A stretch of DNA of 64,000 nucleotides, from assembly GCF_000027125.1 (NCBI RefSeq), contig NC_017626.1. The stretch is one strand, 5' to 3'. Positions within the stretch are counted from its first letter, which is position 1, and the number at the start of each line of letters is the position of its first letter. Under the pieces are notes generated by a model. It did no database searches. It worked only from the letters and a program-made list of their open reading frames with translations, and was not told the origin of the DNA. The translations under genes and the position numbers were made by a program. Below, piece by piece: positions 1 to 64,000 of the stretch. Origin of the DNA: Escherichia coli 042. Lineage in GTDB: Bacteria > Pseudomonadota > Gammaproteobacteria > Enterobacterales > Enterobacteriaceae.

Positions 1-364
1 CGGTGGTTTCGGCACCGTGTGCAACAAAATTAATTCCTGTGCCTGGCATGAAGAAATTTACCGTTATCAAGCCTAAGGCAATTGACAGCAATGAGGCGCA
101 AATAAATAAAAAGAGTGTTTTAGAAAAAATACGACCAAGGGCTTTGGCATCGCCCATTTTAGCAATACCTACCACCAGGGTAGAGACCACTAACGGAGCG
201 ATAATCATTTTTATTAGTCGTAAGAAAATCGTCGTGAATATCGATATTTCTTGCGCATAGAGTTTTGCGGTTTCCGGTGAAGCAGTGTTATTGAGCACTA
301 CGCCGATAATCATTCCAAGTACCAGCGCCAAAAGAATCATCGTGGTTAAACTTATTTTCTTCAT
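1..364 (-). CDS. Dicarboxylate/amino-acid:cation symporter (GltP/DctA family), 5' part; gene continues beyond window start
   Basis: Minus-strand reading frame from ATG at 362-364 (GGAGG 6 nt upstream) is open to position 2; translation MKKISLTTMILLALVLG...IKMIIAPLVVSTLVVGIAKMGDAKALGRI matches the conserved N-terminal helices of GltP-type transporters. The +3..260 ORF in the track is antisense to it. Confidence 0.6.
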   Translation of the reverse strand, partial: MKKISLTTMILLALVLGMIIGVVLNNTASPETAKLYAQEISIFTTIFLRLIKMIIAPLVVSTLVVGIAKMGDAKALGRIFSKTLFLFICASLLSIALGLITVNFFMPGTGINFVAHGAETT

Positions 365-524
365 TTTTTCCTCCATCAGGTGCACGGCGATAAATCAGAG
401 TCAGGAGAAGTAGATGCCTGAATAGAGATTCAGGCATCTACCTGCTATTACAACCTTACAAATAGCTGAAGTGTTGAACTGCAATAAGTGACGGGATGTC
501 AGTTGGCTAAAAGTATTCGGATTT

Positions 525-842
525 TTACAAATCGAAACTCATATTTAATAAAGGTGCATGTTGCTGTGCACCATAGACATCATTGTCACCTACATTCCCG
601 GAGATAATATCTCGTGGCATGACGATTTTTACTGCGTTAGAAGGATCAAACCAGACAATACGATGAATAAAGTCAGGTTCAACATGATATAAGCGCGCGA
701 TCAGTTCTGGGGTTAATTGCCCTGATGATTTAACTCGCTCATAGTTTTCTTTGGTTTTAAATAAAATATCTAAAACCAGTTCGTAAGGTCCGGCATTTTT
801 CGAACGAATGACTTGCGCCAGTGAGACAATTGACTGTTTCAT
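525..842 (-). CDS. DUF4387-like small protein (partner of AtuA-like protein)
   Basis: 105-aa ORF whose start overlaps the stop of the upstream 456-aa ORF (ATGA), operon context; family assignment from memory. Confidence 0.45.
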   Translation of the reverse strand: MKQSIVSLAQVIRSKNAGPYELVLDILFKTKENYERVKSSGQLTPELIARLYHVEPDFIHRIVWFDPSNAVKIVMPRDIISGNVGDNDVYGAQQHAPLLNMSFDL

Positions 843-2209
843 GCCTGAACTCCTTCTGGCGTCACCTGTTCAATATGGAAATCAAAACGCAGAGCGTCGT
901 TGGCTTCAATCAGGTGATATATGGAAAATTCGTATACTGGCCCGCCCTGGATATCAGAAGGGGAGAACGGGAACGCCAGGTTGCCTGCGGTAGCGATGCG
1001 GTTTTCATAGCCGTAGTGCAGCATGGTAGAGCGCACCAGCGAGCAAACGCTGTTGGCAATTTCCTGGGTCGGTGCAACTACATCAAGGACAATCCCCAGC
1101 TCATGCCCGGCAGTTTGCATCGGTTCATGGTCGCCCATCACCCCGTTTTTGCCGTACAGGTGGAAATTGATGCGAATGCTGTCATCGTCTAACGACAGGT
1201 TACGCGAAACGCTGGTTTTGACTTCATCGATGATTTTATCGATCCCGGCGATCATGATCGGGTCGCGCGTTCCTGCGATGGTCAGACAGCGGAAGCCCAC
1301 TCGTCGCGCACCTTCCAGTTTCAGGGCATACGGCGTTTCTTCATGCTTAGAACCGCTGACGTACACTTCGCCGTCATTGACCGCTTTAAATGTGCAGCCT
1401 TTCAGGTTCAACACGCCGCCAGGTCCAGGCAGGAAGTAGGGATCGGATTTCTCATACAGTGTGTGTGCAGCCGCTGACGTTTCGGTAAATTTACGCTTCG
1501 GATTAAATGTCTTCAGCGTAAAGCCGTTGTCATCAATGATGCCCATCGCACAGTCAGAGCCTGAGCCGGGCGTTGCGGCGATTGCTGCGCATTCAAGGAT
1601 TTTCCCACAATGCAGCGCCAGACCTTCATCAAAGCCTTGCATGATCGGTAGCGCAGCAAAACAGGCCGGGTCGTAAGCGCGCCCGCCCAGCACCACTTGC
1701 GCGCCTTCTTTCAGCGCCTGCTGGAAGGGTTCGATGCCCATTTGCGCAACGATATACGTACTTTCGTCAATCGCGTCGTGGGTTAACGGCGGGACAAAAT
1801 CCAGCGCCGTGATTTTGCCGTTATCCAGCGCCTGGTGGACGATGGCTTTGTCAACGTCTGCCGGGATCAGCGCCATCGAGAACGAGAGGTGCTCTTCCCG
1901 GGCAATCTCATGAATTATTTCTCGGCACCACTCCAGGTGTGGAGCGGCACCAGAACCGCCGGCCGTTCCGATCACCACCGGTATATTATTTTGCACGCCT
2001 GCGGTGATCATATAGCGCAGATCGCGCTTGACCCCTGCGCGATCGGTAAACGGTTTGCCCGCCCCAAGGTAGTGGGGGCCAGGATCGGAAGAGCCTGCAT
2101 CAACGGCGATCAGATCGGGCGATTCTGCCATCGCTTTGCGGAAGCTCTCCTCCGGGAATCCATACCCGAGGATTGCCGTTGGCGATAAGACTTTAAAAGA
2201 ACGAGCCAT
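839..2209 (-). CDS. DUF1446 / AtuA-like protein
   Basis: 456-aa ORF directly downstream of the methylaspartate ammonia-lyase gene; family assignment from memory of the AtuA-like fold, not verified. Confidence 0.5.
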   Translation of the reverse strand: MARSFKVLSPTAILGYGFPEESFRKAMAESPDLIAVDAGSSDPGPHYLGAGKPFTDRAGVKRDLRYMITAGVQNNIPVVIGTAGGSGAAPHLEWCREIIHEIAREEHLSFSMALIPADVDKAIVHQALDNGKITALDFVPPLTHDAIDESTYIVAQMGIEPFQQALKEGAQVVLGGRAYDPACFAALPIMQGFDEGLALHCGKILECAAIAATPGSGSDCAMGIIDDNGFTLKTFNPKRKFTETSAAAHTLYEKSDPYFLPGPGGVLNLKGCTFKAVNDGEVYVSGSKHEETPYALKLEGARRVGFRCLTIAGTRDPIMIAGIDKIIDEVKTSVSRNLSLDDDSIRINFHLYGKNGVMGDHEPMQTAGHELGIVLDVVAPTQEIANSVCSLVRSTMLHYGYENRIATAGNLAFPFSPSDIQGGPVYEFSIYHLIEANDALRFDFHIEQVTPEGVQA

Positions 2210-2212
2210 TTG

Positions 2213-3454
2213 TTAATCCTTAGCCTGCAACAGCGCGATAGTACGATTCATTTCGTTGAAGACAATATCGAGGCCTTCGTCAAAGCCCATCCCTGGTTTT
2301 ACCAGCATACGCATAGGGCGAGCGGCAAGGGCGACGTGGACACAGGTGCGGGCACTGACATCAGTTTCATTGCAGGTGCCGCCCTGGTACGCTTCCATGC
2401 TGTGGCTATTGCAGTAAAGAACCGCATCGACGATGTTGTGAATACTGCCCAGATCCGGGGTTTTGATTTGCACCATGTGGCAACTGGCGGCATCAGTGAA
2501 ATCAACAATATCCTGGTAGGTGTTACACCATTCATCGGCCACAATTTTCACGCCGGAACCGAGGCGCGTCAGCTCTTTGGTAATCGCGGTCAGCAGGCGA
2601 ATTTGATCGGGCTTGTTACCGGCATCGACCGGCCCTTCAATGTAGAGCGGCAGGCCTTGCGCTTCTTTTTCCAGGCTGGCGATGTATTGCGCACAGCGAA
2701 GCGGATCCATATCGAAGATCAGACCGATAGTGCCGTATACATCGATGTGCAGGGTTGGGTGGTAGCGTGCGCTGGTGCGCTTGCTCAGAATGCGATCCGA
2801 CAACCAGCGGACATATTCGCGCAGTTTTTCACCTTTAAAGCCCAGCTTATCTTCGACGTTATTAATCAGCGCATGGGGCAGCACGTCGATGCCTTTAAGG
2901 ATCATCTTATCGACGGCGATATATCGATCGTCGCCGCTCTGACCAAATAATGGAATGGATTCCGCCACGCGTGGCAACTGCCATTCATCACAGACCACTT
3001 CAGTTTTCAGACGGCCGGTTGCCAGCGCGGTAGCATCAAGCAGCGCCTGTGATAATCCGTAGCGCACGGCGGTATGCAGCAAGTTGCCGTCAATACGCAA
3101 TTTGTCGAAGAAACGGGCATTCGGCAGGAAAGCATCCACATCGCGGCCTACCAGTAATGGCTTGATATGGTCGTTGAGGAACGGAATAAAGTGCTCTGCG
3201 AGGAACAGTGGATCGCGACCACCTGCCCCGGAATACTGTACGGCAGCACAGTCACCTACAGCGACCGCGCCGTTTTCCAGAATCAACTGTACCGATACGC
3301 ACTCCCCGGCCTGACGTACGGCGTTAAACCCCTGTGTTACTGGCTCCCCGGTATAAAAAAAGCCGTCGTGACCCGCTCCGTTTTTTATCGCCTGCTGGTC
3401 ATCGAAATAGAATGAGGAATAGCCAGCGGTGAACAGGGCCTGTTTTATTTTCAT
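2213..3454 (-). CDS. 3-methylaspartate ammonia-lyase
   Basis: 413-aa ORF, typical length and enolase-superfamily features of methylaspartate ammonia-lyase; start overlaps stop of the upstream glutamate mutase E gene. Confidence 0.8.
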   Translation of the reverse strand: MKIKQALFTAGYSSFYFDDQQAIKNGAGHDGFFYTGEPVTQGFNAVRQAGECVSVQLILENGAVAVGDCAAVQYSGAGGRDPLFLAEHFIPFLNDHIKPLLVGRDVDAFLPNARFFDKLRIDGNLLHTAVRYGLSQALLDATALATGRLKTEVVCDEWQLPRVAESIPLFGQSGDDRYIAVDKMILKGIDVLPHALINNVEDKLGFKGEKLREYVRWLSDRILSKRTSARYHPTLHIDVYGTIGLIFDMDPLRCAQYIASLEKEAQGLPLYIEGPVDAGNKPDQIRLLTAITKELTRLGSGVKIVADEWCNTYQDIVDFTDAASCHMVQIKTPDLGSIHNIVDAVLYCNSHSMEAYQGGTCNETDVSARTCVHVALAARPMRMLVKPGMGFDEGLDIVFNEMNRTIALLQAKD

Positions 3455-4899
3455 TATGGTCTTCCTATTAATTTACTGTGGGATACAGCATTGATGTCAT
3501 CTACAACCATCTGGAATGTCGGTTGGCGTCCTTCAAAACGTGCGCGTTCCGCAACGTAATCGTGGTGGAGGTCGAGAATATCTTTTGGCAATGGAACGGC
3601 TCCGGCTTCCAGTACGCGTATCGCGCCGGTGTTATCACGGACAGGAAGAATTTTGCCCGCGTTACACGCGGCTGGTGCAAACGGCACATCCAGTACGCCC
3701 GCTTCAAATGCCAGCACCGTACCGCGCGCAATATCACCATTACCCAGTTCGAACACTTTATTGAGTACCGCGCGAACCTCGCTCTTAATCAGTTCAATTT
3801 CCAGTTCAACCGCAGGGCACGGCGGGAATTTCTGCTCATTGACCATGTTGAGCATCTGGCGGGAGGCTTTCAGCCCCTGAATGTTGGCAGCGGCAGTCGG
3901 GATTCCCCAGGCTTCGTGCGGGCTTTTGGTGATGACTTTGGTGGCACCAGACATCCCCGCGACGGCTGCGCCCCAGGAGATAATAGCGAACGCTTTCGAT
4001 TCGTCTTCCGGAAAGCCGCCCATCCACTGGTGAAACACGGTACTCAATTCATAGTCGGTATAGCCATAGCTCTGAAAATATTCGTGTGCAAGTTCACGCA
4101 GAGACTGGATCGCCGCAACATCCTGCGTCAGGCTGCCGACCTGTCCATAACCAACGGTGATAGATTTCACACCCTGTTCCAGCGCCAGCAAGCCTTCGAT
4201 TATCGCGATAGAGTGCGAGATAAACGGCGGGATCAGCGTACCCGTTAGTGGGCCAAACGGTTCGCGGTTGATGCGGATCCCGTGTTCTTCATACATCCCC
4301 ATTAAACGGTCGCAGTACTGCCAGTCGCGGATCGATTTTTCCAGCGTTACGCGCTTGGCATACGGAATATTGTAGGAAATGCCGCCGCCTTCATAACTGG
4401 TAAAGCCGCTGGCCATCGAGATTTCAGCCAGCAGACGCGCATCTGGCGTGCCGTGGCGGATCTGTAGCGGTTTTTGCAAAGTTTCGGTGAGGCGACGGCA
4501 AGCTGCGACGCCGTGGTTAACGACCGGTAAACCGTTCAGTTTAGAGGTTCCGGCTTCGATGGATTTTTTAATCCCTACAGCCGCTTCTTCGTACCGATTC
4601 AGACGGGTATATGCATCGATAGTGCTCGGCAGCAGATCGCACTCTTCTTGTAGTGTTTTCAGTAGTTCGATGTGTTCGTCCATCAGCGCCACACCTGCGC
4701 GCGGTTGGCTAAGGGTTTTACCTTCCTTGTCTGCTTTCAACAGCACAAGAGAGAAGCGTTTATGCTCAGGAATGGTTTGTTGGTATTTAACGCCATCTTC
4801 AAAGTTTTCAACATCCTTGCCGGTTTCCCAGGTTTTCAGTACCTGTTGCCGCTCGGTCATGAATTCGTCATGGGTTAATTTCTTATTTCGAAGTTCCAT
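3454..4899 (-). CDS. Glutamate mutase epsilon (E) subunit (methylaspartate mutase)
   Basis: 481-aa ORF, length and sequence character of GlmE/MutE; sits between the L and lyase genes as in clostridial mesaconate-pathway operons. Confidence 0.8.
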   Translation of the reverse strand: MELRNKKLTHDEFMTERQQVLKTWETGKDVENFEDGVKYQQTIPEHKRFSLVLLKADKEGKTLSQPRAGVALMDEHIELLKTLQEECDLLPSTIDAYTRLNRYEEAAVGIKKSIEAGTSKLNGLPVVNHGVAACRRLTETLQKPLQIRHGTPDARLLAEISMASGFTSYEGGGISYNIPYAKRVTLEKSIRDWQYCDRLMGMYEEHGIRINREPFGPLTGTLIPPFISHSIAIIEGLLALEQGVKSITVGYGQVGSLTQDVAAIQSLRELAHEYFQSYGYTDYELSTVFHQWMGGFPEDESKAFAIISWGAAVAGMSGATKVITKSPHEAWGIPTAAANIQGLKASRQMLNMVNEQKFPPCPAVELEIELIKSEVRAVLNKVFELGNGDIARGTVLAFEAGVLDVPFAPAACNAGKILPVRDNTGAIRVLEAGAVPLPKDILDLHHDYVAERARFEGRQPTFQMVVDDINAVSHSKLIGRP

Positions 4900-4917
4900 T
4901 GATTGCAGCCTTAATTG

Positions 4918-6306
4918 TTATAGGGTTAAGCATTGAATACTGGTGCGCGCGGCGGCCAGCGGATCGACTCTGGCGACGTTTGCCAGCAGTGGTAATAGCC
5001 CCCGGGAATCGCGGTAATATTCAAATTCGGTCGGTAAGAGAATGCGTTTACCGTCGTCGTTTAACTCGCGGTATTTCAACCAGTGATGCATATCGAACTG
5101 ACTGGCACGCGAGAGCCATCCGCCGGATCCGACGACTTTACGCACGGTTGTCAGGTCACGTCCCATCTGTAAATCGACATTGCCGACGCAGGTGCAGACC
5201 TCTTTTTTGGTGCCCGCATGTCTTTCGGTGGCATAACCCACACACAGTCCGGCCAGGACGGTATCGAAATATTTTTCTTCTGCATTCGCGGGTAAGTAGT
5301 CGGGATGAGCGACTAGATGACGGAGGTAATGATAAAAAGCGTCCAGCTGTGCGGGTTGCTGAGCAAAATTCACATTGACTAACTCTTTCGCACTTTCACC
5401 AACCACCATTGCCGAGACGCGCATTCCCAGATCGCCTTCCACCGTCCGTTTCACGAAGGGTTCCGGTACGCCGTGTAAAACGGTGTCGGGCGAGAGCGTG
5501 TTGGCACAGGCGGAATAGACATCGGTGGTTGCGCCACCCATGTCGATCAGCATGAACTCTTTCCAGCTGTGATCGACATTACTGATTGCCTTAACCAGTT
5601 CAAAGACTGTCCACGGTGTCGGCATTGGTTCTTCGCCTGTTTTATCAACAACGACATCCAGCCCTTTCCCTTTAACGATGCGTTTAAGGAATATGTCGCA
5701 GATAGCCTGGCGTGCAGCTAAAGGGTTCGGATGGTCAAGATCGGGCAGAACGTTGTCGACGATGGTCAGGTCTTTATGCCCTAGGATCTCCTGCACCTCG
5801 TCCTGAATATCCCGGTTTCCGGCATAAATAATGGCGCAGTCGAGTTTGGATTCTGCCAGCACACGGGCGTTATTCAGGCCGTAGCTTTCTTCTCCGCCGT
5901 CGGTGCCGCCGGTGAACAAGAGAATATCGGGCTGCGTTTCTTCCAGTGCCTGGATATCACGGCGGTTCAGCTTGTAGGCGTAATATTGCGCAATTTTAGC
6001 CCCCGCAGAGTGAGCGGTTACTTTCGCGGTTTCCAGGGTGATAGAAGGCACCAATCCCATTGCGGCAACCGCCAGCCCACCTTTGGCAGAGGAGGAATAC
6101 TTCAATGCAACCTCACCACTGTTTAACAGGGGGAGGGCATTATCTACGTTTAACACCTGGTCCAGGCTGGAGAAAAACCCCTTCGCCAGATGATGGGTGG
6201 TGGTTGGGGTCAGAACGTGGTTAACCAACGTTAACGCGTCCCCCTCCCGGGTGAAGAGGGCTGCTTTGGTCCACGTCGATCCAATATCGACAGAGACGAT
6301 TTGCAT
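4918..6306 (-). CDS. Glutamate mutase-associated protein L (MutL/GlmL, putative reactivase/chaperone)
   Basis: 462-aa ORF between S and E subunit genes; N-terminus [18 protein letters not shown] is an ASKHA/actin-like ATPase motif typical of GlmL. Confidence 0.7.
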   Translation of the reverse strand: MQIVSVDIGSTWTKAALFTREGDALTLVNHVLTPTTTHHLAKGFFSSLDQVLNVDNALPLLNSGEVALKYSSSAKGGLAVAAMGLVPSITLETAKVTAHSAGAKIAQYYAYKLNRRDIQALEETQPDILLFTGGTDGGEESYGLNNARVLAESKLDCAIIYAGNRDIQDEVQEILGHKDLTIVDNVLPDLDHPNPLAARQAICDIFLKRIVKGKGLDVVVDKTGEEPMPTPWTVFELVKAISNVDHSWKEFMLIDMGGATTDVYSACANTLSPDTVLHGVPEPFVKRTVEGDLGMRVSAMVVGESAKELVNVNFAQQPAQLDAFYHYLRHLVAHPDYLPANAEEKYFDTVLAGLCVGYATERHAGTKKEVCTCVGNVDLQMGRDLTTVRKVVGSGGWLSRASQFDMHHWLKYRELNDDGKRILLPTEFEYYRDSRGLLPLLANVARVDPLAAARTSIQCLTL

Positions 6307-6755
6307 CAGATTGCCTCTTCAAGAATGCGAGTATCAACGTCATGACGTTGGTTGATATCGTGGGCCATCAGCTGACAAACATCTTCTAAGTCATGACTTG
6401 GGGAAAAGACGCGATCAAATCCCATCTCTTTGAACTTGGTTTCCACATCAGCGAAGTCATGTTTTCCGACCACCAGGTTACCGCCCACATAGAGCAGGAT
6501 GTTACCCAGCCCACGCTCGATGCAGCGTTCGCGCATGCCCAGACAATCGATATCGCCATGCCCATAGATAGAGGAGACGACAATCGCGTCAGCACCAGTT
6601 TCAATGGCAGCATCAATATATTCGTCCTGGCTGACCATTACGCCCAGATTAATAACTCTGAAGTCATGGTTGCTAAAAACGCGGTCTAGAACTTTATTGC
6701 CTACTGCATGGCAGTCCGCGCCAATAACGCCAATCACAAGTGTTGCTTTCTTCAT
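6306..6755 (-). CDS. Glutamate mutase sigma (S) subunit, B12-binding
   Basis: 149-aa protein from [22 protein letters not shown] (DxHxxG cobalamin-binding motif); the track ORF extends 21 codons upstream but the internal Met fits the family length. Confidence 0.75.
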
Positions 6756-7302
6756 GGGTAATCCTTTGTAAGACAGAGAGTAAAATAAGTTACACACGTC
6801 GTATTTATGGCCGCTCATAACGGCACAGGTTTAATATCACAGGAGTGTCTTTATCTGACCGTAATGTTGCAATTGATCTATTTTCAAAATGTCTTTCGGG
6901 AAATGATTGTTTAAAGTGTGTTTTCAAATTCTCATTTTAATTCAGTGTGTTATGTCAACTAATGTCATGAATGTTAAATTTTTAAAATTAACTTGATTTG
7001 ATGTATTGAGATAATTGTGATCAACTTCTAATTTGCATTTTTGTGACGTGGCTTTAGCCATGAGTAAATGCATTTCATAAAAGTTAAGACGAATTTCACT
7101 GCAATTCATCTCTGCTTAATGTAAAAATAATGTTGAAAATAACAAATAATTAATGATTCATGCGAATTATGACCTTTGTTAGCTCTTTTGATTTTTCGTA
7201 AAAAAGAAAAGTACATGAAGGTGCTACCAGTACGAGTAACGTTAATCAAAAGTTTTATTACGTCTGGCAATAACGCAGGCCATTTTTCGCGACAGGAGGG
7301 AT

Positions 7303-7725
7303 TTAATCAGTATAATCCTCATACAATAGGTCAGGATTTACTGAACCGTTAACGGGGATTTGGTGTTGAAATTTAGAAATGGCGGAGTCAATTAATGAGG
7401 ACAATATCGGAAAAATGACAGTGTCAGAATTAATTTCAATTAATCCTTCTCGTTGTTGACCAAAAAAGATATTTATCTTGATTTCATTTGTACTACGGCA
7501 ATCAATATGCAGTAATTTTTGATCGCTGAGATTTTCTGTTTCATAAATGTTTTTGGCGATAGTCGGATGTATTGATGCCAGACATCTGCTCAGATAAGCC
7601 AGATCCTTTAGGGAACACCCCGCTGAGTAGAGGATGTCAGAGAATTTTTGTGTGTCAACTGTTGTCTCTGAAGCGTATGTTGCATTGACAGGAAAGGTGT
7701 TGAAAGAGATTTGAGATGGGATCAT
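7303..7725 (-). CDS. Hypothetical protein (140 aa) in AT-rich islet
   Basis: Intact ORF in a strongly AT-rich segment, co-oriented and 80 bp downstream of the 314-aa ORF; no recognisable motif. Confidence 0.4.
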   Translation of the reverse strand: MIPSQISFNTFPVNATYASETTVDTQKFSDILYSAGCSLKDLAYLSRCLASIHPTIAKNIYETENLSDQKLLHIDCRSTNEIKINIFFGQQREGLIEINSDTVIFPILSSLIDSAISKFQHQIPVNGSVNPDLLYEDYTD

Positions 7726-7805
7726 TATTTAAATCTTTCCGTGAGTAATAAAAATTAATCCCCGGGCATTGTTTAGCAATATTTGCCACAGGGAATATAT
7801 AAAAA

Positions 7806-8750
7806 TTAAAGTATTTGATTGGCATCGGTTAACTGATCAATAACCAGTGCCAGATTGGTAAACATTTTGAAAAAGCGATACTGGCTCGGAATATCTCTTT
7901 CAAAGACGAAACATTCAATGTCATTGTTTGAAAAATAAAGGACTAGTGTTGCTGATTCGTCAGGAAAAATATGGAAATATATCTGGTTACCAGAAGGAGG
8001 ATAGTCCAGAAGAAGGGTATCTTTGCCCGTCACATACCTGTTGTGGTCGTGGATGCTGCGCTCACACTTCATCAGAGGTGTCATGATACTCATGTATTCA
8101 TCTGATGTTAATATATTAAAATCACCATCCATTTTAAAGAAACGATAAAGTAACAGTACATCCTCTTGCGTAACCGGTTCGTTTGTTTTTAGAGGGAAAT
8201 AAGTGGGAACCAGAAGATGAGGTTCTAATCTATTTTGTTGAGCGCTATAACTAAATTTGAACATAAATTCCGGATCGCTCATCAATTGAGCGACATAATT
8301 ATGCCTGGCTTCAAAAATTTTAACTTTTATCAGGTTAAATAAGTCTGTTTCGTCATCATGTATTAAAAGACATTGGCCATAGCAGCCAGGCTTTTTTTCA
8401 TTATAAGCAGAAACGGTTATTCTGTCAGGAGTGTCAACGTTATATCCAAAAGCCAGATAGTGACCTTCCTCATCGAGATTTGTTTCCAGGTTATTTAAAT
8501 TCATCACATGAAGTGTTTGCAATGCTGATTCAATGAGCTGTTGACTCTCTGAGGTAAATGTTTCGCGCTGCGTTGTATAAAGTGTATCGATTCCAACGAC
8601 TATCCGATGTGGGTCAAGGATGGCGGCAATCATCTTTATTACCTGCACAGTCATGGGTGATGTCATTGATTCTTTATCTGTTTTTAGAGGATCATTAGAT
8701 GGCCAACCTGAGAAGCGATTGACAGCAGAACTGATATTATCAGGACTCAT
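7806..8750 (-). CDS. Hypothetical protein (314 aa) in AT-rich islet
   Basis: Long intact ORF in AT-rich DNA between the glutamate mutase operon and the cydA regulatory region; no recognisable family. Confidence 0.45.
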   Translation of the reverse strand: MSPDNISSAVNRFSGWPSNDPLKTDKESMTSPMTVQVIKMIAAILDPHRIVVGIDTLYTTQRETFTSESQQLIESALQTLHVMNLNNLETNLDEEGHYLAFGYNVDTPDRITVSAYNEKKPGCYGQCLLIHDDETDLFNLIKVKIFEARHNYVAQLMSDPEFMFKFSYSAQQNRLEPHLLVPTYFPLKTNEPVTQEDVLLLYRFFKMDGDFNILTSDEYMSIMTPLMKCERSIHDHNRYVTGKDTLLLDYPPSGNQIYFHIFPDESATLVLYFSNNDIECFVFERDIPSQYRFFKMFTNLALVIDQLTDANQIL

Positions 8751-9555
8751 AGCAGCAACCTCATTGTAATCAAGCGAGGCGCTGAGCGTACTCGGCTATA
8801 GAAAAACTAACTTGCAAAAATCGCTCATTTTTCATTTATCAGGCGAAAGTGGTCTCTGTTCACTCAGAAACAATCACTCCCGCTAAGTCATACCTGTTTC
8901 ATCGATACATTTAAGTGATTATTACTAATGAAACAATAACATAACGGGCTTACGGCCGGTGCTCATAAAGGCAACAATCAATTAACTTTGATAAAAATAT
9001 GTTATGTAAAATAGCAACAAATTGGCTACTCTAATCAATTGGTATTATAAAAAGTGGATAGGGCGGTTCTGTTAAATAAAACACTGGTTTTTTATCTATA
9101 CTTTTTCATTGTAATAATTGTGTTGCATAAATATTTCACAATAAATTAACAATAAAATTACCAATGATCTATGGTTTATACATAATTAACATATTTGGTT
9201 GATTTTGATATAAATCAATTTTTAATTCTTGAAAAAAATCTGCAAAACACGATAAATTGTCGTAGATCAAATTGGTGAGATCGTGACAATTTCGCTATAA
9301 ATTGATCACTGTCGAAAAATGCAAATTTGCTCAATAAAAACCTGTTTATTGTAAGGATTTTGCGGCGTAATATAATTACGGGATCAATTTGGTTTATTCA
9401 TTAACATATTTGTAACTTTTTTATCATTGTCTTTTCCTCTTTTGATGAAATGGCAACGATAGAGGCGAGCAAATAATTTTGTATTGGGGCATGCGTGTGA
9501 CCCTTTCTAACGGGGTTCACTCTCGGAGTCTTCATGCGATGAGCAAGGAGTCATG

Positions 9556-11124
9556 ATGTTAGATATAGTCGAACTGTCGCGCTTACAGTTTGCCTTGACC
9601 GCGATGTACCACTTCCTTTTTGTGCCACTGACGCTCGGTATGGCGTTCCTGCTGGCCATTATGGAAACGGTCTACGTCCTTTCCGGCAAACAGATTTATA
9701 AAGATATGACCAAGTTCTGGGGCAAGTTGTTTGGTATCAACTTCGCTCTGGGTGTGGCTACCGGTCTGACCATGGAGTTCCAGTTCGGGACTAACTGGTC
9801 TTACTATTCCCACTATGTAGGGGATATCTTCGGTGCGCCGCTGGCAATCGAAGGTCTAATGGCCTTCTTCCTCGAATCCACCTTTGTAGGTCTGTTCTTC
9901 TTCGGTTGGGATCGTCTGGGTAAAGTTCAGCATATGTGTGTCACCTGGCTGGTGGCGCTCGGTTCAAACCTGTCCGCACTGTGGATTCTGGTTGCGAACG
10001 GCTGGATGCAAAACCCAATCGCGTCCGATTTCAACTTTGAAACTATGCGTATGGAGATGGTGAGCTTCTCCGAGCTGGTGCTTAACCCGGTTGCTCAGGT
10101 GAAATTCGTTCACACTGTAGCGTCTGGTTATGTGACTGGCGCGATGTTCATCCTCGGTATCAGCGCATGGTATATGCTGAAAGGTCGTGACTTCGCCTTC
10201 GCTAAACGCTCCTTTGCTATCGCTGCCAGCTTCGGTATGGCTGCCGTTCTGTCTGTTATTGTTCTGGGTGATGAATCTGGTTACGAAATGGGCGACGTGC
10301 AGAAAACCAAACTGGCTGCTATTGAAGCCGAGTGGGAAACGCAACCTGCGCCTGCTGCCTTTACTCTGTTCGGCATTCCTGATCAGGAAGAGGAGACGAA
10401 CAAATTTGCGATCCAGATCCCTTACGCGCTGGGCATCATTGCAACGCGTTCCGTGGATACTCCAGTTATCGGCCTGAAAGAACTGATGGTGCAGCATGAA
10501 GAACGCATTCGTAACGGGATGAAGGCGTACTCTCTGCTCGAGCAACTGCGTTCTGGTTCTACCGACCAGGCGGTTCGTGACCAGTTCAATAGCATGAAGA
10601 AAGACCTCGGTTACGGTCTGCTGCTGAAACGCTATACGCCAAACGTGGCTGATGCGACTGAAGCGCAGATTCAACAGGCAACCAAAGACTCCATTCCGCG
10701 TGTAGCGCCGCTGTACTTCGCGTTCCGTATCATGGTGGCGTGTGGCTTCCTGCTGCTGGCAATCATCGCGCTCTCTTTCTGGAGTGTCATCCGCAACCGC
10801 ATTGGCGAGAAAAAATGGCTGCTGCGCGCCGCGCTGTACGGTATTCCGCTGCCGTGGATTGCTGTAGAAGCGGGCTGGTTCGTGGCTGAATATGGCCGCC
10901 AACCGTGGGCTATCGGTGAAGTGCTGCCGACAGCTGTGGCGAACTCGTCACTGACCGCAGGCGATCTCATCTTCTCAATGGTGCTGATTTGCGGCCTGTA
11001 TACCCTGTTCCTGGTGGCAGAATTGTTCTTAATGTTCAAGTTTGCACGCCTCGGCCCAAGCAGCCTGAAAACCGGTCGCTATCACTTTGAGCAGTCTTCC
11101 ACGACTACTCAGCCGGCACGCTAA
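9556..11124 (+). CDS. cydA: Cytochrome bd-I ubiquinol oxidase subunit I
   Basis: Translation [63 protein letters not shown] matches E. coli CydA; the track ORF starts one Met earlier at 9553. Confidence 0.95.
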
Positions 11125-11139
11125 GACAGGAGTCGTCAA

Positions 11140-12279
11140 ATGATCGATTATGAAGTATTGCGTTTTATCTGGTGGCTGCTGGTTGGCGTTCTGCTGATTG
11201 GTTTTGCAGTCACTGACGGTTTCGACATGGGGGTGGGCATGCTCACCCGTTTCCTCGGTCGTAACGACACCGAGCGTCGAATTATGATTAACTCCATTGC
11301 ACCACACTGGGACGGTAACCAGGTTTGGCTGATCACCGCAGGCGGCGCACTCTTTGCTGCCTGGCCGATGGTCTATGCCGCTGCGTTCTCCGGCTTCTAT
11401 GTGGCGATGATCCTCGTGCTGGCGTCTTTGTTCTTCCGTCCGGTCGGTTTTGACTACCGCTCCAAGATTGAAGAAACCCGCTGGCGTAACATGTGGGACT
11501 GGGGCATCTTCATTGGTAGCTTCGTTCCGCCGCTGGTGATTGGTGTAGCGTTCGGTAACCTGTTGCAGGGCGTACCGTTCAACGTTGATGAATATCTGCG
11601 TCTGTACTACACCGGTAACTTCTTCCAGCTGCTTAACCCGTTCGGCCTGCTGGCAGGCGTGGTGAGCGTAGGGATGATCATTACTCAGGGCGCAACCTAT
11701 CTGCAAATGCGTACCGTGGGCGAACTGCACCTGCGTACCCGTGCAACGGCTCAGGTGGCGGCACTGGTGACACTGGTCTGTTTCGCACTGGCTGGCGTAT
11801 GGGTGATGTACGGTATCGATGGTTATGTCGTGAAATCGACAATGGACCATTACGCAGCCTCTAACCCACTGAATAAAGAAGTGGTTCGTGAAGCTGGCGC
11901 ATGGCTGGTTAACTTCAACAACACGCCAATTCTGTGGGCTATTCCGGCACTGGGTGTGGTTCTGCCGCTGCTGACCATCCTGACTGCACGTATGGATAAA
12001 GCCGCGTGGGCGTTTGTGTTCTCCTCCCTGACGCTGGCCTGCATCATCCTGACAGCCGGTATCGCAATGTTCCCGTTTGTGATGCCGTCCAGCACCATGA
12101 TGAACGCAAGTCTGACAATGTGGGATGCAACTTCCAGCCAGCTGACGCTTAACGTCATGACCTGGGTTGCGGTGGTTCTGGTACCGATCATTCTGCTCTA
12201 CACCGCCTGGTGTTACTGGAAAATGTTCGGTCGTATCACCAAAGAAGATATTGAACGTAACACCCACTCTCTGTACTAA
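11140..12279 (+). CDS. cydB: Cytochrome bd-I ubiquinol oxidase subunit II
   Basis: 379-aa ORF MIDYEVLRFIWWLLVGVLLIGFAVTDGFDMGVGML, matches E. coli CydB. Confidence 0.95.
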   Translation: MIDYEVLRFIWWLLVGVLLIGFAVTDGFDMGVGMLTRFLGRNDTERRIMINSIAPHWDGNQVWLITAGGALFAAWPMVYAAAFSGFYVAMILVLASLFFRPVGFDYRSKIEETRWRNMWDWGIFIGSFVPPLVIGVAFGNLLQGVPFNVDEYLRLYYTGNFFQLLNPFGLLAGVVSVGMIITQGATYLQMRTVGELHLRTRATAQVAALVTLVCFALAGVWVMYGIDGYVVKSTMDHYAASNPLNKEVVREAGAWLVNFNNTPILWAIPALGVVLPLLTILTARMDKAAWAFVFSSLTLACIILTAGIAMFPFVMPSSTMMNASLTMWDATSSQLTLNVMTWVAVVLVPIILLYTAWCYWKMFGRITKEDIERNTHSLY

Positions 12280-12293
12280 GTAAGGAGCTAAAA

Positions 12294-12407
12294 ATGTGGT
12301 ATTTCGCATGGATTCTGGGAACGCTTCTTGCCTGTTCGTTTGGGGTAATCACCGCGCTGGCGCTTGAGCACGTCGAATCAGGCAAAGCCGGTCAAGAAGA
12401 CATCTGA
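12294..12407 (+). CDS. cydX: Cytochrome bd-I small subunit CydX
   Basis: 37-codon ORF MWYFAWILGTLLACSFGVITALALEHVESGKAGQEDI immediately after cydB; below the track threshold, found by reading. Confidence 0.8.
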   Translation: MWYFAWILGTLLACSFGVITALALEHVESGKAGQEDI

Positions 12408-12700
12408 TGAGTAAGATTATCGCAACCTTGTATGCGGTAATGGACAAGCGCCCCCTGCGGGCGCTTTCCTTCGTGATGGCGCTTCTGTTAGCAGGATGTA
12501 TGTTTTGGGACCCATCACGTTTCGCCGCGAAGACCAGTGAACTGGAAATCTGGCATGGTTTATTGCTGATGTGGGCCGTCTGTGCTGGTGTGATTCACGG
12601 CGTGGGCTTTCGTCCGCAGAAGGTTCTTTGGCAAGGGATTTTTTGCCCATTGCTTGCCGATATTGTTCTCATTGTCGGGCTGATTTTCTTCTTCTTTTAA
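12407..12700 (+). CDS. ybgE: cyd operon membrane protein YbgE
   Basis: 97-aa hydrophobic ORF overlapping the cydX stop, conserved cyd-operon position. Confidence 0.8.
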   Translation: MSKIIATLYAVMDKRPLRALSFVMALLLAGCMFWDPSRFAAKTSELEIWHGLLLMWAVCAGVIHGVGFRPQKVLWQGIFCPLLADIVLIVGLIFFFF

Positions 12701-12721
12701 ATCAGAATTCTCTTTAAAAAA

Positions 12722-12750
12722 TTATGGGCCGCTCCAGGCCCATAAATTTT
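12722..12750 (+). terminator. Rho-independent terminator of the cyd operon
   Basis: Hairpin tatgggccgctccaggcccata followed by a T-run just after the ybgE stop. Confidence 0.55.
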
Positions 12751-12849
12751 TACGCTCCCTTAACTTGCCCTCATTCCCAAACCTCAATCGCGCGCGTATA
12801 GTAGCAGCGTTTAAAAGCTCTAACTTTTGTTGCATTACCGGGATGTAAA

Positions 12850-13943
<1,094 letters not shown>

Positions 13944-13946
13944 GCC

Positions 13947-14375
13947 ATGGCCAGAGCGCGTGGACGAGGTCGTCGCGATCTCAAGTCCGAAATCAACATT
14001 GTACCGTTGCTGGACGTACTGCTGGTGCTGTTGCTGATCTTTATGGCGACAGCGCCCATCATCACCCAGAGCGTGGAGGTCGATCTGCCAGACGCTACTG
14101 AATCACAGGCGGTGAGCAGTAACGATAATCCGCCAGTGATTGTTGAAGTGTCTGGTATTGGTCAGTACACCGTGGTGGTTGAGAAAGATCGCCTGGAGCG
14201 TTTACCACCAGAGCAGGTGGTGGCGGAAGTGTCCAGCCGTTTCAAGGCCAACCCGAAAACGGTCTTTCTGATCGGTGGCGCAAAAGATGTGCCTTACGAT
14301 GAAATAATTAAAGCACTGAACTTGTTACATAGTGCGGGTGTGAAATCGGTTGGTTTAATGACGCAGCCTATCTAA
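13947..14375 (+). CDS. tolR: Tol-Pal system protein TolR
   Basis: 142-aa ExbD-family protein. Confidence 0.95.
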   Translation: MARARGRGRRDLKSEINIVPLLDVLLVLLLIFMATAPIITQSVEVDLPDATESQAVSSNDNPPVIVEVSGIGQYTVVVEKDRLERLPPEQVVAEVSSRFKANPKTVFLIGGAKDVPYDEIIKALNLLHSAGVKSVGLMTQPI

Positions 14376-14439
14376 ACATCTGCGTTTCCCTTGCTTGAAA
14401 GAGAGCGGGTAACAGGCGAACAGTTTTTGGAAACCGAGA

Positions 14440-15705
14440 GTGTCAAAGGCAACCGAACAAAACGACAAGCTCAAGCGGGCGATAATTATTTCAGCAGTGC
14501 TGCATGTCATCTTATTTGCGGCGCTGATCTGGAGTTCGTTCGATGAGAATATAGAAGCTTCAGCCGGAGGCGGCGGTGGTTCGTCCATCGACGCTGTCAT
14601 GGTTGATTCAGGTGCGGTAGTTGAGCAGTACAAACGCATGCAAAGCCAGGAATCAAGCGCGAAGCGTTCTGATGAGCAGCGCAAGATGAAGGAACAGCAG
14701 GCTGCTGAAGAACTGCGTGAGAAACAAGCGGCTGAACAGGAACGCCTGAAGCAACTTGAGAAAGAGCGGTTAGCGGCTCAGGAGCAGAAAAAGCAGGCTG
14801 AAGAAGCCGCAAAACAGGCCGAGTTAAAGCAGAAGCAAGCGGAAGAGGCGGCAGCGAAAGCGGCGGCAGATGCTAAAGCGAAGGCCGAAGCGGATGCTAA
14901 AGCTGCGGAAGAAGCTGCGAAGAAAGCGGCTGCAGACGCGAAGAAAAAAGCAGAAGCAGAAGCCGCCAAAGCCGCAGCCGAAGCGCAGAAAAAAGCCGAG
15001 GCAGCCGCGGCGGCACTGAAGAAGAAAGCGGAAGCGGCAGAAGCAGCTGCAGCTGAAGCAAGAAAGAAAGCGGCAACTGAAGCTGCTGAAAAAGCCAAGG
15101 CAGAAGCTGAGAAGAAAGCGGCTGCTGAAAAGGCTGCAGCTGATAAGAAAGCGGCAGCAGAGAAAGCTGCAGCCGACAAAAAAGCAGCAGAAAAAGCGGC
15201 TGCTGAAAAGGCAGCAGCTGATAAGAAAGCAGCGGCAGAAAAAGCCGCCGCAGACAAAAAAGCGGCAGCTGCAAAAGCAGCAGCTGAAAAAGCCGCTGCA
15301 GCAAAAGCGGCCGCAGAGGCAGATGATATTTTCGGTGAGCTAAGCTCTGGTAAGAATGCACCGAAAACGGGGGGAGGGGCGAAAGGGAACAATGCTTCGC
15401 CAGCCGGGAGTGGTAATACTAAAAACAATGGCGCATCAGGGGCCGATATCAATAACTATGCCGGGCAGATTAAATCTGCTATCGAAAGTAAGTTCTATGA
15501 CGCATCGTCCTATGCAGGCAAAACCTGTACGCTGCGCATAAAACTGGCACCCGATGGTATGTTACTGGATATCAAACCTGAAGGTGGCGATCCCGCACTT
15601 TGTCAGGCTGCGTTGGCAGCAGCTAAACTTGCGAAGATCCCGAAACCACCAAGCCAGGCAGTATATGAAGTGTTCAAAAACGCGCCATTGGACTTCAAAC
15701 CGTAA
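14440..15705 (+). CDS. tolA: Tol-Pal system protein TolA
   Basis: 421-aa protein with GTG start, N-terminal anchor, long Ala/Lys/Glu-rich helical domain II and C-terminal domain; matches E. coli TolA. Confidence 0.95.
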   Translation: MSKATEQNDKLKRAIIISAVLHVILFAALIWSSFDENIEASAGGGGGSSIDAVMVDSGAVVEQYKRMQSQESSAKRSDEQRKMKEQQAAEELREKQAAEQERLKQLEKERLAAQEQKKQAEEAAKQAELKQKQAEEAAAKAAADAKAKAEADAKAAEEAAKKAAADAKKKAEAEAAKAAAEAQKKAEAAAAALKKKAEAAEAAAAEARKKAATEAAEKAKAEAEKKAAAEKAAADKKAAAEKAAADKKAAEKAAAEKAAADKKAAAEKAAADKKAAAAKAAAEKAAAAKAAAEADDIFGELSSGKNAPKTGGGAKGNNASPAGSGNTKNNGASGADINNYAGQIKSAIESKFYDASSYAGKTCTLRIKLAPDGMLLDIKPEGGDPALCQAALAAAKLAKIPKPPSQAVYEVFKNAPLDFKP

Positions 15706-15837
15706 TCGCGATGTTGACTGTTCCGACGGTCAACATCAGGCACCGGTTGCCACGGGGTTCTGGTAGTTTTGTGTATTTTAGTTTGTTAACATTCTGCTAA
15801 ATTATCGTGGGCCATCGGTCCAGATAAGGGAGATATG

Positions 15838-17130
15838 ATGAAGCAGGCATTACGAGTAGCATTTGGTTTTCTCATACTGTGGGCATCAGTTCTGCATGCT
15901 GAAGTCCGCATTGTGATCGACAGCGGTGTAGATTCCGGTCGTCCTATTGGCGTTGTTCCTTTCCAGTGGGCGGGTCCTGGTGCGGCACCTGAAGATATTG
16001 GCGGTATCGTTGCTGCTGACTTGCGTAACAGCGGTAAATTTAATCCGTTAGATCGCGCTCGTCTGCCACAGCAGCCGGGTAGTGCGCAGGAAGTACAACC
16101 AGCTGCATGGTCTGCGCTGGGGATCGACGCAGTGGTTGTCGGCCAGGTCACTCCGAATCCGGACGGTTCTTACAATGTTGCTTATCAACTTGTTGACACT
16201 GGCGGCGCACCGGGTACTGTACTTGCTCAGAACTCGTACAAAGTGAACAAGCAGTGGCTGCGTTATGCTGGTCATACCGCCAGTGATGAAGTGTTTGAAA
16301 AACTGACCGGCATTAAAGGTGCGTTCCGTACCCGTATTGCCTACGTTGTTCAGACCAACGGCGGTCAGTTCCCGTATGAACTGCGCGTATCTGACTATGA
16401 CGGTTACAACCAGTTTGTCGTTCACCGTTCACCGCAGCCGCTGATGTCTCCGGCGTGGTCACCAGACGGTTCTAAACTGGCTTATGTGACCTTCGAAAGC
16501 GGTCGTTCCGCGCTGGTCATCCAAACGCTGGCAAATGGCGCAGTACGTCAGGTGGCTTCGTTCCCGCGTCACAACGGTGCACCTGCATTCTCGCCAGACG
16601 GCAGCAAACTGGCATTCGCCTTGTCGAAAACCGGTAGTCTGAACCTGTACGTAATGGATTTGGCTTCTGGTCAGATCCGCCAGGTGACGGATGGTCGCAG
16701 TAACAATACCGAACCGACCTGGTTCCCGGACAGCCAGAACCTGGCATTTACTTCTGACCAGGCCGGTCGTCCACAGGTTTATAAAGTGAATATCAACGGC
16801 GGTGCGCCACAACGTATTACCTGGGAAGGTTCGCAGAACCAGGATGCGGATGTCAGCAGCGACGGTAAATTTATGGTAATGGTCAGCTCCAATGGTGGGC
16901 AGCAGCACATTGCCAAACAAGATCTGGCAACGGGAGGCGTACAAGTTCTGTCGTCCACGTTCCTGGATGAAACGCCAAGTCTGGCACCTAACGGCACTAT
17001 GGTAATCTACAGCTCTTCTCAGGGGATGGGATCCGTGCTGAATTTGGTTTCTACAGATGGGCGTTTCAAAGCGCGTCTTCCGGCAACTGATGGACAGGTC
17101 AAATTCCCTGCCTGGTCGCCGTATCTGTGA
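15838..17130 (+). CDS. tolB: Tol-Pal system periplasmic protein TolB
   Basis: 430-aa protein from [21 protein letters not shown] (signal peptide), beta-propeller repeats. Confidence 0.95.
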
Positions 17131-17140
17131 TAATAATTAA

Positions 17141-17686
<546 letters not shown>

Positions 17687-17695
17687 GAGAATTGC

Positions 17696-18487
17696 ATGAG
17701 CAGTAACTTCAGACATCAACTATTGAGTCTGTCGTTACTGGTTGGTATAGCGGCCCCCTGGGCCGCTTTTGCTCAGGCACCAATCAGTAGTGTCGGCTCA
17801 GGCTCGGTCGAAGACCGCGTCACTCAACTTGAGCGTATTTCAAATGCTCACAGCCAGCTTTTAACCCAACTCCAGCAACAACTCTCTGATAATCAATCCG
17901 ATATTGATTCCCTGCGTGGTCAGATTCAGGAAAATCAGTATCAACTGAATCAGGTCGTGGAGCGGCAAAAGCAGATCCTGTTGCAGATCGATAGCCTCAG
18001 CAGCGGTGGTGCAGCGGCGCAATCAACCAGCGGCGATCAAAGCGGTGCGGCGGCATCAATGACGCCGACAGCTGATGCTGGTACTGCGAATGCTGGCGCG
18101 CCGGTGAAAAGCGGTGATGCAAACACGGATTACAATGCAGCTATTGCGCTGGTGCAGGATAAATCCCGCCAGGATGACGCAATGGTGGCATTTCAGAATT
18201 TCATCAAAAATTACCCTGATTCAACTTACCTGCCAAACGCCAATTATTGGCTGGGTCAGTTAAACTACAACAAGGGTAAAAAAGATGATGCGGCGTACTA
18301 TTTTGCTTCGGTAGTAAAAAACTATCCGAAGTCGCCAAAGGCTGCAGATGCGATGTTTAAAGTCGGCGTCATCATGCAGGACAAAGGTGACACCGCAAAA
18401 GCGAAAGCCGTATACCAGCAGGTTATCAGTAAATACCCTGGTACTGATGGCGCTAAACAGGCGCAAAAACGTCTGAACGCGATGTAA
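17696..18487 (+). CDS. cpoB: Cell division coordinator CpoB (YbgF)
   Basis: 263-aa protein with signal peptide, coiled coil and C-terminal TPR-like region; last gene of the tol-pal cluster. Confidence 0.9.
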   Translation: MSSNFRHQLLSLSLLVGIAAPWAAFAQAPISSVGSGSVEDRVTQLERISNAHSQLLTQLQQQLSDNQSDIDSLRGQIQENQYQLNQVVERQKQILLQIDSLSSGGAAAQSTSGDQSGAAASMTPTADAGTANAGAPVKSGDANTDYNAAIALVQDKSRQDDAMVAFQNFIKNYPDSTYLPNANYWLGQLNYNKGKKDDAAYYFASVVKNYPKSPKAADAMFKVGVIMQDKGDTAKAKAVYQQVISKYPGTDGAKQAQKRLNAM

Positions 18488-18651
18488 TGCATAACACACG
18501 ACCAGAAGTCGCATTATTTCTGGTCGTGTCGTGCGAATCATAAGCAGTTGAGTGATCTGCATCGAAATTTTTGTTGCGCTCAAGTCTGAAATCAGTAATA
18601 TATGCCGCCGTTGCCACGGGATATCAAACAAACCGAAAGCAACGAAAAAGT

Positions 18652-18727
18652 GGGTCGTTAGCTCAGTTGGTAGAGCAGTTGACTTTTAATCAATTGGTCG
18701 CAGGTTCGAATCCTGCACGACCCACCA
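18652..18727 (+). tRNA. lysT: tRNA-Lys (anticodon UUU)
   Basis: 76-nt sequence gggtcgttagctcagttggtagagcagttgacttttaatcaattggtcgcaggttcgaatcctgcacgacccacca with encoded CCA. Confidence 0.95.
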
Positions 18728-18762
18728 CTAACATAGTTAGTTGTAGTATCCAGCGTAGTATT

Positions 18763-18838
18763 GGGTGATTAGCTCAGCTGGGAGAGCACCTCCCTTACAA
18801 GGAGGGGGTCGGCGGTTCGATCCCGTCATCACCCACCA
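18763..18838 (+). tRNA. valT: tRNA-Val (anticodon UAC)
   Basis: 76-nt sequence gggtgattagctcagctgggagagcacctcccttacaaggagggggtcggcggttcgatcccgtcatcacccacca. Confidence 0.95.
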
Positions 18839-18840
18839 CC

Positions 18841-18916
18841 GGGTCGTTAGCTCAGTTGGTAGAGCAGTTGACTTTTAATCAATTGGTCGCAGGTTCGAAT
18901 CCTGCACGACCCACCA
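18841..18916 (+). tRNA. lysW: tRNA-Lys (UUU)
   Basis: Identical copy of the tRNA-Lys sequence. Confidence 0.95.
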
Positions 18917-18967
18917 CTAATTACGGTGGGTTCGGTGGAAGTAGTTTGTAGTATCCAGCGCAGTATC

Positions 18968-19043
18968 GGGTGATTAGCTCAGCTGGGAGAGCACCTCCCT
19001 TACAAGGAGGGGGTCGGCGGTTCGATCCCGTCATCACCCACCA
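18968..19043 (+). tRNA. valZ: tRNA-Val (UAC)
   Basis: Identical copy of the tRNA-Val sequence. Confidence 0.95.
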
Positions 19044-19046
19044 CTC

Positions 19047-19122
19047 GGGTCGTTAGCTCAGTTGGTAGAGCAGTTGACTTTTAATCAATTGGTCGCAGGT
19101 TCGAATCCTGCACGACCCACCA
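19047..19122 (+). tRNA. lysY: tRNA-Lys (UUU)
   Basis: Identical copy of the tRNA-Lys sequence. Confidence 0.95.
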
Positions 19123-19220
19123 ATTTTAACATCAAACTCAGATGTTAAGCGTGAAGGATAACGTTGCGCCAGCAACGGCCCGTAGGGCGAGCGAAGCGAG
19201 TCATCCTGCACGACCCACCA
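19123..19220 (+). repeat. tRNA-derived remnant between lysY and lysZ (carries tRNA-Lys 3' end cctgcacgacccacca)
   Basis: Spacer contains gcgagcgaagcgagtcatcctgcacgacccacca, whose 3' part is identical to the tRNA-Lys acceptor end; the same motif recurs in the tandem repeats after lysQ. Confidence 0.6.
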
Positions 19221-19268
19221 ATTTTAAAGATTGGTTCCGAGTAGAAATCTTTCAGGTAACACCCGTAT

Positions 19269-19344
19269 GGGTCGTTAGCTCAGTTGGTAGAGCAGTTGAC
19301 TTTTAATCAATTGGTCGCAGGTTCGAATCCTGCACGACCCACCA
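19269..19344 (+). tRNA. lysZ: tRNA-Lys (UUU)
   Basis: Identical copy of the tRNA-Lys sequence. Confidence 0.95.
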
Positions 19345-19377
19345 TCCTGAATGATTAAAGCAGCATAATCCCGCAAG

Positions 19378-19453
19378 GGGTCGTTAGCTCAGTTGGTAGA
19401 GCAGTTGACTTTTAATCAATTGGTCGCAGGTTCGAATCCTGCACGACCCACCA
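19378..19453 (+). tRNA. lysQ: tRNA-Lys (UUU)
   Basis: Identical copy of the tRNA-Lys sequence. Confidence 0.95.
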
Positions 19454-19800
19454 ATGTAAAAAAGCGCCCTAAAGGCGCTTTTTTGCTATCTGCGATACTC
19501 AAAGATTCGAACCTGCAGCAGGTTCGAGTTGAGCGCAGCGAAACAACGGAGCAGCTCGCGGCGACGGCCCGAAGGGCGAGCGAAGCGAGTCATCCTGCAC
19601 GACCCACCAATGTAAAAAAGCGCCCTAAAGGCGCTTTTTTGCTATCTGCGATACTCAAAGATTCGAACCTGCAGCAGGTTCGAGTTGAGCGCAGCGAAAC
19701 AACGGAGCCGCTCGCGGCGACGGCCCGTAGGGCGAGCGAAGCGAGTCATCCTGCACGACCCACCAATGTAAAAAAGCGCCCTAAAGGCGCTTTTTTGCTA
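19454..19800 (+). repeat. Tandem 156-bp repeats (two full units plus a partial third), each with a terminator hairpin and a degenerate tRNA-Lys 3' half
   Basis: Unit begins atgtaaaaaagcgccctaaaggcgcttttttgc at 19454, 19610 and 19766; each full unit ends with cctgcacgacccacca. Confidence 0.8.
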
Positions 19801-20012
19801 TTCAGGCATCCTCAATTTCACTTTGTAACCTGATGACATCTTCAGAGCTTACTTTGCAAGCAACTCTACGTCGGTGGAATTAGGCGTAATTCGAGTGACT
19901 TTTCCCCACCATTCGACTATCTTGTTTAGCATATAAAACAAATTTCACCGATAACAGCGAATATTACGCTCATGTCGGTTTTAACGTTAAGCCTGTAAAA
20001 CGAGATGGTAAG

Positions 20013-21056
20013 ATGAGCGTGATGTTTGATCCAGACACGGCGATTTATCCTTTCCCCCCGAAGCCGACGCCGTTAAGCATTGATGAAAAAGTGTATTACC
20101 GCGAGAAGATAAAACGTCTGCTAAAAGAACGTAATGCGGTGATGGTTGCCCACTACTATACCGATCCCGAAATTCAACAACTGGCAGAAGAAACCGGTGG
20201 CTGTATTTCTGATTCTCTGGAAATGGCGCGCTTCGGTGCAAAGCATCCCGCTTCTACGTTGTTAGTCGCTGGGGTGAGATTTATGGGAGAAACCGCCAAA
20301 ATTCTCAGTCCGGAAAAAACAATTCTGATGCCGACACTTCAGGCTGAATGTTCACTGGATCTCGGCTGCCCAGTTGAAGAATTTAACGCATTTTGCGATG
20401 CCCATCCCGATCATACTGTCGTCGTCTACGCCAACACTTCTGCTGCGGTAAAAGCGCGGGCAGATTGGGTGATAACTTCAAGCATTGCCGTCGAACTTAT
20501 TGATCATCTGGATAGTTTGGGTGAAAAAATCATCTGGGCACCCGACAAACATCTGGGGCGTTACGTGCAAAAACAGACGGGCGCAGACATTTTATGCTGG
20601 CAGGGTGCCTGCATTGTGCATGATGAGTTTAAGACTCAGGCGTTAACCCGCTTGCAAGAAGAATACCCGGATGCTGCCATACTGGTGCATCCAGAATCAC
20701 CGCAAGCTATTGTAGAGATGGCGGATGCGGTCGGTTCCACCAGTCAACTGATTGCTGCTGCGAAAACATTGCCACATCAGCGACTTATCGTGGCAACCGA
20801 TCGGGGTATTTTCTACAAAATGCAGCAGGCGGTACCAGATAAAGAGTTACTGGAAGCACCAACCGCGGGTGAGGGCGCAACCTGCCGCAGCTGCGCGCAT
20901 TGTCCGTGGATGGCCATGAATGGCCTTCAGGCCATCGCAGAGGCATTAGAACAGGAAGGAAGCAATCACGAGGTTCATGTTGAGGAAAGGCTGCGAGAGA
21001 GGGCGCTGGTGCCGCTCAATCGTATGCTGGATTTTGCGGCTACACTACGTGGATAA
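20013..21056 (+). CDS. nadA: Quinolinate synthase
   Basis: 347-aa [29 protein letters not shown], matches E. coli NadA. Confidence 0.95.
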
Positions 21057-21093
21057 CGAATAATAAGGCGTAACGTTACGCTTTGGGGGAAAG

Positions 21094-21813
21094 ATGGATT
21101 TTTTTAGTGTGCAGAATATCCTGGTACATATACCAATAGGAGCAGGCGGTTATGATCTCTCATGGATCGAAGCGGTAGGCACGATCGCCGGGTTGCTGTG
21201 TATTGGCCTTGCCAGTCTGGAGAAGATCAGCAACTACTTCTTTGGCCTGATCAACGTCACATTGTTTGGCATTATTTTCTTTCAGATTCAGCTGTATGCC
21301 AGCCTGCTATTACAGGTGTTTTTCTTTGCCGCGAATATTTACGGCTGGTATGCGTGGTCGCGACAAACCAGTCAGAACGAGGCGGAGTTGAAAATTCGCT
21401 GGTTGCCATTGCCGAAGGCGCTAAGCTGGTTGGCGGTTTGCGTTGTTTCGATTGGTCTGATGACGGTATTTATCAATCCGGTGTTTGCATTTTTGACCCG
21501 CGTGGCAGTCATGATCATGCAAGCATTAGGATTACAGGTTGCGATGCCTGAACTACAGCCGGACGCTTTCCCGTTCTGGGATTCCTGCATGATGGTGTTA
21601 TCTATCGTGGCAATGATTCTGATGACGCGTAAGTATGTGGAAAACTGGCTGTTGTGGGTGATTATTAACGTGATTAGCGTCGTTATTTTTGCACTTCAGG
21701 GCGTTTACGCCATGTCTCTGGAGTACATCATCCTGACCTTTATTGCCCTCAACGGCAGCCGGATGTGGATCAACAGCGCACGCGAAAGAGGTTCACGCGC
21801 GCTGTCCCATTAA
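21094..21813 (+). CDS. pnuC: Nicotinamide riboside transporter PnuC
   Basis: 239-aa polytopic membrane protein directly downstream of nadA. Confidence 0.9.
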
Positions 21814-22751
21814 TGGTGATGATGTGAATGGCCAGACACCCCTTCATTCAGGTGGCAGTCTGGCCCATGACAAGGTTGATATTCCATCTGAATAGTGGCG
21901 TGTTCAATCTGATAGTGATCCATCAGGTAGTGTTGGATCTGATCTAACAAGGCATCGTGATCGTGTGGCGGGATCACCTGCACATGCAGCGTCATCACCG
22001 GCTTCTCGCCTACCATCCATACATGTACATGGTGCACATTGCGGACTTCCGGGATTTCCCGGCACATACGACGCTTCAGTTCGGCGATATCCAGCGATAC
22101 CGGTGCACCTTCAAGTAATTCATTCACGCTATCTTTCAACAGTCGCCACGCGCTACGCAGAACCAGAAGCGACACCAGTATTGAGAGAATGGGGTCAGCA
22201 GGTGTCCAGCCGGTCCAGATAATAATCAACGCGGCAATAATAGCCCCAACCGAACCCAGCAGGTCCCCGAGCACATGCAGTGCCGCTGCTCGCACGTTGA
22301 GGTTTTTCTCTTCGCTGCCGTGATGAAGTAACCAGAAAGAAAGTATATTTGCCAGCAGCCCAGCCACGGCAATTGCCATCATCATGCCGCCCTCGACCGG
22401 AAGCGGAGTGCGGAAGCGTTCTATCGCCTCCCAGACAATCAAAATAGTAATCACCACCAGGGCGATGGCATTCACAAACGCCGCGAGCGTGGTCAATCTT
22501 AGCCAACCGAAAGTGTGGCGAATGGTGGGAGGACGACGGGAAAATTGCACTGCGAGTAGGGCGAAAAGCAGGGCGGCAGTATCGGTCAACATATGACCCG
22601 CATCGGCCAGCAATGCCAGAGAACCGGAAAGAAAACCACCAATGACTTCTACGAGCATAAACCCGGCAGTCACGCCGAAAGCATACAACAAGCGACGAGC
22701 ATTATTATCTTCTGGCAGGTGTGAGGAAGTGTGTGAGTGTGAGTGCGCCAT
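21810..22751 (-). CDS. zitB: Zinc efflux transporter (cation diffusion facilitator) ZitB
   Basis: 313-aa CDF-family protein with His-rich N- and C-termini. Confidence 0.9.
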
Positions 22752-22864
22752 GACGAGTCATCCCTTAATTATTCTCACTTAACTTTATGACATCATACTG
22801 CTTTTAGAAGGGAAAAATTAAAAGGGAGAGACTCCGCTCTCCCATTATTGGCTATTTCGCAGGG

Positions 22865-23245
22865 TTACTGCGTGGTACCGTCGGTTTTGGTATCGACATC
22901 ATTGTTGATGCCATCACCAGTTTGTACCTTTTTATTGATATCCGGACAGCGACCATCTTTGCACATGGTGTTCTTGTGCTCTTCATCTTTGGTCATGCCG
23001 TCATTGTTCATTGAAGAACCATCCGGATGCAGCATTGTGCCGCCAGAACCGGTATTTACCCCGTTATTGTCGACGTTATTTGGCGCGACATTTTCACGGG
23101 CATCAGGGGCTACCTGGCCCGCATCAGCTGCGGCGTTTGCCTGGCCGTTATTGCTTTGCGCTCCGCTATCGGCAGCCAGTGCGGCACCGCTGGCAAGGCT
23201 TAGAGTGGCAGTCAAAAATAGTGTGGCCAGTTTTGTCATTTTCAT
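22865..23245 (-). CDS. ybgS: Secreted low-complexity protein YbgS
   Basis: 126-aa ORF with signal peptide [24 protein letters not shown] and Asn/Asp/Gly-rich mature part. Confidence 0.85.
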
Positions 23246-23560
23246 AGGATGCTCCTGTTATGGTCGTTATGTCGGATAACCTCTTCCAACAGTGCATTTG
23301 CAGGTGAATATAAGGCAATGGTTTAAGATTTCAGCCAGGCTAAGATACCCAGCAGAGAATCTTGAAATAATTAACAAACAAAGGAGTTACAGTTAGAAAT
23401 TGTAGGAGAGATCTCGTTTTTCGCGACAATCTGGCGTTTTTCTTGCTAATTCCAGGATTAATCCGTTCATAGTGTAAAACCCCGTTTACACATTCTGACG
23501 GAAGATATAGATTGGAAGTATTGCATTCACTAAGATAAGTATGGCAACACTGGAACAGAC

Positions 23561-24613
23561 ATGAATTATCAGAACGACGATTTACGCATCAAAGAAATCA
23601 AGGAGTTACTTCCTCCTGTCGCATTGCTGGAAAAATTCCCCGCTACTGAAAATGCCGCGAATACGGTCGCCCATGCCCGAAAAGCGATCCATAAAATCCT
23701 GAAAGGTAATGATGATCGCCTGTTGGTGGTGATTGGTCCGTGCTCAATTCATGATCCTGTCGCGGCTAAAGAGTATGCCGCTCGCTTGCTGACGCTGCGT
23801 GAAGAGCTGCAAGATGAGCTGGAAATCGTGATGCGCGTCTATTTTGAAAAGCCGCGTACTACGGTGGGCTGGAAAGGGCTGATTAACGATCCGCATATGG
23901 ATAACAGCTTCCAGATCAACGATGGTCTGCGTATTGCCCGCAAATTGCTGCTCGATATTAACGACAGCGGTCTGCCAGCGGCGGGTGAATTTCTCGATAT
24001 GATCACCCCGCAGTATCTCGCTGACCTGATGAGCTGGGGCGCAATTGGCGCACGTACCACGGAATCGCAGGTGCACCGCGAACTGGCGTCTGGTCTTTCT
24101 TGCCCGGTAGGCTTCAAAAATGGCACTGATGGTACGATTAAAGTGGCTATCGATGCCATTAATGCCGCTGGTGCGCCGCACTGCTTCCTGTCCGTAACGA
24201 AATGGGGGCATTCGGCGATTGTGAATACCAGCGGTAACGGCGATTGCCATATCATTCTGCGCGGCGGTAAAGAGCCTAACTACAGCGCGAAGCACGTTGC
24301 TGAAGTGAAAGAAGGGCTGAACAAAGCAGGCCTGCCAGCACAGGTGATGATCGATTTCAGCCATGCTAATTCGTCCAAACAATTCAAAAAGCAGATGGAT
24401 GTTTGTACTGACGTTTGCCAGCAGATTGCTGGTGGCGAAAAGGCCATTATTGGCGTGATGGTGGAAAGCCATCTGGTGGAAGGCAATCAGAGCCTCGAGA
24501 GTGGGGAACCGCTGGCCTATGGCAAGAGCATCACTGATGCCTGCATCGGCTGGGAAGATACCGATGCTCTGTTACGTCAACTGGCGAATGCAGTAAAAGC
24601 GCGTCGCGGGTAA
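23561..24613 (+). CDS. aroG: DAHP synthase, Phe-sensitive
   Basis: 350-aa ORF MNYQNDDLRIKEIKELLPPVALLEKFPATENAANTVAHARKAIHKILKGNDDRLLVVIGPCSIHD, matches E. coli AroG. Confidence 0.95.
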   Translation: MNYQNDDLRIKEIKELLPPVALLEKFPATENAANTVAHARKAIHKILKGNDDRLLVVIGPCSIHDPVAAKEYAARLLTLREELQDELEIVMRVYFEKPRTTVGWKGLINDPHMDNSFQINDGLRIARKLLLDINDSGLPAAGEFLDMITPQYLADLMSWGAIGARTTESQVHRELASGLSCPVGFKNGTDGTIKVAIDAINAAGAPHCFLSVTKWGHSAIVNTSGNGDCHIILRGGKEPNYSAKHVAEVKEGLNKAGLPAQVMIDFSHANSSKQFKKQMDVCTDVCQQIAGGEKAIIGVMVESHLVEGNQSLESGEPLAYGKSITDACIGWEDTDALLRQLANAVKARRG

Positions 24614-24621
24614 GGTTTAAT

Positions 24622-24694
24622 TGTCGGATGCGCCGTCAGAGTGGCATATCCGATGAATCACCGTAGCCCTGACAAGACGCGCAGCGTCGCATCA
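24622..24694. repeat. REP-like extragenic palindromic elements downstream of aroG
   Basis: Sequences resembling the REP consensus (gtcggatgcgccgtcag... and gtagccctgacaagacgcgcagcgtcgcatcaggc) in the aroG-gpmA intergenic region. Confidence 0.5.
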
Positions 24695-24778
24695 GGCAAT
24701 GTGCTCCATTGTTAGCAACGACAAACAAAAAAGCCGACTCACTTGCAGTCGGCTTTCTCATTTTTAAGCGAATGACGT

Positions 24779-25531
24779 TTACTTCGCTTTACCCTGGTTC
24801 GCAACGGCCGCTGCTTTCGCCGCGATCTCGTCAGCATTACCCAGATAATAGCGTTTCAACGGTTTGAAATTCTCGTCGAACTCATACACCAGTGGCACAC
24901 CAGTCGGGATATTCAGCTCAAGAATCTCTTCTTCGCTCATGTTATCGAGATATTTCACCAGCGCACGTAACGAGTTACCGTGTGCGGCGATGATGACGCG
25001 CTCACCGCTCTTCATACGCGGCAGAATGGTTTCATTCCAGTAAGGGATCACGCGGTCAATGGTCAGCGCCAGGCTTTCCGTCAGTGGCAGTTCTTTCTCG
25101 CTCAGCTTCGCGTAACGTGGATCGTGACCCGGATAACGCTCATCATCTTTAGTCAGTTCCGGCGGAGTCACTGCAAAACCACGACGCCACTGTTTCACCT
25201 GCTCGTCGCCATACTTTTCAGCGGTTTCTGCTTTGTTCAGACCCTGCAACGCACCGTAGTGACGTTCGTTCAGTTTCCAGGATTTCTCAACGGGCAGCCA
25301 TGCCTGATCCAGTTCGTCCAGCACATTCCACAGGGTATGGATAGCGCGTTTCAGCACAGAGGTGTAAGCAAAGTCAAAGCTGTAACCTTCCTCTTTCAGC
25401 AGCTTACCTGCTGCTTTTGCTTCGCTTACGCCTTTCTCAGACAGATCCACGTCGTACCAACCGGTGAAACGGTTTTCTTTGTTCCACTGACTTTCGCCAT
25501 GACGAACCAGAACCAGCTTAGTTACAGCCAT
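24779..25531 (-). CDS. gpmA: 2,3-bisphosphoglycerate-dependent phosphoglycerate mutase
   Basis: 250-aa protein from [17 protein letters not shown] (phosphohistidine motif); the track ORF starts 5 codons upstream. Confidence 0.95.
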
Positions 25532-25710
25532 ATACTTACTCCTCAAATCATCTTTTAATGATAATAATTCTCATTATATTGCCGTGACGAAGCAACAGCA
25601 ATGCTTACGCATAACCATAGCGAAAATAGTGTCGCAGTGTAAGGTTGTTGTGAATATTGAGTTGCAAATATGTCGGTGTTTGCTGGTGATTTGAACAATA
25701 TGAAGATAAA

Positions 25711-25727
25711 GCCCTCATGACGAGGGC
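25711..25727 (-). terminator. Hairpin terminator downstream of galM
   Basis: Perfect stem gccctc / gagggc with 5-nt loop, flanked by A/T runs, 7 bp beyond the galM stop. Confidence 0.55.
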
Positions 25728-25733
25728 TTAACA

Positions 25734-26774
25734 TTACTCAGCAATAAACTGATATTCCGTCAGGCTGGAATACTCTTCGCCAGGACGCAGGAAGCAGTCC
25801 GGTTGCGGCCATTCAGGGTGGTTCGGGCTGTCCGGCAGAAACTCGCTTTCCAGAGCCAGCCCTTGCCAGTCGGCGTAAGGTTCGGTTCCCCGCGACGGTG
25901 TGCCGCCGAGGAAGTTGCCGGAGTAGAATTGCAGAGCCGGAGCGGTGGTGTAGACCTTCAGCTGCAATTTTTCATCTGCTGACCAGACATGCGCCGCCAC
26001 TTTCTTGCCATCGCCTTTGGCCTGTAACAAGAATGCGTGATCGTAACCTTTCACTTTGCGCTGATCGTCGTCGGCAAGAAACTCACTGGCGATGATTTTG
26101 GCGCTGCGGAAATCAAAAGACGTTCCGGCGACAGATTTCAGGCCGTCGAGCGGAATGCCGCCTTCATCAACCGGCAGATATTCGTTCGCCAGAATCTGCA
26201 ACTTGTGATTGCGCACGTCAGACTGCTCGCCGTCAAGATTGAAATAGACGTGATTAGTCATATTCACCGGGCAAGGTTTATCAACTGTGGCGCGATAAGT
26301 AATGGAGATACGGTTATCGTCGGTCAGACGATATTGCACCGTCGCACCGAGATTACCCGGGAAGCCCTGATCGCCATCATCTGAACTCAGGGCAAACAGT
26401 ACCTGACGATCGTTCTGGTTCACAATCTGCCAGCGACGTTTGTCGAACCCTTCCGGGCCGCCGTGCAGCTGGTTAACGCCCTGACTTGGCGAAAGCGTCA
26501 CGGTTTCACCGTCAAAGGTATAACGGCTATTGGCGATACGGTTGGCATAACGACCAATAGAGGCCCCCAGAAACGCGGCCTGATCCTGATAGCATTCCGG
26601 GCTGGCACAGCCGAGCAGCGCCTCGCGGACGCTGCCATCGGAAAGCGGAATACGGGCTGAAAGTAAAGTCGCACCCCAGTCCATCAGCGTGACTACCATC
26701 CCTGCGTTGTTACGCAAAGTTAACAGTCGGTACGGCTGACCATCGGGTGCCAGTGCGGGAGTTTCGTTCAGCAC
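25734..26774 (-). CDS. galM: Aldose 1-epimerase (galactose mutarotase)
   Basis: 346-aa ORF, last gene of the gal operon. Confidence 0.95.
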
Positions 26775-27916
26775 TGTCCTGCTCCTTGTGATGGTTTACA
26801 AACGTAAAAAGTCTCTTTAATACCTGTTTTTGCTTCATATTGTTCAGCGACAGCTTGCTGTACGGCAGGCACCAGCTCTTCCGGGATCAGCGCGACGATA
26901 CAGCCGCCAAATCCGCCGCCGGTCATGCGTACGCCACCTTTGTCGCCAATCACAGCTTTGACGATTTCTACCAGAGTGTCAATTTGCGGCACGGTGATTT
27001 CGAAATCATCGCGCATAGAGGCATGAGACTCCGCCATCAACTCGCCCATACGTTTCAGGTCGCCTTGCTCCAGCGCGCAGGCAGCTTCAACGGTGCGGGC
27101 GTTTTCAGTCAGGATATGACGCACGCGTTTCGCCACGATTGGGTCCAGTTCATGCGCAACAGCGTTGAACTCTTCAATGGTGACATCGCGCAGGGCTGGC
27201 TGCTGGAAGAAACGCGCACCGGTTTCGCACTGTTCACGACGGGTGTTGTATTCGCTGCCAACCAGGGTACGTTTGAAGTTACTGTTGATGATGACGACAG
27301 CCACACCTTTGGGCATGGAAACTGCTTTGGTCCCCAGTGAGCGGCAGTCAATCAGCAAGGCATGATCTTTCTTGCCGAGTGCGGAAATTAGCTGATCCAT
27401 GATCCCGCAGTTACAGCCAACAAACTGGTTTTCTGCTTCCTGACCGTTAAGCGCGATTTGTGCGCCGTCCAGCGGCAGATGATAAAGCTGCTGCAATACG
27501 GTTCCGACCGCGACTTCCAGTGAAGCGGAAGAACTTAACCCGGCACCCTGCGGCACATTGCCGCTGATCACCATGTCCACACCGCCGAAGCTGTTGTTAC
27601 GCAGTTGCAGATGTTTCACCACGCCACGAACGTAGTTCGCCCATTGATAGTTTTCATGCGCGACAATGGGCGCATCGAGGGAAAACTCGTCGAGCTGATT
27701 TTCATAATCGGCTGCCATTACGCGAACTTTACGGTCATCGCGTGGCGCACAGCTGATCACGGTTTGATAATCAATCGCGCAGGGCAGAACGAAACCGTCG
27801 TTGTAGTCGGTGTGTTCACCAATCAAATTCACGCGGCCAGGCGCCTGAATGGTGTGAGTGGCAGGGTAGCCAAATGCGTTGGCAAACAGAGATTGTGTTT
27901 TTTCTTTCAGACTCAT
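26768..27916 (-). CDS. galK: Galactokinase
   Basis: 382-aa GHMP kinase [49 protein letters not shown]. Confidence 0.95.
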
Positions 27917-27919
27917 TTC

Positions 27920-28966
27920 TTACACTCCGGATTCGCGAAAATGGATATCGCTGACTGCGCGCAAACGCTCTGCTGCCTGTTCTGCGGTCAGGTCTCGCTG
28001 GGTCTCTGCCAGCATTTCATAACCAACCATAAATTTACGTACGGTGGCGGAGCGCAACAGAGGCGGATAAAAGTGCGCGTGCAGCTGCCAGTGTTGATTC
28101 TCTTCGCCATTAAATGGCGCGCCGTGCCAGCCCATAGAGTAGGGGAAGGAGCACTGGAAGAGGTTGTCATAACGACTGGTCAGCTTTTTCAACGCCAGTG
28201 CCAAATCGCTGCGCTGGGCGTCGGTCAAATCGGTGATCCGTAAAACGTGGGCTTTGGGCAGCAGTAGCGTTTCGAACGGCCAGGCAGCCCAGTAAGGCAC
28301 GACGGCTAACCAGTGTTCGGTTTCGACAACGGTACGGCTACCGTCTGCCAGCTCGCGCTGAACATAATCCACCAGCATTGGTGATTTCTGTTCGGCAAAA
28401 TATTCTTTTTGCAGGCGGTCTTCGCGCTCAGCTTCGTTAGGCAGGAAGCTATTTGCCCAAATCTGTCCGTGCGGATGCGGGTTAGAGCAGCCCATCGCCG
28501 CACCTTTGTTTTCAAAGACCTGCACCCATGGGTATGTTTTCCCCAGTTCTGCGGTTTGCTCCTGCCAGGTTTTGACGATTTCCGTCAATGCCGCAACGCT
28601 GAGTTCTGGCAACGTTTTACTGTGATCCGGTGAAAAGCAGATCACCCGGCTGGTACCGCGCGCGCTCTGGCAACGCATCAGCGGATCGTTGCTTTCTGGC
28701 GCATCTGGCGTGTCAGACATCAAGGCCGCAAAGTCATTAGTGAAAACGTAAGTCCCGGTGTAATCGGGGTTTTTATCGCCTGTCACCCGCACATTACCTG
28801 CGCAGAGGAAGCAATCTGGATCGTGCGCAGGTAACACCTGTTTGGCTGGCGTTTCCTGCGCCCCCTGCCAGGGGCGCTTAGCGCGGTGCGGTGAAACCAG
28901 AATCCATTGCCCGGTGAGCGGGTTGTAGCGGCGATGTGGATGATCAACGGGATTAAATTGCGTCAT
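27920..28966 (-). CDS. galT: Galactose-1-phosphate uridylyltransferase
   Basis: 348-aa ORF with HPH active-site motif ([12 protein letters not shown]). Confidence 0.95.
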
Positions 28967-28975
28967 GGTCGTTCC

Positions 28976-29992
28976 TTAATCGGGATATCCCTGTGGATGG
29001 CGTGACTGCCAGTGCCAGGTGTCCTGCGCCATTTCATCGAGTGTGCGCGTCACGCGCCAGTTCAGTTCACGGTCGGCTTTGCTGGCGTCCGCCCAGTAGG
29101 CCGGAAGGTCGCCCTCGCGACGCGGTGCAAAATGATAGTTAACCGGTTTGCCGCAAGCTTTGCTGAAGGCATTAACCACGTCCAGCACGCTGCTGCCTAC
29201 GCCAGCGCCGAGGTTGTAGATGTGTACGCCTGGCTTGTTCGCCAGTTTTTCCATCGCCACGACGTGACCGTCGGCCAGATCCATTACGTGGATGTAATCG
29301 CGTACGCCAGTACCGTCTTCGGTCGGATAATCGTTACCAAAAATCGCCAGCGAGTCGCGACGGCCTACAGCAACCTGGGCGATGTATGGCATCAAGTTAT
29401 TCGGAATGCCTTGCGGATCTTCGCCCATATCGCCCGACGGATGCGCGCCAACCGGGTTGAAGTAGCGCAGCAGGGCAATGCTCCAGTCCGGCTGGGCTTT
29501 TTGCAGATCGGTGAGGATCTGTTCCACCATCAGCTTGCTTTTGCCGTAAGGGCTTTGCGGTGTGCCGGTCGGGAAGCTTTCAACGTATGGAATTTTGGGC
29601 TGATCGCCATAAACGGTGGCGGAGGAGCTAAAAATAAAGTTTTTGACGTTAGCGGCGCGCATGGCGCTAATCAGGCGCAGAGTACCGTTGACATTGTTGT
29701 CGTAATATTCCAGCGGTTTTTGTACCGATTCGCCAACGGCTTTCAGCCCGGCGAAGTGGATCACGGTGTCGATAGCGTGATCGTGCAGGATCTCGGTCAT
29801 CAACGCTTCGTTACGGATATCGCCTTCAACAAACGTTGGATGTTTGCCGCCTAAACGCTCGATAACGGGCAGTACGCTGCGCTTACTGTTACAGAGGTTA
29901 TCAAGAATGATGACATCATGACCGTTTTGCAGTAATTGCACACAGGTATGACTTCCAATGTAACCGCTACCACCGGTAACCAGAACTCTCAT
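28976..29992 (-). CDS. galE: UDP-glucose 4-epimerase
   Basis: 338-aa protein from MRVLVTGGSGYIGSHT (Rossmann motif); the track ORF starts 14 codons upstream. Confidence 0.95.
   Translation of the reverse strand: MRVLVTGGSGYIGSHTCVQLLQNGHDVIILDNLCNSKRSVLPVIERLGGKHPTFVEGDIRNEALMTEILHDHAIDTVIHFAGLKAVGESVQKPLEYYDNNVNGTLRLISAMRAANVKNFIFSSSATVYGDQPKIPYVESFPTGTPQSPYGKSKLMVEQILTDLQKAQPDWSIALLRYFNPVGAHPSGDMGEDPQGIPNNLMPYIAQVAVGRRDSLAIFGNDYPTEDGTGVRDYIHVMDLADGHVVAMEKLANKPGVHIYNLGAGVGSSVLDVVNAFSKACGKPVNYHFAPRREGDLPAYWADASKADRELNWRVTRTLDEMAQDTWHWQSRHPQGYPD
29958..29973 (-). promoter_or_regulatory. GalR/GalS internal operator OI
   Basis: Plus-strand atgtaaccgctaccac is the reverse complement of the known OI sequence GTGGTAGCGGTTACAT, located within the 5' end of galE. 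Confidence 0.8.
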
Positions 29993-30070
29993 AATTCGCT
30001 CCATTAGGCTTATGGTATGAAATAACCATAGCATAACAAAGATGCGAAAAGTGTGACATGGAATAAATTA

Positions 30071-30086
30071 GTGGAATCGTTTACAC
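30071..30086 (-). promoter_or_regulatory. GalR/GalS external operator OE in the gal promoter region
   Basis: Plus-strand gtggaatcgtttacac is the reverse complement of the known OE sequence GTGTAAACGATTCCAC, upstream of galE. Confidence 0.8.
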
Positions 30087-30185
30087 AGGAATTTAGCCGT
30101 TTTTTATGCGCGATTAAGTGATTATAAAACAGCGGCTTTATGAATGATTGCGCTTTTTATCTGAAAAAAAAGACGCGGTTTCATG

Positions 30186-30236
30186 CCTTGATGCGTCGAA
30201 CTGTAGGCCGGAGAGGGGGCTTAGGCCGCCTCCGGC
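30186..30236. repeat. REP-like palindromic element between modF and the gal promoter
   Basis: gccttgatgcgtcgaactgtaggccggag resembles REP consensus; adjacent palindrome gccggag...ctccggc. Confidence 0.45.
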
Positions 30237-30254
30237 ACAGTCAGCATTACCAAC

Positions 30255-31727
30255 TCAGTTTATTTTTGTCAGCACATAGCGATAGAGTCCGCCGTCTGGC
30301 ACGAACTCAAGACGATGGGTAATACAGGCAGGCGCATCTTCAGCGTGGTGCGAAACAAACAACAATTGCGTTTCACCTTCGCTAATCAGCACATCAACAA
30401 ACCGGCGGATAAGCTGGCGATTGAGCGGATCAAGCCCCTGTAGTGGTTCATCGAGAATAAGCAACGTCGGATGTTTCACCAGTGCACGGACGATCAGCGC
30501 CAGGCGTTGTTGCCCCCAGGAAAGACTATGGAACGGAGCGTCAGCCGTGCGTTTATCAATGCCGAGAATATCCAGCCACTGCTGCACCAGTTTTTGCTGG
30601 CGATCCGAAACGGCCTGATAAATGCCAATCGAATCAAAATAGCCAGAAAGGATCACATTACGCACGGTAGTGCTGACCCGGTAATCCAGATGCAAACTAC
30701 TGCTGACGTAACCGATATGCTTTTTGATATCCCAGATGGTTTCGCCGCTGCCGCGACGTCGTCCGAAAAGCGTCAAATCGTTGCTGTAACCTTGCGGATG
30801 ATCGCCAGTAATCAGGCTTAATAACGTCGATTTTCCCGCTCCATTTGGCCCGACAATTTGCCAGTGTTCGCCTGGATTCACCTGCCAGCTAAGGTTATTA
30901 AGAATGGGGCGATCGTTATAAGAAACCACGCCATTGTTCAGCACAATGCGCGGTTCGTTGGCGGGTAAGGCGTGACGTGCTGAAGGTTCATCCGGCTCCG
31001 GCAGTTGTACACCTTCAAGCTGTTCGCTATGCGCCAGTTGCGCGACGAGTGCTTGCTGGAGCAGTTCCTCTTTAGCGCCAGTTTCCGCTAACGTACAATC
31101 CGCCAGCACGCCAGCAAACTGGACAAATTCTGGGATCTCATCGAAGCGATTGAGCACCAGTACCAGAGTAATACCGGACTGATGTAACGAGGCGAGTAGC
31201 TCAGCCAGCTGCTGACGTGAGGCAACATCCAGGCCATCGAACGGTTCATCAAGGATCAACAAGTCAGGCTCCGACATCAGCGCCTGACACAGCAGGGTTT
31301 TTCGCGTCTCGCCAGTGGAAAGGTATTTAAAGCGTCGGTCGAGGAGGGCGGTAATACCGAACTGCTGCGCCAGTTGCATGCAACGCGGAGTATCCTTTAC
31401 TTCATCCTGAATGATCTCAGCCGTGGTACGCCCGGTGTCATCTTCGCCAGGGCCGAGCATATCGGTGTTATTCCGCTGCCATTCGTCGCTGACGAGCTTT
31501 TGCAATTGCTCGAAGGAGAGACGAGTGATGTGGGAAAACTGGCTTTGCCGTTCACCTTTCAAAAGCGGAAGTTCCCCCGCCAGCGCACGGGCCAGGGCCG
31601 ATTTCCCGCTTCCATTCGAACCGACAAACGCCCAACTATCACCCGCGTTTAACGTTAGCTGAGGCAATTGCAGCGTTTTTGTGTCGCTAAGACGAAACGT
31701 GCCTTGCAAAATTTGCAACGATGACAT
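30255..31727 (-). CDS. modF: ABC-type ATPase ModF (two ABC domains)
   Basis: 490-aa protein from MSSLQILQGTF with two Walker A motifs (GSNGSGKS, GPNGAGKS); the track ORF starts 4 codons upstream. Confidence 0.9.
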   Translation of the reverse strand: MSSLQILQGTFRLSDTKTLQLPQLTLNAGDSWAFVGSNGSGKSALARALAGELPLLKGERQSQFSHITRLSFEQLQKLVSDEWQRNNTDMLGPGEDDTGRTTAEIIQDEVKDTPRCMQLAQQFGITALLDRRFKYLSTGETRKTLLCQALMSEPDLLILDEPFDGLDVASRQQLAELLASLHQSGITLVLVLNRFDEIPEFVQFAGVLADCTLAETGAKEELLQQALVAQLAHSEQLEGVQLPEPDEPSARHALPANEPRIVLNNGVVSYNDRPILNNLSWQVNPGEHWQIVGPNGAGKSTLLSLITGDHPQGYSNDLTLFGRRRGSGETIWDIKKHIGYVSSSLHLDYRVSTTVRNVILSGYFDSIGIYQAVSDRQQKLVQQWLDILGIDKRTADAPFHSLSWGQQRLALIVRALVKHPTLLILDEPLQGLDPLNRQLIRRFVDVLISEGETQLLFVSHHAEDAPACITHRLEFVPDGGLYRYVLTKIN

Positions 31728-31794
31728 TTTATATCCCATTTTGTGCAGCGATTACTGACAGGGATACGTGTTTCATAACAAATTGTCAACACGC

Positions 31795-32583
31795 TTAGCA
31801 CAGCGTGGCGATAATCACGCTGTCGGCATTAAAGTAGGCCGTGACATTCTGTCCTTGCTGAAGAGAAGTCGCTTCATTTACCGGCACTGTGGCGCACAGT
31901 GTTTGCCCGTCCGGTAGCGCCATTAATACTTCGCACTGCTCTGCGCCGCGCTCAATATGACTAATAATACCCGGTAATTGGTTGTCGGCGTTTTGTGCGA
32001 CAGCTTCGTCCTGAGTAATGCCTACCCACGGCGCTTTTATCAATATCAACACTTCTTTGCCTTCATCCAGCCCCAGACGCGCGCCGCTTTGTGCGGTAAT
32101 TGCGACTTTCAGGCGTGTTTTTCCATCAGCCAGTAAGACATCAACATGCTGTTGAACGTCATCATGATCGCGGGCGGTGATGGTACCGAACCACTGGTTA
32201 CGGGCGCTGGTTTGCAGTGAAAAACGTGAGATCGCGGCCAGCAGGCTGTTCAGCGGCAGGGCGTCATCGTCACTTAACACATCAAAGGCTTTTTGCTGGA
32301 TTTGCGCCAGTAAGTCATAGAGCTGAATCAGTCGCTGACCATAGCGGGTCAGTACTGCGCCGCCGCCACCTTTACCGCCTGTTGCGCGCTCGACCAGAAT
32401 ATGCTCACTTAACTGATTCATCTCGTTAATGGCATCCCAGGCGCTTTTATAGCTGATACCGGCATCTTTCGCTCCCTGGCTAATGGAACCGGAAAGCGCA
32501 ATGTGTTTTAGTAGCGAAATGCGGCGCGGGTCGGCGAATAATTTTTGTTGGAGCTTAAGGGTGAGAAGGATTTCGGCCTGCAT
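31795..32583 (-). CDS. modE: Molybdate-responsive transcriptional regulator ModE
   Basis: 262-aa ORF with N-terminal HTH and C-terminal Mop domains, divergent from modABC. Confidence 0.9.
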   Translation of the reverse strand: MQAEILLTLKLQQKLFADPRRISLLKHIALSGSISQGAKDAGISYKSAWDAINEMNQLSEHILVERATGGKGGGGAVLTRYGQRLIQLYDLLAQIQQKAFDVLSDDDALPLNSLLAAISRFSLQTSARNQWFGTITARDHDDVQQHVDVLLADGKTRLKVAITAQSGARLGLDEGKEVLILIKAPWVGITQDEAVAQNADNQLPGIISHIERGAEQCEVLMALPDGQTLCATVPVNEATSLQQGQNVTAYFNADSVIIATLC

Positions 32584-32693
32584 AACAATGTCCTGGCAAA
32601 AGTCTTATTGTGACGGAAAACGAACGCCACGCAAAGCTGACCGCACAAAAGGGGAGTGCTTTTCTGTGCTTAGCGGTTAGAATAGTCTCATGA

Positions 32694-32861
<168 letters not shown>

Positions 32862-32983
32862 TTCCCTGAATGCCCGCTTAGTCGGGCATTTCTTTTGCTC
32901 AACTTCCTGCTTTTCCTGCCGATATTTTTTCTCATCTACCTCACAAAGGTTAGCAATAACTGCTGGGAAAATTCTGAGTTAGC

Positions 32984-33008
32984 CGTTATATTGACGCCTA
33001 CATAACGT
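32984..33008 (+). promoter_or_regulatory. Putative ModE operator in the modA promoter
   Basis: Inverted repeat cgttat...ataacg centred about 30 bp upstream of the modA start; position consistent with the known ModE site. Confidence 0.5.
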
Positions 33009-33026
33009 TACATTAAGGGGTTACCA

Positions 33027-33800
33027 ATGGCTCGTAAATGGTTGAACTTGTTTGCCGGGGCGGCACTCTCTTTCGCTGTTGCTGGCAATGCACTGGCAGA
33101 TGAAGGGAAAATCACGGTGTTCGCCGCCGCATCACTGACTAACGCAATGCAGGACATTGCTACGCAGTATAAAAAAGAGAAAGGCGTGGATGTGGTTTCT
33201 TCTTTCGCTTCGTCATCTACTTTGGCCCGTCAGATTGAAGCGGGTGCGCCTGCGGATCTGTTTATTTCTGCCGATCAGAAATGGATGGATTATGCGGTTG
33301 ATAAAAAAGCGATCGATACAGCTACACGTCAGACACTGCTCGGCAATAGCCTGGTCGTTGTAGCACCGAAAGCCAGCGAGCAGAAAGATTTCACCATCGA
33401 CAGCAAAACCAATTGGACTTCACTGCTGAATGGCGGTCGCCTGGCGGTTGGCGATCCGGAACATGTTCCCGCTGGCATTTATGCAAAAGAAGCACTGCAA
33501 AAACTGGGCGCATGGGATACGCTCTCCCCGAAACTGGCTCCGGCGGAAGATGTTCGTGGCGCGCTGGCGTTGGTCGAACGCAATGAAGCGCCGTTGGGCA
33601 TTGTTTACGGTTCTGACGCAGTTGCCAGCAAAGGGGTAAAAGTGGTTGCCACCTTCCCGGAAGATTCACATAAAAAAGTGGAATATCCGGTTGCTGTTGT
33701 GGAAGGGCATAACAATGCGACAGTGAAAGCATTTTATGATTATTTGAAAGGGCCGCAGGCTGCGGAAATCTTTAAACGTTACGGATTTACAACCAAGTAA
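33027..33800 (+). CDS. modA: Molybdate ABC transporter periplasmic binding protein
   Basis: 257-aa ORF with signal peptide. Confidence 0.95.
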   Translation: MARKWLNLFAGAALSFAVAGNALADEGKITVFAAASLTNAMQDIATQYKKEKGVDVVSSFASSSTLARQIEAGAPADLFISADQKWMDYAVDKKAIDTATRQTLLGNSLVVVAPKASEQKDFTIDSKTNWTSLLNGGRLAVGDPEHVPAGIYAKEALQKLGAWDTLSPKLAPAEDVRGALALVERNEAPLGIVYGSDAVASKGVKVVATFPEDSHKKVEYPVAVVEGHNNATVKAFYDYLKGPQAAEIFKRYGFTTK

Positions 33801-34489
33801 TGATACTGACCGATCCAGAATGGCAGGCAGTTTTATTAAGCCTGAAAGTTTCTTCCCTGGCTGTGCTGTTTAGCCTGCCGTTTGGGATCTTTTTTGCCTG
33901 GTTACTGGTGCGTTGCACGTTTCCGGGCAAAGCTCTGCTCGACAGCGTACTGCATCTACCGCTGGTGTTACCGCCCGTGGTCGTCGGTTACTTATTATTA
34001 GTTTCGATGGGACGGCGCGGATTTATCGGTGAACGTCTGTATGACTGGTTTGGTCTTTCTTTCGCGTTTAGCTGGCGCGGTGCGGTTCTCGCTGCCGCTG
34101 TCATGTCTTTTCCGCTGATGGTGCGGGCGATTCGTCTGGCGCTGGAAGGTGTTGATATCAAACTGGAGCAGGCCGCAAGAACACTGGGGGCCGGGCGCTG
34201 GCGAGTTTTCTTTACTATCACGTTACCGCTGACCTTACCGGGCATTATTGTTGGTACGGTACTGGCTTTTGCTCGTTCTCTCGGTGAGTTTGGTGCAACC
34301 ATCACCTTTGTGTCGAACATTCCTGGCGAAACGCGAACTATTCCCTCTGCCATGTATACCCTGATCCAGACCCCCGGCGGGGAAAGTGGCGCGGCGAGAC
34401 TGTGCATTATTTCTATTGCGCTGGCGATGATCTCCCTGTTGATTTCAGAATGGCTGGCCAGAATCAGCCGTGAACGGGCGGGGCGCTAA
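33800..34489 (+). CDS. modB: Molybdate ABC transporter permease
   Basis: 229-aa membrane protein overlapping the modA stop. Confidence 0.95.
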
Positions 34490-34491
34490 TC

Positions 34492-35550
34492 ATGCTGGAA
34501 CTGAATTTTTCCCAGACGTTGGGCAACCATTGCCTGACCATTAATGAAACGCTGCCCGCCAATGGCATCACTGCTATCTTTGGCGTCTCCGGTGCCGGAA
34601 AAACTTCGCTGATTAACGCCATCAGTGGACTGACGCGCCCGCAAAAAGGGCGGATTGTCCTCAATGGGCGGGTACTAAATGATGCCGAAAAAGGTATCTG
34701 CCTGACGCCGGAAAAGCGTCGCGTTGGCTATGTTTTTCAGGATGCGCGGCTGTTCCCGCATTACAAAGTGCGTGGCAATCTGCGCTACGGCATGTCGAAA
34801 AGTATGGTCGATCAGTTCGATAAGCTGGTGGCGCTTTTAGGCATTGAACCGTTGCTTGACCGTTTACCAGGCAGCCTGTCCGGAGGCGAAAAACAGCGCG
34901 TGGCGATTGGTCGGGCTTTGCTGACAGCACCGGAATTGCTGTTGCTGGATGAACCGCTGGCGTCACTGGATATTCCGCGTAAACGCGAACTGTTGCCTTA
35001 TCTGCAACGGCTGACACGGGAAATCAACATTCCGATGTTGTATGTCAGCCATTCGCTGGATGAGATCCTCCATCTGGCAGACAGAGTGATGGTACTGGAA
35101 AACGGTCAGGTGAAAGCCTTTGGCGCGCTGGAGGAAGTGTGGGGCAGTAGCGTGATGAATCCGTGGCTGCCGAAAGAGCAACAAAGTAGCATTCTGAAAG
35201 TGACGGTGCTTGAGCATCATCCGCATTACGCGATGACCGCGCTGGCGCTGGGCGATCAGCATTTGTGGGTCAATAAGCTGGACGAACCGCTGCAAGCTGC
35301 GCTACGTATCCGCATTCAGGCTTCCGATGTTTCTCTGGTTTTACAACCGCCGCAGCAAACCAGCATTCGTAACGTATTGCGGGCAAAAGTTGTTAATAGT
35401 TATGACGACAACGGCCAGGTGGAAGTGGAGCTGGAAGTCGGCGGTAAAACGCTGTGGGCGCGTATCAGCCCGTGGGCCAGGGATGAACTGGCGATCAAAC
35501 CAGGCCTGTGGCTGTACGCGCAAATTAAAAGTGTGTCGATAACCGCCTGA
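34492..35550 (+). CDS. modC: Molybdate ABC transporter ATPase
   Basis: 352-aa ORF with Walker [10 protein letters not shown] and ABC signature LSGGEKQR. Confidence 0.95.
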
Positions 35551-36369
35551 TTAAATCAGGTGGCTATAAATGAACCGGGCAATGCTGTCGGTGGTGTTAT
35601 CACCAATCACAATGTTGGCGCGCGCTTTTACCGCGTCATCGGCGTTGCCCATCGCCACGCCTGTACCAGCGGCTTCCAGCATACTGATATCATTAAAGTT
35701 ATCGCCGAATGCCACGACGTTTTCCATCGACCAACCTTGTGCCTCAACCCATTTCGTCAAACGTTTACCTTTGCTGTTGCCGCCGCGTGCAATATCAACC
35801 TGATCGTGCCAGGACCATTCACACTCCAGTCCCAGTTCATGTTCGACATGCTTACCAAAATGCTGCAATTGCGGCAGGTCATCGTGCGTCAGGGCGAACT
35901 TCCATACGGCGTTAACTTGTTGCGCCGTTTCAGCCAGAGAAGCGACTTGTGTGAAAGTCGGACGCTGTTCCGGCGGCAGGGTTTGCGCCCAGTTAGACGT
36001 GCGAATGACATGCCCGGTCGGGTGCTCATAGACCATTGCATCATCGACATACATCAGACCGTGAATGTGGTGTTCATTCAGCATCTCAATGAGTTGCAGG
36101 GCTTTATTAACGGGCATTGGGTCCGCTTCCAGCACGGTTTTTGCATGATAATCATACAAATAGGTGCCATTACAGCAAATAGCAGGTGTATCCAGCGCCA
36201 GCGCCTGATAAAAAGGATGAATAGCGACGTGATGGCGACCTGTGACGATGATTAATTGATAGCCTGCTTCGCGAGCGCGGGCCAGGGCTTCTATCGATGA
36301 TGGAAGCAAGGTCTTTTTCGGGGTCAATAAGGTGCCGTCTAAGTCGAGAGCAATCACGCGTGTGGTCAT
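35551..36369 (-). CDS. ybhA: HAD-family sugar phosphatase YbhA
   Basis: 272-aa protein from MTTRVIALDLDGTLL (HAD motif I); the track ORF starts 34 codons upstream. Confidence 0.85.
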   Translation of the reverse strand: MTTRVIALDLDGTLLTPKKTLLPSSIEALARAREAGYQLIIVTGRHHVAIHPFYQALALDTPAICCNGTYLYDYHAKTVLEADPMPVNKALQLIEMLNEHHIHGLMYVDDAMVYEHPTGHVIRTSNWAQTLPPEQRPTFTQVASLAETAQQVNAVWKFALTHDDLPQLQHFGKHVEHELGLECEWSWHDQVDIARGGNSKGKRLTKWVEAQGWSMENVVAFGDNFNDISMLEAAGTGVAMGNADDAVKARANIVIGDNTTDSIARFIYSHLI

Positions 36370-36487
36370 GGCGTATTCCAGATTAAGGTTAAGAATTTTC
36401 TTCTGCGCGAATGGTACACCGATACCACTATCGGACAAAATTCTGCGTTTTAATTCAGCATTCACCGCCAAAAGCGACTAATTTTAG

Positions 36488-37519
<1,032 letters not shown>

Positions 37520-37559
37520 CCGCTGATTTACCCGGCGCAGTCTCTTCTGCGCCGGTGTA

Positions 37560-38513
37560 TTAACCTATCTCCTGTAACGCATGTCTCTGGCGTTCGACGA
37601 TATTGGTCCACAAATTGTCTTTATCGTCAGTCCACAAATTAATCAGCAAGGCAAAAAAGCGTTCAGCTGCCGGAGAAAGCACGGCATCTTTGCGGCGAAT
37701 AATCCCCAATGTCCGACGTATAACCGGTTCCACCAGCGGGATACCAATAATCGAAGAGTAGGGCGCATGAGGCATTGCCAGGCCTGGAAGCGCCGAAATC
37801 CCTAGTCCTGCCTCCACCAGTCCTAATGACGTCGAAAGATGACGCACTTCGTAAAACCAGTCCAGCTTCCAGGGCTTGTCGGCTAGCTGTTGTTCTATCA
37901 ACAGTCGGTTGCCGCTGGAGGAGCGTACGCCAATCATTTTGTAACCCACTAACTCCTGCCATTCTACAAGCTGCTTTTTGGCCAATGGATGGTCACGCCG
38001 ACAGGCCAGCACGAACGGCTCGTTGACCAGGGGGGTAAAATCAATGGATGAATTTGTGACGTTGTTCATGTTTATGCCAAAGTCTGATTCGTTACACAGC
38101 ACCGATTCCATGCAATTATTCGTGCCTTGTTCCAGAATCCGCACTTTAATATTGGGATACAGCTCATTAAATTTACCAATTGCCAGTGGTAAAAAATAAA
38201 ATACTGCGGTCGGAATACACGCTAACGTCACCATACCACGATGATAAGCATTCATATCACGAATATTAAAAAGCGTTTCATCGAATTTCTTTATTAATTC
38301 CCGCGCCTCCGGGAGCAACCTTTTTCCTGCTTTTGTTAACGTAACCTTGCGAGTTGTACGCTCAAATAGTTGAATATGTAAATCCTCCTCCATCTTTTTT
38401 ATTCTTCGCGTTAATGCAGGTTGCGTAATATTGAGTAATTTAGCGGCATTGTTAAATGAACTGGACTCTGCCAGTATGACAAATGCCTTCATACTTGATA
38501 ATTCATGCTTCAT
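37560..38513 (-). CDS. ybhD: LysR-family transcriptional regulator YbhD
   Basis: 317-aa protein from MKHELSSMKAF with N-terminal HTH; divergent from ybhH. Start choice uncertain (track ORF begins 21 codons upstream). Confidence 0.8.
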   Translation of the reverse strand: MKHELSSMKAFVILAESSSFNNAAKLLNITQPALTRRIKKMEEDLHIQLFERTTRKVTLTKAGKRLLPEARELIKKFDETLFNIRDMNAYHRGMVTLACIPTAVFYFLPLAIGKFNELYPNIKVRILEQGTNNCMESVLCNESDFGINMNNVTNSSIDFTPLVNEPFVLACRRDHPLAKKQLVEWQELVGYKMIGVRSSSGNRLLIEQQLADKPWKLDWFYEVRHLSTSLGLVEAGLGISALPGLAMPHAPYSSIIGIPLVEPVIRRTLGIIRRKDAVLSPAAERFFALLINLWTDDKDNLWTNIVERQRHALQEIG

Positions 38514-38696
38514 TATTACTCCGGAAAATGGAAGCGTCGATTTTGGGTGGCTGGCCGTTAAAAATTTTAACTGCATTTAGCCAACTTAAATTAATGAAAA
38601 AATGTTATTAATCGTTGAGCTAAAGTCATTAGAGATGCTTTGCCCTTAATGTAACCATATCGCAATAAGTTATGTTTTTAAATTGAGGGCATTATT

Positions 38697-39749
38697 ATGA
38701 AAAAAATACCCTGCGTGATGATGCGAGGTGGAACCTCGAGGGGCGCGTTCCTGTTAGCGGAACATTTACCCGAAGATCAAACGCAGCGCGATAAAATATT
38801 GATGGCAATTATGGGTTCCGGTAACGATTTGGAAATTGACGGTATTGGCGGCGGTAATCCGCTGACCAGTAAAGTCGCCATTATTAGCCATTCCAGCGAT
38901 CCGCGTGCTGATGTCGATTATCTGTTTGCTCAAGTTATCGTCCATGAGCAACGTGTCGATACCACGCCTAACTGCGGCAATATGCTGTCTGGCGTTGGGG
39001 CATTCGCCATTGAAAATGGTTTGATTGCAGCGACTTCGCCAGTTACCCGCGTACGTATCCGCAACGTCAATACGGGTACGTTCATCGAAGCTGATGTGCA
39101 AACGCCAAATGGTGTTGTCGAGTACGAGGGTAGCGCCAGAATTGACGGCGTACCGGGTACTGCCGCACCGGTTGCGCTCACTTTCCTGAATGCCGCCGGA
39201 ACCAAAACCGGAAAAATCTTCCCGACTGATAATCAGATTGATTATTTTGACGATGTCCCGGTGACCTGTATCGATATGGCGATGCCAGTTGTCATTATTC
39301 CTGCTGAATATCTGGGAAAAACAGGCTATGAATTACCGGCGGAGCTGGATGCCGACAAAGCATTATTAGCCCGCATTGAATCTATCCGTCTACAAGCGGG
39401 TAAAGCAATGGGCTTAGGCGATGTCAGTAATATGGTTATCCCTAAACCTGTGCTTATTTCTCCAGCGCAGAAAGGCGGAGCAATTAATGTGCGTTATTTT
39501 ATGCCGCATTCTTGCCATCGCGCGCTGGCGATAACCGGTGCTATTGCCATTTCCAGTAGTTGTGCATTGGAAGGCACCGTCACCCGACAAATCGTCCCTT
39601 CTGTAGGATACGGCAATATCAATATTGAACACCCCAGTGGTGCGCTCGACGTTCATTTAAGTAATGAAGGTCAGGATGCCACGACGTTACGCGCATCTGT
39701 TATTCGGACAACCAGAAAAATATTTTCCGGTGAAGTTTTTCTTCCCTGA
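38697..39749 (+). CDS. ybhH: PrpF/AcnD-accessory-like isomerase YbhH
   Basis: 350-aa ORF MKKIPCVMMRGGTSRGAFLL. Confidence 0.85.
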   Translation: MKKIPCVMMRGGTSRGAFLLAEHLPEDQTQRDKILMAIMGSGNDLEIDGIGGGNPLTSKVAIISHSSDPRADVDYLFAQVIVHEQRVDTTPNCGNMLSGVGAFAIENGLIAATSPVTRVRIRNVNTGTFIEADVQTPNGVVEYEGSARIDGVPGTAAPVALTFLNAAGTKTGKIFPTDNQIDYFDDVPVTCIDMAMPVVIIPAEYLGKTGYELPAELDADKALLARIESIRLQAGKAMGLGDVSNMVIPKPVLISPAQKGGAINVRYFMPHSCHRALAITGAIAISSSCALEGTVTRQIVPSVGYGNINIEHPSGALDVHLSNEGQDATTLRASVIRTTRKIFSGEVFLP

Positions 39750-39824
39750 AAAAATTCGTTGTCAGGATAAGGACAATCAATAAAGGACTTCTGTATGAGT
39801 CATACAGAAAGAACAGGATTTTAA

Positions 39825-41258
39825 ATGAATAAAAAATCGTTATGGAAGCTAATTCTGATATTAGCGATCCCATGTATTATTGGCTTTATGCCAGCTCCGG
39901 CAGGATTAAGCGAACTGGCGTGGGTGCTTTTTGGTATTTACCTGGCGGCCATTGTGGGGCTGGTTATCAAGCCTTTCCCGGAACCTGTCGTACTGTTAAT
40001 TGCCGTTGCTGCCTCAATGGTGGTGGTCGGTAACTTATCCGACGGTGCGTTTAAGACCACCGCCGTATTAAGTGGTTACTCTTCAGGTACCACCTGGCTG
40101 GTGTTCTCGGCGTTTACCTTAAGCGCCGCATTTGTGACCACCGGCTTAGGTAAACGTATAGCCTATCTGCTGATTGGTAAAATCGGTAACACCACGCTGG
40201 GTCTGGGTTACGTTACGGTATTCCTCGATCTGGTACTGGCTCCGGCAACACCGTCTAACACCGCGCGTGCGGGCGGCATTGTGTTACCGATCATCAACAG
40301 CGTGGCGGTGGCTTTGGGGTCAGAACCGGAAAAAAGCCCGCGTCGTGTTGGACATTACCTGATGATGTCCATTTACATGGTCACCAAAACCACCAGCTAT
40401 ATGTTCTTTACCGCAATGGCGGGGAACATTCTGGCGCTGAAAATGATCAACGATATTCTGCACCTGCAAATTAGCTGGGGTGGATGGGCGCTGGCCGCCG
40501 GATTGCCGGGTATCATTATGCTGCTGGTCACCCCGCTGGTGATTTACACCATGTATCCGCCAGAAATTAAGAAGGTGGATAACAAAACCATCGCCAAAGC
40601 GGGCCTTGCCGAACTGGGACCGATGAAAATCCGCGAAAAAATGCTGCTCGGTGTCTTCGTGCTGGCGCTGCTGGGCTGGATTTTCAGTAAGTCACTGGGG
40701 GTTGATGAATCCACCGTGGCAATCGTTGTTATGGCGACTATGCTGCTGCTGGGTATCGTTACCTGGGAAGACGTGGTTAAAAATAAAGGCGGCTGGAATA
40801 CCTTAATCTGGTACGGCGGTATTATCGGCTTAAGCTCCTTATTATCGAAAGTTAAATTCTTCGAATGGTTAGCTGAAGTCTTTAAAAATAACCTGGCATT
40901 TGATGGTCACGGTAACGTTGCTTTCTTCGTTATTATTTTCCTCAGCATTATCGTGCGTTATTTCTTCGCTTCCGGTAGTGCCTATATCGTTGCCATGTTA
41001 CCGGTATTTGCCATGCTGGCGAACGTCTCCGGCGCACCGTTAATGTTAACCGCGCTGGCACTGTTGTTCTCCAACTCCTATGGCGGCATGGTTACTCACT
41101 ATGGCGGCGCGGCAGGTCCGGTCATCTTTGGCGTGGGTTATAACGATATTAAATCCTGGTGGTTGGTCGGTGCGGTACTGACGATATTAACCTTCCTGGT
41201 GCATATCACCCTTGGCGTGTGGTGGTGGAATATGCTGATCGGCTGGAACATGCTGTAA
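39825..41258 (+). CDS. ybhI: DASS-family anion/dicarboxylate transporter YbhI
   Basis: 477-aa polytopic membrane protein. Confidence 0.85.
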   Translation: MNKKSLWKLILILAIPCIIGFMPAPAGLSELAWVLFGIYLAAIVGLVIKPFPEPVVLLIAVAASMVVVGNLSDGAFKTTAVLSGYSSGTTWLVFSAFTLSAAFVTTGLGKRIAYLLIGKIGNTTLGLGYVTVFLDLVLAPATPSNTARAGGIVLPIINSVAVALGSEPEKSPRRVGHYLMMSIYMVTKTTSYMFFTAMAGNILALKMINDILHLQISWGGWALAAGLPGIIMLLVTPLVIYTMYPPEIKKVDNKTIAKAGLAELGPMKIREKMLLGVFVLALLGWIFSKSLGVDESTVAIVVMATMLLLGIVTWEDVVKNKGGWNTLIWYGGIIGLSSLLSKVKFFEWLAEVFKNNLAFDGHGNVAFFVIIFLSIIVRYFFASGSAYIVAMLPVFAMLANVSGAPLMLTALALLFSNSYGGMVTHYGGAAGPVIFGVGYNDIKSWWLVGAVLTILTFLVHITLGVWWWNMLIGWNML

Positions 41259-41440
41259 ATATACTCGTCATACTTCAAGTTGCATGTGCTGCGTCTGCGT
41301 TCGCTCACCCCAGTCACTTACTTATGTAAGCTCCTGGGGATTCACTCGATTGTCGCCTTCCTGCAACTCGAATTATTTAGAGTATATCCATTTATTATCT
41401 TTCTGCGCACTTCTCGGTGCGCAGATATCTGGAGCATTTG

Positions 41441-43702
41441 ATGATCAAGTTATCTGAAAAAGGCGTGTTTCTCGCCAGTAATAACGAAATAATTGCCGAA
41501 GAACATTTCACCGGCGAAATTAAAAAAGAAGAAGCAAAAAAAGGCACTATTGCCTGGTCTATTCTCTCTTCTCATAATACGTCCGGAAATATGGATAAAC
41601 TTAAAATTAAGTTTGATTCATTAGCCTCTCACGATATTACCTTTGTTGGTATTGTACAGACCGCTAAAGCGTCCGGTATGGAACGTTTCCCGCTGCCGTA
41701 TGTGCTGACCAACTGCCATAACTCACTTTGCGCCGTCGGCGGCACCATTAACGGTGATGACCATGTTTTTGGTTTATCGGCGGCTCAGCGTTATGGCGGT
41801 ATTTTTGTGCCTCCGCATATTGCGGTCATCCATCAATATATGCGTGAGATGATGGCAGGCGGCGGCAAAATGATCCTCGGGTCAGACAGCCACACCCGTT
41901 ACGGTGCATTAGGGACAATGGCAGTCGGTGAGGGCGGCGGCGAGTTGGTAAAACAGCTGCTTAATGACACCTGGGATATCGACTATCCGGGAGTTGTTGC
42001 GGTGCATCTGACCGGAAAACCAGCGCCGTATGTGGGGCCACAGGATGTGGCGCTGGCTATCATCGGTGCCGTGTTCAAAAACGGCTACGTCAAAAACAAA
42101 GTGATGGAATTCGTAGGTCCCGGTGTTGCTGCGCTCTCTACCGATTTCCGTAACAGCGTTGACGTTATGACCACGGAAACGACCTGTTTAAGTTCTGTCT
42201 GGCAAACCGATGAAGAAGTCCATAACTGGCTGGCGCTGCACGGTCGCGGCCAGGATTACTGCCAGCTTAACCCTCAACCGATGGCGTACTACGATGGCTG
42301 CATCAGCGTTGATTTAAGCGCCATCAAACCAATGATTGCGCTGCCGTTCCACCCGAGCAACGTGTATGAAATCGACATGCTGAACCAGAACCTGACCGAC
42401 ATTCTGCGTGAGATTGAAATTGAGTCCGAACGCGTGGCGCACGGTAAAGCCAAACTCTCGCTGCTGGATAAAGTGGAAAATGGTCGCCTGAAAGTGCAGC
42501 AGGGGATTATCGCGGGCTGTTCTGGCGGTAACTACGAAAACGTCATCGCGGCGGCGAATGCACTGCGCGGTCAATCCTGTGGCAATGACACCTTCTCGTT
42601 AGCGGTTTACCCGTCATCACAGCCGGTGTTTATGGATTTAGCCAAAAAAGGCGTGGTAGCAGATTTGATTGGCGCAGGCGCAATCATCAGAACCGCGTTC
42701 TGCGGCCCATGCTTTGGCGCGGGCGATACGCCAATCAACAACGGTTTGAGTATTCGCCACACCACGCGTAACTTCCCGAACCGCGAAGGCTCTAAGCCAG
42801 CCAATGGGCAGATGTCAGCGGTGGCGTTGATGGACGCTCGTTCTATCGCTGCGACTGCGGCAAACGGTGGCTATTTAACCTCTGCCAGCGAACTTGATTG
42901 CTGGGACAACGTACCGGAGTACGCCTTCGATGTAACTCCGTATAAAAACCGTGTTTATCAGGGCTTTGTGAAAGGGGCGACCCAGCAACCATTGATTTAC
43001 GGACCGAACATAAAAGACTGGCCAGAATTGGGGGCGCTAACTGACAATATCGTCCTCAAAGTGTGCTCGAAGATCCTCGACGAAGTGACCACCACCGACG
43101 AACTGATCCCTTCCGGTGAAACCTCTTCTTATCGTTCAAATCCGATTGGTCTGGCGGAGTTTACCCTGTCACGCCGCGATCCAGGTTATGTTGGCAGAAG
43201 TAAAGCGACTGCTGAGCTGGAAAATCAGCGTCTGGCGGGGAATGTCAGCGAGCTGACAGAGGTGTTTGCGCGCATTAAGCAGATTGCTGGTCAGGAGCAT
43301 ATTGATCCGCTGCAAACTGAAATTGGCAGCATGGTCTATGCGGTGAAACCAGGCGATGGTTCAGCGCGTGAGCAGGCGGCGAGCTGCCAGCGTGTGATTG
43401 GCGGTCTGGCGAATATTGCCGAGGAGTACGCGACTAAACGCTACCGTTCTAACGTCATCAACTGGGGGATGTTACCGCTGCAGATGGCGGAAGCACCAAC
43501 GTTTGAAGTGGGGGATTACATTTACATCCCTGGCATTAAAGCAGCGCTGGATAATCCGGGTACGACGTTTAAAGGTTATGTGATCCATGAAGATGCGCCG
43601 GTAACGGAAATTACGCTTTACATGGAAAGCCTGACGGCCGAAGAGCGCGAGATTATCAAGGCGGGTAGTTTGATTAACTTCAATAAAAACCGTCAGATGT
43701 AA
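41441..43702 (+). CDS. ybhJ: Aconitase-family protein YbhJ
   Basis: 753-aa protein from [10 protein letters not shown]; start codon choice uncertain (track ORF starts at 41417). Confidence 0.85.
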
Positions 43703-43770
43703 AAAAGGCGCTATGAAATATAGCGCCCTGTTTCATTAACCCGATGGTTCAGACTATCGGGTTTTCTTTT

Positions 43771-45054
43771 TTACTTCTTCGCCTCTGCAACCACTTTACT
43801 ACCCACGCCGCGGTTATTGTATTCCCACATGCGGTTGTAGTTAGTGTCATTCAGATTGCGTTGTATTTCGTCGCTATCGTCAACGCTGCCGGTGTTACCT
43901 GCGAATGGACGATTGGAAATCACCGCATCGGCCCACGGTTTCGCCGTGTTAAAACCTTCGTTGATGGCGCTATCACGGATCACCACCTGACCGTTGGTAT
44001 TGGCATCAACATCCAGCGAACGACCCAGTTGCGCCACGCCATCACCGGAAGCATTGAAACGGCTGTTTACGGCGAGGAAACCGTAATAGATGTTAGACAG
44101 CGTAGCCGGTGCAAACACATACGCTTCTTGCTGAGTACGTGAGTTCACCACGCGGAATTCGGTGTTATCGAACACCACTGCGCCGCGACCAGAAACGATA
44201 TCCACATCCCCTTCAATGTAACTGTTGGTCACCAGAGTACGCGGCTGACGGTTGGTTTCCAGACGGTTTTGCACACCACTGTTGGTGACAAAGAAGGTAT
44301 TTTGACGACCGAGAATGTTGACGTTATTGATCTGCACTTTGTCGCCATCAGTACGCAGTGCCACCGCCGGATGGTTACCTGCATCTACGCTATCGCCCAG
44401 CGTGTTTTCGATGGTCAGGTTTTGCAGTTGCAGGCCATTGTTTTGTGACCAGAAGACCGCAGAGCAGAGAACGCCGATACTGTCGCTGCGTTTGCTCTGG
44501 CAGCTATCGTACATATACCACGCTGGTTTACCTGGCATATATTTGCCGCGCGGGTTGACGTCATGACGCCAGTCGGCAGGGCTCATGCCCCCATCAAGGG
44601 AAAGCCCAATCTTCACATCAATCGGTTTTTCACCTGTACCGTACAGAGTAATTCCACCCGGAGCGGCAGGGACATATACCGTTCCCTGATACTCACCAGG
44701 CATCACGGCAATATACTGGCGCTTGTTGGTGCGCTTGATAATTGCCGCATCTACCGCCGCCTGAATCGTGGTATGCGTTACACCTTGAGTACCCGCCGGG
44801 CCGACAACAAAGTCAGGTTGCGCAGGCAGGGTAATCGGGGAAGGATTCCACGCTGCCGCACCTGGTGTCAGGGATGCAAAATAGTGTTGAGCATCGAAAT
44901 TCTGCGCTTCTTTTGCCGACAGAATCGGGCGAGAAGAGGTACCAGGCGCGGTTTGATCAGAAGGACGTTGATCGGGCGGTGTTGAGCTACAGGCGGTCAG
45001 CGTCACGCCAAAAGCCAATGCCAGCGCCAGACGGGAAACTGAAAATGTGTTCAC
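43771..45054 (-). CDS. ybhC: Pectinesterase-family outer-membrane lipoprotein YbhC
   Basis: 427-aa ORF with lipobox LTACSS; last host gene before the lambda attachment site. Confidence 0.9.
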   Translation of the reverse strand: MNTFSVSRLALALAFGVTLTACSSTPPDQRPSDQTAPGTSSRPILSAKEAQNFDAQHYFASLTPGAAAWNPSPITLPAQPDFVVGPAGTQGVTHTTIQAAVDAAIIKRTNKRQYIAVMPGEYQGTVYVPAAPGGITLYGTGEKPIDVKIGLSLDGGMSPADWRHDVNPRGKYMPGKPAWYMYDSCQSKRSDSIGVLCSAVFWSQNNGLQLQNLTIENTLGDSVDAGNHPAVALRTDGDKVQINNVNILGRQNTFFVTNSGVQNRLETNRQPRTLVTNSYIEGDVDIVSGRGAVVFDNTEFRVVNSRTQQEAYVFAPATLSNIYYGFLAVNSRFNASGDGVAQLGRSLDVDANTNGQVVIRDSAINEGFNTAKPWADAVISNRPFAGNTGSVDDSDEIQRNLNDTNYNRMWEYNNRGVGSKVVAEAKK

Positions 45055-45100
45055 AGGTTGCTCCGGGCTATGAAATAGAAAAATGAATCCGTTGAAGCCT

Positions 45101-45115
45101 GCTTTTTTATACTAA
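45101..45115 (+). other. attL core (lambda att common core O) - left prophage junction
   Basis: gcttttttatactaa core; host arm (ccgttgaagcct) on the left, lambda P' arm (gttggcattataaaaaagcattgcttatcaatttgttgcaacgaacaggtcactatcagtcaaaataaaatcattatttg) on the right. Confidence 0.9.
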
Positions 45116-45188
45116 GTTGGCATTATAAAAAAGCATTGCTTATCAATTTGTTGCAACGAACAGGTCACTATCAGTCAAAATAAAATCA

Positions 45189-46259
45189 TTATTTGATTTC
45201 AATTTTGTCCCACTCCCTGCCTCTGTCATCACGATACTGTGATGCCATGGTGTCCGACTTATGCCCGAGAAGATGTTGAGCAAACTTATCGCTTATCTGC
45301 TTCTCATAGAGTCTTGCAGACAAACTGCGCAACTCGTGAAATGTAGGCGGATCCCCTTCGAAGGAAAGACCTGATGCTTTTCGTGCGCGCATAAAATACC
45401 TTGATACTGTGCCGGATGAAAGCGGTTCACGACGAGTAGATGCAATTATGGTTTCTCCGCCAAGAATCTCTTTGCATTTATCAAGTGTTTCCTTCATTGA
45501 TATCCCGAGAGCATCAACATGCAATGTTGTAGGGATGGCAATTTTTACACCTGTTTTGCTTTGCTCGACATAAAGATATCCATCTACGATATCAGACCAC
45601 TTCATTTCGCATAAATCACCAACTCGCTGCCCGGTAACAACAGCCAGTTCCATTGCAAGTCTGAGCCAACATGGTGATGATTCTGCTGCTTGATAAATTT
45701 TCAGGTATTCGTCAGCCGTAAGTCTTGATCTCCTTACCTCTGATTTTGCTGCGCGAGTGGCAGCGACCGGGTTTGTTGTTATATGGCCTTCAGCTATTGC
45801 CTCTCGGAATGCATCGCTTAGTGTTGATCTGATTAACTTGGCTGACGCCGCCTTGCCCTCGTCTATGTATCCATTGAGCATTGCCGCAATTTCTTTTGTG
45901 GTGATGTTTTCAAGTGGAGCATCAGGCAGACCCCTCCTTATTGCTTTAATTTTGCTCATGTAATTTATGAGTGTCTTCTGCTTGATTCCTCTGTTGGCGA
46001 GGATTTTTTCGTAGCGATCAAGCCATGAATGTAACGTAACAGAATTATCACTGTTGATTCTCGCTGTCAGAGGCTTGTGTTTGTGTCCTGAAAATAACTC
46101 AATGTTGGCCTGTATAGCTTCAGTGATTGCTATCCTCCTGTCTCGGCCTAATCCAAACTCTTTACCCGTCCTTGGGTCCCTGTAGCAGTAATATCCATTG
46201 TTTCTTATATAAAGGTTAGGGGGTAAATCCCGGCGCTCATGACTTCGCCTTCTTCCCAT
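45189..46259 (-). CDS. int: Lambda-type tyrosine integrase
   Basis: 356-aa ORF MGRRRSHERRDLPPNLYIRNNGYYCYRDPRTGKEFGLGRDRRIAITEAIQANIELF matches lambda Int. Confidence 0.95.
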   Translation of the reverse strand: MGRRRSHERRDLPPNLYIRNNGYYCYRDPRTGKEFGLGRDRRIAITEAIQANIELFSGHKHKPLTARINSDNSVTLHSWLDRYEKILANRGIKQKTLINYMSKIKAIRRGLPDAPLENITTKEIAAMLNGYIDEGKAASAKLIRSTLSDAFREAIAEGHITTNPVAATRAAKSEVRRSRLTADEYLKIYQAAESSPCWLRLAMELAVVTGQRVGDLCEMKWSDIVDGYLYVEQSKTGVKIAIPTTLHVDALGISMKETLDKCKEILGGETIIASTRREPLSSGTVSRYFMRARKASGLSFEGDPPTFHELRSLSARLYEKQISDKFAQHLLGHKSDTMASQYRDDRGREWDKIEIK

Positions 46260-46455
46260 TTCTGATCCTCTTCAAAAGGCTACCTGTTACTGGTCGATTT
46301 AAGTCAACCTTTACCGCTGATTCGTGGAACAGATACTCTCTTCCATCCTTAACCGGAGGAGGGAATATCCTGCATTCGCGCACCCATCGACGAACTGTTT
46401 CAAGGCTTCTTGGGCGCCGCTGGCGTGCGTTCCACTCCTGAAGTGTCAAGTACAT
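46237..46455 (-). CDS. xis: Excisionase
   Basis: 72-aa ORF MYLTLQEWNARQRRPRSLETVRRWVRECRIFPPPVKDGREYLFHE matches lambda Xis; overlaps the int start. Confidence 0.95.
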   Translation of the reverse strand: MYLTLQEWNARQRRPRSLETVRRWVRECRIFPPPVKDGREYLFHESAVKVDLNRPVTGSLLKRIRNGKKAKS

Positions 46456-46560
46456 CGCAAAGTCTCCGCAATTACACGCAAGAAAAGCCGCATTGATGCG
46501 GCGATGGTAGGTCTGGATATCTTGAGAAATGAACTGGCCTCATCGAGTGTGAGGCTGTGG

Positions 46561-46905
46561 TTAGTCCTTGCGTAGCTCACTGATTCTTCTGTAAGTCTCT
46601 GGTGCTTTGTTTCCGTGTATCTTCATTTCAGACTTCAACAGAGCAACGAGGGAATCCCATTCGTTGAGGATGCCTTTGAATGCCGGAACGCGCTTTGCAA
46701 CCTTGTCGAATGAATCTCTGATTTCTGGGATCTGCTCAACAAGTGCAACGCATCGTCGGAAATCGGCTGCGTCATGTGGAGCACCGAAGTGATGACCATA
46801 GATATTCTTTTTCAGTCCACATGCGATTGAGGCAAGAGTTGCGCTACTGATGCCGACATCGCCAGTTGATTGCCATTTCAAAACCTTCATAGCCAAATCT
46901 GACAT
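46561..46905 (-). CDS. Hypothetical phage protein (b-region)
   Basis: 114-aa protein from MSDLAMKV with GGAG 8 nt upstream; the track ORF extends 9 codons further upstream into a terminator hairpin. Confidence 0.5.
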   Translation of the reverse strand: MSDLAMKVLKWQSTGDVGISSATLASIACGLKKNIYGHHFGAPHDAADFRRCVALVEQIPEIRDSFDKVAKRVPAFKGILNEWDSLVALLKSEMKIHGNKAPETYRRISELRKD

Positions 46906-46920
46906 TTCTTGTCTCCAATA

Positions 46921-46945
46921 AAAAACCGCCATCAGGCGGCTTGGT
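46921..46945 (-). terminator. Rho-independent terminator within the early-left transcript
   Basis: Minus-strand hairpin ccgcctgatggcgg followed by ttttttatt. Confidence 0.5.
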
Positions 46946-47005
46946 GTTCTTTCAGTTCTTCAATTCGAATATTGGTTACATTGTTTTCATATATGAATAA
47001 ATAAA

Positions 47006-47218
47006 TTAGCTTTTTTCGTTGCCTTCGCTTTCTTTATTAATTTTAACAAACTCGTTTTTACCACGCTCTCCAAATGCGTCTTTAGAGTCGTTGTATCCGC
47101 AATCGCAGCACACATAATCTCCAGACCATCCACGCATTGTTTTTTCTTTTGCAATATTTCCAGAACCGCATTTTGGACAAGACATATCACTACCTCCAAA
47201 GCATGAGTGAGATGACAA
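47006..47218 (-). CDS. Small Zn-ribbon protein
   Basis: CPKC...CCDC cysteine pairs (MSCPKCGSGNIAKEKTMRGWSGDYVCCDCGY); true start may be the internal Met. Confidence 0.45.
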   Translation of the reverse strand: MSSHSCFGGSDMSCPKCGSGNIAKEKTMRGWSGDYVCCDCGYNDSKDAFGERGKNEFVKINKESEGNEKS

Positions 47219-47281
47219 CGTAACATTGATTGGAGATTAACAATAGATTGCTGATGTAAAAGATATGTATAAGCTTCGCTT

Positions 47282-47986
47282 TCAAAGTGGAGGCTCTGGT
47301 AGCGGCATCCAGTGTGACGGCTCACATACCCCCTCAACACCGTTCATGTAAAAGAATTGAAATAACCCTTTACCTTTGTGAAACCCTACCATCTGCTCTT
47401 TTGTGTCTGAACAATAAACCAAAACATCTTCTTCGTTTGGCATTCGCTCACTACAGCTTATCCAACTATCCGGAGTTCCCGGAGAGTTGCCATTTACATC
47501 GAAGTTTGGCTCTGCGTCCTGAACCAGGAGAATGTAACCATTCTTGGCTGTATCAAGTTCTAACGCCTCGGTGACGGTGCCGAAATAGCGATTACCTAAA
47601 TCAGCATCACAAGTGCTTACATCAATGGAAACTTCCATGCCTTCGATTAATTCTGGCAAGTTGTAAGTTTGGCTTACAGGTTGGCTACCCTGAAGCATGG
47701 CGGCGCGGTGACACCAGATAATCCAGCCAAGCGCCATATCCCATGCCATGTATTCTCTATCGCCATTTTTTGCCCTACGGCGATCTACAGATTCCCCGAA
47801 ACGCTTCTCCATAAATAATTCATAGGCTGCTCGTTCATCCGATACTGCTGCCAGTGATGCCAGTGCAATTTTTAATGCGGTAAGCATGTTGTTTTGATCT
47901 TCATCGAGTCCGAACGGTATTTCATCCCGTGCTGACTCAATGCTGGTAATCGTGTTCTGTAACCATTCTTTGGTAAGAGTATTCAT
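47282..47986 (-). CDS. Phage protein with DUF551-like C-terminus
   Basis: 234-aa ORF ending ...CEPSHWMPLPEPPL, a C-terminal pattern typical of DUF551 prophage proteins; tightly packed in operon. Confidence 0.5.
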   Translation of the reverse strand: MNTLTKEWLQNTITSIESARDEIPFGLDEDQNNMLTALKIALASLAAVSDERAAYELFMEKRFGESVDRRRAKNGDREYMAWDMALGWIIWCHRAAMLQGSQPVSQTYNLPELIEGMEVSIDVSTCDADLGNRYFGTVTEALELDTAKNGYILLVQDAEPNFDVNGNSPGTPDSWISCSERMPNEEDVLVYCSDTKEQMVGFHKGKGLFQFFYMNGVEGVCEPSHWMPLPEPPL

Positions 47987-47988
47987 AA

Positions 47989-48180
47989 CTATTTCACTTT
48001 AATCTCAATATTTCGCAGCTTTAGCTCTACTGGCAGGTCTGACTTTCCTGTTAATGCTAATGCGAGATTTTCAGGAGTAATGAGAGCAGTTATTGTTTTT
48101 CCCCTCGCCAGACGAATAATCATTCGTATCTCGCAATCGTCACATGCTCCCGGTCGAACAATTGAGATTTGTCCGTTCAT
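47989..48180 (-). CDS. Hypothetical phage protein (63 aa)
   Basis: Intact ORF with 2-3 bp spacing to neighbours on both sides. Confidence 0.4.
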   Translation of the reverse strand: MNGQISIVRPGACDDCEIRMIIRLARGKTITALITPENLALALTGKSDLPVELKLRNIEIKVK

Positions 48181-48181
48181 C

Positions 48182-48808
48182 TCACTTCCCCTTCACACCA
48201 ATGTTGGCGGCGGCGCGCTCGGCTTCACTTTGTTCCCAAAACCACTTGTGAAGCGCCATAAGCTTTTCGTCAATCGGTGCATATTTGCGATTAAAGTAGG
48301 CCTGAGCATCTTTCTCAGATTCGTCCGGTAATTCGCCTGGGCCAAACAGTGTGTTATAAATCCATGCCAGTCCGCTTTTAGCGTCGCCAGTCGATTGCCA
48401 TTCGATAATGGCAGCCTGCATGACCAGAATGTTTTTCCCGATTAACAGGTCCAGTTCTTTGTACCGGTTGCGGATGTATGCATTCTCGCTTTGTAATTTT
48501 GCGTTGCGCTTCTCTGCGGCTTCCAGATCAACTCTCAGCTTCCCTACCGTTAGCGCAATATCCTCGTTCTCCTGGTCGCGGCGTTTGATGTATTGCTGGT
48601 TTCTTTCCCGTTCATCCAGTAGTGCCAGCACGGTTTCTGGTCCGGTCAGAAATTTGAAGGCGTTGAGCGCATCAATATCCACACCGTAATCCTTAAGTTC
48701 CTGTTCACTTAACAAATCATCATCAACTGGCAACATTAACAGGCGTTCCATTGCCGGAATTGCACGTTCTGCCGCCAGTCGCAGAGCCTGATAGTTAATC
48801 TCGCTCAC
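48182..48808 (-). CDS. Ead/Ea22-like coiled-coil protein
   Basis: 208-aa ORF with central coiled-coil ([31 protein letters not shown]); family call from memory. Confidence 0.4.
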
Positions 48809-48988
48809 TGGTTGCCTCCTTTGCGCAACATCGCATTCAGATATTTGTTTTGATTCACTGATGGAAAAGAATTTCTCTTAAGCAATTCCTCTCTCGATGG
48901 CATTGGCTTTACGCGTTGGCGAATAATCATTTCTGCCGGAAGAATGCCGGGATTGTATGCAAGTCCTCTCATGGTAAATTCCTCTTTG

Positions 48989-49303
48989 TTAATTTATTCG
49001 TATGCCTGCTCTTTCTTCATCGAGTTTTTTTAGCTTGTATCGCATAGCTCTTACTGAATAAATTGAGCGGCAGGTTGCAATTGCTATTTCTTCTGCGGAG
49101 AACTTACCGAAAAGTGATACTTCGGCTCTTGTCCATCGTCTTCCACGAAGTCGGCTAACAATGTCAGCGCCAATCCTTGTTGCTTTCGCCATTACTGCTT
49201 TTTCAGTCCTTTCCAGTTTTTCAGCGATAACTTCAACTGGCATTGTCGCCGCCACTTCGCGCAAGAAATCGACTTCCCATTTCTCCCATGGAGTCTTTTT
49301 CAT
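48989..49303 (-). CDS. Hypothetical phage protein (104 aa, possible HTH)
   Basis: Basic ORF immediately downstream of the Gp157-like gene. Confidence 0.4.
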
Positions 49304-49314
49304 AGGCGATACCG

Positions 49315-49803
49315 TTATTTGATAAGAAGTGAAGGTTTCCCAACTTTGAGTTGAGCGCCGGGGATATTTATTCCTGCTTTTAGTTGGTGTTTGATTGCTA
49401 GTTTGTCGGCTTTAATTGTCGTTTCAAACTCAACGTATTCTTGAGGAAGGGCGCTTGAGTCGATGATTTCTACAGTTTCTGACGGTTTGCGGATTGTTAC
49501 CTGGTGAATACCTGCTCGAATCTTTTTCTTGCCAACCATTTCAAGCGATGACGCTATATATGATTTGATGCTGTCAATCTTATTTTGAATTACTGCGGCT
49601 CGCTCATTTAGTGACTTTGCCTCTTCCTTGAGGCGTTCAGCATAACCAGATTCATTTTTAATAATGGCGAGAAGTTGCTCTATTTTATCGGTAAATTCTC
49701 CTTCCATGCCTTCTATTGTGTCAGCAATCATCTCTGGCTCTAAATCTGAATCCATCAATTTTGCGTATTCATTGGCTATTTCATATAGTTTGCTCACTGG
49801 CAA
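49315..49803 (-). CDS. Gp157-like recombination-module protein
   Basis: 162-aa acidic coiled-coil ORF overlapping the recT stop; resembles the Siphovirus Gp157 family that accompanies phage annealases. Confidence 0.5.
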   Translation of the reverse strand: MPVSKLYEIANEYAKLMDSDLEPEMIADTIEGMEGEFTDKIEQLLAIIKNESGYAERLKEEAKSLNERAAVIQNKIDSIKSYIASSLEMVGKKKIRAGIHQVTIRKPSETVEIIDSSALPQEYVEFETTIKADKLAIKHQLKAGINIPGAQLKVGKPSLLIK

Positions 49804-50692
49804 CCTCCAGTTTCGCTTTGCATTCTATGTAAATGGCTTGTACGTTCTGCTGCAATTTCATTCCAGATGTCAGGCGATATGCTTCTGCAAAATATCGCTT
49901 CAAATCATCCATGTTTTCTGCCTGAGCCATTTCATCGCAAAGAAGTTGTACTTTATCCATTATTTCCTGCTGGCGTTTCCGTTCATCTTCGCGGATATCT
50001 TCCTCTGATTTGTGCGGCATAACTGGTTCAGTCCACACACCTTCTTCTTCGTTTAGTACGTGAATAGCACTATCAAGACGTGATGCCTTAGGCCAATACT
50101 TGCTTGCACGCTTTACGACCGTCTTTCGCGCCATCTCATTCCAGTGATTTACCCATGGTCCTTTATCGCTGAATGCTGCCTTGCTTGTTTTCCTTACAGC
50201 CTCAATTTCAGCCAGACTCATCTCTTCCGTTAGATAATCACCTGCTGGCGTCTTAACTGTGCAGTAAACGCCAACGATATCACCACGATCACCGAAGGCG
50301 TTGTATTTATGGGTTGGTGCTTTATCAAGCCCGTTTGACTCATAGGTATCGTTAGCATGAACAAGTTTTGCCTGACCCCATGAGATAACACCAGACTCCA
50401 TTGCAATATGGAGCAATCCCATATAACTGATATCAAGGCAAACCATGCCGTCGCGCGGAACTAGATAAGCAAGTTTGCTGGCCGGGTTTAAGGTGATGCC
50501 GATCGCCGCAACATTGATGATGGCGTTCTGTGCGCTGGTTGGATTTGCCAGTGCCGTTTTAGCCAGGTAATCATTTTTCTGGAAATACTGAATTGCAAAC
50601 TGGCTTTCCTTAGCCCATGTCACCGTCTGTTCAGTCAATGCTCCGCAGAATAACTGCTCCTGCTGTTTAACGAATTCAACGATATTGCTCAT
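49781..50692 (-). CDS. recT: RecT-family single-strand annealing protein
   Basis: 303-aa ORF with RecT/Bet-like core; occupies the bet position of the early-left operon. Confidence 0.75.
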   Translation of the reverse strand: MSNIVEFVKQQEQLFCGALTEQTVTWAKESQFAIQYFQKNDYLAKTALANPTSAQNAIINVAAIGITLNPASKLAYLVPRDGMVCLDISYMGLLHIAMESGVISWGQAKLVHANDTYESNGLDKAPTHKYNAFGDRGDIVGVYCTVKTPAGDYLTEEMSLAEIEAVRKTSKAAFSDKGPWVNHWNEMARKTVVKRASKYWPKASRLDSAIHVLNEEEGVWTEPVMPHKSEEDIREDERKRQQEIMDKVQLLCDEMAQAENMDDLKRYFAEAYRLTSGMKLQQNVQAIYIECKAKLEVASEQTI

Positions 50693-51000
50693 GCAGCTTC
50701 TCCATAAATATGTCTGCGTTTGAATATTGCGAAGGCATATTCAGCCTTAACTCTTTCGGTTATTGCATCCCAGAACCATTCAGCGGCTTTTTCCTGATAG
50801 TTACAGTCATCATCTTCCAGCCAGTCGATAGCGTCCTTAGTGTGTTCATCTGGTTTATATGAGCGAAGCATTTCGCTTATTGGGTCGCAACGTTTGCAGA
50901 GGCGATCAACTTCACTGTTGATTCGTTCGTAATCTTCATCAGTAAAACTTGCGATTATTTGCGATATTTCACGCTTATCATTCAGAGTCAGAATCATCAT
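50689..51000 (-). CDS. Hypothetical acidic protein in gam position
   Basis: 103-aa ORF whose stop overlaps the recT start (ATGA); Asp/Glu-rich. Confidence 0.5.
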   Translation of the reverse strand: MMILTLNDKREISQIIASFTDEDYERINSEVDRLCKRCDPISEMLRSYKPDEHTKDAIDWLEDDDCNYQEKAAEWFWDAITERVKAEYAFAIFKRRHIYGEAA

Positions 51001-51081
51001 CTTTCTCCTGTTCTTTGTGCTGATTGAGCATTTCTTTCATCTGACGAATGAATTCTTCGTCTGACCAGTTATCTGTAAAAC

Positions 51082-51234
51082 TCATTTCCTGCGATACCAC
51101 GGAAGGTTGATCGCTGATTTCATCGCTTTATTTGCTTCAAGCCACATTTTTGAATCACCAATAAATCTGGCTATTACTGCTTTGTTCTGTGCAGCACGAA
51201 GCATCTGGTGATTGATGGCTATTTCATTGCGCAT
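51082..51234 (-). CDS. Kil-like small protein (tentative)
   Basis: 50-codon ORF MRNEIAINHQMLRAAQNKAVIARFIGDSKMWLEANKAMKSAINLPWYRRK found by reading, directly after the cIII-like ORF; assignment by position and loose motif only. Confidence 0.35.
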   Translation of the reverse strand: MRNEIAINHQMLRAAQNKAVIARFIGDSKMWLEANKAMKSAINLPWYRRK

Positions 51235-51353
51235 AACGCCTCCAGTTGTTTCTTTGCTGCTCTGATTAATTGTTTAACTCGGCGTGATAATTCAGATTCG
51301 TGCGGGTAGAAAGCGGACATGACGCCGCTACCCGCGAGCTGAAAGTGCATCAT
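51219..51353 (-). CDS. cIII: cIII-like protein
   Basis: Internal start MHFQLAGSGVMSAFYPHESELSRRVKQLIRAAKKQLEAL resembles the lambdoid cIII core; start codon uncertain. Confidence 0.5.
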   Translation of the reverse strand: MMHFQLAGSGVMSAFYPHESELSRRVKQLIRAAKKQLEALCAMK

Positions 51354-51547
51354 GGGTAACTCCTTATATTTGATTGCATAACGAAAACGCCTCGAATGAA
51401 GCGTTATTGGTATGCATATAAAAAGGCCCTCACACTGGAGGGCAAAGAAGATTTCCAATAATCAGAACAAGTCGGCTCCTGTTTAGTTACGAGCGACATT
51501 GCTCCGTGTATTCACTCGTTGGAATGAATACACAGTGCTTATTCGTA

Positions 51548-52018
51548 CTAATAAAATACCCAATTTTCTGTTTCTTGGTTGTGTCCAAAGTTATATTCAA
51601 TATCTGGTGTTGATGTATCAATATTCTTCATCCCATCAACAAGAGTTGATACAACAGCCAAATCTTGTTCTATTCTCATTAAATGGTATTTCTTCCGGCG
51701 CAATAAACTTTCAATAGCAAGTTTCTTCGTTGGGAATGCAAAAGATCTTTCTGCATTTTTTGCTACTTTCTTAATTGCATATCTATTTCTCCTTTGTTTC
51801 CATTCCTGTAACCACTGATTTGGTGCTGGTTTAAAATTAACAATCCAATGCGCAGGAACCAACCATGCATAATGCTCTGTCTGATGAAAAGCTATATATT
51901 GAAGTGCGAATATTTTTATCCCATCTTCTTCAACTGTCGCCTGGAATCTCCAGAAAACAGGCATTCCATCATGTTCAGTTTCTGATTCAGGAAAAGGTAC
52001 GCTCCATGATTTTGTCAT
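51548..52018 (-). CDS. Hypothetical protein immediately downstream of N
   Basis: 156-aa ORF with GAGGTGA RBS, starting 9 bp after the N stop; no recognisable family. Confidence 0.55.
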   Translation of the reverse strand: MTKSWSVPFPESETEHDGMPVFWRFQATVEEDGIKIFALQYIAFHQTEHYAWLVPAHWIVNFKPAPNQWLQEWKQRRNRYAIKKVAKNAERSFAFPTKKLAIESLLRRKKYHLMRIEQDLAVVSTLVDGMKNIDTSTPDIEYNFGHNQETENWVFY

Positions 52019-52026
52019 ATCTCACC

Positions 52027-52353
52027 TCAAATAAGTGGTTTGCTGCCTAATTTCATTTTCTGTCGACCAACACAAGTCACACCAATTTCACTGCGTGGCT
52101 TGCTGTACCATGTGCGCTGATTCTTGCGCTCAATACGTTGCAGGTTGCTTTCAATCTGTTCGTGGTATTCAGCCAGCACCGTAAGGTCTATCGGATTCAG
52201 TGCGCTTTCTACTCGTGATTTCGGTTTGCGATTCAGCGAGAGAATAGGGCGGTTAACTGGCTTTGCGCTTACCCCAACCAACAGGGGATTTGCTGCTTTC
52301 CATTGAGCCTGTTTCTCTGCGCGACGTTCGCGGCGGCGTGTTTGTGCATCCAT
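52027..52353 (-). CDS. N: Antitermination protein N (lambda-type)
   Basis: MDAQTRRRERRAEKQAQWKAANPLLVGVSAKPVNRPILSLNRKPKSRVESALNPIDLTVLAEYH matches lambda N (Arg-rich boxB-binding motif at N-terminus); the track ORF extends upstream of the true start. Confidence 0.9.
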   Translation of the reverse strand: MDAQTRRRERRAEKQAQWKAANPLLVGVSAKPVNRPILSLNRKPKSRVESALNPIDLTVLAEYHEQIESNLQRIERKNQRTWYSKPRSEIGVTCVGRQKMKLGSKPLI

Positions 52354-52463
52354 CTGGATTCTCCTGTCAGTTAGCTTTGAGTAACGCGCCGTGATGCTTA
52401 TCTCCACGGTTGCTGTCTTGCAGCTGCATTTCGCGCTACTCAAAGCTTTCTGCTTTGAATGCT

Positions 52464-52494
52464 GCCCTTCTTCAGGGCTTAATTTTTAAGAGCG
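52464..52494 (-). promoter_or_regulatory. nutL (boxA cgctctta + boxB gccctgaagaagggc)
   Basis: Minus strand reads cgctcttaaaaattaagccctgaagaagggcagc, identical to lambda nutL. Confidence 0.9.
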
Positions 52495-52538
52495 TCACCT
52501 TCATGGTGGTCAGTGCGTCCTGCTGATGGCTTAAAATT

Positions 52539-52606
52539 ACAAGGAAGATTGTATGTTGTAAACAAGAAATATTGTAAAAAAGAGCGTGAAAAACAAATTC
52601 CATTGT
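52539..52606. promoter_or_regulatory. OL operators (phage 434 type), overlapping pL
   Basis: Three 14-bp sites of the ACAA-N6-TTGT type: acaaggaagattgt (52539-52552), acaagaaatattgt (52562-52575), acaaattccattgt (52593-52606). Confidence 0.8.
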
Positions 52607-52656
52607 TTTTAAACGGAAAATAGTTTGTTTTTTGGTTGTCGAAATCGAGGTGAGGA

Positions 52657-54009
<1,353 letters not shown>

Positions 54010-54017
54010 GACATTCC

Positions 54018-54049
54018 CGCTCTTACACATCCCAGCCCTGAAAAAGGGC
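54018..54049 (+). promoter_or_regulatory. nutR (boxA cgctctta, boxB gccctgaaaaagggc), followed by tR1 region
   Basis: cgctcttacacatcccagccctgaaaaagggcatcaaattaaacc matches lambda nutR. Confidence 0.9.
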
Positions 54050-54128
54050 ATCAAATTAAACCACACCTATGGTGTATGCATTTATTTGCATACATTCAAT
54101 CAATTGTTATCTAAGGAAATACTTACAT

Positions 54129-54407
54129 ATGCAACTTACAAGTACTCGCAAGAAAGCGAATGCAATTACAAGCAACATCCTAAATCGAATTGCTGTACGT
54201 GGTCAGCGAAAGGTGGCCGACGCGTTAGGGATTAATGAATCGCAAATTTCACGATGGAAAGACAGCTTCATCCCAAAAATGGGAATGCTTCTGGCTGTTC
54301 TTGAATGGGGTGTTGAAGACGAGGAGTTGGCGGAACTGGCTAAGAAAGTAGCCAGAATGCTGACAAAAGAAAAAGCCCCGAAGAACGGCGAATTCTTCGA
54401 GGCCTGA
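54129..54407 (+). CDS. cII: cII transcriptional activator
   Basis: MQLTSTRKKANAITSNILNRIAVRGQRKVADALGINESQISRWK...MLLAVLEWGV aligns with lambda cII; the track ORF starts further upstream inside the tR1 region. Confidence 0.85.
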   Translation: MQLTSTRKKANAITSNILNRIAVRGQRKVADALGINESQISRWKDSFIPKMGMLLAVLEWGVEDEELAELAKKVARMLTKEKAPKNGEFFEA

Positions 54408-54589
54408 TGTAGAAAGACTGGATCAATCCACAGGAGTAATTATGACAAAACGTCGTAAGAAATACCAGGAAAAAGAAGAGATTCGACACCCTGATTCACC
54501 TGAGGGATTAGTGGTAGCCGCAGCAAATAACAGGGCGTTCGCAGAGCGCCTTGTTGGTGTTTACAGACTAGCCAAAGCAGGAGTGAAAC

Positions 54590-55411
54590 ATGGGCGTCGT
54601 TAAGTTAGCTGATTACAGGCCTCAACTGGAGGTCGTGGAGCATCGCGTGGCAGATACCGAAGATGGTTTCATGCGCGTTGCTAACGAGATTACCGACAGT
54701 CTGCTGATGGCTGATTTAACCGTCCGGCAGTTGAAGGTGATGCTCGCTATCATGCGCAAGACATACGGATTCAATAAGCCGATGGATCGACTCACAAACA
54801 CGCAGATAGCAGCCATGACAGGTATTCATCACACTCATGTTTGCGCTGCCAAGCGCCAGCTTATTGAGCGTAAATTCCTCATTGCTGATGGCGTGAAAAT
54901 CGGAGTGAACAAGGTGGTTTCGCAGTGGATTAGCCAGGACAGCTTAACATTAGCTAAAACAGCTAATAAAACATTAGCCGAGTCGGCTAATTGGTATAAG
55001 CCAAGTCAGCTAAACACAAAAGACAATATACAAAAGACAATAAATACAAATACCCCCTTACCCCCTAACGGGGGCGGCGATGGGCAGGTTAAACCTGAAC
55101 GTCGCAAGGCAGAACGAATCGACTACGAATCCTTCCTGAACGCCTACAACACCGAAGTCGGTGACAGACTGCCGCACGCTGTTGCGGTCAACGAGAAACG
55201 CAAACGCCGCCTGAAGAAAATCATCCCGCAACTGAAAACGCCAAACGTGGACGGTTTCAGAGCGTATGTCAGGGCGTTTGTGCATCAGGCCAAGCCGTTT
55301 TACTTCGGAGACAACGACACGGGCTGGACGGCAGATTTTGATTACCTGCTGAGGGAAGATTCGTTAACGGGAGTTCGGGAAGGGAAGTTTGCAGACAGGG
55401 GGATTGCATGA
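54590..55411 (+). CDS. Replication initiator, phage O-like
   Basis: 273-aa ORF with N-terminal O-type origin-binding region ([38 protein letters not shown]). Confidence 0.75.
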
Positions 55412-56784
55412 GACAGGATATCGAAGCGAGCGTTATCGGTGGCCTGCTGATTGGTGGATTAACTCCAACCGCCAGTGACGTTCTGGCAACGCTGGAGCCG
55501 GAAGCGTTTTCAATTCCGCTCTACCGGAAAGCCTTCGAGGTTATCCGCAAGCAGGCGCGAAACAGAAATTTAATCGACGCGCTGATGGTTGCCGAGGCGT
55601 GCGGAGAGGAGCATTTCACGTCAATCCTGATGACCAGCAAAAACTGCCCGAGTGCCGCAAACCTGAAGGGATATGCCGGAATGGTCGCGGATAACTATCA
55701 CCGCCGTCTGGTGCTGGAAATCATGGATGAAATGCGTGAACCAATTCAGAGCGGAACCATCGATACATCGAGTCAGGCGATGGACGAGCTCGTAAAGCGT
55801 CTTTCAGCTATCAGAAAGCCCCGTGACGAGGTTAAACCTGTACGGTTAGGGGAAATCATTACTGACTACACTGACACGCTTGACAGGCGTCTGAGGAACG
55901 GAGAAGAGTCAGATACCCTGAAGACCGGAATCGAAGAACTTGACGCCATCACCGGAGGGATGAACGCGGAAGACCTTGTGATAATCGCTGCTCGTCCTGG
56001 TATGGGGAAAACCGAACTGGCGCTGAAGATTGCCGAAGGCGTTGCAAGCCGCGTTATTCCTGGTTCTGACGTCCGGCGCGGAGTATTGATTTTCTCAATG
56101 GAAATGAGCGCATTGCAGATTGCAGAGCGGAGCATTGCCAACGCCGGGAGGATGTCGGTTAGCGTACTGCGAAATCCTGCATCGATGGATGACGAAGGCT
56201 GGGCGCGTGTTGCTAACGGCATGAGTCAGCTTGCAGATTTGGATGTATGGGTAGTCGATGCCTCGCGGTTATCGGTCGAAGAAATTCGCTCAATCGCAGA
56301 ACGGCACAAACAGGAAAATCCAAACCTGTCACTCATCATGGCGGATTATCTTGGCCTGATTGAGAAGCCGAAAGCAGATCGCAACGACCTCGCAATTGCT
56401 CACATCTCCGGAAGCCTGAAGGCGATGGCGAAAGACCTGAAAACGCCTGTTATCTCCCTAAGTCAGCTTTCGCGCGATGTTGAGAAGCGACCAAACAAAC
56501 GCCCGACAAACGCAGATTTGCGTGATTCTGGAAGCATTGAACAGGACGCAGACTCAATCATCATGCTCTATCGGGAAGCGGTATATGACGAGAACAGTAG
56601 CGCCGCGCCATTTGCTGAAATCATTGTGACGAAAAACCGTTTTGGCTCGCTTGGTACGGTTTACCAGCGGTTCTGTAACGGACACTTTGTTGCATGTGAC
56701 CAGGATGAAGCCAGACAGATTTGCACAACATCAAATGCACCTGCTGCGCGTGGCAGACGATATGCACAAGGGGCTGACGTATGA
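55408..56784 (+). CDS. DnaB-type replicative helicase
   Basis: 458-aa ORF with Walker A (AARPGMGKT) and DnaB C-terminal motifs; start overlaps the O-like stop. Confidence 0.85.
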
Positions 56785-57050
56785 ATAAAAAACAATTAGC
56801 CATTCTCGAAAAGGCATGGGATGCACAAATATCATGCGCTTTGAAAGAACAGGCACTACCAATAATCCAGACCAAATCGAAAATAGCCAGGCAGTTATGC
56901 GATGACGGATTCCTGAACGAGGTTGAGATTACGCGCCAGATGGTAACGTTCAAAGGGTATGAGATAAATCATCATGGTATAGCGGCGTATTGCTCCCATC
57001 TTCCTGATGACGTTGACATTGATGAAATGGAAAGGGAGATGAAGCAATGA
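56781..57050 (+). CDS. Hypothetical protein (ren position)
   Basis: 89-aa ORF overlapping the helicase stop. Confidence 0.45.
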
Positions 57051-57131
57051 CCATCTACATCACTGAGCTAATAACAGGGGCTATTTACACAGTAGCCCTT
57101 TTTTATTGGATTAAGAACGAGGGGGATCCTG

Positions 57132-57344
57132 ATGGACACCGTTAACGGAATGTGTTCAGACGCACCGCGTGCCAAAAAATGTAAATGCGGAAAATCACCG
57201 ACAATATTCGACATGGAGAACGGGTGCCAAATCTACTGCGCTAACCACGCTGCTGTGGCGGCCGCGAATTATCGCAGTGCGGTAACGGAGTGGAATAACC
57301 TGAAATCTGTTAGAGAGGGAAGTCATGAAAAAACTAACCTTTGA
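57132..57344 (+). CDS. Small Cys-rich hypothetical protein
   Basis: 70-aa ORF with CKCG...C...C pattern; overlaps the ninB start by 20 nt. Confidence 0.3.
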   Translation: MDTVNGMCSDAPRAKKCKCGKSPTIFDMENGCQIYCANHAAVAAANYRSAVTEWNNLKSVREGSHEKTNL

Positions 57345-57765
57345 AATTCGATCTCCAGCACATCAGCAAAACGCTATTCACGCAGTACAGCAAATCCTTC
57401 CAGACCCAACCAAACCAATCGTAGTAACCATTCAGGAACGCAACCGCAGCTTAGACCAGAATCGAAAGCTTTGGGCTTGCCTTGGTGACGTCTCTCGTCA
57501 GGTTGAATGGCATGGTCGCTGGCTGGATGCAGAAAGCTGGAAGTGCGTTTTTACAGCAGCATTAAAGCAGCAGGACGTTGTTCCTAACCTTGCCGGGAAT
57601 GGCTTTGTGGTAATAGGCCAGTCAACCAGCAGGATGCGTGTAAGCGAATTTGCGGAGCTATTAGAGCTTATACAGGCATTCGGTACAGAGCGTGGCGTTA
57701 AGTGGTCAGACGAAGCGCGACTGGCTCTGGAGTGGAAAGCGAGATGGGGAGACAGGGCTGCATGA
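57325..57765 (+). CDS. ninB: NinB (Orf family recombination mediator)
   Basis: 146-aa MKKLTFEIRSPAHQQNAIHAVQQILPDPTKPIVVTIQERNRSLDQNRKLWACL matches lambda NinB. Confidence 0.9.
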   Translation: MKKLTFEIRSPAHQQNAIHAVQQILPDPTKPIVVTIQERNRSLDQNRKLWACLGDVSRQVEWHGRWLDAESWKCVFTAALKQQDVVPNLAGNGFVVIGQSTSRMRVSEFAELLELIQAFGTERGVKWSDEARLALEWKARWGDRAA

Positions 57766-58607
57766 TAAATGTCGTTAGTTTCTCAGGTGGCAGGACGTCA
57801 GCATATTTACTCTGGCTAATGGAGCAAAAGCGACAGGCAGGTGAAGACGTGTATTACGTTTTCATGGATACAGGGGCAGAGCACCCTAAAACATATGAGT
57901 TCATCCGAAATATCGTCAGTAACTGGAAAATAGACTTACATTGCCTTCGTGTAATACCTAATCCAGAAATGGGGAAGGCCAGTAGTTATGAAGAGATAGG
58001 TGTCAATGATATTGGTCCAGATCTTATACCGTGGAAAAGGATGTTGAATAAATACGGACATCCATATATCGGCGGTGCGTTCTGTACCGACAGAATGAAG
58101 TCTGTTCCATTCACCAAATATTGTCAGGAAAAGTTTGGGAAAGGAAATTACATCACATGGCTTGGCATTCGCACAGATGAACCAAACAGGCTTAAAAGGG
58201 CTAATGGTTTTCGGTACCTGGCTGATATAAGCGATTTTGAAAAACAGGATGTGCTTGATTGGTGGAGTGAGCAGAAGTTTGATCTTGGCATACAGGAGCA
58301 TCTTGGTAATTGTGTTTTCTGCATAAAAAAAAGTATGCAAAAGGTGGCGCTGGTAGCCATGGATGAGCCAGAACTTGCAGATGCATTTATCAACATCCTT
58401 GATACAGAAATAAAAACAGGAAAGGAACCGGTTATGTATCGAGGTAATAATACACTTAAATCACTGATTGCCTTGTTTAGTGATATATCAAGAGATGAGT
58501 TAGCCTCAAGAATGACATCAATGCGACAGTATGATTCAGGTTCGTGTTCTGAATCATGTGAAGCATTTTCATGTCAGCTTGGATTTAATTTTGAGGATGC
58601 GGCATGA
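57762..58607 (+). CDS. ninC: NinC (PAPS-reductase-like protein)
   Basis: Internal start [20 protein letters not shown] (PP-loop SGGxxS motif) overlapping the ninB stop; start choice uncertain, the track ORF begins at 57702. Confidence 0.75.
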
Positions 58608-58786
58608 GACGACAGCGACGAAGTATCACCGACATCATCTGCGAAAACTGCAAATACCTTCCAACGAAACGCTCCAGAAATAAACGCAAGCCAATCCCCA
58701 AAGAATCTGACGTAAAAACCTTCAATTACACGGCTCACCTGTGGGATATCCGGTGGCTAAGACATCGTGCGAGGAAAACAAGGTGA
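58604..58786 (+). CDS. ninE: NinE
   Basis: 60-aa [60 protein letters not shown] matches lambda NinE. Confidence 0.8.
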
Positions 58787-58953
58787 TTGACCCAAATCGA
58801 AGTTACGAACAAGAAAGCGTCGAGCGGGCTTTAACGTGCGCTAACTGCGGTCAGAAGCTGCATGTGCTGGAAGTTCACGTGTGTGAGCACTGCTGCGCAG
58901 AACTGATGAGCGATCCGAATAGCTCAATGTACGAGGAAGAAGACGATGAATGA
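58783..58953 (+). CDS. ninF: NinF
   Basis: GTG-start [47 protein letters not shown] matches lambda NinF. Confidence 0.7.
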
Positions 58954-59455
58954 TGTTAAAGAAAAAGATATCCCCGGCTTTGAGGGTATATATAAAGTAA
59001 CTGAAAATGGAGACATCATTTCATGCCGTAAATCAAAAAAATTATCTCATGGCATTAAACCAGGAGGATATGCATTTGTCGGTCTGTATCCAGGTGGCGG
59101 GAAAAGACCATCATATAAAATGGTTCACAGAATTGTTGCAGAAGTATTTATTGATAACCCAGATGGCAAACCGGAAGTTAATCACAAGGATGGAAATAAA
59201 CTTAATAATAAAGTTGAAAATCTTGAGTGGGTAACGCGAACAGAAAATGCGAAACATGGATTTGATTCCGGGTTGCTTGTTCATGGTTTTAATCATCACT
59301 TCTGCAAACTAACGCCAGAACAAGTGAAATCAATATATAAATCAAAAGGCAAATACAGAGATATAGCCAAAGAATTTGGTGTTTGTGCGCAGACAGTGTG
59401 CAACATAAAAAACAAATCAGCGTACCGACGTTTTTTGGAGGGGATTGATGTTTAG
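58946..59455 (+). CDS. HNH homing endonuclease (NUMOD4-like N-terminus + HNH motif)
   Basis: 169-aa ORF with IPGFEGIYKVTENGDI N-terminal motif and HNH core VNHKDGNKLNNKVENLEW; inserted between ninF and the DUF1364-like gene. Confidence 0.75.
   Translation: MNDVKEKDIPGFEGIYKVTENGDIISCRKSKKLSHGIKPGGYAFVGLYPGGGKRPSYKMVHRIVAEVFIDNPDGKPEVNHKDGNKLNNKVENLEWVTRTENAKHGFDSGLLVHGFNHHFCKLTPEQVKSIYKSKGKYRDIAKEFGVCAQTVCNIKNKSAYRRFLEGIDV

Positions 59456-64000: not shown

Follow-up and report, generated by a model that had tools for sequence, protein, structure and literature searches.

Which reaction is catalysed by the two proteins encoded directly behind the methylaspartase gene of Escherichia coli? We addressed this question in a 64,000-nucleotide stretch of E. 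coli 042 (contig NC_017626.1; hereafter the window), where genes for glutamate mutase and 3-methylaspartate ammonia-lyase precede a DUF1446/DUF4387-type pair. In 2015, the DUF1446 gene of this cluster had no assigned function, and the citrate lyase, isocitrate lyase and methylisocitrate lyase of E. coli were found unable to cleave citramalate (Kronen & Berg, 2015). A first-pass annotation of the window placed the pair at the hydration of mesaconate. We conclude instead that, very probably, the six genes form the first portion of the methylaspartate ('mesaconate') cluster by which enterobacteria break down glutamate, and the pair is CmlAB, a citramalate lyase.

Organisation and integrity of the operon

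The operon consists of six intact open reading frames at positions 525–6755, limits that agree with those given previously. All six lie on the minus strand, which the first-pass annotation had not stated. The first gene, glmS (6306–6755, minus strand), encodes the small B12-binding subunit of glutamate (methylaspartate) mutase (149 aa; NCBIfam and Pfam B12-binding) and scores 251.9 bits against NCBIfam NF002612 (cut-off 110), with a further match to TIGR01501. The gene is annotated as beginning with the ATG at 6755, which has AAGGA ahead of it; a longer reading frame extends to 6818, and the annotated length equals that of the RefSeq gene of E. coli N3. The glmL (mutL) gene (4918–6306, minus strand) codes for the mutase accessory protein (462 aa; NCBIfam and Pfam MutL), with 510.6 bits against NF040745 (cut-off 475) and 892 bits against TIGR01319. 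The large catalytic subunit (481 aa; NCBIfam and Pfam) is encoded by glmE (3454–4899, minus strand) and reaches 865 bits against TIGR01503 (cut-off 390) and 713 bits against Pfam Met_asp_mut_E. The mal gene (2213–3454, minus strand) encodes 3-methylaspartate ammonia-lyase (413 aa), as identified by NCBIfam (TIGR01502, 543 bits; cut-off 286) and by structure-sequence matches. Mal is near-identical to the methylaspartase of Citrobacter amalonaticus, whose structure has been solved (1KKO; E = 9e-270); the Clostridium tetanomorphum enzyme is a clear relative (1KCZ; E = 1.7e-149; 56% identity in a MAFFT alignment). The pair follows as cmlA (839–2209, minus strand; 456 aa) and cmlB (525–842, minus strand; 105 aa).

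The genes are closely spaced, with 1-nt overlaps at the glmS/glmL and glmE/mal junctions, an 18-nt gap between glmL and glmE, a 3-nt gap between mal and cmlA, and a 4-nt ATGA overlap between cmlA and cmlB. All six match the RefSeq genes of E. coli N3 in length, at 99–100% identity and with zero frameshifts. GlmS, GlmE, GlmL and Mal are intact and each scores above its NCBIfam equivalog cut-off, so that the core of the methylaspartate pathway is present; the profile scores of all family members bear out the earlier description of a methylaspartate-pathway operon built from glutamate mutase and methylaspartase.

Translational coupling had been proposed for the pair and for a downstream GltP-type transporter. 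This holds for cmlA and cmlB, which are tightly packed behind mal, but not for the transporter, which lies outside the interval 525–6755 and is separated from cmlB by a 160-nt spacer containing a 15-bp hairpin. The transporter gene belongs to the dicarboxylate/amino-acid:cation symporters (DAACS, 'GltP-like'). From the sequence, its 5' part (1–364, minus strand; 121 codons) starts at 364, 160 nt past the cmlB stop, and is cut by the window edge. The full gene in E. coli N3 encodes 426 aa and is annotated as a dicarboxylate/amino-acid:cation symporter; its scores fall below the curated cut-offs for both DctA (312 versus 513) and GltP (302 versus 638).

The hairpin (409–442, minus strand), recognised from the sequence and the fold of the spacer, has one G–U pair and a 4-nt loop. 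The spacer folds with −39.9 kcal/mol (z = −2.8), and 1 of 200 shuffled sequences was equally stable. A clean T-run does not follow the hairpin, and the consensus pattern scan caught only part of it; it is possibly a partial terminator, an RNA-stability element or a protein-binding palindrome. Across the region, the consensus scan for promoters and terminators gave counts no higher than in shuffled sequences, with terminator-like sites at chance level, and detected no convincing promoter upstream of glmS. An Rfam scan of positions 1–9600 (E ≤ 1) returned no RNA element, and hence no B12 riboswitch or leader. Pfam, PADLOC and PHROGs gave no match for the two hypothetical genes of low GC content that adjoin the operon.

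The pair matches a crystallised citramalate lyase

The 456-aa protein matches the Pfam family AtuA (PF07287; 72.8 bits, cut-off 22.8; residues 63–394) and the 105-aa protein the Pfam family DUF4387 (PF14330; 134.3 bits). The proteins had been called family-unassigned in an annotation whose own title already named these families. The Pfam domains Fumerase and Fumerase_C are absent, in line with the earlier view that the pair is a non-classical pathway enzyme and not a class I fumarase. The AtuA and DUF4387 domains form a single chain, in that order, in 10 of 10 long homologues.

Nor is the pair uncharacterised, as had been supposed. CmlA is 92.1% identical over 456 residues to chain A, and CmlB 84.6% identical over 104 residues to chain B, of PDB entries 9ERQ and 9EVF, made public in October 2025 and entitled "Citramalate lyase subunit A (cmlA)/B (cmlB)". 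The ligands in these structures are AMPPNP with citramalate, and ADP with pyruvate. In the protein collection, the exact sequence of the crystallised protein carries the label Klebsiella michiganensis and falls into the same 90%-identity cluster as E. coli CmlA, which has the same three-dimensional fold as chain A. None of the 36 differences between E. coli CmlA and the crystallised protein affects any of the 37 columns that are invariant or at least 90% conserved in a 64-sequence family alignment.

For kinetics, stereospecificity and the role of ATP, the sources are the titles of the PDB entries and the usage of one preprint. In this 2026 preprint, an enterobacterial (Raoultella) CmlAB splits citramalate in vivo into pyruvate and acetate: growth on mesaconate required the plasmid, and label from mesaconate reached leucine, which derives from acetyl-CoA. 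Strains that had not been evolved failed to grow, and RS-citramalate was not a growth substrate. Within the full-text collection covered, CmlAB turned up solely in this user preprint and is absent from a 2025 paper about a gene cluster for itaconate degradation in pseudomonads. The first-pass annotation had named a demonstrated, unrelated function of the pair as evidence against its reading. A function has indeed been demonstrated, for the orthologue, but it is a related one, placed one step later in the same pathway.

CmlAB and CitDEF are mutually exclusive at methylaspartase loci

The gene neighbourhood of methylaspartase was compared across 80 mal-anchored loci from GTDB species, with flanks of 10 kb scanned. 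The cmlA gene lies 5–182 nt after mal in 36 of the 80 loci and is followed by cmlB in 35 of these 36. The classical citramalate lyase genes citDEF occur in 22 loci, and cmlA and citDEF were found together in none of the 80 (Fisher p = 9e-8, without correction for phylogeny, cml- and cit-type loci belonging largely to different phyla). All 36 cmlA loci, and 4 of 4 further distant loci, have cmlA directly downstream of mal in a glutamate mutase cluster without citDEF; the order mal-cmlA-cmlB is invariant across at least 10 phyla. Of the 36 cml-type loci, 24 have a homologue of class I fumarase within 10 kb; exclusion is seen between the pair and citDEF, not between the pair and fumarase. Six of the 80 loci, five from Proteobacteria and one from a Pirellulales MAG, carry a CitE-like gene without citD or citF.

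Outside enterobacteria, a family-unassigned P-loop/AlaX-like protein accompanies these clusters. It was considered as a CmlAB-specific activator and rejected, as it is present in citDEF-type and CitE-type clusters too; neither the window nor the E. coli cluster contains a homologue.

The AtuA/DUF4387 family is large (about 2400 clusters at 50% identity) and occurs in bacteria, fungi and plants. Members at 40–44% identity keep the DUF4387 partner but stand in unrelated contexts, with no methylaspartate genes; they count neither for nor against the assignment as citramalate lyase, but show that it is not extendable to the whole Pfam family.

The cluster beyond the window and its spread in E. coli

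In E. coli N3, the cluster continues beyond the window edge with the symporter gene, fumD and cobO, and a divergent gene for a LysR-type regulator. FumD is a class I fumarase (NCBIfam NF011921, 1277 bits), encoded two genes downstream of the pair and just past the edge of the window. The purified enzyme prefers mesaconate, with a kcat/Km of 2e6 M-1 s-1, and has been shown by experiment to be a mesaconase (Kronen & Berg, 2015). The operon had been thought to occur only in some E. coli lineages, and our survey found it in 1135 of 5426 complete genomes. The same ~1120 genomes also have the half that contains fumD, and across them the cluster genes are intact and 95–99% conserved.

A probable pathway from glutamate to pyruvate and acetate

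In the pathway suggested by these assignments, GlmS and GlmE, assisted by GlmL, would convert L-glutamate to 3-methylaspartate via adenosylcobalamin; Mal would remove ammonia to yield mesaconate, and FumD would add water to give (S)-citramalate. CmlAB would then cleave (S)-citramalate into pyruvate and acetate, with a need for neither CoA nor acyl carrier protein, standing in for the non-homologous CitDEF citramalate lyase of clostridia. CmlAB very probably supplies the citramalate-cleaving step that was missing in 2015, and the gap would be closed by a two-protein lyase that has no prosthetic-group machinery and no homology to the clostridial enzyme. In about one fifth of E. coli strains, most O157:H7 among them, the cluster would provide a full route, dependent on B12, by which glutamate is converted to pyruvate, acetate and ammonia.

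The first-pass annotation read the DUF1446/DUF4387 pair as a new type of mesaconase, converting mesaconate to citramalate. Its position directly behind mal, whose product is mesaconate, and its dissimilarity to class I fumarases are compatible with this. However, the same cluster encodes FumD, a dedicated class I fumarase that prefers this very substrate, and proteins near-identical to the pair have been crystallised with citramalate and with pyruvate under the name of citramalate lyase. The frequent co-occurrence of cml-type loci with a fumarase homologue, and an exclusivity directed at citDEF and not at fumarase, point the same way. We regard the mesaconase reading as effectively refuted, with next to no probability left to it: hydration belongs to FumD, and the pair to the cleavage that follows. 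It is also very improbable that the pair is AtuA-like in function, acting on a CoA ester or another substrate unrelated to glutamate and hitch-hiking in the operon. The large subunit does belong to the AtuA family, one member of which is fused to a family III CoA-transferase, and the relatives at 40–44% identity outside the methylaspartate context indicate a family broader than citramalate cleavage. Yet atu, carboxylase and CoA-ligase genes are absent nearby, the ligands seen in the crystals are not CoA esters but free citramalate and pyruvate, and the translational coupling to mal, together with the invariant gene order, argues for a role in the pathway.

A different concern is that CmlAB functions as stated while the E. 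coli cluster is a silent remnant or serves a purpose other than the fermentation of glutamate for energy, such as the detoxification or use of mesaconate, citramalate or itaconate-related C5 acids from host or diet, or the release of nitrogen from glutamate in the gut. E. coli is not known to synthesise B12 de novo, which would fit such a reading, as would a symporter that is neither GltP nor DctA at the equivalog level and a regulator that is an uncharacterised LysR-type protein. Moreover, under none of the conditions tried did E. coli O157:H7 express the cluster, show methylaspartase activity or grow on glutamate (Kronen & Berg, 2015). The conservation of intact genes in ~1120 of 5426 genomes is unlike decay, however, and the presence of cobO among its genes suggests that B12 is indeed used. 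We consider a silent or otherwise employed cluster rather unlikely.

The cluster and the function of CmlAB are already known, and CmlAB is in use in synthetic pathways. Public annotation still reads "AtuA family/DUF4387": thousands of entries bear the name "acyclic terpene utilization AtuA family protein" or "DUF4387 domain-containing protein", or the wrong name "3-methylaspartate ammonia-lyase" or "acyl-CoA synthetase". These can be corrected where the pair directly follows mal.

A possible role of the nucleotide in CmlAB

ATP-citrate lyase cleaves a 3-hydroxy acid in a nucleotide-dependent manner through an acyl phosphate. By analogy, we tentatively propose that the nucleotide bound to CmlAB participates in catalysis, a suggestion that is plausible but falls somewhat short of probable; alternatively, the nucleotide may be a structural or allosteric ligand. 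If catalytic, ATP would transiently phosphorylate the C4 carboxylate and the acetate moiety would leave as a stabilised enolate, the acyl phosphate doing the job that a thioester does in the lyases of citrate and citramalate. The resulting acetyl phosphate would be either released or spent on the enzyme to re-form ATP. Acetate kinase (AckA) homologues were found near 0 of 85 loci, and gene context therefore lends no support to a release of acetyl phosphate.

It is conceivable, if doubtful, that CmlAB is the first representative to be characterised of a large family of C–C lyases that depend on a nucleotide, with a new catalytic fold, an acyl-phosphate intermediate and a thioester-free expulsion of acetate. 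If so, the same chemistry would explain the AtuA step of terpene catabolism and many orphan AtuA/DUF4387 pairs, and released acetyl phosphate could be used for ATP synthesis. Most of this nucleotide-dependent reading is probably contained already in the structure depositors' own paper.

Comparison with known systems

The classical citramalate lyase CitDEF (EC 4.1.3.22) of C. tetanomorphum and other glutamate fermenters catalyses the same reaction in the same pathway slot, which it fills in the 22 citDEF-type loci described above. The E. coli pair has neither the CitD, CitF and CitE subunits nor the CitC/X/G activation genes of that system. With AtuA of the Pseudomonas atu cluster, the namesake of PF07287, the pair shares both the AtuA and the DUF4387 family. 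The atu pathway contains a poorly assigned step in which acetate is removed from 3-hydroxy-3-alkyl-glutaryl-CoA, which would be chemically analogous to the loss of acetate from citramalate. The profile score linking CmlA to AtuA is nevertheless weak (72.8 bits), the substrate of CmlA would be a free acid and not a CoA ester, and the neighbourhood is wholly different: no geranyl-CoA carboxylase, acyl-CoA dehydrogenase or hydratase genes of the atu type lie by the pair, whose neighbours are glm, mal, the symporter gene, fumD and cobO. The (S)-citramalyl-CoA lyase or CitE-like route of C5-dicarboxylate pathways likewise ends in pyruvate and a C2 unit, but needs a CoA-transferase, yields acetyl-CoA, and employs an enzyme unrelated to CmlAB in sequence and fold. 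ATP-citrate lyase, the basis of the ATP role proposed above, offers a mechanistic analogy only. The closest counterpart is the CmlAB of 9ERQ and 9EVF, from which the E. coli pair differs by 36 and 16 substitutions in the large and small subunit, all at variable positions.

An operon for the methylaspartate pathway

Six intact open reading frames at 525–6755 on the minus strand form a compact operon, in the order glmS (6306–6755), glmL (4918–6306), glmE (3454–4899), mal (2213–3454) and two genes encoding proteins of 456 aa (839–2209) and 105 aa (525–842). Adjacent genes overlap by 1 nt (glmS/glmL and glmE/mal) or are separated by 18 nt (glmL/glmE) or 3 nt (mal/456-aa gene), and the last two genes share a 4-nt ATGA overlap and are translationally coupled. 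The RefSeq start of glmS is the ATG at 6755, preceded by AAGGA; a longer reading frame reaches 6818. All four leading gene products exceed their NCBIfam equivalog cut-offs (GlmS, 252 versus 110 bits; GlmE, 865 versus 390; GlmL, 511 versus 475; Mal, 543 versus 286). Mal is nearly the same sequence as the crystallised methylaspartase of Citrobacter amalonaticus (1KKO, E 9e-270) and also matches that of Clostridium tetanomorphum (1KCZ, E 1.7e-149; 56% identity from the alignment). The glutamate mutase S/L/E plus methylaspartate ammonia-lyase operon proposed in the first-pass annotation is thereby borne out, and its assignment to the methylaspartate pathway was correct.

The G+C content is 52–57% over the operon versus 33–41% on both flanks. 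No B12 riboswitch was found, the Rfam scan giving no match of any kind, and promoter- and terminator-like sites were no more numerous than expected by chance. Between the operon and cydA, two hypothetical genes on the minus strand (7303–7725, 140 aa; 7806–8750, 314 aa) lie in a low-GC stretch (33–40%) and have no Pfam, PADLOC or PHROGs match. Since they occur in 1135 complete E. coli genomes, the same count as the operon, they look like part of its variable island.

Downstream, the 5′ part of a dicarboxylate/amino-acid:cation symporter gene (1–364, minus strand, start at 364) is cut by the window edge; the full gene is found at 8084–9364 of the E. coli N3 locus (L001). This transporter had been described as translationally coupled and placed within 525–6755, but it is neither: a 160-nt spacer separates it from the 105-aa gene. 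The predicted fold of the spacer is more stable than those of 199 out of 200 shuffled sequences (z = −2.8). The spacer contains a hairpin at 409–442 (minus strand; 15-bp stem, 4-nt loop) with no clean T-run behind it; this hairpin could act in attenuation or partial termination, stabilise the mRNA or serve as a palindromic binding site for a regulator. The symporter scores below the NCBIfam cut-offs for both GltP (302 versus 638) and DctA (312 versus 513); its substrate could be glutamate or a C4/C5-dicarboxylate such as mesaconate or citramalate.

The 456- and 105-aa proteins match citramalate lyase

The 456-aa protein belongs to Pfam AtuA (formerly DUF1446; 72.8 bits) and the 105-aa protein to DUF4387 (134 bits), while no NCBIfam model matches either. 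When the pair was compared by sequence with the Protein Data Bank, the 456-aa protein aligned over its full length with chain A of 9ERQ and 9EVF at 92.1% identity, and the 105-aa protein matched chain B at 84.6% identity. The depositors named these chains "Citramalate lyase, subunit A (cmlA)" and "Citramalate lyase, subunit B (cmlB)". The two entries are "Citramalate lyase - ADP - pyruvate complex" (9EVF, released 2025-10-08) and "Citramalate lyase - AMPPNP - citramalate complex" (9ERQ, released 2025-10-22). At all 37 columns that are invariant or at least 90% conserved in a 64-member family alignment, CmlA of the window agrees with the crystallised protein; the 36 substitutions between the two lie elsewhere. 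Both proteins share one 90%-identity cluster. On this sequence match, we regard the question of the pair's function as settled in favour of citramalate lyase, CmlAB. In the protein collection, the sequence identical to the crystallised protein carries the label Klebsiella michiganensis, and the enzyme used in a 2026 preprint on a synthetic pathway is from Raoultella. No structural link to known lyases was found.

The finding itself is already known: the same enterobacterial cluster was described by Kronen & Berg (PLoS One 2015, PMC4682846), and the function of the pair follows from the 2025 structures and the 2026 use of CmlAB, so that the pair can no longer be called uncharacterised, as it had been. 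Our identification adds little as a discovery, but public annotations lag behind or are wrong. Records for CmlA bear the names 'acyclic terpene utilization AtuA family protein' and 'DUF1446', or the incorrect '3-methylaspartate ammonia-lyase'; CmlB appears as 'DUF4387 domain-containing protein' and, under one UniRef name, as 'Acyl-CoA synthetase'.

Searched exhaustively, a set of 1.84 billion representative proteins contains 2390 clusters of the family at E ≤ 1e-3, of which 444 reach E ≤ 1e-30. Each of 10 longer homologues joins an AtuA domain to a following DUF4387 domain in a single chain, in agreement with a physical A–B complex. Three fusions are unusual: P0151 (1096 aa) carries a family III CoA-transferase domain, P0229 (933 aa) an Hsp70-like N-terminal segment and P0227 (1109 aa) DUF2465, a hint that distant members may act on CoA esters or have other roles. 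The clade following mal has at least 55% identity to CmlA of the window in our sample. Because members at 40–44% identity, one of them a fused fungal gene, keep the DUF4387 partner in unrelated neighbourhoods, the name citramalate lyase should be limited to the clade after mal and not extended to all of PF07287.

The cluster beyond the window

In E. coli N3, which is 99.1% identical over window positions 1–7000, the cluster extends to genes for the symporter and for FumD, a class I fumarase (NCBIfam NF011921, 1277 bits), and to cobO, and a LysR-family regulator is encoded divergently. Purified FumD is a mesaconase/fumarase that prefers mesaconate 2–3-fold (PMC4682846). Mesaconate hydration, the reaction once proposed for the pair, is thus covered by a demonstrated enzyme two genes downstream; the proposal was one step off.

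The N3 cluster sits between sucD and cydA, where E. coli K-12 has mngR-mngA-mngB (L087, 762000–773000). The glutamate cluster and these mannosylglycerate genes are alternative occupants of the site across E. coli lineages. The window's half of the cluster is present in 1135 of 5426 complete E. coli genomes (1120 at ≥80% coverage) and the fumD half in 1121 at ≥80% coverage. In O157:H7, no conditions giving expression of the cluster genes were found (PMC4682846).

Lyase genes of methylaspartase loci

One genome per GTDB species was scanned for methylaspartase, using a query alignment that included the clostridial enzyme. The resulting 80 loci, retrieved with at most 10 kb of flanking sequence, were queried with two sets of E. 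coli proteins, those of the cluster and CitC/D/E/F/X/G. The cmlA gene occurs in 36 loci, always 5–182 nt after mal, with cmlB next to it in 35 (the exception is a truncated contig); citDEF occurs in 22, and no locus has both (Fisher p = 9e-8, ignoring phylogeny). Of the 36 cml-type loci, 24 also have a homologue of class I fumarases no more than 10 kb away. The cml-type loci are spread over Enterobacterales, Betaproteobacteria, Riflebacteria, Aminicenantes, Lentisphaerae, Spirochaetes, Fibrobacteres, Latescibacterota, Verrucomicrobia, Planctomycetes, Myxococcota and one Bacillota MAG, and four further distant members (61–66% identity) again show the order glmS-glmL-glmE-mal-cmlA-cmlB.

A CitE-like gene without citD, citF or cmlAB occurs in six loci (L019, L020, L021, L040, L042 and L046), which belong to the Proteobacteria Marinobacter, Tabrizicola, Pseudomaricurvus, Glaciecola and Arenicella and to a Pirellulales MAG. 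They presumably use a CoA-dependent citramalyl-CoA lyase route, and probably mark either this variant or a different use of methylaspartase. Several lack glmL, and L040 and L046 also lack glutamate mutase genes nearby. The remaining 16 loci have no cmlA, citDEF or CitE-like gene; in about half of them the contig ends within about 5.5 kb upstream of mal, the place of the clostridial cit genes.

Methylaspartate clusters outside enterobacteria also encode a strongly conserved protein of about 315 aa with the Walker A motif GAEGSGKST, absent from the window (L005:11677–12618, L002:11712–12665, L003:15269–16201, L004:11698–12654, L057:1968–2870 and about 35 further loci). It is 44–64% identical across phyla and has no Pfam, NCBIfam or PADLOC family. 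Its gene accompanies all three lyase types: of 24 non-enteric cml-type loci, 21 have it after cmlB; of 22 cit-type loci, 12 have it next to citD or in the citC–citX interval; and one locus of the CitE-only type has it too. None of the 12 enterobacterial loci contains it; eight of these have cobO within the retrieved flanks, and the gene never shares a locus with cobO. The AF2 model (pLDDT 85) combines a TsaE-like P-loop domain with one that resembles the editing domains of ThrRS/AlaRS (AlaX); His/His and Cys/His pairs are invariant.

Proposed pathway and the cleavage of citramalate

In the proposed pathway, glutamate would be taken up by the symporter, a candidate whose specificity the GltP and DctA cut-offs leave unassigned. 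GlmSE would convert glutamate to (2S,3S)-3-methylaspartate, using adenosylcobalamin that is provided through CobO and that GlmL maintains; Mal would then release ammonium to give mesaconate, and FumD would hydrate this to (S)-citramalate. These three conversions are assigned from family membership and published enzymology. CmlAB would finally cleave citramalate to pyruvate and acetate, an assignment based on its near-identity to the crystallised enzyme, the ligands of that enzyme, the preprint and the comparative pattern. In 2015 the last step was missing: none of the citrate, isocitrate and methylisocitrate lyases of E. coli cleaved citramalate, and "the fate of (S)-citramalate ... is still unclear" (PMC4682846). 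In the 2026 preprint, an acetyl-CoA auxotroph needed the cml plasmid to grow on mesaconate, and label from mesaconate reached acetyl-CoA-derived leucine.

How CmlAB might achieve the cleavage is suggested by its ligands. The complexes with AMPPNP and citramalate (substrate analogue) and with ADP and pyruvate (product) point, tentatively and with somewhat more doubt than confidence, to phosphorylation of the C4 carboxylate followed by cleavage of the acyl phosphate. Acetyl phosphate would then be released, or the phosphate handed back to ADP. Alternatively, the bound nucleotide may be a structural or allosteric ligand. The preprint nowhere mentions ATP and takes free acetate as the product, because up-regulation of Acs was needed. 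No acetate kinase gene lies near any locus examined, and gene context does not decide the role of the nucleotide.

Loss of acetate from a free acid requires that the carboxylate α-carbanion be stabilised, a problem that CitDEF solves with a thioester and that CmlAB, if it phosphorylates citramalate, would solve with an acyl phosphate. If CmlAB and CitDEF are non-homologous alternatives for the last step of the pathway, cml and cit genes should be distributed over methylaspartase loci just as they are.

Follow-up and report, generated by a model that had tools for sequence, protein, structure and literature searches.

Two co-oriented genes, ORF314 and ORF140, make up an AT-rich islet between the glutamate mutase (glm) operon and the cydA control region in the stretch of Escherichia coli 042 analyzed here (64,000 nucleotides of contig NC_017626.1, RefSeq assembly GCF_000027125.1; hereafter the window). 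The best account of them, which we hold with moderate confidence, is that they encode old, weakly selected orphan proteins that are conditionally expressed and silenced by their AT-rich context, with ORF314 as the durable member of the pair and ORF140 as a non-obligate one. The islet is an ordinary, already catalogued pair of hypothetical proteins (ORF314 is ECs0767 and ORF140 is ECs0766 of O157:H7 Sakai) and not a new system; genome comparison places it at the cydA edge of a multi-allelic hotspot.

Anatomy and base composition of the islet

In the ORF list, ORF314 (314 aa) occupies positions 7806-8750 and ORF140 (140 aa) positions 7303-7725, both on the minus strand, and RefSeq annotates each as 'hypothetical protein'. 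On the same strand, a GAGG Shine-Dalgarno sequence can be read at 8759-8762, 8 nt upstream of the ORF314 ATG. The 80-bp spacer between the two genes (7726-7805, minus strand, GC 0.30) shows no terminator-like hairpin in a terminator scan, so that co-transcription of ORF314 and ORF140 is likely; the pair, its common orientation and its spacing are just as the original prediction had them. Between ORF140 and glmS lies a non-coding, AT-rich spacer of 547 bp (6756-7302, minus strand, GC ~0.31), which is kept alongside the islet in every carrier examined and in which the glm operon promoter is presumably located.

The divergent intergenic region between ORF314 and cydA has two parts. The first (8751-8914) is matched by islet-bearing genomes only and is ~90% conserved in an alignment of E. 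coli with E. albertii; it is presumed to contain the 5' leader and promoter of ORF314, and both genes are probably co-transcribed from these ~160 islet-specific base pairs, which adjoin the cydA control region. The second (8915-9555, plus strand) is the cydA control region itself and falls outside the islet, as judged from match boundaries, alignment and per-100-bp identities: positions 8915-9175 are common to a haplotype carrying a TPR-protein gene, while 9176-9555 are common to all E. coli, yet strongly diverged from K-12. Promoter and terminator scans of the islet gave hits at chance level, and Rfam returned zero matches within 6500-9700.

The GC content is 0.27-0.42 over ~6800-9500, compared with ~0.52 in the flanking glm and cyd genes, and the 2.7 kb from position 6801 are the most AT-rich of the 64 kb (GC 0.347; the median is 0.500 and the 5th percentile 0.426). 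Third codon positions show the same bias as overall composition (GC 0.35 vs a window median of 0.50), with a GC3 of 0.35 in both ORF314 and ORF140 and of 0.50-0.65 in glmS, glmL, glmE, cydA and cydB. An AT content this far above the host average is one mark of H-NS-silenced DNA. The AT-rich region had been put at ~2.7 kb (6850-9550), and it does have the lowest GC in the window, but its last ~380 bp (9176-9555) are core cydA control region, which we do not count as islet because this part is AT-rich in K-12-type strains as well (GC 0.36).

As a separate observation, cydAB has a strongly diverged control region in genomes with the islet haplotype, so that cytochrome bd-I may be regulated differently from one E. 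coli lineage to another; this is possibly more useful than the islet proper.

Distribution, genomic site and age

Of 5426 complete E. coli genomes, 1134 contain the full interval, and 1135 (~21%) contain the two ORFs when these are counted by themselves. The locus is thus polymorphic by presence and absence across E. coli. The methylaspartate mutase (glm) operon is likewise present in 1135 of the 5426 genomes. Some 15 loci were inspected individually, and glmS adjoins the islet in each of the 7 loci from islet-bearing E. coli that were opened wide enough to show it; with cydA on the other flank, the location originally proposed, between the glutamate mutase operon and the cydA control region, holds. 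In K-12-type strains mngR-mngA-mngB lies between sucD and cydA in place of the islet and the glm/FumD segment, and some other strains carry a TPR-protein gene at this position. The metabolic cluster next to the islet is the known glutamate-fermentation/FumD cluster, for which Kronen & Berg (2015, PMC4682846) reported a frequency of 26.5% in E. coli along with its occurrence in several further Enterobacteriaceae; their paper, when searched by term, does not mention ORF314 or ORF140.

In E. albertii, ORF314 directly adjoins cydA in the same divergent orientation and without the glm island; its other flank holds a gene for a 258-aa OMP-like protein as well as sucD. The gene is intact in a divergent Escherichia contig (L003), which is likely E. 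albertii since its sequence upstream of cydA is nearly base for base that of E. albertii, and in the E. albertii type strain a frameshift splits it (209 + 108 aa). Escherichia sp. MOD1-EC7003 has ORF314 as a pseudogene, broken at several points and lying beside an intact glm operon. Since ORF314 stands at the same cydA-proximal site in E. albertii and in another Escherichia species, the islet predates the E. coli/E. albertii split and is an old resident of a single fixed chromosomal site.

We looked for signs of mobility and found none. None of 50,697 phage records contains a copy, and three 'plasmid' matches proved to be mislabeled chromosomes of 0.7-4.9 Mb, which leaves zero genuine plasmid copies; the islet itself has no tRNA, no integrase or transposase of its own and no flanking repeats of note. 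The prediction of a horizontally acquired cassette stands in so far as this is AT-rich, polymorphic, accessory DNA, but it fails in that there is no mobility signature and the same site is occupied in E. albertii. On these comparisons the islet is accessory and compositionally foreign, yet not recently mobile; a mobile cassette is ruled out by the absent mobility signatures and by a position conserved across species.

Selection on the reading frames and their natural disruption

Pairs of ORF314 sequences give dN/dS values of 0.36-0.52, and an informative comparison for ORF140 gives ~0.35, while cydA has values of 0.00-0.04 in the same genome pairs. The excess of synonymous changes is significant for both genes (Fisher p = 2e-7 for ORF314, window vs E. 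albertii, and 6e-4 for ORF140). ORF314 has moreover remained open and free of indels across the 212 substitutions that separate it from its E. albertii orthologue; when the observed 212 substitutions were scattered at random over ORF314 in neutral simulations, the frame stayed open in 0.04% of them. Conservation of the frame, together with dN/dS below 1, shows that selection on the two frames is real but relaxed: ORF314 and ORF140 are genuine coding genes under real but relaxed purifying selection. The idea of chance open frames is contradicted by the simulation figure and by dN/dS values significantly below 1.

Both genes are nonetheless found broken in nature. In O145:H28 12E115 and in ETEC1701, ORF140 carries a frameshift next to an intact ORF314; ORF140 is reduced to a 31-aa remnant in E. 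albertii, where ORF314 can be intact, and to a 47-aa remnant in Escherichia sp. MOD1-EC7003; frameshifted ORF140 variants also occur among database proteins. The reverse case is seen in EC581, where an IS3 element has removed the 5' end of ORF314 and its promoter and ORF140 is intact. Both genes are damaged in XJ5.2 (IS1 and a frameshift, the latter in ORF140) and in Br_112 (IS4-family insertions). In a spread sample of 45 E. coli carriers, on the other hand, both ORFs are full length in ~40. Disruption is thus recurrent but not dominant, and the pair is being lost from some lineages and not from the whole population.

These data bear on the view that the two genes are functionless relics of an ancient acquisition which decay and drift into pseudogenes. 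Repeated frameshifts and IS insertions in E. coli, E. albertii, Escherichia sp. and Shigella are what one would expect of such relics, as are a dN/dS of ~0.4 and the near-zero expression described below. However, neutral decay would very rarely leave ORF314 open and indel-free at this divergence, dN/dS is significantly below 1 in both genes, and most of the sampled carriers retain both at full length; we thus regard decay without function as unlikely, although it deserves some weight.

Expression and probable silencing

In RNA-seq data for strain EDL933 grown under 11 conditions, the genes have RPKM values of 0-5, with 0-12 for one of four hypothetical genes, while cydA has values of 2-212 in the same data (Landstorfer 2014, PMC4048457, Table S4). 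These data represent a single strain and a single study, and the near-silence holds whatever the exact gene mapping. No proteomic or ribosome-profiling entries were found for the two ORFs, and a look for ChIP or hns-mutant datasets covering the locus likewise turned up none. The islet is therefore essentially untranscribed, with near-zero values in the 11 EDL933 conditions, and such transcriptional silence under standard conditions is a second mark of H-NS-silenced DNA. The window shows no significant excess of the published high-affinity H-NS motif (9 near-matches vs 5.6 expected); 2 of the 9 near-matches lie in the ORF314-cydA intergenic region. Faster non-synonymous evolution has been reported for H-NS-bound genes (Higashi 2016, PMC4720273). 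Near-zero transcription and an elevated non-synonymous rate both fit H-NS-type silencing of DNA with 35% GC, and we infer that this is the most likely cause of the near-silence.

Two orphan proteins

It had been claimed that neither ORF belongs to a recognizable family, and Pfam, NCBIfam, PADLOC and PHROGs were indeed all empty; searches against these and PDB profiles returned zero matches for both proteins and for their E. albertii and variant orthologues, and fold searches with ORF314 and ORF140 gave no match. A search of 5.8 G proteins retrieved 5 clusters for ORF314 and 42 for ORF140, close relatives only; the source names shown were all E. coli or Shigella, with one cluster traced to contig L003, which is likely E. 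albertii. When 1.84 G cluster representatives were searched exhaustively with a profile, nothing but pieces of ORF314 came back, and the AFDB50 hits are all uncharacterized proteins; they come from E. coli, E. albertii and Shigella dysenteriae, with one fragment from a human gut metagenome. When one genome per GTDB species was scanned, relatives of ORF314 appeared in four records only: the E. albertii type strain, Escherichia sp. MOD1-EC7003, and two MAGs labeled Collinsella and Citrobacter, which are presumably mis-binned since they carry 98-100% identical E. coli DNA. On these searches, ORF314 is an orphan family limited to Escherichia/Shigella, and ORF140 an orphan found only in E. coli/Shigella, with remnants beyond. 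Both features of a taxonomically restricted orphan are seen here, a lack of homologues beyond a narrow taxon and a reading frame under selection.

The ORF314 protein is soluble and acidic (36.3 kDa, pI 4.7), as is the ORF140 protein (15.7 kDa, pI 4.65), and neither has a signal peptide or a TM segment. ORF314 is predicted to be of mixed alpha/beta type; its orthologue in contig L003 shares 65% identity with it along the full 314 residues, with zero indels, and two blocks are invariant, YGQCLL (residues 124-129) and KCERSIHD (228-235). ORF140 is the less stable of the two, with a C-terminus that varies; it is also predicted to be mixed alpha/beta, in the order alpha-alpha-alpha-beta-beta-beta-alpha, with low confidence. 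Profile searches and structure prediction had been proposed as a check on both proteins; they were run, the former with the empty result given above and the latter with AlphaFold2 models (mean pLDDT 44 for ORF314 and 49.5 for ORF140) that are unreliable, as the prediction could draw on no more than 4 and 7 near-identical sequences, respectively. Comparison with hhalign gave no significant support for ORF314 as an internal duplication, with only a faint 22-residue resemblance between residues 37-58 and 226-247, nor for ORF140 as a paralogue of an ORF314 domain.

A possible role for such proteins is in type III secretion, with ORF314 or ORF140 as an effector injected through the LEE or ETT2 system and ORF140 as a class I chaperone. 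The layout, a large gene followed 80 bp downstream by a small one whose acidic product of 140 aa has the size and charge of a chaperone, is in line with this, and the AT-rich, silent DNA resembles that of many effector loci. E. albertii, O157:H7, O145:H28 and EPEC E2348/69 are described in the literature as carrying LEE, and all are among the carriers of this Escherichia-restricted family. The first 30 residues of both proteins consist to 50-57% of Ser, Thr, Asn, Pro, Gln and Ile, which is a weak heuristic. Against this, there is no similarity to effector or chaperone families in Pfam, NCBIfam or the PDB; the pair is also carried by porcine ETEC and by poultry, canine and ESBL clinical isolates, groups that usually lack LEE (judged from strain names only); ORF140 has been eroded in E. 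albertii while ORF314 was retained; and the predicted order of secondary structure in ORF140, itself of low confidence, differs from that of a canonical chaperone. Family and fold searches gave an effector and its chaperone no positive support, and we consider this reading improbable.

Also improbable is that ORF314 represents a new, Escherichia-specific catalytic family, whose protein would be produced in the host only and serve as a secreted effector or a toxin-like enzyme, with ORF140 as a dedicated but dispensable binding partner. The two invariant blocks could together provide a putative Cys/His site, and YGQCLL bears what we take to be a resemblance to the active-site string of animal transglutaminases, a mere lead without profile support. 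The positive support for an enzyme of this kind otherwise consists of the gene layout, the acidity and the N-terminal composition.

Independent loss of the two genes

The original prediction had also offered a toxin/immunity or an abortive-infection pair, and two adjacent, co-oriented genes in AT-rich accessory DNA, the second small and acidic, would suit a toxin with its antidote. In a toxin-antitoxin pair the antidote should not be lost while the toxin is intact, but here each gene has been found broken with the other intact, which argues against an obligate or addictive toxin-antidote or toxin-immunity pair. Neither protein resembles a known toxin, antitoxin or immunity family in Pfam, NCBIfam, PADLOC, PHROGs or PDB profiles. 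The abortive-infection version is disfavored, as no defense-system model in PADLOC matches and the neighbors are metabolic (glm) and respiratory (cyd), with no adjacent defense genes; the pair is moreover confined to a single chromosomal site and never seen on phages or true plasmids. The counter-evidence is strong although not absolute, since loss of the antidote would be costless at a fully silenced locus; we believe that any pairing of this type is very unlikely.

A role as accessory or regulatory genes of the methylaspartate (glutamate mutase/FumD) pathway, which could account for a position directly upstream of glmSLE on the same strand, for matching genome counts within E. coli and for constant adjacency in the opened loci, is the least likely of all and is rejected on phylogenetic distribution: the cluster is also known from Klebsiella, Citrobacter, Salmonella and other bacteria (Kronen & Berg 2015, PMC4682846) while homologues of the ORFs are confined to Escherichia/Shigella, E. 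albertii has ORF314 without the glm island, and a 547-bp AT-rich gap separates ORF140 from glmS. The perfect co-occurrence of islet and glm island within E. coli could still reflect a functional link, which we discount.

A proposed account: a conditionally expressed, silenced pair of orphan genes

We thus favor the account of old, silenced and weakly selected orphans, which may be put together as follows. The islet is the cydA-proximal end of the accessory DNA that about one fifth of E. coli have between sucD and cydA in place of mngRAB, and that also bears the methylaspartate/FumD island. Its two genus-restricted genes already adjoined cydA when the E. coli and E. albertii lineages parted, and they are near-silent under laboratory and environmental test conditions, most likely as a result of H-NS-type silencing. 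Either gene can be lost while the other stays. ORF314 would be the functional unit, a soluble, acidic, mixed alpha/beta protein of the cytoplasm made in special conditions only, and ORF140 a non-obligate partner that may be disappearing in several lineages.

If this is right, the islet is one more case of genus-restricted, near-silent orphans that persist at the edge of a recombination hotspot; it can serve to mark the glm/FumD haplotype and offers a test case for the survival of silenced orphan genes. Little changes whichever reading holds.

Comparison with known systems

Among known systems, type II toxin-antitoxin and polymorphic toxin-immunity loci share with the islet the arrangement of two co-oriented, closely spaced genes in accessory DNA, but the islet genes are lost independently, have no family matches and are single-copy, at a fixed site and off mobile elements. 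Class I T3SS chaperone/effector pairs such as CesT-Tir and SycE-YopE likewise place the gene for an acidic protein of ~15 kDa beside that for a larger soluble one, and the islet is AT-rich and found in a genus with LEE and ETT2; it differs from them in having no sequence similarity or confident fold similarity, in the small gene lying downstream of the large one, in carriers that include presumably T3SS-negative pathotypes, and in the loss of the small gene where the large one is kept.

The glutamate fermentation cluster ECs0755-ECs0764 of O157:H7 (Kronen & Berg 2015) is the islet's neighbor, co-oriented and co-inherited with it in E. coli, and similar in frequency (21% here vs 26.5% in that study). 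Unlike the islet, the cluster has a normal GC content, is widespread in Enterobacteriaceae and has a defined enzymology, whereas ORF314 and ORF140 are AT-rich and genus-restricted, and ORF314 occurs without the cluster in E. albertii.

Similar in character are the taxonomically restricted (ORFan) genes in AT-rich, H-NS-silenced accessory DNA of Enterobacteriaceae: the islet has 35-38% GC in a genome of 50% GC, it is patchy among strains, lacks homologues outside the genus and yields near-zero transcript, and its dN/dS is elevated, as for H-NS-bound genes (PMC4720273). It differs from these in that it bears no mobility signature and has held its position since before the E. coli/E. albertii split, so that it is not a recent acquisition.

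Results and discussion

When positions 1-9555 of the window were compared with five other loci (L002, L003, L005, L006 and L011), the interval between sucD and cydA was found to have at least five alternative contents: mngRAB, as in K-12; mngAB together with a gene for a TPR protein; a TPR pseudogene alone; the methylaspartate/FumD island together with ORF140 and ORF314; and, in E. albertii, a gene for a 258-aa OMP-like protein together with ORF314. In Escherichia this interval is a multi-allelic replacement hotspot. A second, smaller AT-rich stretch (1-1000, GC 0.39-0.44) lies within the methylaspartate/FumD island, around the gap between a dicarboxylate symporter gene and a DUF4387 gene.

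In E. coli O145:H28 strain 12E115 (locus L008), glmL is annotated as frameshifted (1120-2507), and so is ORF140 (3504-3925 in that locus; 7303-7725, minus strand, in the window). Because both genes are affected, the entire accessory segment appears to be decaying in the O145:H28 lineage.

Within the 314-aa product of ORF314 (7806-8750, minus strand), residues 124-129 form an invariant block, YGQCLL, which resembles the transglutaminase active-site string YGQCW; Pfam lends this likeness no support. Residues 37-58 (ILDPHRIVVGIDTLY) and 226-247 (SIHDHNRYVTGKDTLL) show a faint mutual resemblance, which was not significant by hhalign. A second invariant block, KCERSIHD, spans residues 228-235.

At the other end of the window, a lambdoid prophage of lower GC (0.40-0.47) extends from ~45189 to the window end at 64000. 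Its genes include those for an integrase (45189-46259, minus strand), RecT (49781-50692) and a DnaB-like helicase (55408-56784), as well as an O-like replication gene (54590-55411).

The cydA coding sequence is 99.0% identical to that of K-12, and the cydAB control region (9156-9555) is a strongly diverged haplotype: upstream of cydA, identity to K-12 is 90% over -1 to -100, 66% over -101 to -200, 80% over -201 to -300 and 63% over -301 to -400, and beyond -400 the two sequences are unrelated. Given this divergence, lineages may differ in their regulation of cytochrome bd-I; an FNR-like box, TTGAT-N4-ATCAA, is kept in the diverged region.

Follow-up and report, generated by a model that had tools for sequence, protein, structure and literature searches.

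Repeats of the Escherichia coli 042 lysT operon very probably belong to the known tRNA-linked repeat (TLR/RtT) family

Introduction

What are the sequences in and behind the lysT operon of Escherichia coli that end exactly as a tRNA-Lys gene ends and yet are not tRNA genes? The stretch of DNA analysed here, called the window, comprises 64,000 nt of E. coli 042 (contig NC_017626.1). A sequence-only reading of it described such an element in a spacer of the operon and, behind the last tRNA gene, a tandem series of 156-bp units that combine a terminator hairpin with a degenerate tRNA-Lys 3′ half; it suggested that these could be relics of tRNA gene duplication or decoy 3′ ends.

A family of such repeats has long been described. 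Egan and Landy reported the first tRNA-linked repeats (TLRs), those of tyrT, in 1978, and Rudd drew up a catalogue in 1999; TLRs are defined by an 18–19 bp 3′ end identical to that of the upstream tRNA or rRNA, and K-12 carries 22 copies at 10 loci, with one to five copies per locus (PMC8144298). No function is known for the TLRs that lie in tRNA operons, and a starvation phenotype formerly credited to rtT was retracted (PMC8144298).

Results

Repeats in and behind the lysT operon

The + strand of the window carries seven intact tRNA genes of the lysT operon between 18652 and 19453, on which ARAGORN and Rfam agree with each other and with the sequence-only reading. Tandem Repeats Finder reported one tandem array at 19436–19801, with a period of 156, 2.3 copies, 99% matches and a score of 718. 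The unit boundaries given below follow our own register and not the limits of that array.

18652 (Lys), 18763 (Val), 18841 (Lys), 18968 (Val), 19047 (Lys), 19269 (Lys) and 19378 (Lys), + strand: starts of the seven tRNA genes
19123–19220, + strand: short element of 98 nt in the lysY–lysZ spacer, starting 1 nt after lysY
19150–19159, + strand: 5′ closing strand of the short element, CGTGAAGGAT, complementary at 9 of 10 positions to the pseudo 3′ end ATCCTGCACG
19203–19220, + strand: pseudo tRNA-Lys 3′ end of the short element, ATCCTGCACGACCCACCA
19393–19833, + strand: open reading frame of 146 aa that starts at a TTG within lysQ; not considered a gene
19454–19609, + strand: long repeat unit 1, including terminator T1, starting 1 nt after lysQ
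19456–19486, + strand: T1, the intrinsic terminator of the operon as judged by folding, beginning 3 nt past the CCA of lysQ
19484–19609, + strand: body of long unit 1, 126 nt, Rfam RtT match of 50.2 bits
19504–19527, + strand: hairpin 1 of unit 1, made of the inverted copy GATTCGAACCTGC (19504–19516) and the direct copy GCAGGTTCGA (19518–19527) of the 5′ half of the tRNA-Lys T-arm
19592–19609, + strand: pseudo tRNA-Lys 3′ end of unit 1, ATCCTGCACGACCCACCA
19610–19765, + strand: long repeat unit 2
19612–19642, + strand: terminator T2, identical to T1
19640–19765, + strand: body of long unit 2, Rfam RtT match of 48.3 bits
19660–19683, + strand: hairpin 1 of unit 2, with the same inverted and direct pair
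19748–19765, + strand: pseudo tRNA-Lys 3′ end of unit 2, ATCCTGCACGACCCACCA
19768–19798, + strand: terminator T3, at the start of the third, incomplete unit
20013: start codon of nadA

The two complete units differ at just two positions (19553, A/C; 19572, A/T) and are followed by a third copy of the first 34–48 nt of the unit; unique sequence toward nadA begins after 19801. The 16-mer CCTGCACGACCCACCA occurs eight times in the 64-kb window, always on the + strand and within 18712–19765. The tRNA-Lys genes account for five of these, which leaves three elsewhere (19205, 19594 and 19750), and the chance expectation is nil, with 0 matches in 100 shuffles. The exact identity to the tRNA-Lys 3′ end extends over 18 nt, ATCCTGCACGACCCACCA, beginning at the T-loop ATCC and ending with CCA. 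The tandem array and the eight 16-mer copies bear out the earlier claim that the repeats, with their exact tRNA-Lys 3′ end, are real.

A terminator hairpin in each 156-bp unit, as the sequence-only reading had proposed, is likewise supported. The hairpin AAAAAAGCGCCCTAAAGGCGCTTTTTT occurs at 19458–19484, 19614–19640 and 19770–19796, with A and T tracts on its flanks, and folds at –19.1 kcal/mol (z = –5.4); a hairpin identical to T1 is also found after lysV in K-12. A promoter and terminator scan reported none of the three + strand terminators and no promoter-like site, the former probably because the A-tract pairs with the T-tract and leaves an extended stem with no free T run. The terminators are assigned here from folding and the literature, and the scan is uninformative on internal promoters.

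Assignment to the TLR/RtT family

Three stretches of the operon match the Rfam model RtT (RF00391) at or above its gathering score of 45 bits, namely 19054–19220 (54.4), 19484–19609 (50.2) and 19640–19765 (48.3). The short element alone scores 42.9 bits over model positions 46–130, just below the gathering score, and reaches 54.4 bits only when the T-arm of lysY is counted as the 5′ part of the model; it is therefore a truncated RtT member. In other RefSeq strains the NCBI pipeline places an “RtT sRNA” feature at the same locus, with limits that coincide with the 126-nt bodies of the long units.

The elements of the window lie in a tRNA operon directly downstream of stable RNA genes, and all three carry the exact 18-nt 3′ end. 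They share 29 invariant core columns in an alignment with the elements of tRNA-Tyr, tRNA-Pro and tRNA-Arg. The 58 nt on the 5′ side of the 18-mer resemble the equivalent part of the tRNA-Tyr and tRNA-Pro RtT elements (z = 4.0 to 6.5) and are unlike tRNA-Lys (z = –1.9 and –1.4). Because the body is unlike tRNA-Lys and like the Tyr and Pro elements, the elements are not decayed tRNA halves, and the description of a degenerate tRNA-Lys 3′ half has to be given up. The part derived from tRNA is confined to the 18 nt and, in the long units, a T-arm piece of 10–13 nt, which speaks equally against relics of tRNA gene duplication. No Rfam tRNA model matched the elements at E values up to 1, and ARAGORN found the seven genes only.

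The distribution of the core was surveyed by scanning one genome per species for GCRACGRCCCGWAGGGYGA. In Enterobacterales and a few other Gammaproteobacteria, the core lies 50–125 nt 3′ of tRNA-Lys(UUU), tRNA-Tyr(GUA), tRNA-Arg(ACG) or tRNA-Pro(UGG). Nearly all core matches for which an upstream tRNA was found end in the exact cognate 3′ 14-mer (Lys, Tyr, Arg or Pro), the exceptions being a few decayed copies and matches at contig ends, where the upstream gene is not visible. Behind 5S rRNA genes there is a further set, whose members finish with the 3′ end of 5S rRNA. The body of the lysT elements is the conserved TLR/RtT core common to elements behind tRNA-Tyr, tRNA-Pro, tRNA-Arg and 5S rRNA. 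The 156-bp unit of terminator and RtT element is itself conserved in Pantoea and Klebsiella and is also present in Leclercia, Pseudocitrobacter and Citrobacter.

A dispersed mobile repeat of the REP/BIME type was considered and rejected: within the window the core is confined to the lysT operon, and in Enterobacterales it occurs only beside stable RNA genes or at contig ends. The many matches in Alcanivorax belong to a different repeat that has only a short GC hairpin in common.

We conclude that the three elements very probably belong to the TLR family, Rfam RtT, the short one as a 5′-truncated member and each long one as a terminator plus a degenerate member, with no known function at this locus. 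The family itself is already known, named and routinely annotated, which the sequence-only reading had not recognised.

Anatomy and folding of the elements

A TLR consists of a conserved hairpin-rich core that ends in the exact last 18–19 nt of the upstream tRNA or 5S gene, and in complete members an inverted copy of the cognate 3′ region precedes the core. Such members begin with a 5′ strand complementary to the pseudo 3′ end (in Tyr, for example, GGGGAAGGAT with ATCCTTCCCC). There follow a hairpin of inverted and direct copies of the 5′ half of the cognate T-arm, three conserved core hairpins, the motif GAGTMATCC and, last, the cognate 3′ end. This arrangement, antisense and split sense copies of the 3′ region of the upstream RNA around a common core, is found behind tRNA-Tyr, tRNA-Lys, tRNA-Pro and 5S rRNA. 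Of this arrangement the short tRNA-Arg elements retain only the antisense strand, which pairs with their pseudo 3′ end; in them, as in the short Lys elements, the 5′ strand and core are present and the T-arm hairpin is absent.

The short element of the window has kept the closing stem but not the first two hairpins. Its fold, at –32.7 kcal/mol (z = –3.6), places the 3′ end in a stem from which 8 nt extend as a free tail. The bodies of the long units are also more stable than shuffled sequences (z = –3.3 and –2.4). Their closing stem has 5 of 10 pairs, of which 3 are uninterrupted, with the mismatches marked by cmscan, and the E. coli long units appear from their sequence to have lost the closing stem of the family. 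In Pantoea, Klebsiella and Erwinia, full-length elements linked to tRNA-Lys reach RtT scores of 71–95 bits, compared with 48–50 bits for the E. coli long units, which are structurally degenerate relative to those of other genera.

Closing-stem pairs were counted by script, the MAFFT alignment having put the short and long 5′ closing strands in different columns. Cognate strands form modestly more pairs than non-cognate ones (8.7 vs. 7.1 of 10), a contrast that is small because all 3′ strands are pyrimidine-rich and G–U pairs are allowed, and strong covariation is not claimed from it. Published covariation support for the family structure is stronger than this pair-count contrast.

Variation between strains

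Nine E. coli lysT loci were parsed exactly with one script. In all nine, whole elements are present or absent as clean blocks, and the downstream spacers are constant in every allele (35, 51, 48 and 33 nt, or 4 nt before the terminator). Representative alleles are given below, with K for tRNA-Lys, V for tRNA-Val, T for the terminator and numbers for spacer lengths in nucleotides.

Window: K-35-V-2-K-51-V-3-K-[short]-48-K-33-K-[T+long]x2-T
K-12: four short elements, one per Lys spacer, plus one long unit
Strain 536: zero elements; all seven tRNAs intact; lacks the short element precisely
Ecol_316: three long units
E200086: two long units
O157:H7 strain: no long unit; six tRNA genes rather than seven

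The prediction that copy number differs between strains is borne out, with 0–3 long units and 0–4 short elements at lysT. An assembly artefact is unlikely because alleles with 0, 1, 2 and 3 units occur in independent complete genomes. The valU operon varies in the same manner, with a long unit after lysV in K-12 and none in strain R10.

Among 5,426 complete E. coli genomes, 2,510 (~46%) have at least one long unit at the lysT-side flank and 54% have none there; the valU-side flank, after lysV, carries a long unit in 1,911. Long units anywhere in the genome were found in 3,243 genomes at 5,149 places, and 40% of genomes are without any. Some 700 extra tandem copies remain, and therefore the two-unit state of the window is a minority allele. 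The four short-element sites reach at least 80% query coverage in 4,066, 3,592, 4,146 and 1,996 of the 5,426 genomes, figures that are upper bounds, since coverage joins nearby pieces regardless of order and near-identical neighbours add up. Short site 2, for instance, appears occupied in 76% of genomes by coverage vs. two of the nine inspected loci, and occupancy of the short elements is accordingly taken from the exactly parsed loci.

The short element is flanked by direct repeats of 18 bp and the long units by direct repeats of 54 bp. On sequence grounds these would be obvious substrates for deletion and unequal exchange. Whole elements may be gained and lost between them by unequal crossing-over or replication slippage, as the structures of the alleles suggest.

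Transcription of the operon

The primary transcripts of lysT and valU in K-12 measure ~1,100 nt and ~438 nt (PMC4176162), and in our comparison with K-12 gene coordinates both sizes fit termination at T1. The two operons have identical terminators, which are removed by RNase P; long 3′ trailers are trimmed by RNase II and PNPase, and wild-type K-12 shows few processing intermediates and no stable spacer species on northern blots (PMC4176162). From this K-12 literature, the short element would be part of the ~1.1-kb primary transcript and be discarded as a 3′ trailer during tRNA maturation.

The long units, lying behind T1, would be transcribed by read-through at most and are probably little transcribed, because the published K-12 work implies a stop at the first terminator. 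A position behind a terminator is no proof of silence, since three 5S-linked TLRs with the layout T1–TLR–T2 give read-through transcripts that bind Hfq and CsrA (PMC8144298). More speculatively, T2 and T3 could provide extra insulation for nadA. The operon works without any element in some strains, and the elements are dispensable.

Discussion

Alternative explanations

The main rival to membership in the family with no known function here is that the long units are read-through small RNAs, cut out at the pseudo tRNA 3′ end and acting as growth-rate-coupled regulators, as proposed for RrA, RrB and RrF. Those RNAs share with the lysT units the order T1, TLR, T2 and the repetition of the upstream 3′ end ~150 bp downstream (PMC8144298), and the stability of the long-unit bodies relative to shuffles (z = –3.3 and –2.4), together with conservation of the unit across genera, fits a functional RNA. 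We nevertheless consider this unlikely, given that the K-12 transcript sizes fit termination at T1, that the closing stem appears lost in E. coli, and that 54% of E. coli genomes have no unit at the locus and 40% none anywhere. Stenum et al. give a CsrA-binding probability below 0.01 for the 19 tRNA-operon TLRs (PMC8144298).

A selected role could also lie in cis. The antisense and sense layout of TLR/RtT elements might reflect a function in maturing the 3′ end of the neighbouring stable RNA or in its folding, or in a read-through transcript, with copy number at lysT tuning that role or the insulation of nadA from a very strong tRNA promoter. We regard this as improbable. Conservation of the 156-bp unit across genera and the published covariation do lend some weight to a selected role at the level of the family, and to that extent they count against the explanation preferred here.

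The decoy proposal of the sequence-only reading holds that the pseudo 3′ ends, ACCCACCA, titrate 3′ exonucleases, poly(A) polymerase, the CCA-adding enzyme or tRNA-targeting toxins off tRNA-Lys. The 3′ end is copied exactly, and the short element presents it in a stem with 8 nt of free tail; Stenum et al. suggested that the repeated 3′ end directs RNase E processing (PMC8144298). An acceptor-stem mimic is missing, however, the 5′ strand GGGTCGT being absent and tRNA models finding no match, and there would be at most one decoy per tRNA. The long units are placed behind a terminator, strain 536 does without every element, and no stable spacer RNA has been reported from the wild type. Titration by decoys is, on this evidence, highly unlikely.

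That the elements are relics of tRNA-Lys gene duplication, with the 3′ half surviving from decayed copies, would account for the exact copying of the last 18 nt of tRNA-Lys, and the operon has clearly expanded by duplication of blocks of tRNA and spacer. The 58 nt upstream of the 18-mer are nonetheless unrelated to tRNA-Lys (z < 0) and related to the Tyr and Pro elements, no tRNA model matches at E values up to 1, and the same core recurs after four further stable RNAs, in every case joined to the 3′ end of the RNA in question. We give an origin by tRNA decay only the slightest probability.

A coding function is scarcely credible. It would rest with the 146-aa open reading frame at 19393–19833, which the sequence-only reading had called an artefact, or with 28-aa Arg-rich frames at 19529–19615 and 19685–19771 that parallel Tpr of the tyrT repeats. 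Open frames do exist, and RRxRPEGR is common to the 28-aa frame and K-12 Tpr, but the shared peptide merely translates the conserved RNA core. The starts are TTG codons. The long frame begins within the tRNA gene lysQ, passes three terminators and escapes a stop codon only because the period of 156, a multiple of 3, preserves the frame; its dismissal as an artefact was correct. Its translation reaches no Pfam cut-off, and none of the eight annotated lysT loci inspected lists it as a CDS. Its length follows the number of units, and it is gone where units are absent.

Scars of integrative elements, in which a tRNA 3′ end duplicated at insertion leaves attL/attR-like copies, are hardly conceivable here: the duplicated segment does run from T-loop to CCA, the one typically duplicated by tRNA-targeting integrases, but just 80–138 bp lie between the repeats, made up of conserved non-coding core and encoding neither integrase nor cargo, the elements stand in tandem, and the core keeps its orthologous place across genera and also follows 5S rRNA.

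Significance

Membership in the TLR/RtT family, the reading we prefer, matters little as a discovery, as the repeats have been on record since 1978 and in a catalogue since 1999, have an Rfam model and are annotated automatically in RefSeq. Its outcome is corrective, in that the elements are neither tRNA pseudogenes nor carriers of a gene. The analysis adds an exact map of the alleles, their population frequencies, natural strains free of elements and the structural degeneracy of the E. coli long units relative to other genera. The lysT operon emerges as a hot spot of clean presence/absence polymorphism, with zero to at least five or six elements per operon, which is relevant to typing of the locus, to assembly checking and to the engineering of tRNA operons. 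Natural element-free alleles such as that of strain 536 offer ready-made controls for work on the function of tRNA-operon TLRs, which have been little studied.

Comparison with known systems

The 3′ETS-leuZ of the glyW-cysT-leuZ operon resembles the lysT elements as a processing by-product of a tRNA operon that could have a function of its own, and it has no sequence relationship to them. It is reportedly a small-RNA sponge that base-pairs with RyhB and RybB; we know of no known or predicted pairing target of this kind for the lysT elements.

Closer in layout are RrA, RrB and RrF, from between the dual terminators of rrnA, rrnB and rrnD (PMC8144298), which have the same T1–TLR–T2 order and a repeat of the 3′ end ~150 bp downstream. 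They follow 5S rRNA, are transcribed by read-through and bind Hfq and CsrA, properties that are hypothetical for the lysT units.

RtT (rttR) of tyrT-tyrV has a core homologous to that of the window elements (CGTTGC..GCAACG, GNCCCGWAGGG and GAGTMATCC) and the same arrangement of tandem units after the last tRNA, a single copy in the spacer and a cognate 3′ end. It ends in the 3′ end of tRNA-Tyr, and the window elements in that of tRNA-Lys. The units measure 178 bp at tyrT, where the sequence inspected shows no intrinsic terminator in them, and 156 bp with one in the window; the closing stem has 10 of 10 pairs at tyrT vs. 5 of 10 in the Lys long units of E. coli.

The nearest match is found among the TLRs of K-12 itself (PMC8144298), which like those of the window lie in or just after a tRNA operon, end in 18 bp identical to the upstream gene and occur in several copies per locus. 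The literature range of one to five per locus is reached by K-12 lysT, for which we count five. Nothing essential distinguishes the window from K-12 lysT: the alleles differ in that the window has one short element and two long units, and K-12 four and one, respectively.

Architecture of the repeat elements

Complete elements of the tRNA-linked repeat family (TLR; Rfam RtT, RF00391) consist of an inverted copy of the final 20-28 nt of the cognate tRNA and, after it, a direct copy that is interrupted within the T-loop by the common core (TTCGA / core / ATCC). The 3′ region of the real tRNA and the inverted arm are almost antisense to one another. This layout is found at:

window 19504-19527 and 19660-19683, within the two long units after lysQ
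L004, minus strand, the tyrT locus
L021, L058, L064 and L080, further loci

The TLR core also occurs between the 5S rRNA gene and the next tRNA, or after 5S:

L086, 297-449, 5S-linked element of Pseudocitrobacter faecalis
L013, 80-231, 5S-linked element
L069, 205-392, 5S-linked element
L113, 5S-linked element of E. coli

In these elements GGCAGTTCgCTACTC, which is the 5S 3′ region in reverse complement, stands ahead of the core, and the 3′ terminus reads AACTGCCAGGCAT followed by CAAATT, copying the 5S 3′ end and the first bases downstream. They make up the TLR family's 5S-linked branch, which has been described previously (PMC8144298).

Core matches outside Enterobacterales

In Marinobacterium, Amphritea and a gammaproteobacterial MAG (L028, L099 and L070), tRNA-Arg(CCG) is followed downstream by elements that contain the core. 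At their ends these are similar to the 3′ end of the cognate tRNA, the exact match having been lost, and they may represent family members that are older or in decay. The twenty matches to the core search pattern in Alcanivorax sp. 24 (L031-L045) come from another repeat, dispersed and present in high copy number (…CCGCCATGGACGGCGGTCATAAAAAA…), that has only the short GC-rich hairpin in common with the TLR core; no tRNA genes adjoin these copies.

Strain variation in the lysT operon

The number of tRNA genes in the lysT operon varies, as well as the repeats. The operon of E. coli O157:H7 Show KS 470-1 (L127, locus positions 1278-1970) has six tRNA genes rather than seven, one tRNA-Lys and its spacer being absent; such changes presumably arise by recombination between identical tRNA-Lys copies. 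Strain CUVET24-CCU22 (L002) carries the short element in the lysY-lysZ spacer (locus positions about 1144-1289), and all five real tRNA-Lys genes are intact. The pseudo 3′ end of this element, the copied tRNA-Lys terminus that closes it, lacks the exact 16-mer and is matched only with a tolerance of up to 2 mismatches, a hint that the pseudo end is weakly constrained. Upstream of cpoB, a strong Rfam match (142 bits; window 17587-17725, plus strand) marks the CpoB/ybgF intercistronic RNA thermometer, an already known element unrelated to the lysT-operon repeats.

An arginine-rich frame and tpr

Each long unit contains a 28-codon arginine-rich frame (MSAAKQRSSSRRRPEGRAKRVILHDPPM):

window 19529-19615, plus strand
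window 19685-19771, plus strand

This frame shares RRxRPEGR with Tpr, a 29-aa product that is annotated as a 'protamine-like protein' in the tyrT repeats. The common peptide is the translation of the conserved RNA core, which raises doubt over the status of tpr as a real gene.

Follow-up and report, generated by a model that had tools for sequence, protein, structure and literature searches.

A mosaic ea/exo-xis-type gene block in the probable PL operon of a lambdoid prophage of Escherichia coli 042

The seven-gene block at 46561-49303 of the window, which here means the whole stretch of 64,000 nucleotides analysed from Escherichia coli 042, is very probably the distal, non-essential ea/exo-xis part of a lambdoid PL operon, carrying exchangeable cassettes at lambda att. 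It is an array of already catalogued cassettes, known in kind, and as a textbook example of lambdoid mosaicism it has little weight as a discovery. Its analysis sorts the truly variable genes of this slot from those of the RecT/Gp157 module and gives a clear case of cassette exchange at conserved boundary sequences.

Gene content and operon context

All seven reading frames, tightly packed on the minus strand, are intact and preceded by Shine-Dalgarno sites (Table 1), and the gene junctions overlap or measure at most 16 nt, except for two gaps of 96 and 100 nt flanking eaG. The preliminary description was right about the tight packing and about the presence of a Zn-ribbon, a DUF551 and an Ea22-like protein, but it counted six ORFs, three of them unassigned, where there are seven with four in that class: DUF2737 and the HkaF homologue, which have family names only, and ORF114 and orf104, which have no Pfam family. 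In a PHROG profile search all seven proteins match families end to end (E ≤2.8e-20). With Pfam, the DUF551 (2e-18), Ead_Ea22 (1.4e-28) and DUF2737 (1.1e-32) matches exceed the curated cut-offs, the Zn-ribbon match being sub-threshold only. NCBIfam gave no useful names for the block proteins, PDB sequence searches with four of them returned chance matches only, and Rfam gave no match in 44800-53500 at E≤1. A 117-codon ORF in an alternative frame over eaG (46987-47340) lacks a Shine-Dalgarno site and was discarded as spurious, the EaG frame having family support.

Table 1. Features of the block and of its surroundings, in coordinates of the window
Feature	Position	Strand	Details
CII box	46468-46481	-	TTGCGTGTAATTGC; pattern search; lambda-type PI promoter region just upstream of xis
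Second, weaker terminator-like hairpin	46487-46502	-	GCCGCATCAATGCGGC then TTTTCTT; downstream of ORF114
P22-type xis N-terminus fossil	46488-46562	-	HSLTLDEASSFLKISRPT; between ORF114 and lambda-type xis
ORF114	46561-46905	-	114 aa, phrog_1229
Intrinsic terminator hairpin and T-run	46923-46942	-	fused to ORF114 ribosome-binding site
EaG/hkaD Zn-ribbon	47006-47185	-	59 aa, phrog_2945
Non-coding spacer upstream of eaG	47186-47281	-	96 nt
DUF551 protein (EaA/HkaE class)	47282-47986	-	234 aa, PF04448
orf63, hkaF homologue	47989-48180	-	phrog_1222
Ead/Ea22-like protein	48182-48808	-	208 aa, PF13935
DUF2737 (hkaI / P22 orf56)	48805-48972	-	55 aa, PF10930
orf104, HTH-repeat protein	48989-49303	-	104 aa, phrog_323
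Gp157 (Mu Gam-like) and RecT	49315-50692	-	PF05565 5e-38, phrog_253, RefSeq annotations of homologous loci
lambda N gene	52027-52353	-	phrog_271, E 1e-25
nutL	boxA 52487-52494, boxB 52464-52478	-	CGCTCTTA and GCCCTGAAGAAGGGC read directly

As proposed earlier, the block occupies the slot between xis and the recombination module. The label of b-region given to it is incorrect. The b region of lambda is the stretch between the tail genes (J) and attP, and att separates it from int. Here, the host gene ybhC (43771-45054) is followed by int (45189-46259) and then by the block, which places it on the int-xis side of att, inside the PL operon, in what is called the 'ea' region in P22 and, in lambda, the 'exo-xis region' (PMC7093339, PMC10834534). 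A cI-like repressor, N, cIII and Kil were identified nearby, all seven genes share the strand of N/nutL, cIII, kil, RecT and Gp157, and the gene order agrees with the P22, HK620, Gally and RefSeq annotations. A scan of 46561-49303 for sigma-70 consensus sites found no promoter-like site, and terminator-like hairpins are located upstream of cIII and on both sides of ORF114. Based on established lambda biology, from which the N-dependence is taken, antitermination by N at nutL would let PL transcripts reach the block, and the modified RNA polymerase would read through these terminators, so that the block genes would be delayed-early products.

Variable cassettes and their boundaries

No complete E. 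coli genome among 5,426, and no phage record among 50,697, contains 80% or more of the block, and the best phage record covers 46%. Pieces of it occur in 3,690 of the genomes, each cassette is common (hundreds of sequenced E. coli genomes apiece), and the breakpoints lie inside genes. This genome and phage-record coverage, together with a presence matrix of 49 related loci (self-match included), bears out the claim that the slot is highly variable among lambdoid phages. As a statement about cargo it applies to five genes; DUF2737 and orf104 are found in 49/49 loci and travel with Gp157-RecT. The ORFs are neither all characterised nor free of variation, and the idea of accessory cargo thus stands in weakened form. 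Moreover, the same slot holds genes for a MazZ-type dATP/dGTP pyrophosphohydrolase and for HNH and ASCH proteins in other E. coli prophages.

The DUF551 protein is itself a mosaic of at least three segments, with separate DNA segments common to separate prophages. Its domain (PF04448, 2e-18, 67.4 bits against a cut-off of 22) spans residues 174-233, and the last 135 aa of the protein share 65% identity with HkaE, whereas the N-terminus differs. P22 EaA, HK620 HkaE and YfdS belong to the same family. A full-length match was obtained in 1/49 loci, the self-match, and a partial one in 35/49. The neighbouring orf63, found in 5/49 loci, is 90% identical to HK620 HkaF (phrog_1222, E 3e-40).

A similar construction is observed in the Ead/Ea22-like protein (PF13935, 100.7 bits against a cut-off of 27, E 1.4e-28, residues 2-109), which lies in the xis-to-recombination slot of the lambdoid early-left operon at the position of hkaG and eaD, and is full-length in only 1/49 loci (self-match). 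In this protein an Ead_Ea22 N-terminal and helical part is joined to an Ehly2-type C-terminal domain: residues 95-207 (113 residues) are 95% identical to 'enterohemolysin 2'. Ehly2, from phage C3208 of E. coli O26, has a near-identical C-terminal part and a different N-terminal half, and this C-terminal domain, at least 90% conserved, is joined to many unrelated N-terminal halves. In the HK620 annotation, hkaF is described as similar to an ORF of the Ehly2 clone. According to Oscarsson et al. 2002, as cited in PMC7093339, the ehly2 determinant is not a haemolysin, and its clone causes the host cytolysin ClyA to be released. No PDB chain matches the Ea22-like protein at E≤1, including the C-terminal domain of lambda Ea22 (8DSX), and the AF2 model of its own C-terminal domain, with a pLDDT of 53, was left out of the fold comparison. 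Because C-terminal domains differ between Ea22 variants in the literature, homology to 8DSX defines lambda Ea22 proper and not the wider family.

The end of the same gene is a boundary as well. The protein ends in KGK, its near relatives in KGE, and the common tripeptide K/R-G-E is absent. The DNA coding for the K/R-G-E tail doubles as the Shine-Dalgarno sequence of the gene that follows, which gives a DNA-level account of the '+GE' tail of Ea22, a feature that the literature leaves unexplained. The junction AAAGGAGAGTGA(T/G)ATG was found ahead of at least eight different downstream genes, and this AAGGAG-stop-ATG arrangement ending Ea22-type genes would serve as a second exchange boundary.

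The first boundary is the terminator before ORF114. The hairpin reported earlier at 46921-46945 was confirmed at 46923-46942, at a cassette boundary, with an 8-bp stem (5 G-C pairs), a 4-nt loop and a T6 run on the gene strand, and a folding energy of -13.4 kcal/mol (z = -2.65 against shuffles); stem, loop and 3' T-run are those of a predicted Rho-independent terminator. P22, HK620, Gally and E. coli prophages carry it without a sequence change, the exact motif occurring in 14/90 fetched loci, and together with the ribosome-binding site it stands in front of P22 eaC as well as of ORF114, a gene unrelated to eaC. The pair is a conserved cassette or module boundary, common to P22 where another gene follows, and cassettes would recombine at short conserved boundaries of this kind. 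The P22 annotation assigns the identical hairpin (23398-23418) to the terminator of the antisense aI RNA, whereas the block hairpin has its T-run on the sense strand and none on the plus-strand side; sense-strand termination would be for this reason its likelier role in this phage. It would then halt unmodified transcription ahead of ORF114, xis and int.

Beyond ORF114, the CII box at 46468-46481 is the distal limit of the block, and a box of the same type lies within cII (54162-54175), as expected for PRE. The xis fossil, which is 68% identical to residues 3-27 of P22 Xis (25 aa) and gives weak HTH_17 and excisionase profile matches, marks an old module junction.

The 59-aa EaG is a CxxC...CxxC zinc-ribbon, 100% identical to HK620 HkaD and 93% to P22 EaG (phrog_2945, E 3e-31), found in 5/49 loci, and its gene sits downstream of the DUF551 gene, as in EaG/HkaD members. 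The 96-nt spacer upstream shows about 99% column identity among the window, HK620, P22 and two E. coli prophages, and it has no promoter-like site and no Rfam match. Structured RNA was considered for the eaG-flanking regions and rejected, the folding of each region as a whole not being significant (z = -0.54 upstream, -1.75 downstream).

ORF114 (phrog_1229, E 7e-52) has its real start codon at 46905, an ATG preceded by a GGAG site, the alternative ATG at 46932 falling inside the hairpin. It is 97% identical to 'ORF114' of phage 434, is matched by 275 phage records, and occurs in 19/49 loci and in 914 of the 5,426 complete E. coli genomes. The family comprises 1,862 clusters (50% identity) at E≤1e-3, in enterobacterial, Vibrio, Arthrobacter and Clavibacter phages, with no Pfam family. 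Its AF2 model is all-helical (pLDDT 96), and fold searches of this model against the PDB gave no match. Eight residues (G18, S20, P43, D45, D48, R51, C52 and W83) are invariant across relatives only 30-60% identical, a pattern that looks like a binding or active site. Longer proteins containing ORF114, scanned with Pfam and PHROGs, carry no informative fused domains. A WQSTGD hexapeptide common to ORF114 and the Ea22 C-terminal domain was set aside as most likely chance (9-residue match, E = 0.03).

The two invariant genes behave differently from these five. DUF2737 (PF10930, E 1.1e-32, 112.1 bits against a cut-off of 25, full length) is of high identity across the loci, 96% identical to HkaI and 79% to P22 Orf56; members of PF10930 are HK97 gp38, P22 Orf56 and HK620 HkaI. 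The orf104 product, with 96-100% identity across the loci, has two tandem HTH repeats and belongs to phrog_323 (E 2.8e-20), as does P22 Abc1 (E 1.3e-23). Both genes belong functionally and evolutionarily to the Gp157-RecT module. Gally annotators name the orf104 homologue 'Anti-RecBCD protein 1', and orf104 may be an Abc1 analogue, a link drawn from common PHROG membership and gene position. The two proteins are of similar length (94 aa in Abc1 and 104 here), are built of sigma-70-region-4/Myb-like HTH repeats with RW(S/T)xxE...GRS..SV, and are encoded within one gene of the recombinase. However, they align to different parts of the PHROG profile, with some overlap, and their partners differ: Abc1 goes with Abc2/Erf and abuts erf, whereas orf104 goes with Gp157/RecT and abuts Gp157 beside RecT, the PL operon in the window having no Abc2 homologue but Gp157 and RecT instead. 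Compared directly, they give an hhalign probability of 26%, about 10 bits HMM-to-sequence over the second HTH repeat only, and no match in pairwise BLAST. To our knowledge, the role of Abc1 itself is poorly defined.

Possible functions and alternative readings

The five variable genes would most likely encode small proteins that bind and modulate regulators of the host or the phage, tuning the lysis-lysogeny balance and host physiology. The Ea22-like protein, for example, would form an oligomer whose helical scaffold displays an exchangeable C-terminal effector domain. Ea22 is described as prolysogenic and tetrameric, with variable C-terminal domains (PMC7093339, PMC10834534), the activity and the tetramer having been reported only for the lambda, phi24B, 933W and P27 proteins (PMC7093339), and the prolysogenic role comes from lambda and Stx-phage proteins whose C-terminal domains differ from that of the block.

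An anti-defence island, in which one or more small early proteins (a Lar-like EaG, an Abc1-like orf104, ORF114, the DUF551 protein or orf63) inhibit host immunity, would suit early genes placed beside a RecBCD-countering recombination module, as Abc2 is in HK620 and P22, and a turnover typical of arms-race genes. The weak match of EaG to Lar_restr_allev (PF14354, 8.7e-5), the grouping of orf104 with P22 Abc1, the 'Lar-like' genes near ORF114 relatives in Vibrio phage D53 and Yersinia phage PY54, and the MazZ-type, HNH and ASCH genes of the slot point in the same direction, phage MazZ dATP/dGTP pyrophosphohydrolase being cited in PMC10834534 as an inhibitor of host restriction enzymes. Nonetheless, the EaG match reaches 23.1 bits, under the 28.6 cut-off, and zinc ribbons cross-match readily, other zinc-ribbon families scoring alike. 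Also, no family with demonstrated anti-defence function matches the seven proteins (Pfam, PHROG, NCBIfam, PADLOC), and the fold searches with ORF114 are of no help to this reading. The experimental data on relatives concern only the lysis-lysogeny balance (Ea22) and ClyA release (Ehly2), not the anti-defence role mentioned at the outset for genes of this slot. We consider such an island unlikely. Another reading, in which ORF114, or a different variable cassette such as EaG or orf63, would act as an as yet unrecognised effector of host takeover or anti-defence with a new type of structure, is a tentative possibility with a somewhat better chance; phrog_1229, a large family without structural assignment, is worth an experimental screen.

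It is far less probable that the block is cargo expressed by the prophage (morons, superinfection exclusion or defence). This reading would take the PADLOC match of Ea22-like residues 96-197 to PDLC02890 'DpdH' (E 6e-37) as the mark of a lysogen-benefiting defence, and ORF114, between its two terminator-like hairpins, does resemble an insulated cassette. However, the match falls on the Ea22 C-terminal domain, which is ubiquitous: over 1,000 clusters of prophage proteins have it, each with an ead/Ea22-like annotation, and for this reason the label is most simply explained by a contaminated or mislabelled model. None of the nine block and neighbour proteins matches a further Dpd or defence model in PADLOC, and a Dpd system for 7-deazaguanine DNA modification and restriction was rejected, DpdA, B, C and its other components being absent among these proteins; a literature search for DpdH and the P22 ea genes found nothing relevant. 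Moreover, the block has no internal promoter-like site and all its genes are co-oriented with PL, and a real candidate for lysogen expression is located elsewhere, at 52660-53133 beside cI. Decaying, non-functional recombination debris is the least credible reading. The xis fossil, the chimeric DUF551 and Ea22-like proteins, and the truncated DUF551 and Ea22 pseudogenes shown by RefSeq in this slot of other strains would agree with it, but the frames are intact and match their families end to end, protein conservation of the cassettes is 90-100% between phages of Salmonella and of E. coli, the functional P22, HK620, Gally and 434 among them, and ORF114 keeps its invariant residues among distant relatives.

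Comparison with known lambdoid systems

The closest counterparts of the block are the 'ea' region of P22 (eaC-eaG-eaA-eaI-eaD-eaF-orf45-eaE-orf56) and the 'hka' region of HK620 (hkaD-hkaI), which share with it the slot, from xis to the recombination or anti-RecBCD genes, the strand and the order. In both, the DUF551 (EaA/HkaE) and Ead (EaD/HkaG) classes occur as partial matches, with other N- or C-terminal segments, whereas the terminator is identical and the spacers flanking eaG are about 99% conserved. In P22, eaC takes the place of ORF114 behind the same terminator and ribosome-binding site. Since ORF114 replaces eaC, which contains the C1-dependent antisense aI promoter, this promoter is absent from the block, and a pattern search of ORF114 found no CII box. 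The recombination modules differ as well: RecT/Gp157/orf104 here, Erf/Abc1/Abc2 in P22 and Sak4/SSB/Abc2 in HK620.

The exo-xis region of lambda and Stx phages (ea8.5, ea22, orf61, orf63, orf60a, orf73) occupies the same PL-operon slot, with lambda int, xis, N and nutL, and the tL-type intrinsic terminators of lambda are likewise G+C-rich hairpins with a T-run within an N-antiterminated operon. No lambda exo-xis gene is found in the block beyond the Ea22 N-terminal signature, although the Ead_Ea22 protein has the same composition of N-terminus, helical region and variable C-terminal domain. The exo-xis region is likewise mosaic, and it influences the lysis-lysogeny decision (PMC7093339, PMC10834534).

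Gene content and position in the operon

The minus-strand run of ORFs between xis and the recombination module stands as it was preliminarily described, although with seven ORFs and not six. PHROG family matches were obtained for the seven products (all E <= 5e-23), and DUF551, Ead_Ea22 and DUF2737 exceeded the Pfam cut-off, the zinc ribbon giving sub-threshold matches only; therefore, these genes are real and not chance ORFs. A direct reading of the strand reveals Shine-Dalgarno sites before most starts, and stop and start codons that overlap or lie close together, such as GTGA at the DUF2737/Ea22 junction and AAGGGGAAGTGAGATG at that of Ea22 and orf63. In the mechanical ORF list, two starts were too long: that of ORF114, whose true start is the ATG at 46905 (GGAGACAAGAAATG), the ATG inside the terminator hairpin not being used, and that of EaG, which starts at 47185. 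Both corrected starts agree with the genes annotated in RefSeq, HK620 and P22 (345 nt and 180 nt). Also, a 117-codon ORF in an alternative frame runs from the final part of the DUF551 gene through the spacer and across the entire eaG; it is probably spurious, being devoid of a Shine-Dalgarno site, and sequence variation over it is very small.

Features of the block and its surroundings (window coordinates), with presence among 49 IMG/VR loci
Feature	Position	Strand	Source	Loci (of 49)
int, lambda-type	45189-46259		ORF list	
xis, lambda-type	46237-46455		ORF list	
CII box (PI position)	46468-46481			
P22-type xis fossil	46488-46562	-		
ORF114	46561-46905	-	ORF list, corrected start	19
eaG cassette	46906-47281	-		
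Terminator hairpin	46942-46923	-		
117-codon ORF	46987-47340	-		
EaG	47006-47185	-	ORF list, corrected start	5
DUF551 protein, 234 aa	47282-47986	-	ORF list	1 full length, 35 partial
orf63	47989-48180	-	ORF list	5
Ead/Ea22-like protein, 208 aa	48182-48808	-	ORF list	1 full length, 34 partial
End of Ea22-like protein (KGK)	48182-48200	-		
PDLC02890 match	48215-48520	-	PADLOC	
DUF2737	48805-48972	-	ORF list	49
orf104	48989-49303	-	ORF list	49
lambda N	52027-52353	-	PHROG/Pfam searches	
nutL	52464-52494	-	sequence read directly	
158-aa ORF, phrog_2651	52660-53133	-		

The ybhJ-like and ybhC-like host genes end at 45054. Upstream of the block, the same strand carries in order Gp157 and RecT, a phrog_3486 protein, Kil and CIII, a phrog_1636 protein and lambda N, beyond which lie nutL (boxA CGCTCTTA, boxB GCCCTGAAGAAGGGC) and a cI-like repressor of 210 aa. 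This nutL matches that of lambda, and N appears to do so as well. Moreover, CII boxes are located just upstream of xis, at the PI position, and inside cII, at the PRE position, and a promoter scan of the block gave no sigma-70-like match. The co-oriented upstream PL genes, nutL, the CII boxes and the lack of an internal promoter match thus place the block at the distal end of the PL operon. In lambda, genes placed in this way are delayed-early. By analogy with lambda biology, N-modified polymerase would read through the terminator-like hairpins at 51443, 51405, 46942 and 46502, expressing the block. Separately, a 158-aa ORF with a signal-peptide or lipoprotein-like start sits between nutL/N and the repressor, which is the position of lambda rexAB; it is a candidate for an exclusion or defence gene expressed in the lysogen.

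Variation and cassette boundaries

Among 5,426 complete E. coli genomes, 3,690 have pieces of the 3-kb block, and at least 80% of it is found in none (the best reaches 62%); the best coverage among 548 matching phage records is 46%. Each cassette is individually common in these complete genomes: 914 contain ORF114, 471 the N-terminal part of the DUF551 gene and 297 orf104. Phages Gally, HK620 and mEp043 likewise have cassettes in common with the block. Also, when the block is aligned to three E. coli prophages, breakpoints fall within the DUF551 and Ea22 genes, and the shared segments change from strain to strain.

For a comparison across related loci, 80 IMG/VR loci were fetched with Gp157 as the anchor and each window protein was scored per locus, the presence counts being restricted to the 49 in which the sequence continues for 4.2 kb or more downstream of Gp157 (see the table). 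According to these counts, the variability previously ascribed to the slot holds for five genes, which are variable cargo, but not for DUF2737 and orf104, which travel with the recombination module. The sole locus with full-length Ea22-like and DUF551 proteins (IMGVR_UViG_646862322_000001, 42,738 bp) contains all twelve scored window proteins, from int to RecT and with the 44-aa xis-remnant ORF among them; ten are 100% identical and the full range is 98-100%, so that the locus is almost certainly the window's own prophage. This combination of genes is absent from complete RefSeq E. coli genomes.

The internal terminator hairpin is indeed present on the gene strand, with an 8-bp stem, a 4-nt loop, a T6 run and a folding energy of -13.4 kcal/mol (z = -2.65). 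Together with the 63 nt before it, the ribosome-binding site and the first codons (…AAGCCGCCTGATGGCGGTTTTTTATTGGAGACAAGAAATGTCAG), it is identical or near-identical in P22, HK620, Gally and E. coli prophages. However, where the window has ORF114, P22 has the unrelated eaC and HK620 a cII-dependent integration promoter; therefore, the hairpin marks a recombination boundary common to different cassettes, which fits the "boundary sequence" idea reportedly put forward for HK620 by Clark and colleagues in 2001. The P22 annotation assigns this hairpin to the antisense aI RNA. In the window, on the other hand, only the sense strand has the T-run and a pattern search of ORF114 found no CII box, so that termination on the sense strand is favoured: the hairpin would stop sense-strand transcription, and N would override it.

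A second type of boundary, AAAGGAGAGTGA(T/G)ATG, ends 40 long ORFs in the 80 loci and precedes at least eight different downstream genes, combining K-G-E, a stop codon, a perfectly placed Shine-Dalgarno site and the start of the next cassette. A "+GE" tripeptide of "unknown significance" is reported to end all Ea22 proteins (PMC7093339), and the Shine-Dalgarno/stop/start junction, judged from sequence, offers a simple explanation for this tail. The Ea22-like protein of the window ends in KGK instead of KGE.

The eaG cassette is about 99% identical among Salmonella phage P22, coliphage HK620 and E. coli prophages, including non-coding flanks of 96 nt upstream and 100 nt downstream, which are unusually long given the tight packing of the operon. 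A predicted fold allows pairing of the eaG Shine-Dalgarno site (GGAGG) with a CUCCAA upstream of it, this fold being without significance against shuffles (z = -0.54). The Lar-like Pfam match of EaG is below threshold.

Protein functions and the anti-defence question

None of the block proteins matches a family with demonstrated anti-defence activity; position and turnover alone make such a role plausible. The sole PADLOC match is that of model PDLC02890, "DpdH", to residues 96-197 of the Ea22-like protein (6e-37), which would point to a defence function. This reading was rejected because PADLOC found no further Dpd component near the block and this domain is ubiquitous among the Ea22 proteins of prophages. 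Probably, the model suffers from contamination or a wrong label, and it could yield false defence-system calls. The Ea22-like protein joins an Ead_Ea22 N-terminal part to a C-terminal domain 95% identical to a deposited "enterohemolysin 2". Attached to unrelated N-terminal halves, this domain recurs in more than 1,000 protein clusters with a conservation of at least 90%; the structural model of the domain is unreliable (pLDDT 53). As cited in PMC7093339, Oscarsson et al. 2002 report that the ehly2 determinant does not code for a haemolysin and causes ClyA release. The Ea22 proteins of lambda and Stx phages are tetrameric and prolysogenic (PMC7093339, PMC10834534), although their C-terminal domains differ from that of the window protein.

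The product of orf104 consists of two sigma-70-region-4/Myb-like HTH repeats, shares phrog_323 with P22 Abc1 and is annotated in Gally as "Anti-RecBCD protein 1". Moreover, orf104 adjoins Gp157 in the recombination module, and Abc1 adjoins erf in P22. Direct comparisons with Abc1 are weak (no BLAST hit; hhalign probability of 26%; about 10 bits in an HMM-to-sequence comparison), and orf104 is therefore treated as a possible Abc1 analogue and is not assigned to the Abc1 family.

ORF114 is found in 275 phage records, 150 of them from Vibrio phages and some from Arthrobacter phages, and its family comprises 1,862 representatives at E <= 1e-3, with no Pfam family and with eight invariant residues among members just 30-60% identical to the window protein. 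Its AlphaFold2 model has seven helices and is very confident (pLDDT 96, pTM 0.89), and the predicted fold may be a new one; a BFVD search with it returned uncharacterised family members only, and longer relatives have no recognisable additional domain. In phages of Vibrio, Arthrobacter and Yersinia, the genes around it are likewise early accessory genes. With low confidence, we lean toward a putative protein-binding modulator. The interest that is left lies in this structurally unassigned family and in the two boundary motifs.

Relation to the regions of P22, HK620 and lambda

At the sequence level, the genes of the block are those of the P22 "ea" and HK620 "hka" regions. EaG is 100% identical to HK620 HkaD and 93% to P22 EaG, orf63 is 90% identical to HkaF, and DUF2737 is 96% identical to HkaI and 79% to P22 Orf56. 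The DUF551 protein has its C-terminal 135 residues in common with HkaE (65%) and only the DUF551 domain with P22 EaA; what HkaG and P22 EaD share with the Ea22-like protein is the N-terminal part. ORF114 corresponds to "ORF114" of phage 434 (97%).

A fossil of 25 codons from a P22-type xis N-terminus (HSLTLDEASSFLKISRPT) separates ORF114 from the lambda-type PI box, xis and int; it is the scar left where one integration module replaced another. The immunity region with the 210-aa repressor and the RecT/Gp157 recombination module are not those of lambda, a further example of mosaicism.

Overall, the preliminary description was essentially right in its observation and in outline in its interpretation, except for the label "b-region", since on the lambda map the b region lies across att from this slot. 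The slot is the "exo-xis region" of lambda, on which the Wegrzyn and Donaldson groups have worked (PMC7093339, PMC10834534), and the block is thus an ordinary, long-known kind of region, built from common cassettes.

Follow-up and report, generated by a model that had tools for sequence, protein, structure and literature searches.

A free-standing I-HmuI-like HNH endonuclease gene overlapping a divergent ybcO-like gene in the nin region of a lambdoid prophage of Escherichia coli 042

The window analysed here is a stretch of 64,000 nucleotides from Escherichia coli 042 (contig NC_017626.1). It harbours on the plus strand, within the nin (delayed-early) operon of a lambdoid prophage, an HNH endonuclease gene of the NUMOD4-HNH_3, I-HmuI-like type (58946-59455; identified by its ORF, Pfam domains and I-HmuI match), which starts with ATG and encodes 169 amino acids, exactly as proposed in an initial annotation made from the sequence alone. 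Upstream lies the A-type allele of ninF (58783-58953, plus strand; Pfam NinF PF05810, 47 bits), the stop codon of which overlaps the HNH start in the 8-nt sequence ATGAATGA (58946-58953). Downstream, the HNH stop codon overlaps the ATG of a gene for a small His-Me-finger nuclease of 91 amino acids, referred to here as B-type (59448-59723, plus strand), again over 8 nt (ATGTTTAG). It is followed by rusA (59720-60082, plus strand; Pfam RusA and identity to HK620), which provides the right-hand homology common with A-type phages, and then by ninH and Q, as assigned by Pfam. The placement of the ORF between ninF and a DUF1364-like gene in the initial annotation is confirmed on the NinF side, and the second label is loosely right, the Pfam match of the B-type protein being below cutoff.

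A candidate Shine-Dalgarno sequence for the HNH gene, GAGGAAG, is located at 58933-58939, and a Shine-Dalgarno-like GGAGGGG within the HNH 3' end (59437-59443) precedes the B-type gene. The HNH gene appears, from this sequence arrangement, to be translationally coupled both to ninF upstream and to the B-type gene downstream. A promoter and terminator scan between 58400 and 60200 gave nothing above shuffled expectation, so there is no evidence of a separate HNH transcription unit. An Rfam gathering scan of the window detected no intron; this, together with the overlaps with both neighbouring ORFs, indicates that the HNH gene is free-standing.

The composition of the HNH ORF is strongly foreign, even relative to its B-type partner, with a GC content of 36.5% compared to 47-51% in ninE, ninF, rusA and ninH, and a GC3 of 27.6% compared to 52-56% in the same genes. 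On the left, homology to phages HK620, mEp235, mEp043 and 683R2 stops exactly at the ninF/HNH overlap, and on the right homology to HK620/HK97-type phages restarts at rusA (megablast), the RusA proteins of HK620 and of all HNH-bearing loci being 97-100% identical in amino acid sequence to that of the window. The contiguous nin genes of lambda, with which this region had initially been compared, are the wrong reference: the position after ninF in HK97/HK620-type phages is a known variable cassette slot, which holds Roi or small unknown ORFs, each starting at an ATGA(A/G)TGA overlap.

Both Pfam domains expected from the initial description of a NUMOD4-like N-terminus and an HNH_3-type core exceed their cutoffs in the HNH protein, namely NUMOD4 at residues 7-48 (29.2 bits, cutoff 23.4) and HNH_3 at residues 58-102 (42.2 bits, cutoff 24.8). 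The protein matches phrog_59 of PHROGs, 'HNH endonuclease' (E 1e-50), and is 100% identical to RefSeq WP_001000608.1, 'NUMOD4 motif-containing HNH endonuclease', while an NCBIfam search with it and with both partner types (A and B, see below) returned zero matches. I-HmuI (PDB 1U3E) is its sole significant PDB match, by sequence (E 9e-19, residues 6-121) as well as by predicted fold. The AF2 model (pLDDT 88) aligns with 1U3E in Foldseek with an E of 1e-9 and a TM of 0.58, the runner-up having an E of 0.13; because this alignment spans 165 columns, the fold match also covers the C-terminal domain. The protein consists of three modules. The N-terminal DNA-binding NUMOD4 beta-sheet (58964-59089) is defined by Pfam, by beta strands across residues 6-59 of the AF2 model and by its alignment to I-HmuI residues 3-50. 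The HNH_3 catalytic core (59117-59251), with His80, Asn88, Asn92 and Asn101, follows from Pfam and the mapping to I-HmuI. The C-terminal helical or helix-turn-helix DNA-binding module (residues ~124-166, 59315-59443) is based on the AF2 helices 124-132, 137-144, 148-155 and 161-166, a weak match of residues 139-157 to the CENP-B_N HTH, and Foldseek.

I-HmuI is an intron-encoded enzyme of Bacillus phage SPO1 and belongs to His-Me finger group 2 (HNH_3) (PMC5714182). The two proteins agree in size (169 and 174 amino acids) and in their three-part layout, with the NUMOD4 beta-sheet at the N-terminus, then the HNH/N core, and the helical HTH at the C-terminus, and the catalytic His and Asn are kept: the general base His75 of I-HmuI corresponds to His80, Asn83 to Asn88, and the metal-binding Asn96 to Asn101. 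They differ in that I-HmuI resides in a group I intron whereas the HNH gene is free-standing, and in that the latter is hosted by a temperate lambdoid coliphage, where nicking is putative. Identity in the structural alignment is about 29%, and the second metal ligand of I-HmuI, Asp74, is replaced by Asn79, an Asn that is invariant throughout the family and could still bind metal. N79, H80, N87, N88, N92, N101 and H104 do not vary among 15 relatives with identities as low as 49%. The catalytic HNH residues, on the presence of which the initial annotation had made its proposal depend, are thus found on alignment and conserved family-wide.

All 12 distinct full-length nucleotide variants of the HNH gene that we examined are intact. 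Across 107 synonymous sites the copies show 16 distinct changes, and across 400 nonsynonymous sites they show 5, corresponding to a nonsynonymous/synonymous ratio of ~0.08, and the gene is under purifying selection. This ratio and the invariant motif led us to reject a reading of the ORF as a decaying pseudogene. In AH19B041, L115 and L147 a 330-nt in-frame deletion leaves NUMOD4 alone and preserves the coupling to the B-type gene; such copies fit, as expected, the invasion-decay-loss cycle suggested for homing-endonuclease genes.

The B-type protein is labelled 'hypothetical protein' in RefSeq and belongs to phrog_131 of PHROGs (E 6e-31). It scores below the cutoffs of Pfam YbcO/DUF1364 (PF07102; 18.9 bits, cutoff 29.9) and DUF968 (19.7 bits, cutoff 27.8), compared to 147 bits for HK620 HkbD on PF07102, and a PDB sequence search gave no significant match. 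It contains a conserved H...CxxCH..ID motif, shares 27% amino acid identity with HkbD and aligns to the profile of the common A-type ybcO gene product with 95.8% probability (hhalign, E 6.7e-9, 63 columns). On the basis of these profile comparisons the B-type protein is a remote homologue of YbcO/DUF1364. Like the YbcO/DUF1364/DUF968 proteins (His-Me finger group 7, PDB 3G27; PMC5714182), it is a small prophage nuclease-like protein encoded directly upstream of rusA or Q; unlike them, it stays under the Pfam cutoffs of both families.

A B-type gene is located immediately 3' of the HNH gene in 33 of 33 E. coli copies, in 21 loci from IMG/VR and in relatives that share 60-81% identity, and among copies and close relatives the HNH-B overlap has a single exception (L032, a 59% relative). 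The HNH gene adjoins the 5' side of the B-type gene in E. coli, Salmonella, Klebsiella and Citrobacter despite varied flanks, which comprise ninF, Roi, a methylase or DUF1367 on the left and rusA or Q/DUF1133 on the right, and the identities of the HNH protein and its partner co-vary across relatives. B-type alleles also occur without HNH, in three E. coli genomes (98.9% nucleotide identity), phage SEN22 and 18 IMG/VR loci, where the left neighbour is a different ninF allele. We therefore favour a two-gene mobile module comprising the HNH gene and the 91-aa B-type gene, in place of the initial reading in which the HNH gene is the sole mobile unit. From the compared loci, the pair together seems to replace the common A-type ybcO gene of related phages.

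The HNH gene is sporadic rather than uniformly present, the latter being an outcome that the initial annotation had named as speaking against it: 33 of the 5426 complete E. coli genomes carry it, as do 2 of the 421 phage records with a ninE-rusA region in common. The A-type ybcO gene is found in 957 of the 5426 genomes, and HNH occupies roughly 3% of the ybcO-slot sites. Two HNH-B copies apiece are present in E. coli E10 and ET729. The gene looks foreign and sporadic, yet functional. The comparison of the ninF-rusA interval, initially proposed as a way to define the insertion boundaries and the putative target site, yielded insert-less alleles of the right-hand gene as well as the degenerate copies. 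On the right flank, empty alleles have the arrangement ninF(B)-B (98.9% nucleotide identity). On the left flank there are Roi-A-type alleles, whose match to QML220601 extends to position ~33 of the A gene. With an isogenic empty site defined as a ninF(A) tail at most 30 nt from the B-type 5' end, no site with both flanks and HNH alone missing was found in the 36 B-type-bearing E. coli genomes, in IMG/VR or in metagenome contigs.

The left junctions provide information on the candidate target. The 98-100% identical HNH lineage occurs in two left contexts, the ninF class and the Roi class. In QML220601, L028 and L120 the order is roi, the first 29 nt of the A-type gene, ~14 nt of ninF tail and HNH (98-99% identity). 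Three diverged HNH lineages have an A-type gene start of 45 nt fused in frame to HNH, always ending in ..CAGGT(A/G), and in L034 the first 50 YbcO codons are fused to NUMOD4-HNH and followed by a complete YbcO gene. The HNH copy of the window itself carries no A-type remnant. Another five HNH 5' ends, taken from metagenomes, are all of the ninF class, one with the known deletion, and add no new left-junction class. A tblastn search of phages with the Citrobacter N-terminal remnant peptide for the source allele gave nothing useful. L026, L108 and L115 had been considered a third left-junction class with a 52 nt ninF tail; they actually contain a second HNH_3 gene inside ninF, and since this gene is unrelated they are no evidence of HNH-B movement. 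The A-type 5' remnants are likely to be invasion scars that mark the 5' end of A-type ybcO as the target. From these remnants fused to HNH, this site is more probable than one between ninF and the DUF1364-like gene, as the initial target proposal could be read.

Taken as a gene, the ORF is a real and intact I-HmuI-type HNH homing-endonuclease gene by sequence and predicted fold. That its product cleaves DNA, which site it recognises and that the endonuclease drives the transfer are inferences. Our preferred explanation, which we hold to be probable, is that this I-HmuI-like free-standing homing-endonuclease gene forms a two-gene mobile module with the B-type gene that homes into A-type ybcO. 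During co-infection, or upon induction of a polylysogen, the HNH enzyme would nick or cut related phages close to the 5' end of their A-type ybcO/DUF1364 gene. The candidate cut region comprises A-type nt ~29-45, encoding ..RGRECQV, with a candidate site around 5'-GCGCGGCAGAGAATGCCAGGT|ACGTATTTACGG-3'. Repair of the break would copy from the HNH-bearing genome, using rusA as right-hand homology and short homology or an illegitimate join on the left, and for this reason the rest of the A-type gene would be replaced by HNH and the B-type gene. The B-type allele, lacking the target sequence, would make good the lost function.

Several observations count against homing. No allele was found that differs by the absence of HNH alone. 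Ordinary lambdoid recombination could yield the same arrangements, because the post-ninF slot generally serves as a mosaic junction for several alternative cassettes, and the nt-45 junction common to several lineages may reflect one ancient event instead of repeated homing. The lack of an A-type remnant in the window's own copy and the replacement of Asp74 by Asn79 also count against homing. I-HmuI-type enzymes are nickases (cf. PMC3017599), and a nick would still have to be turned into the replacement of a gene.

Three other explanations have to be weighed against homing. That the ORF is an inactive, decaying remnant without present activity is highly improbable; the loss of the Asp74 ligand and the 330-nt internal deletion in some copies would fit such a remnant, while the family-wide invariance of Asn79, His80 and Asn101, the intact state of 12 of 12 variants at a ratio of ~0.08 and the confident AF2 model (pLDDT 88) argue against it. 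We also consider it rather unlikely, to a much lesser degree, that HNH and the B-type gene form a domesticated, ordinary lambdoid mosaic cassette, shuffled in by general illegitimate or homologous recombination and not selfish. HNH would then serve the phage, for example as a nickase that, alongside NinB/Orf, RusA and the YbcO-like nuclease, feeds recombination-dependent replication. This is consistent with the unrelated cassettes that share the ATGA(A/G)TGA boundary in the same slot, with the recombination genes (NinB, YbcO-like nuclease, RusA) that surround HNH, with the strong purifying selection and with the absence of an isogenic empty site from E. coli genomes, IMG/VR and metagenomes; the HNH-B pairing, kept to ~60% identity over four genera, could equally be a functional partnership. 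However, HNH is rare in ybcO-slot sites (~3%) and foreign in composition even compared to its partner. Copies that retain B-type coupling alone after deletion argue that the HNH protein is dispensable, and in three E. coli prophages and 18 IMG/VR loci B-type genes function in its absence. In addition, displaced A-type fragments are fused to HNH in several lineages, as break-induced invasion predicts, and the closest characterised relative is a homing enzyme.

It is improbable, more so than a domesticated cassette, that HNH is an inter-phage weapon that nicks the DNA of co-infecting or co-resident A-type lambdoid phages and cuts their replication, with gene conversion as a by-product. This explanation overlaps in part with homing. 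A precedent is NixI, an I-HmuI-like nicking nuclease with which a phage parasite, PLE, blocks the replication of its helper phage ICP1 (PMC9410903). The frequency of A-type ybcO in E. coli prophages means that the targets would commonly be co-resident, and the position of HNH in the delayed-early operon leads us to expect its expression at induction or infection. On the other side, PADLOC returned generic 'homing endonuclease' models alone, with no defence-system context, and the junction scars imply that DNA was transferred, beyond mere destruction.

Homing by the HNH-B module can be compared to the T-even free-standing HNH and GIY-YIG homing endonucleases (mobE, SegG and others; PMC2790892, PMC2988022). 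As in these systems, the gene lies between conserved genes, is sporadic and is co-inherited with flanking DNA, and the endonuclease-linked allele differs from the sensitive allele; T4 mobE, also free-standing, mobilises itself together with flanking DNA (PMC2790892), and homing-endonuclease genes mark recombination boundaries in phages (PMC10448857). In contrast to the T-even systems, the 'resistant allele' linked to HNH is paralogue-like and highly diverged (27% amino acid identity), amounting to a wholesale replacement of the putative target, and several HNH lineages retain the 5' end of this target as an in-frame fusion to the endonuclease, whose mobility is inferred. A scar of the same kind, likened by description, is found in gene 31 of Salmonella phage epsilon34, in which the N-terminus of a host gene is fused in frame to an HNH homing endonuclease (PMC2629481). 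Unlike the YbcO(1-15 or 1-50)-HNH fusions, it is located in the early left operon and involves a different resident gene.

Phages commonly carry free-standing HNH homing endonucleases, and the HNH gene is of this ordinary selfish type; for this reason, and because the protein is already so named in RefSeq, the gene itself is no surprise. What the comparison adds is a concrete candidate target at the 5' end of ybcO/DUF1364, a widespread gene, with natural donors (phages Dewey and Louie) and classic recipients (HK97, HK022 and HK620) that are all tractable in the laboratory, and an example of an endonuclease gene travelling with a substitute for the gene that it overwrites. If the homing interpretation is true, the HNH protein would be a new nicking enzyme of the I-HmuI type whose site is defined, and part of the mosaicism of the lambdoid nin region would be endonuclease-driven and not purely random. 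Going further, we tentatively suggest, as a possibility short of an even chance, that HNH and the B-type gene act as a self-contained 'cut-and-substitute' cassette. It would destroy the A-type ybcO of competing lambdoid phages and prophages at a conserved 5' site and install a non-homologous functional replacement, the first 10-50 codons of the victim serving as a new N-terminus and translation start for the endonuclease. If so, neither an intron nor an intein would be needed for a homing gene to invade a useful gene, and HNH-B would actively drive the mosaicism of the nin region in E. coli prophages.

The HNH gene (58946-59455, + strand) encodes a protein of 169 amino acids, in which Pfam recognises a NUMOD4 motif (residues 7-48) and an HNH_3 domain (residues 58-102), both above the gathering score. 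PHROGs places the protein in phrog_59, 'HNH endonuclease' (E 1e-50), and with the ORF call this confirms the gene proposed in the initial annotation. By Pfam the lambdoid nin region reads NinB, a PAPS-reductase-like gene, NinE, NinF, the HNH ORF, a 91-aa gene, RusA, NinH and Q. The HNH start codon lies inside the last ninF codons, with an 8-nt overlap ATGAATGA (58946-58953), while the stop overlaps the next ATG in ATGTTTAG (59448-59455). As the gene overlaps both adjacent ORFs and an Rfam scan found no intron anywhere in the window, it is free-standing. It is also foreign by composition (GC 36.5%, GC3 27.6%) compared to ninE, ninF, rusA and ninH (GC 47-51%, GC3 52-56%), with the 91-aa gene between the two (GC 43.8%, GC3 38%). 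No promoter or terminator stood out in the HNH region in our scan. GAGGAAG precedes the HNH ATG, and GGAGGGG lies within the HNH 3' end upstream of the following ATG. Judging from the sequence, read-through of the delayed-early transcript probably covers the gene, and its translation is probably coupled to that of its neighbours.

I-HmuI is an intron-encoded HNH homing endonuclease of the Bacillus phage SPO1. Its structure (1U3E) is the sole significant solved-structure match by sequence (E 9e-19, residues 6-121). An AlphaFold model built from 15 relatives (mean pLDDT 88) likewise has 1U3E as its one significant fold match (E 1e-9; runner-up E 0.13), and the alignment spans 165 columns and thus takes in the C-terminal helical/HTH domain. 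Residues H75, N83 and N96 of I-HmuI map to H80, N88 and N101, whereas the I-HmuI metal ligand D74 is replaced by N79, and the window gene differs from that of I-HmuI in lying outside an intron. Residues N79, H80, N87, N88, N92, N101 and H104 are unchanged in relatives down to 49% identity; the catalytic HNH residues are present, and identification as a putative homing endonuclease is supported by sequence, fold and conservation. RefSeq holds the identical protein as WP_001000608.1, 'NUMOD4 motif-containing HNH endonuclease'.

The initial annotation took lambda as the comparator for this site, which is misleading, as phages of the HK620, HK97 and HK022 type carry cassettes after ninF. These phages and those related to them have ninF, roi, hkbD/gp66 and rusA in that order, and in mEp235, mEp043 and 683R2 an ORF of 270 or 213 nt without assigned function takes the place of roi. 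All cassettes share one starting point, an ATGA(A/G)TGA overlap with the stop codon of ninF, and their homology to the window breaks off at precisely this point, which makes the left boundary a standard lambdoid module junction. Alignment of the ninF-rusA interval, as had been suggested, thus defines a left boundary, but on the right homology to HK620-type phages returns only at rusA and not after the HNH gene.

Other endonuclease genes occur nearby in related loci. A second, unrelated HNH_3 gene (168 aa, HNH_3 70 bits) is found in locus L026 (2404-2947) and in L108, L115 and L147, within a segment of about 543 nt inside ninF that splits it between HK620-equivalent positions 785 and 790; these loci therefore hold two putative homing-endonuclease genes within 600 nt. 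HNH_3 or NUMOD4-HNH_3 genes follow ninB immediately in L015 (1996-2544) and in Salmonella phage SEN22 (L011, 957-1538); with the cases above, this gives nin regions the appearance of endonuclease-gene hotspots. The PAPS-reductase/SspD/DndC-like gene of the window (57762-58607, +; PF01507; PADLOC SspD E 5e-14; low GC of 40.7%) may be a cassette for DNA modification or anti-restriction; its position is taken by a Dam-type DNA methyltransferase in Dewey, Louie, mEp043 and others. After the lysis genes lies an unrelated HNH gene of a different family (63489-63839, +; 116 aa; PF01844, E 2e-16), at the position of the HK97 gp74-type HNH protein that assists terminase. A CpoB/ybgF thermometer, three RtT repeats and a cluster of seven tRNA genes (five for Lys-UUU, two for Val-UAC) at 17587-19765 show that the window lies close to tol-pal and the lysT operon of the E. 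coli chromosome; the lambdoid element is accordingly a prophage, with its insertion downstream of this region.

The 91-aa partner (59448-59723, +), here called B-type, had been described as DUF1364-like. It falls below both the YbcO and DUF968 Pfam cutoffs and is only 27% identical to HkbD of HK620, a representative of the common A-type ybcO gene, which is a clear YbcO/DUF1364 member (147 bits); the description holds in the sense that B-type is a remote A-type homologue (hhalign 95.8%, E 6.7e-9). Both fall within His-Me finger superfamily group 7 (PMC5714182). Among the E. coli genomes, 36 have the B-type allele, 32 with an intact HNH gene directly upstream, one with a deleted copy and three without (RM8082, DETEC-S565 and NCTC9104). 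In these three a different ninF allele overlaps a 93-aa B-type form with 98.9% nucleotide identity to that of the window, the difference being limited to about the first 20 nt. In IMG/VR, HNH is present in 21 of 21 loci with B-type at 99% identity or more; where B-type is 77-81% identical, 18 of 20 loci lack it and show a ninF(B)-B arrangement, as does SEN22, and the other two have an HNH relative. Insert-less loci as anticipated in the initial annotation thus exist, but no allele differing only by the HNH gene was found among the 36 genomes, IMG/VR or metagenomes.

The two genes have long been paired, whatever their context. In E. coli, Salmonella, Klebsiella aerogenes and Citrobacter koseri, each HNH relative found at 60-75% identity is followed immediately by an overlapping 91-aa B-type gene, with varied neighbours on the left (a ninF-linked ORF, a 658-aa methylase, DUF1367) and right (rusA, a DUF1133-type Q). 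The identities of HNH and partner co-vary (71%/78% in L014, 65%/61% in L017, 63%/63% in L020). More distant relatives adjoin other small His-Me finger genes, namely a YbcO gene in L034 (HNH 54% identical) and a Ref-like RecA-dependent nuclease gene (PF16786) in L032 (1265-1558) and L037 (2580-2876), both with HNH at 54-59% identity; it seems that the family is generally associated with genes for small His-Me-finger nucleases.

A second context of the window's HNH lineage (98-100% identity) is found in E. coli QML220601 and two IMG/VR contigs, where the 29 nt that open an A-type gene (ATGGCTAATCTACGCAAAGAAGCACGCGG) come after roi. They lead into a ninF tail of about 14 nt (AGGAAGACGATGG), which precedes HNH, B-type and rusA. 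Since an A-type 5' remnant and a ninF tail precede HNH, and ordinary roi-A-type prophages, hundreds of them, share this sequence as far as about nt 33 of A-type and differ beyond it, the comparison shows that most of an A-type gene was replaced by the ninF-tail-HNH-B segment of a window-like phage, with the left join in the A-type 5' end. In three further lineages (L014/15/16, L031/L142 and L124) the HNH ORF opens with the first 45 nt of A-type, encoding MANLRKEARGREC(Q/R)V and always ending ..(C/G)AGGT(A/G); these remnants differ mostly by synonymous nucleotides. Citrobacter and Salmonella relatives have similar, more degenerate extensions. At L034 2842-3782, in a high-GC phage contig, a 215-aa fusion joins YbcO residues 1-50 to NUMOD4-HNH_3, and a YbcO gene that is complete, though divergent, comes next. 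The order is fragment of the target gene, endonuclease, replacement gene. From Salmonella phage epsilon34 a similar fusion is known, in which an HNH homing endonuclease is joined in frame to the N-terminus of a resident gene (PMC2629481).

The presence of the gene is sporadic. It occurs in 2 of 421 phage records matching the ninE-rusA interval (the Escherichia phages Dewey and Louie) and in 33 of 5426 complete E. coli genomes, always chromosomally; the A-type gene is far commoner (957 of 5426). Across phages, genomes and IMG/VR, 12 of 13 distinct nucleotide variants are intact, with 16 synonymous and 5 nonsynonymous changes over 107 and 400 sites, respectively (ratio about 0.08), and none of these changes lies in the catalytic core. 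The remaining variant carries an in-frame 330-nt deletion (E. coli AH19B041, L010 2321-2500; IMG/VR L115, 1540-1719; metagenome L147), leaving residues 1-53 and the last six as a 59-aa NUMOD4-only protein. It retains both the overlap of stop and start codons and the Shine-Dalgarno sequence of B-type, and looks like a copy in decay that persists solely to couple translation. E. coli E10 (NZ_CM143887.1) and ET729 (NZ_CP100927.1) each have two places matching both genes, more than expected for an element in 0.6% of genomes, which may reflect spread between co-resident prophages.

These data fit a free-standing homing-endonuclease gene active now or recently. Because of the junction scars and the strict HNH-B linkage we propose a model in which the enzyme would break the A-type ybcO gene near nt 29-45 and repair from the donor genome would install the HNH and B-type genes. 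In T-even phages, endonuclease genes of the free-standing kind mobilise flanking DNA along with themselves (PMC2790892, PMC2988022), and homing-endonuclease genes mark recombination boundaries in other phages (PMC10448857). Against this model, no allele differing by HNH alone was found in the E. coli genomes, IMG/VR or metagenomes, the slot is a general mosaic junction, the window's own copy lacks an A-type remnant, the nt-45 junction common to several lineages may go back to one ancient event, and I-HmuI-type enzymes are nickases (PMC3017599).

The main rival is that HNH-B is a passively shuffled cassette, possibly domesticated. Four findings weaken this: HNH is rare, it is foreign in composition, junction scars exist, and the gene is dispensable, as its natural in-frame deletions and the many B-type loci without it show. 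The HNH protein might also serve in competition between phages, as the I-HmuI-like nickase NixI does (PMC9410903); such a role is compatible with the proposed model. The initial identification and general interpretation are thus supported, with corrections to the comparator, the mobile unit and the probable target. The HNH protein is an uncharacterised member of a well-known kind; it contributes a defined target candidate, donor and recipient phages that are tractable, and an 'endonuclease plus substitute gene' arrangement.
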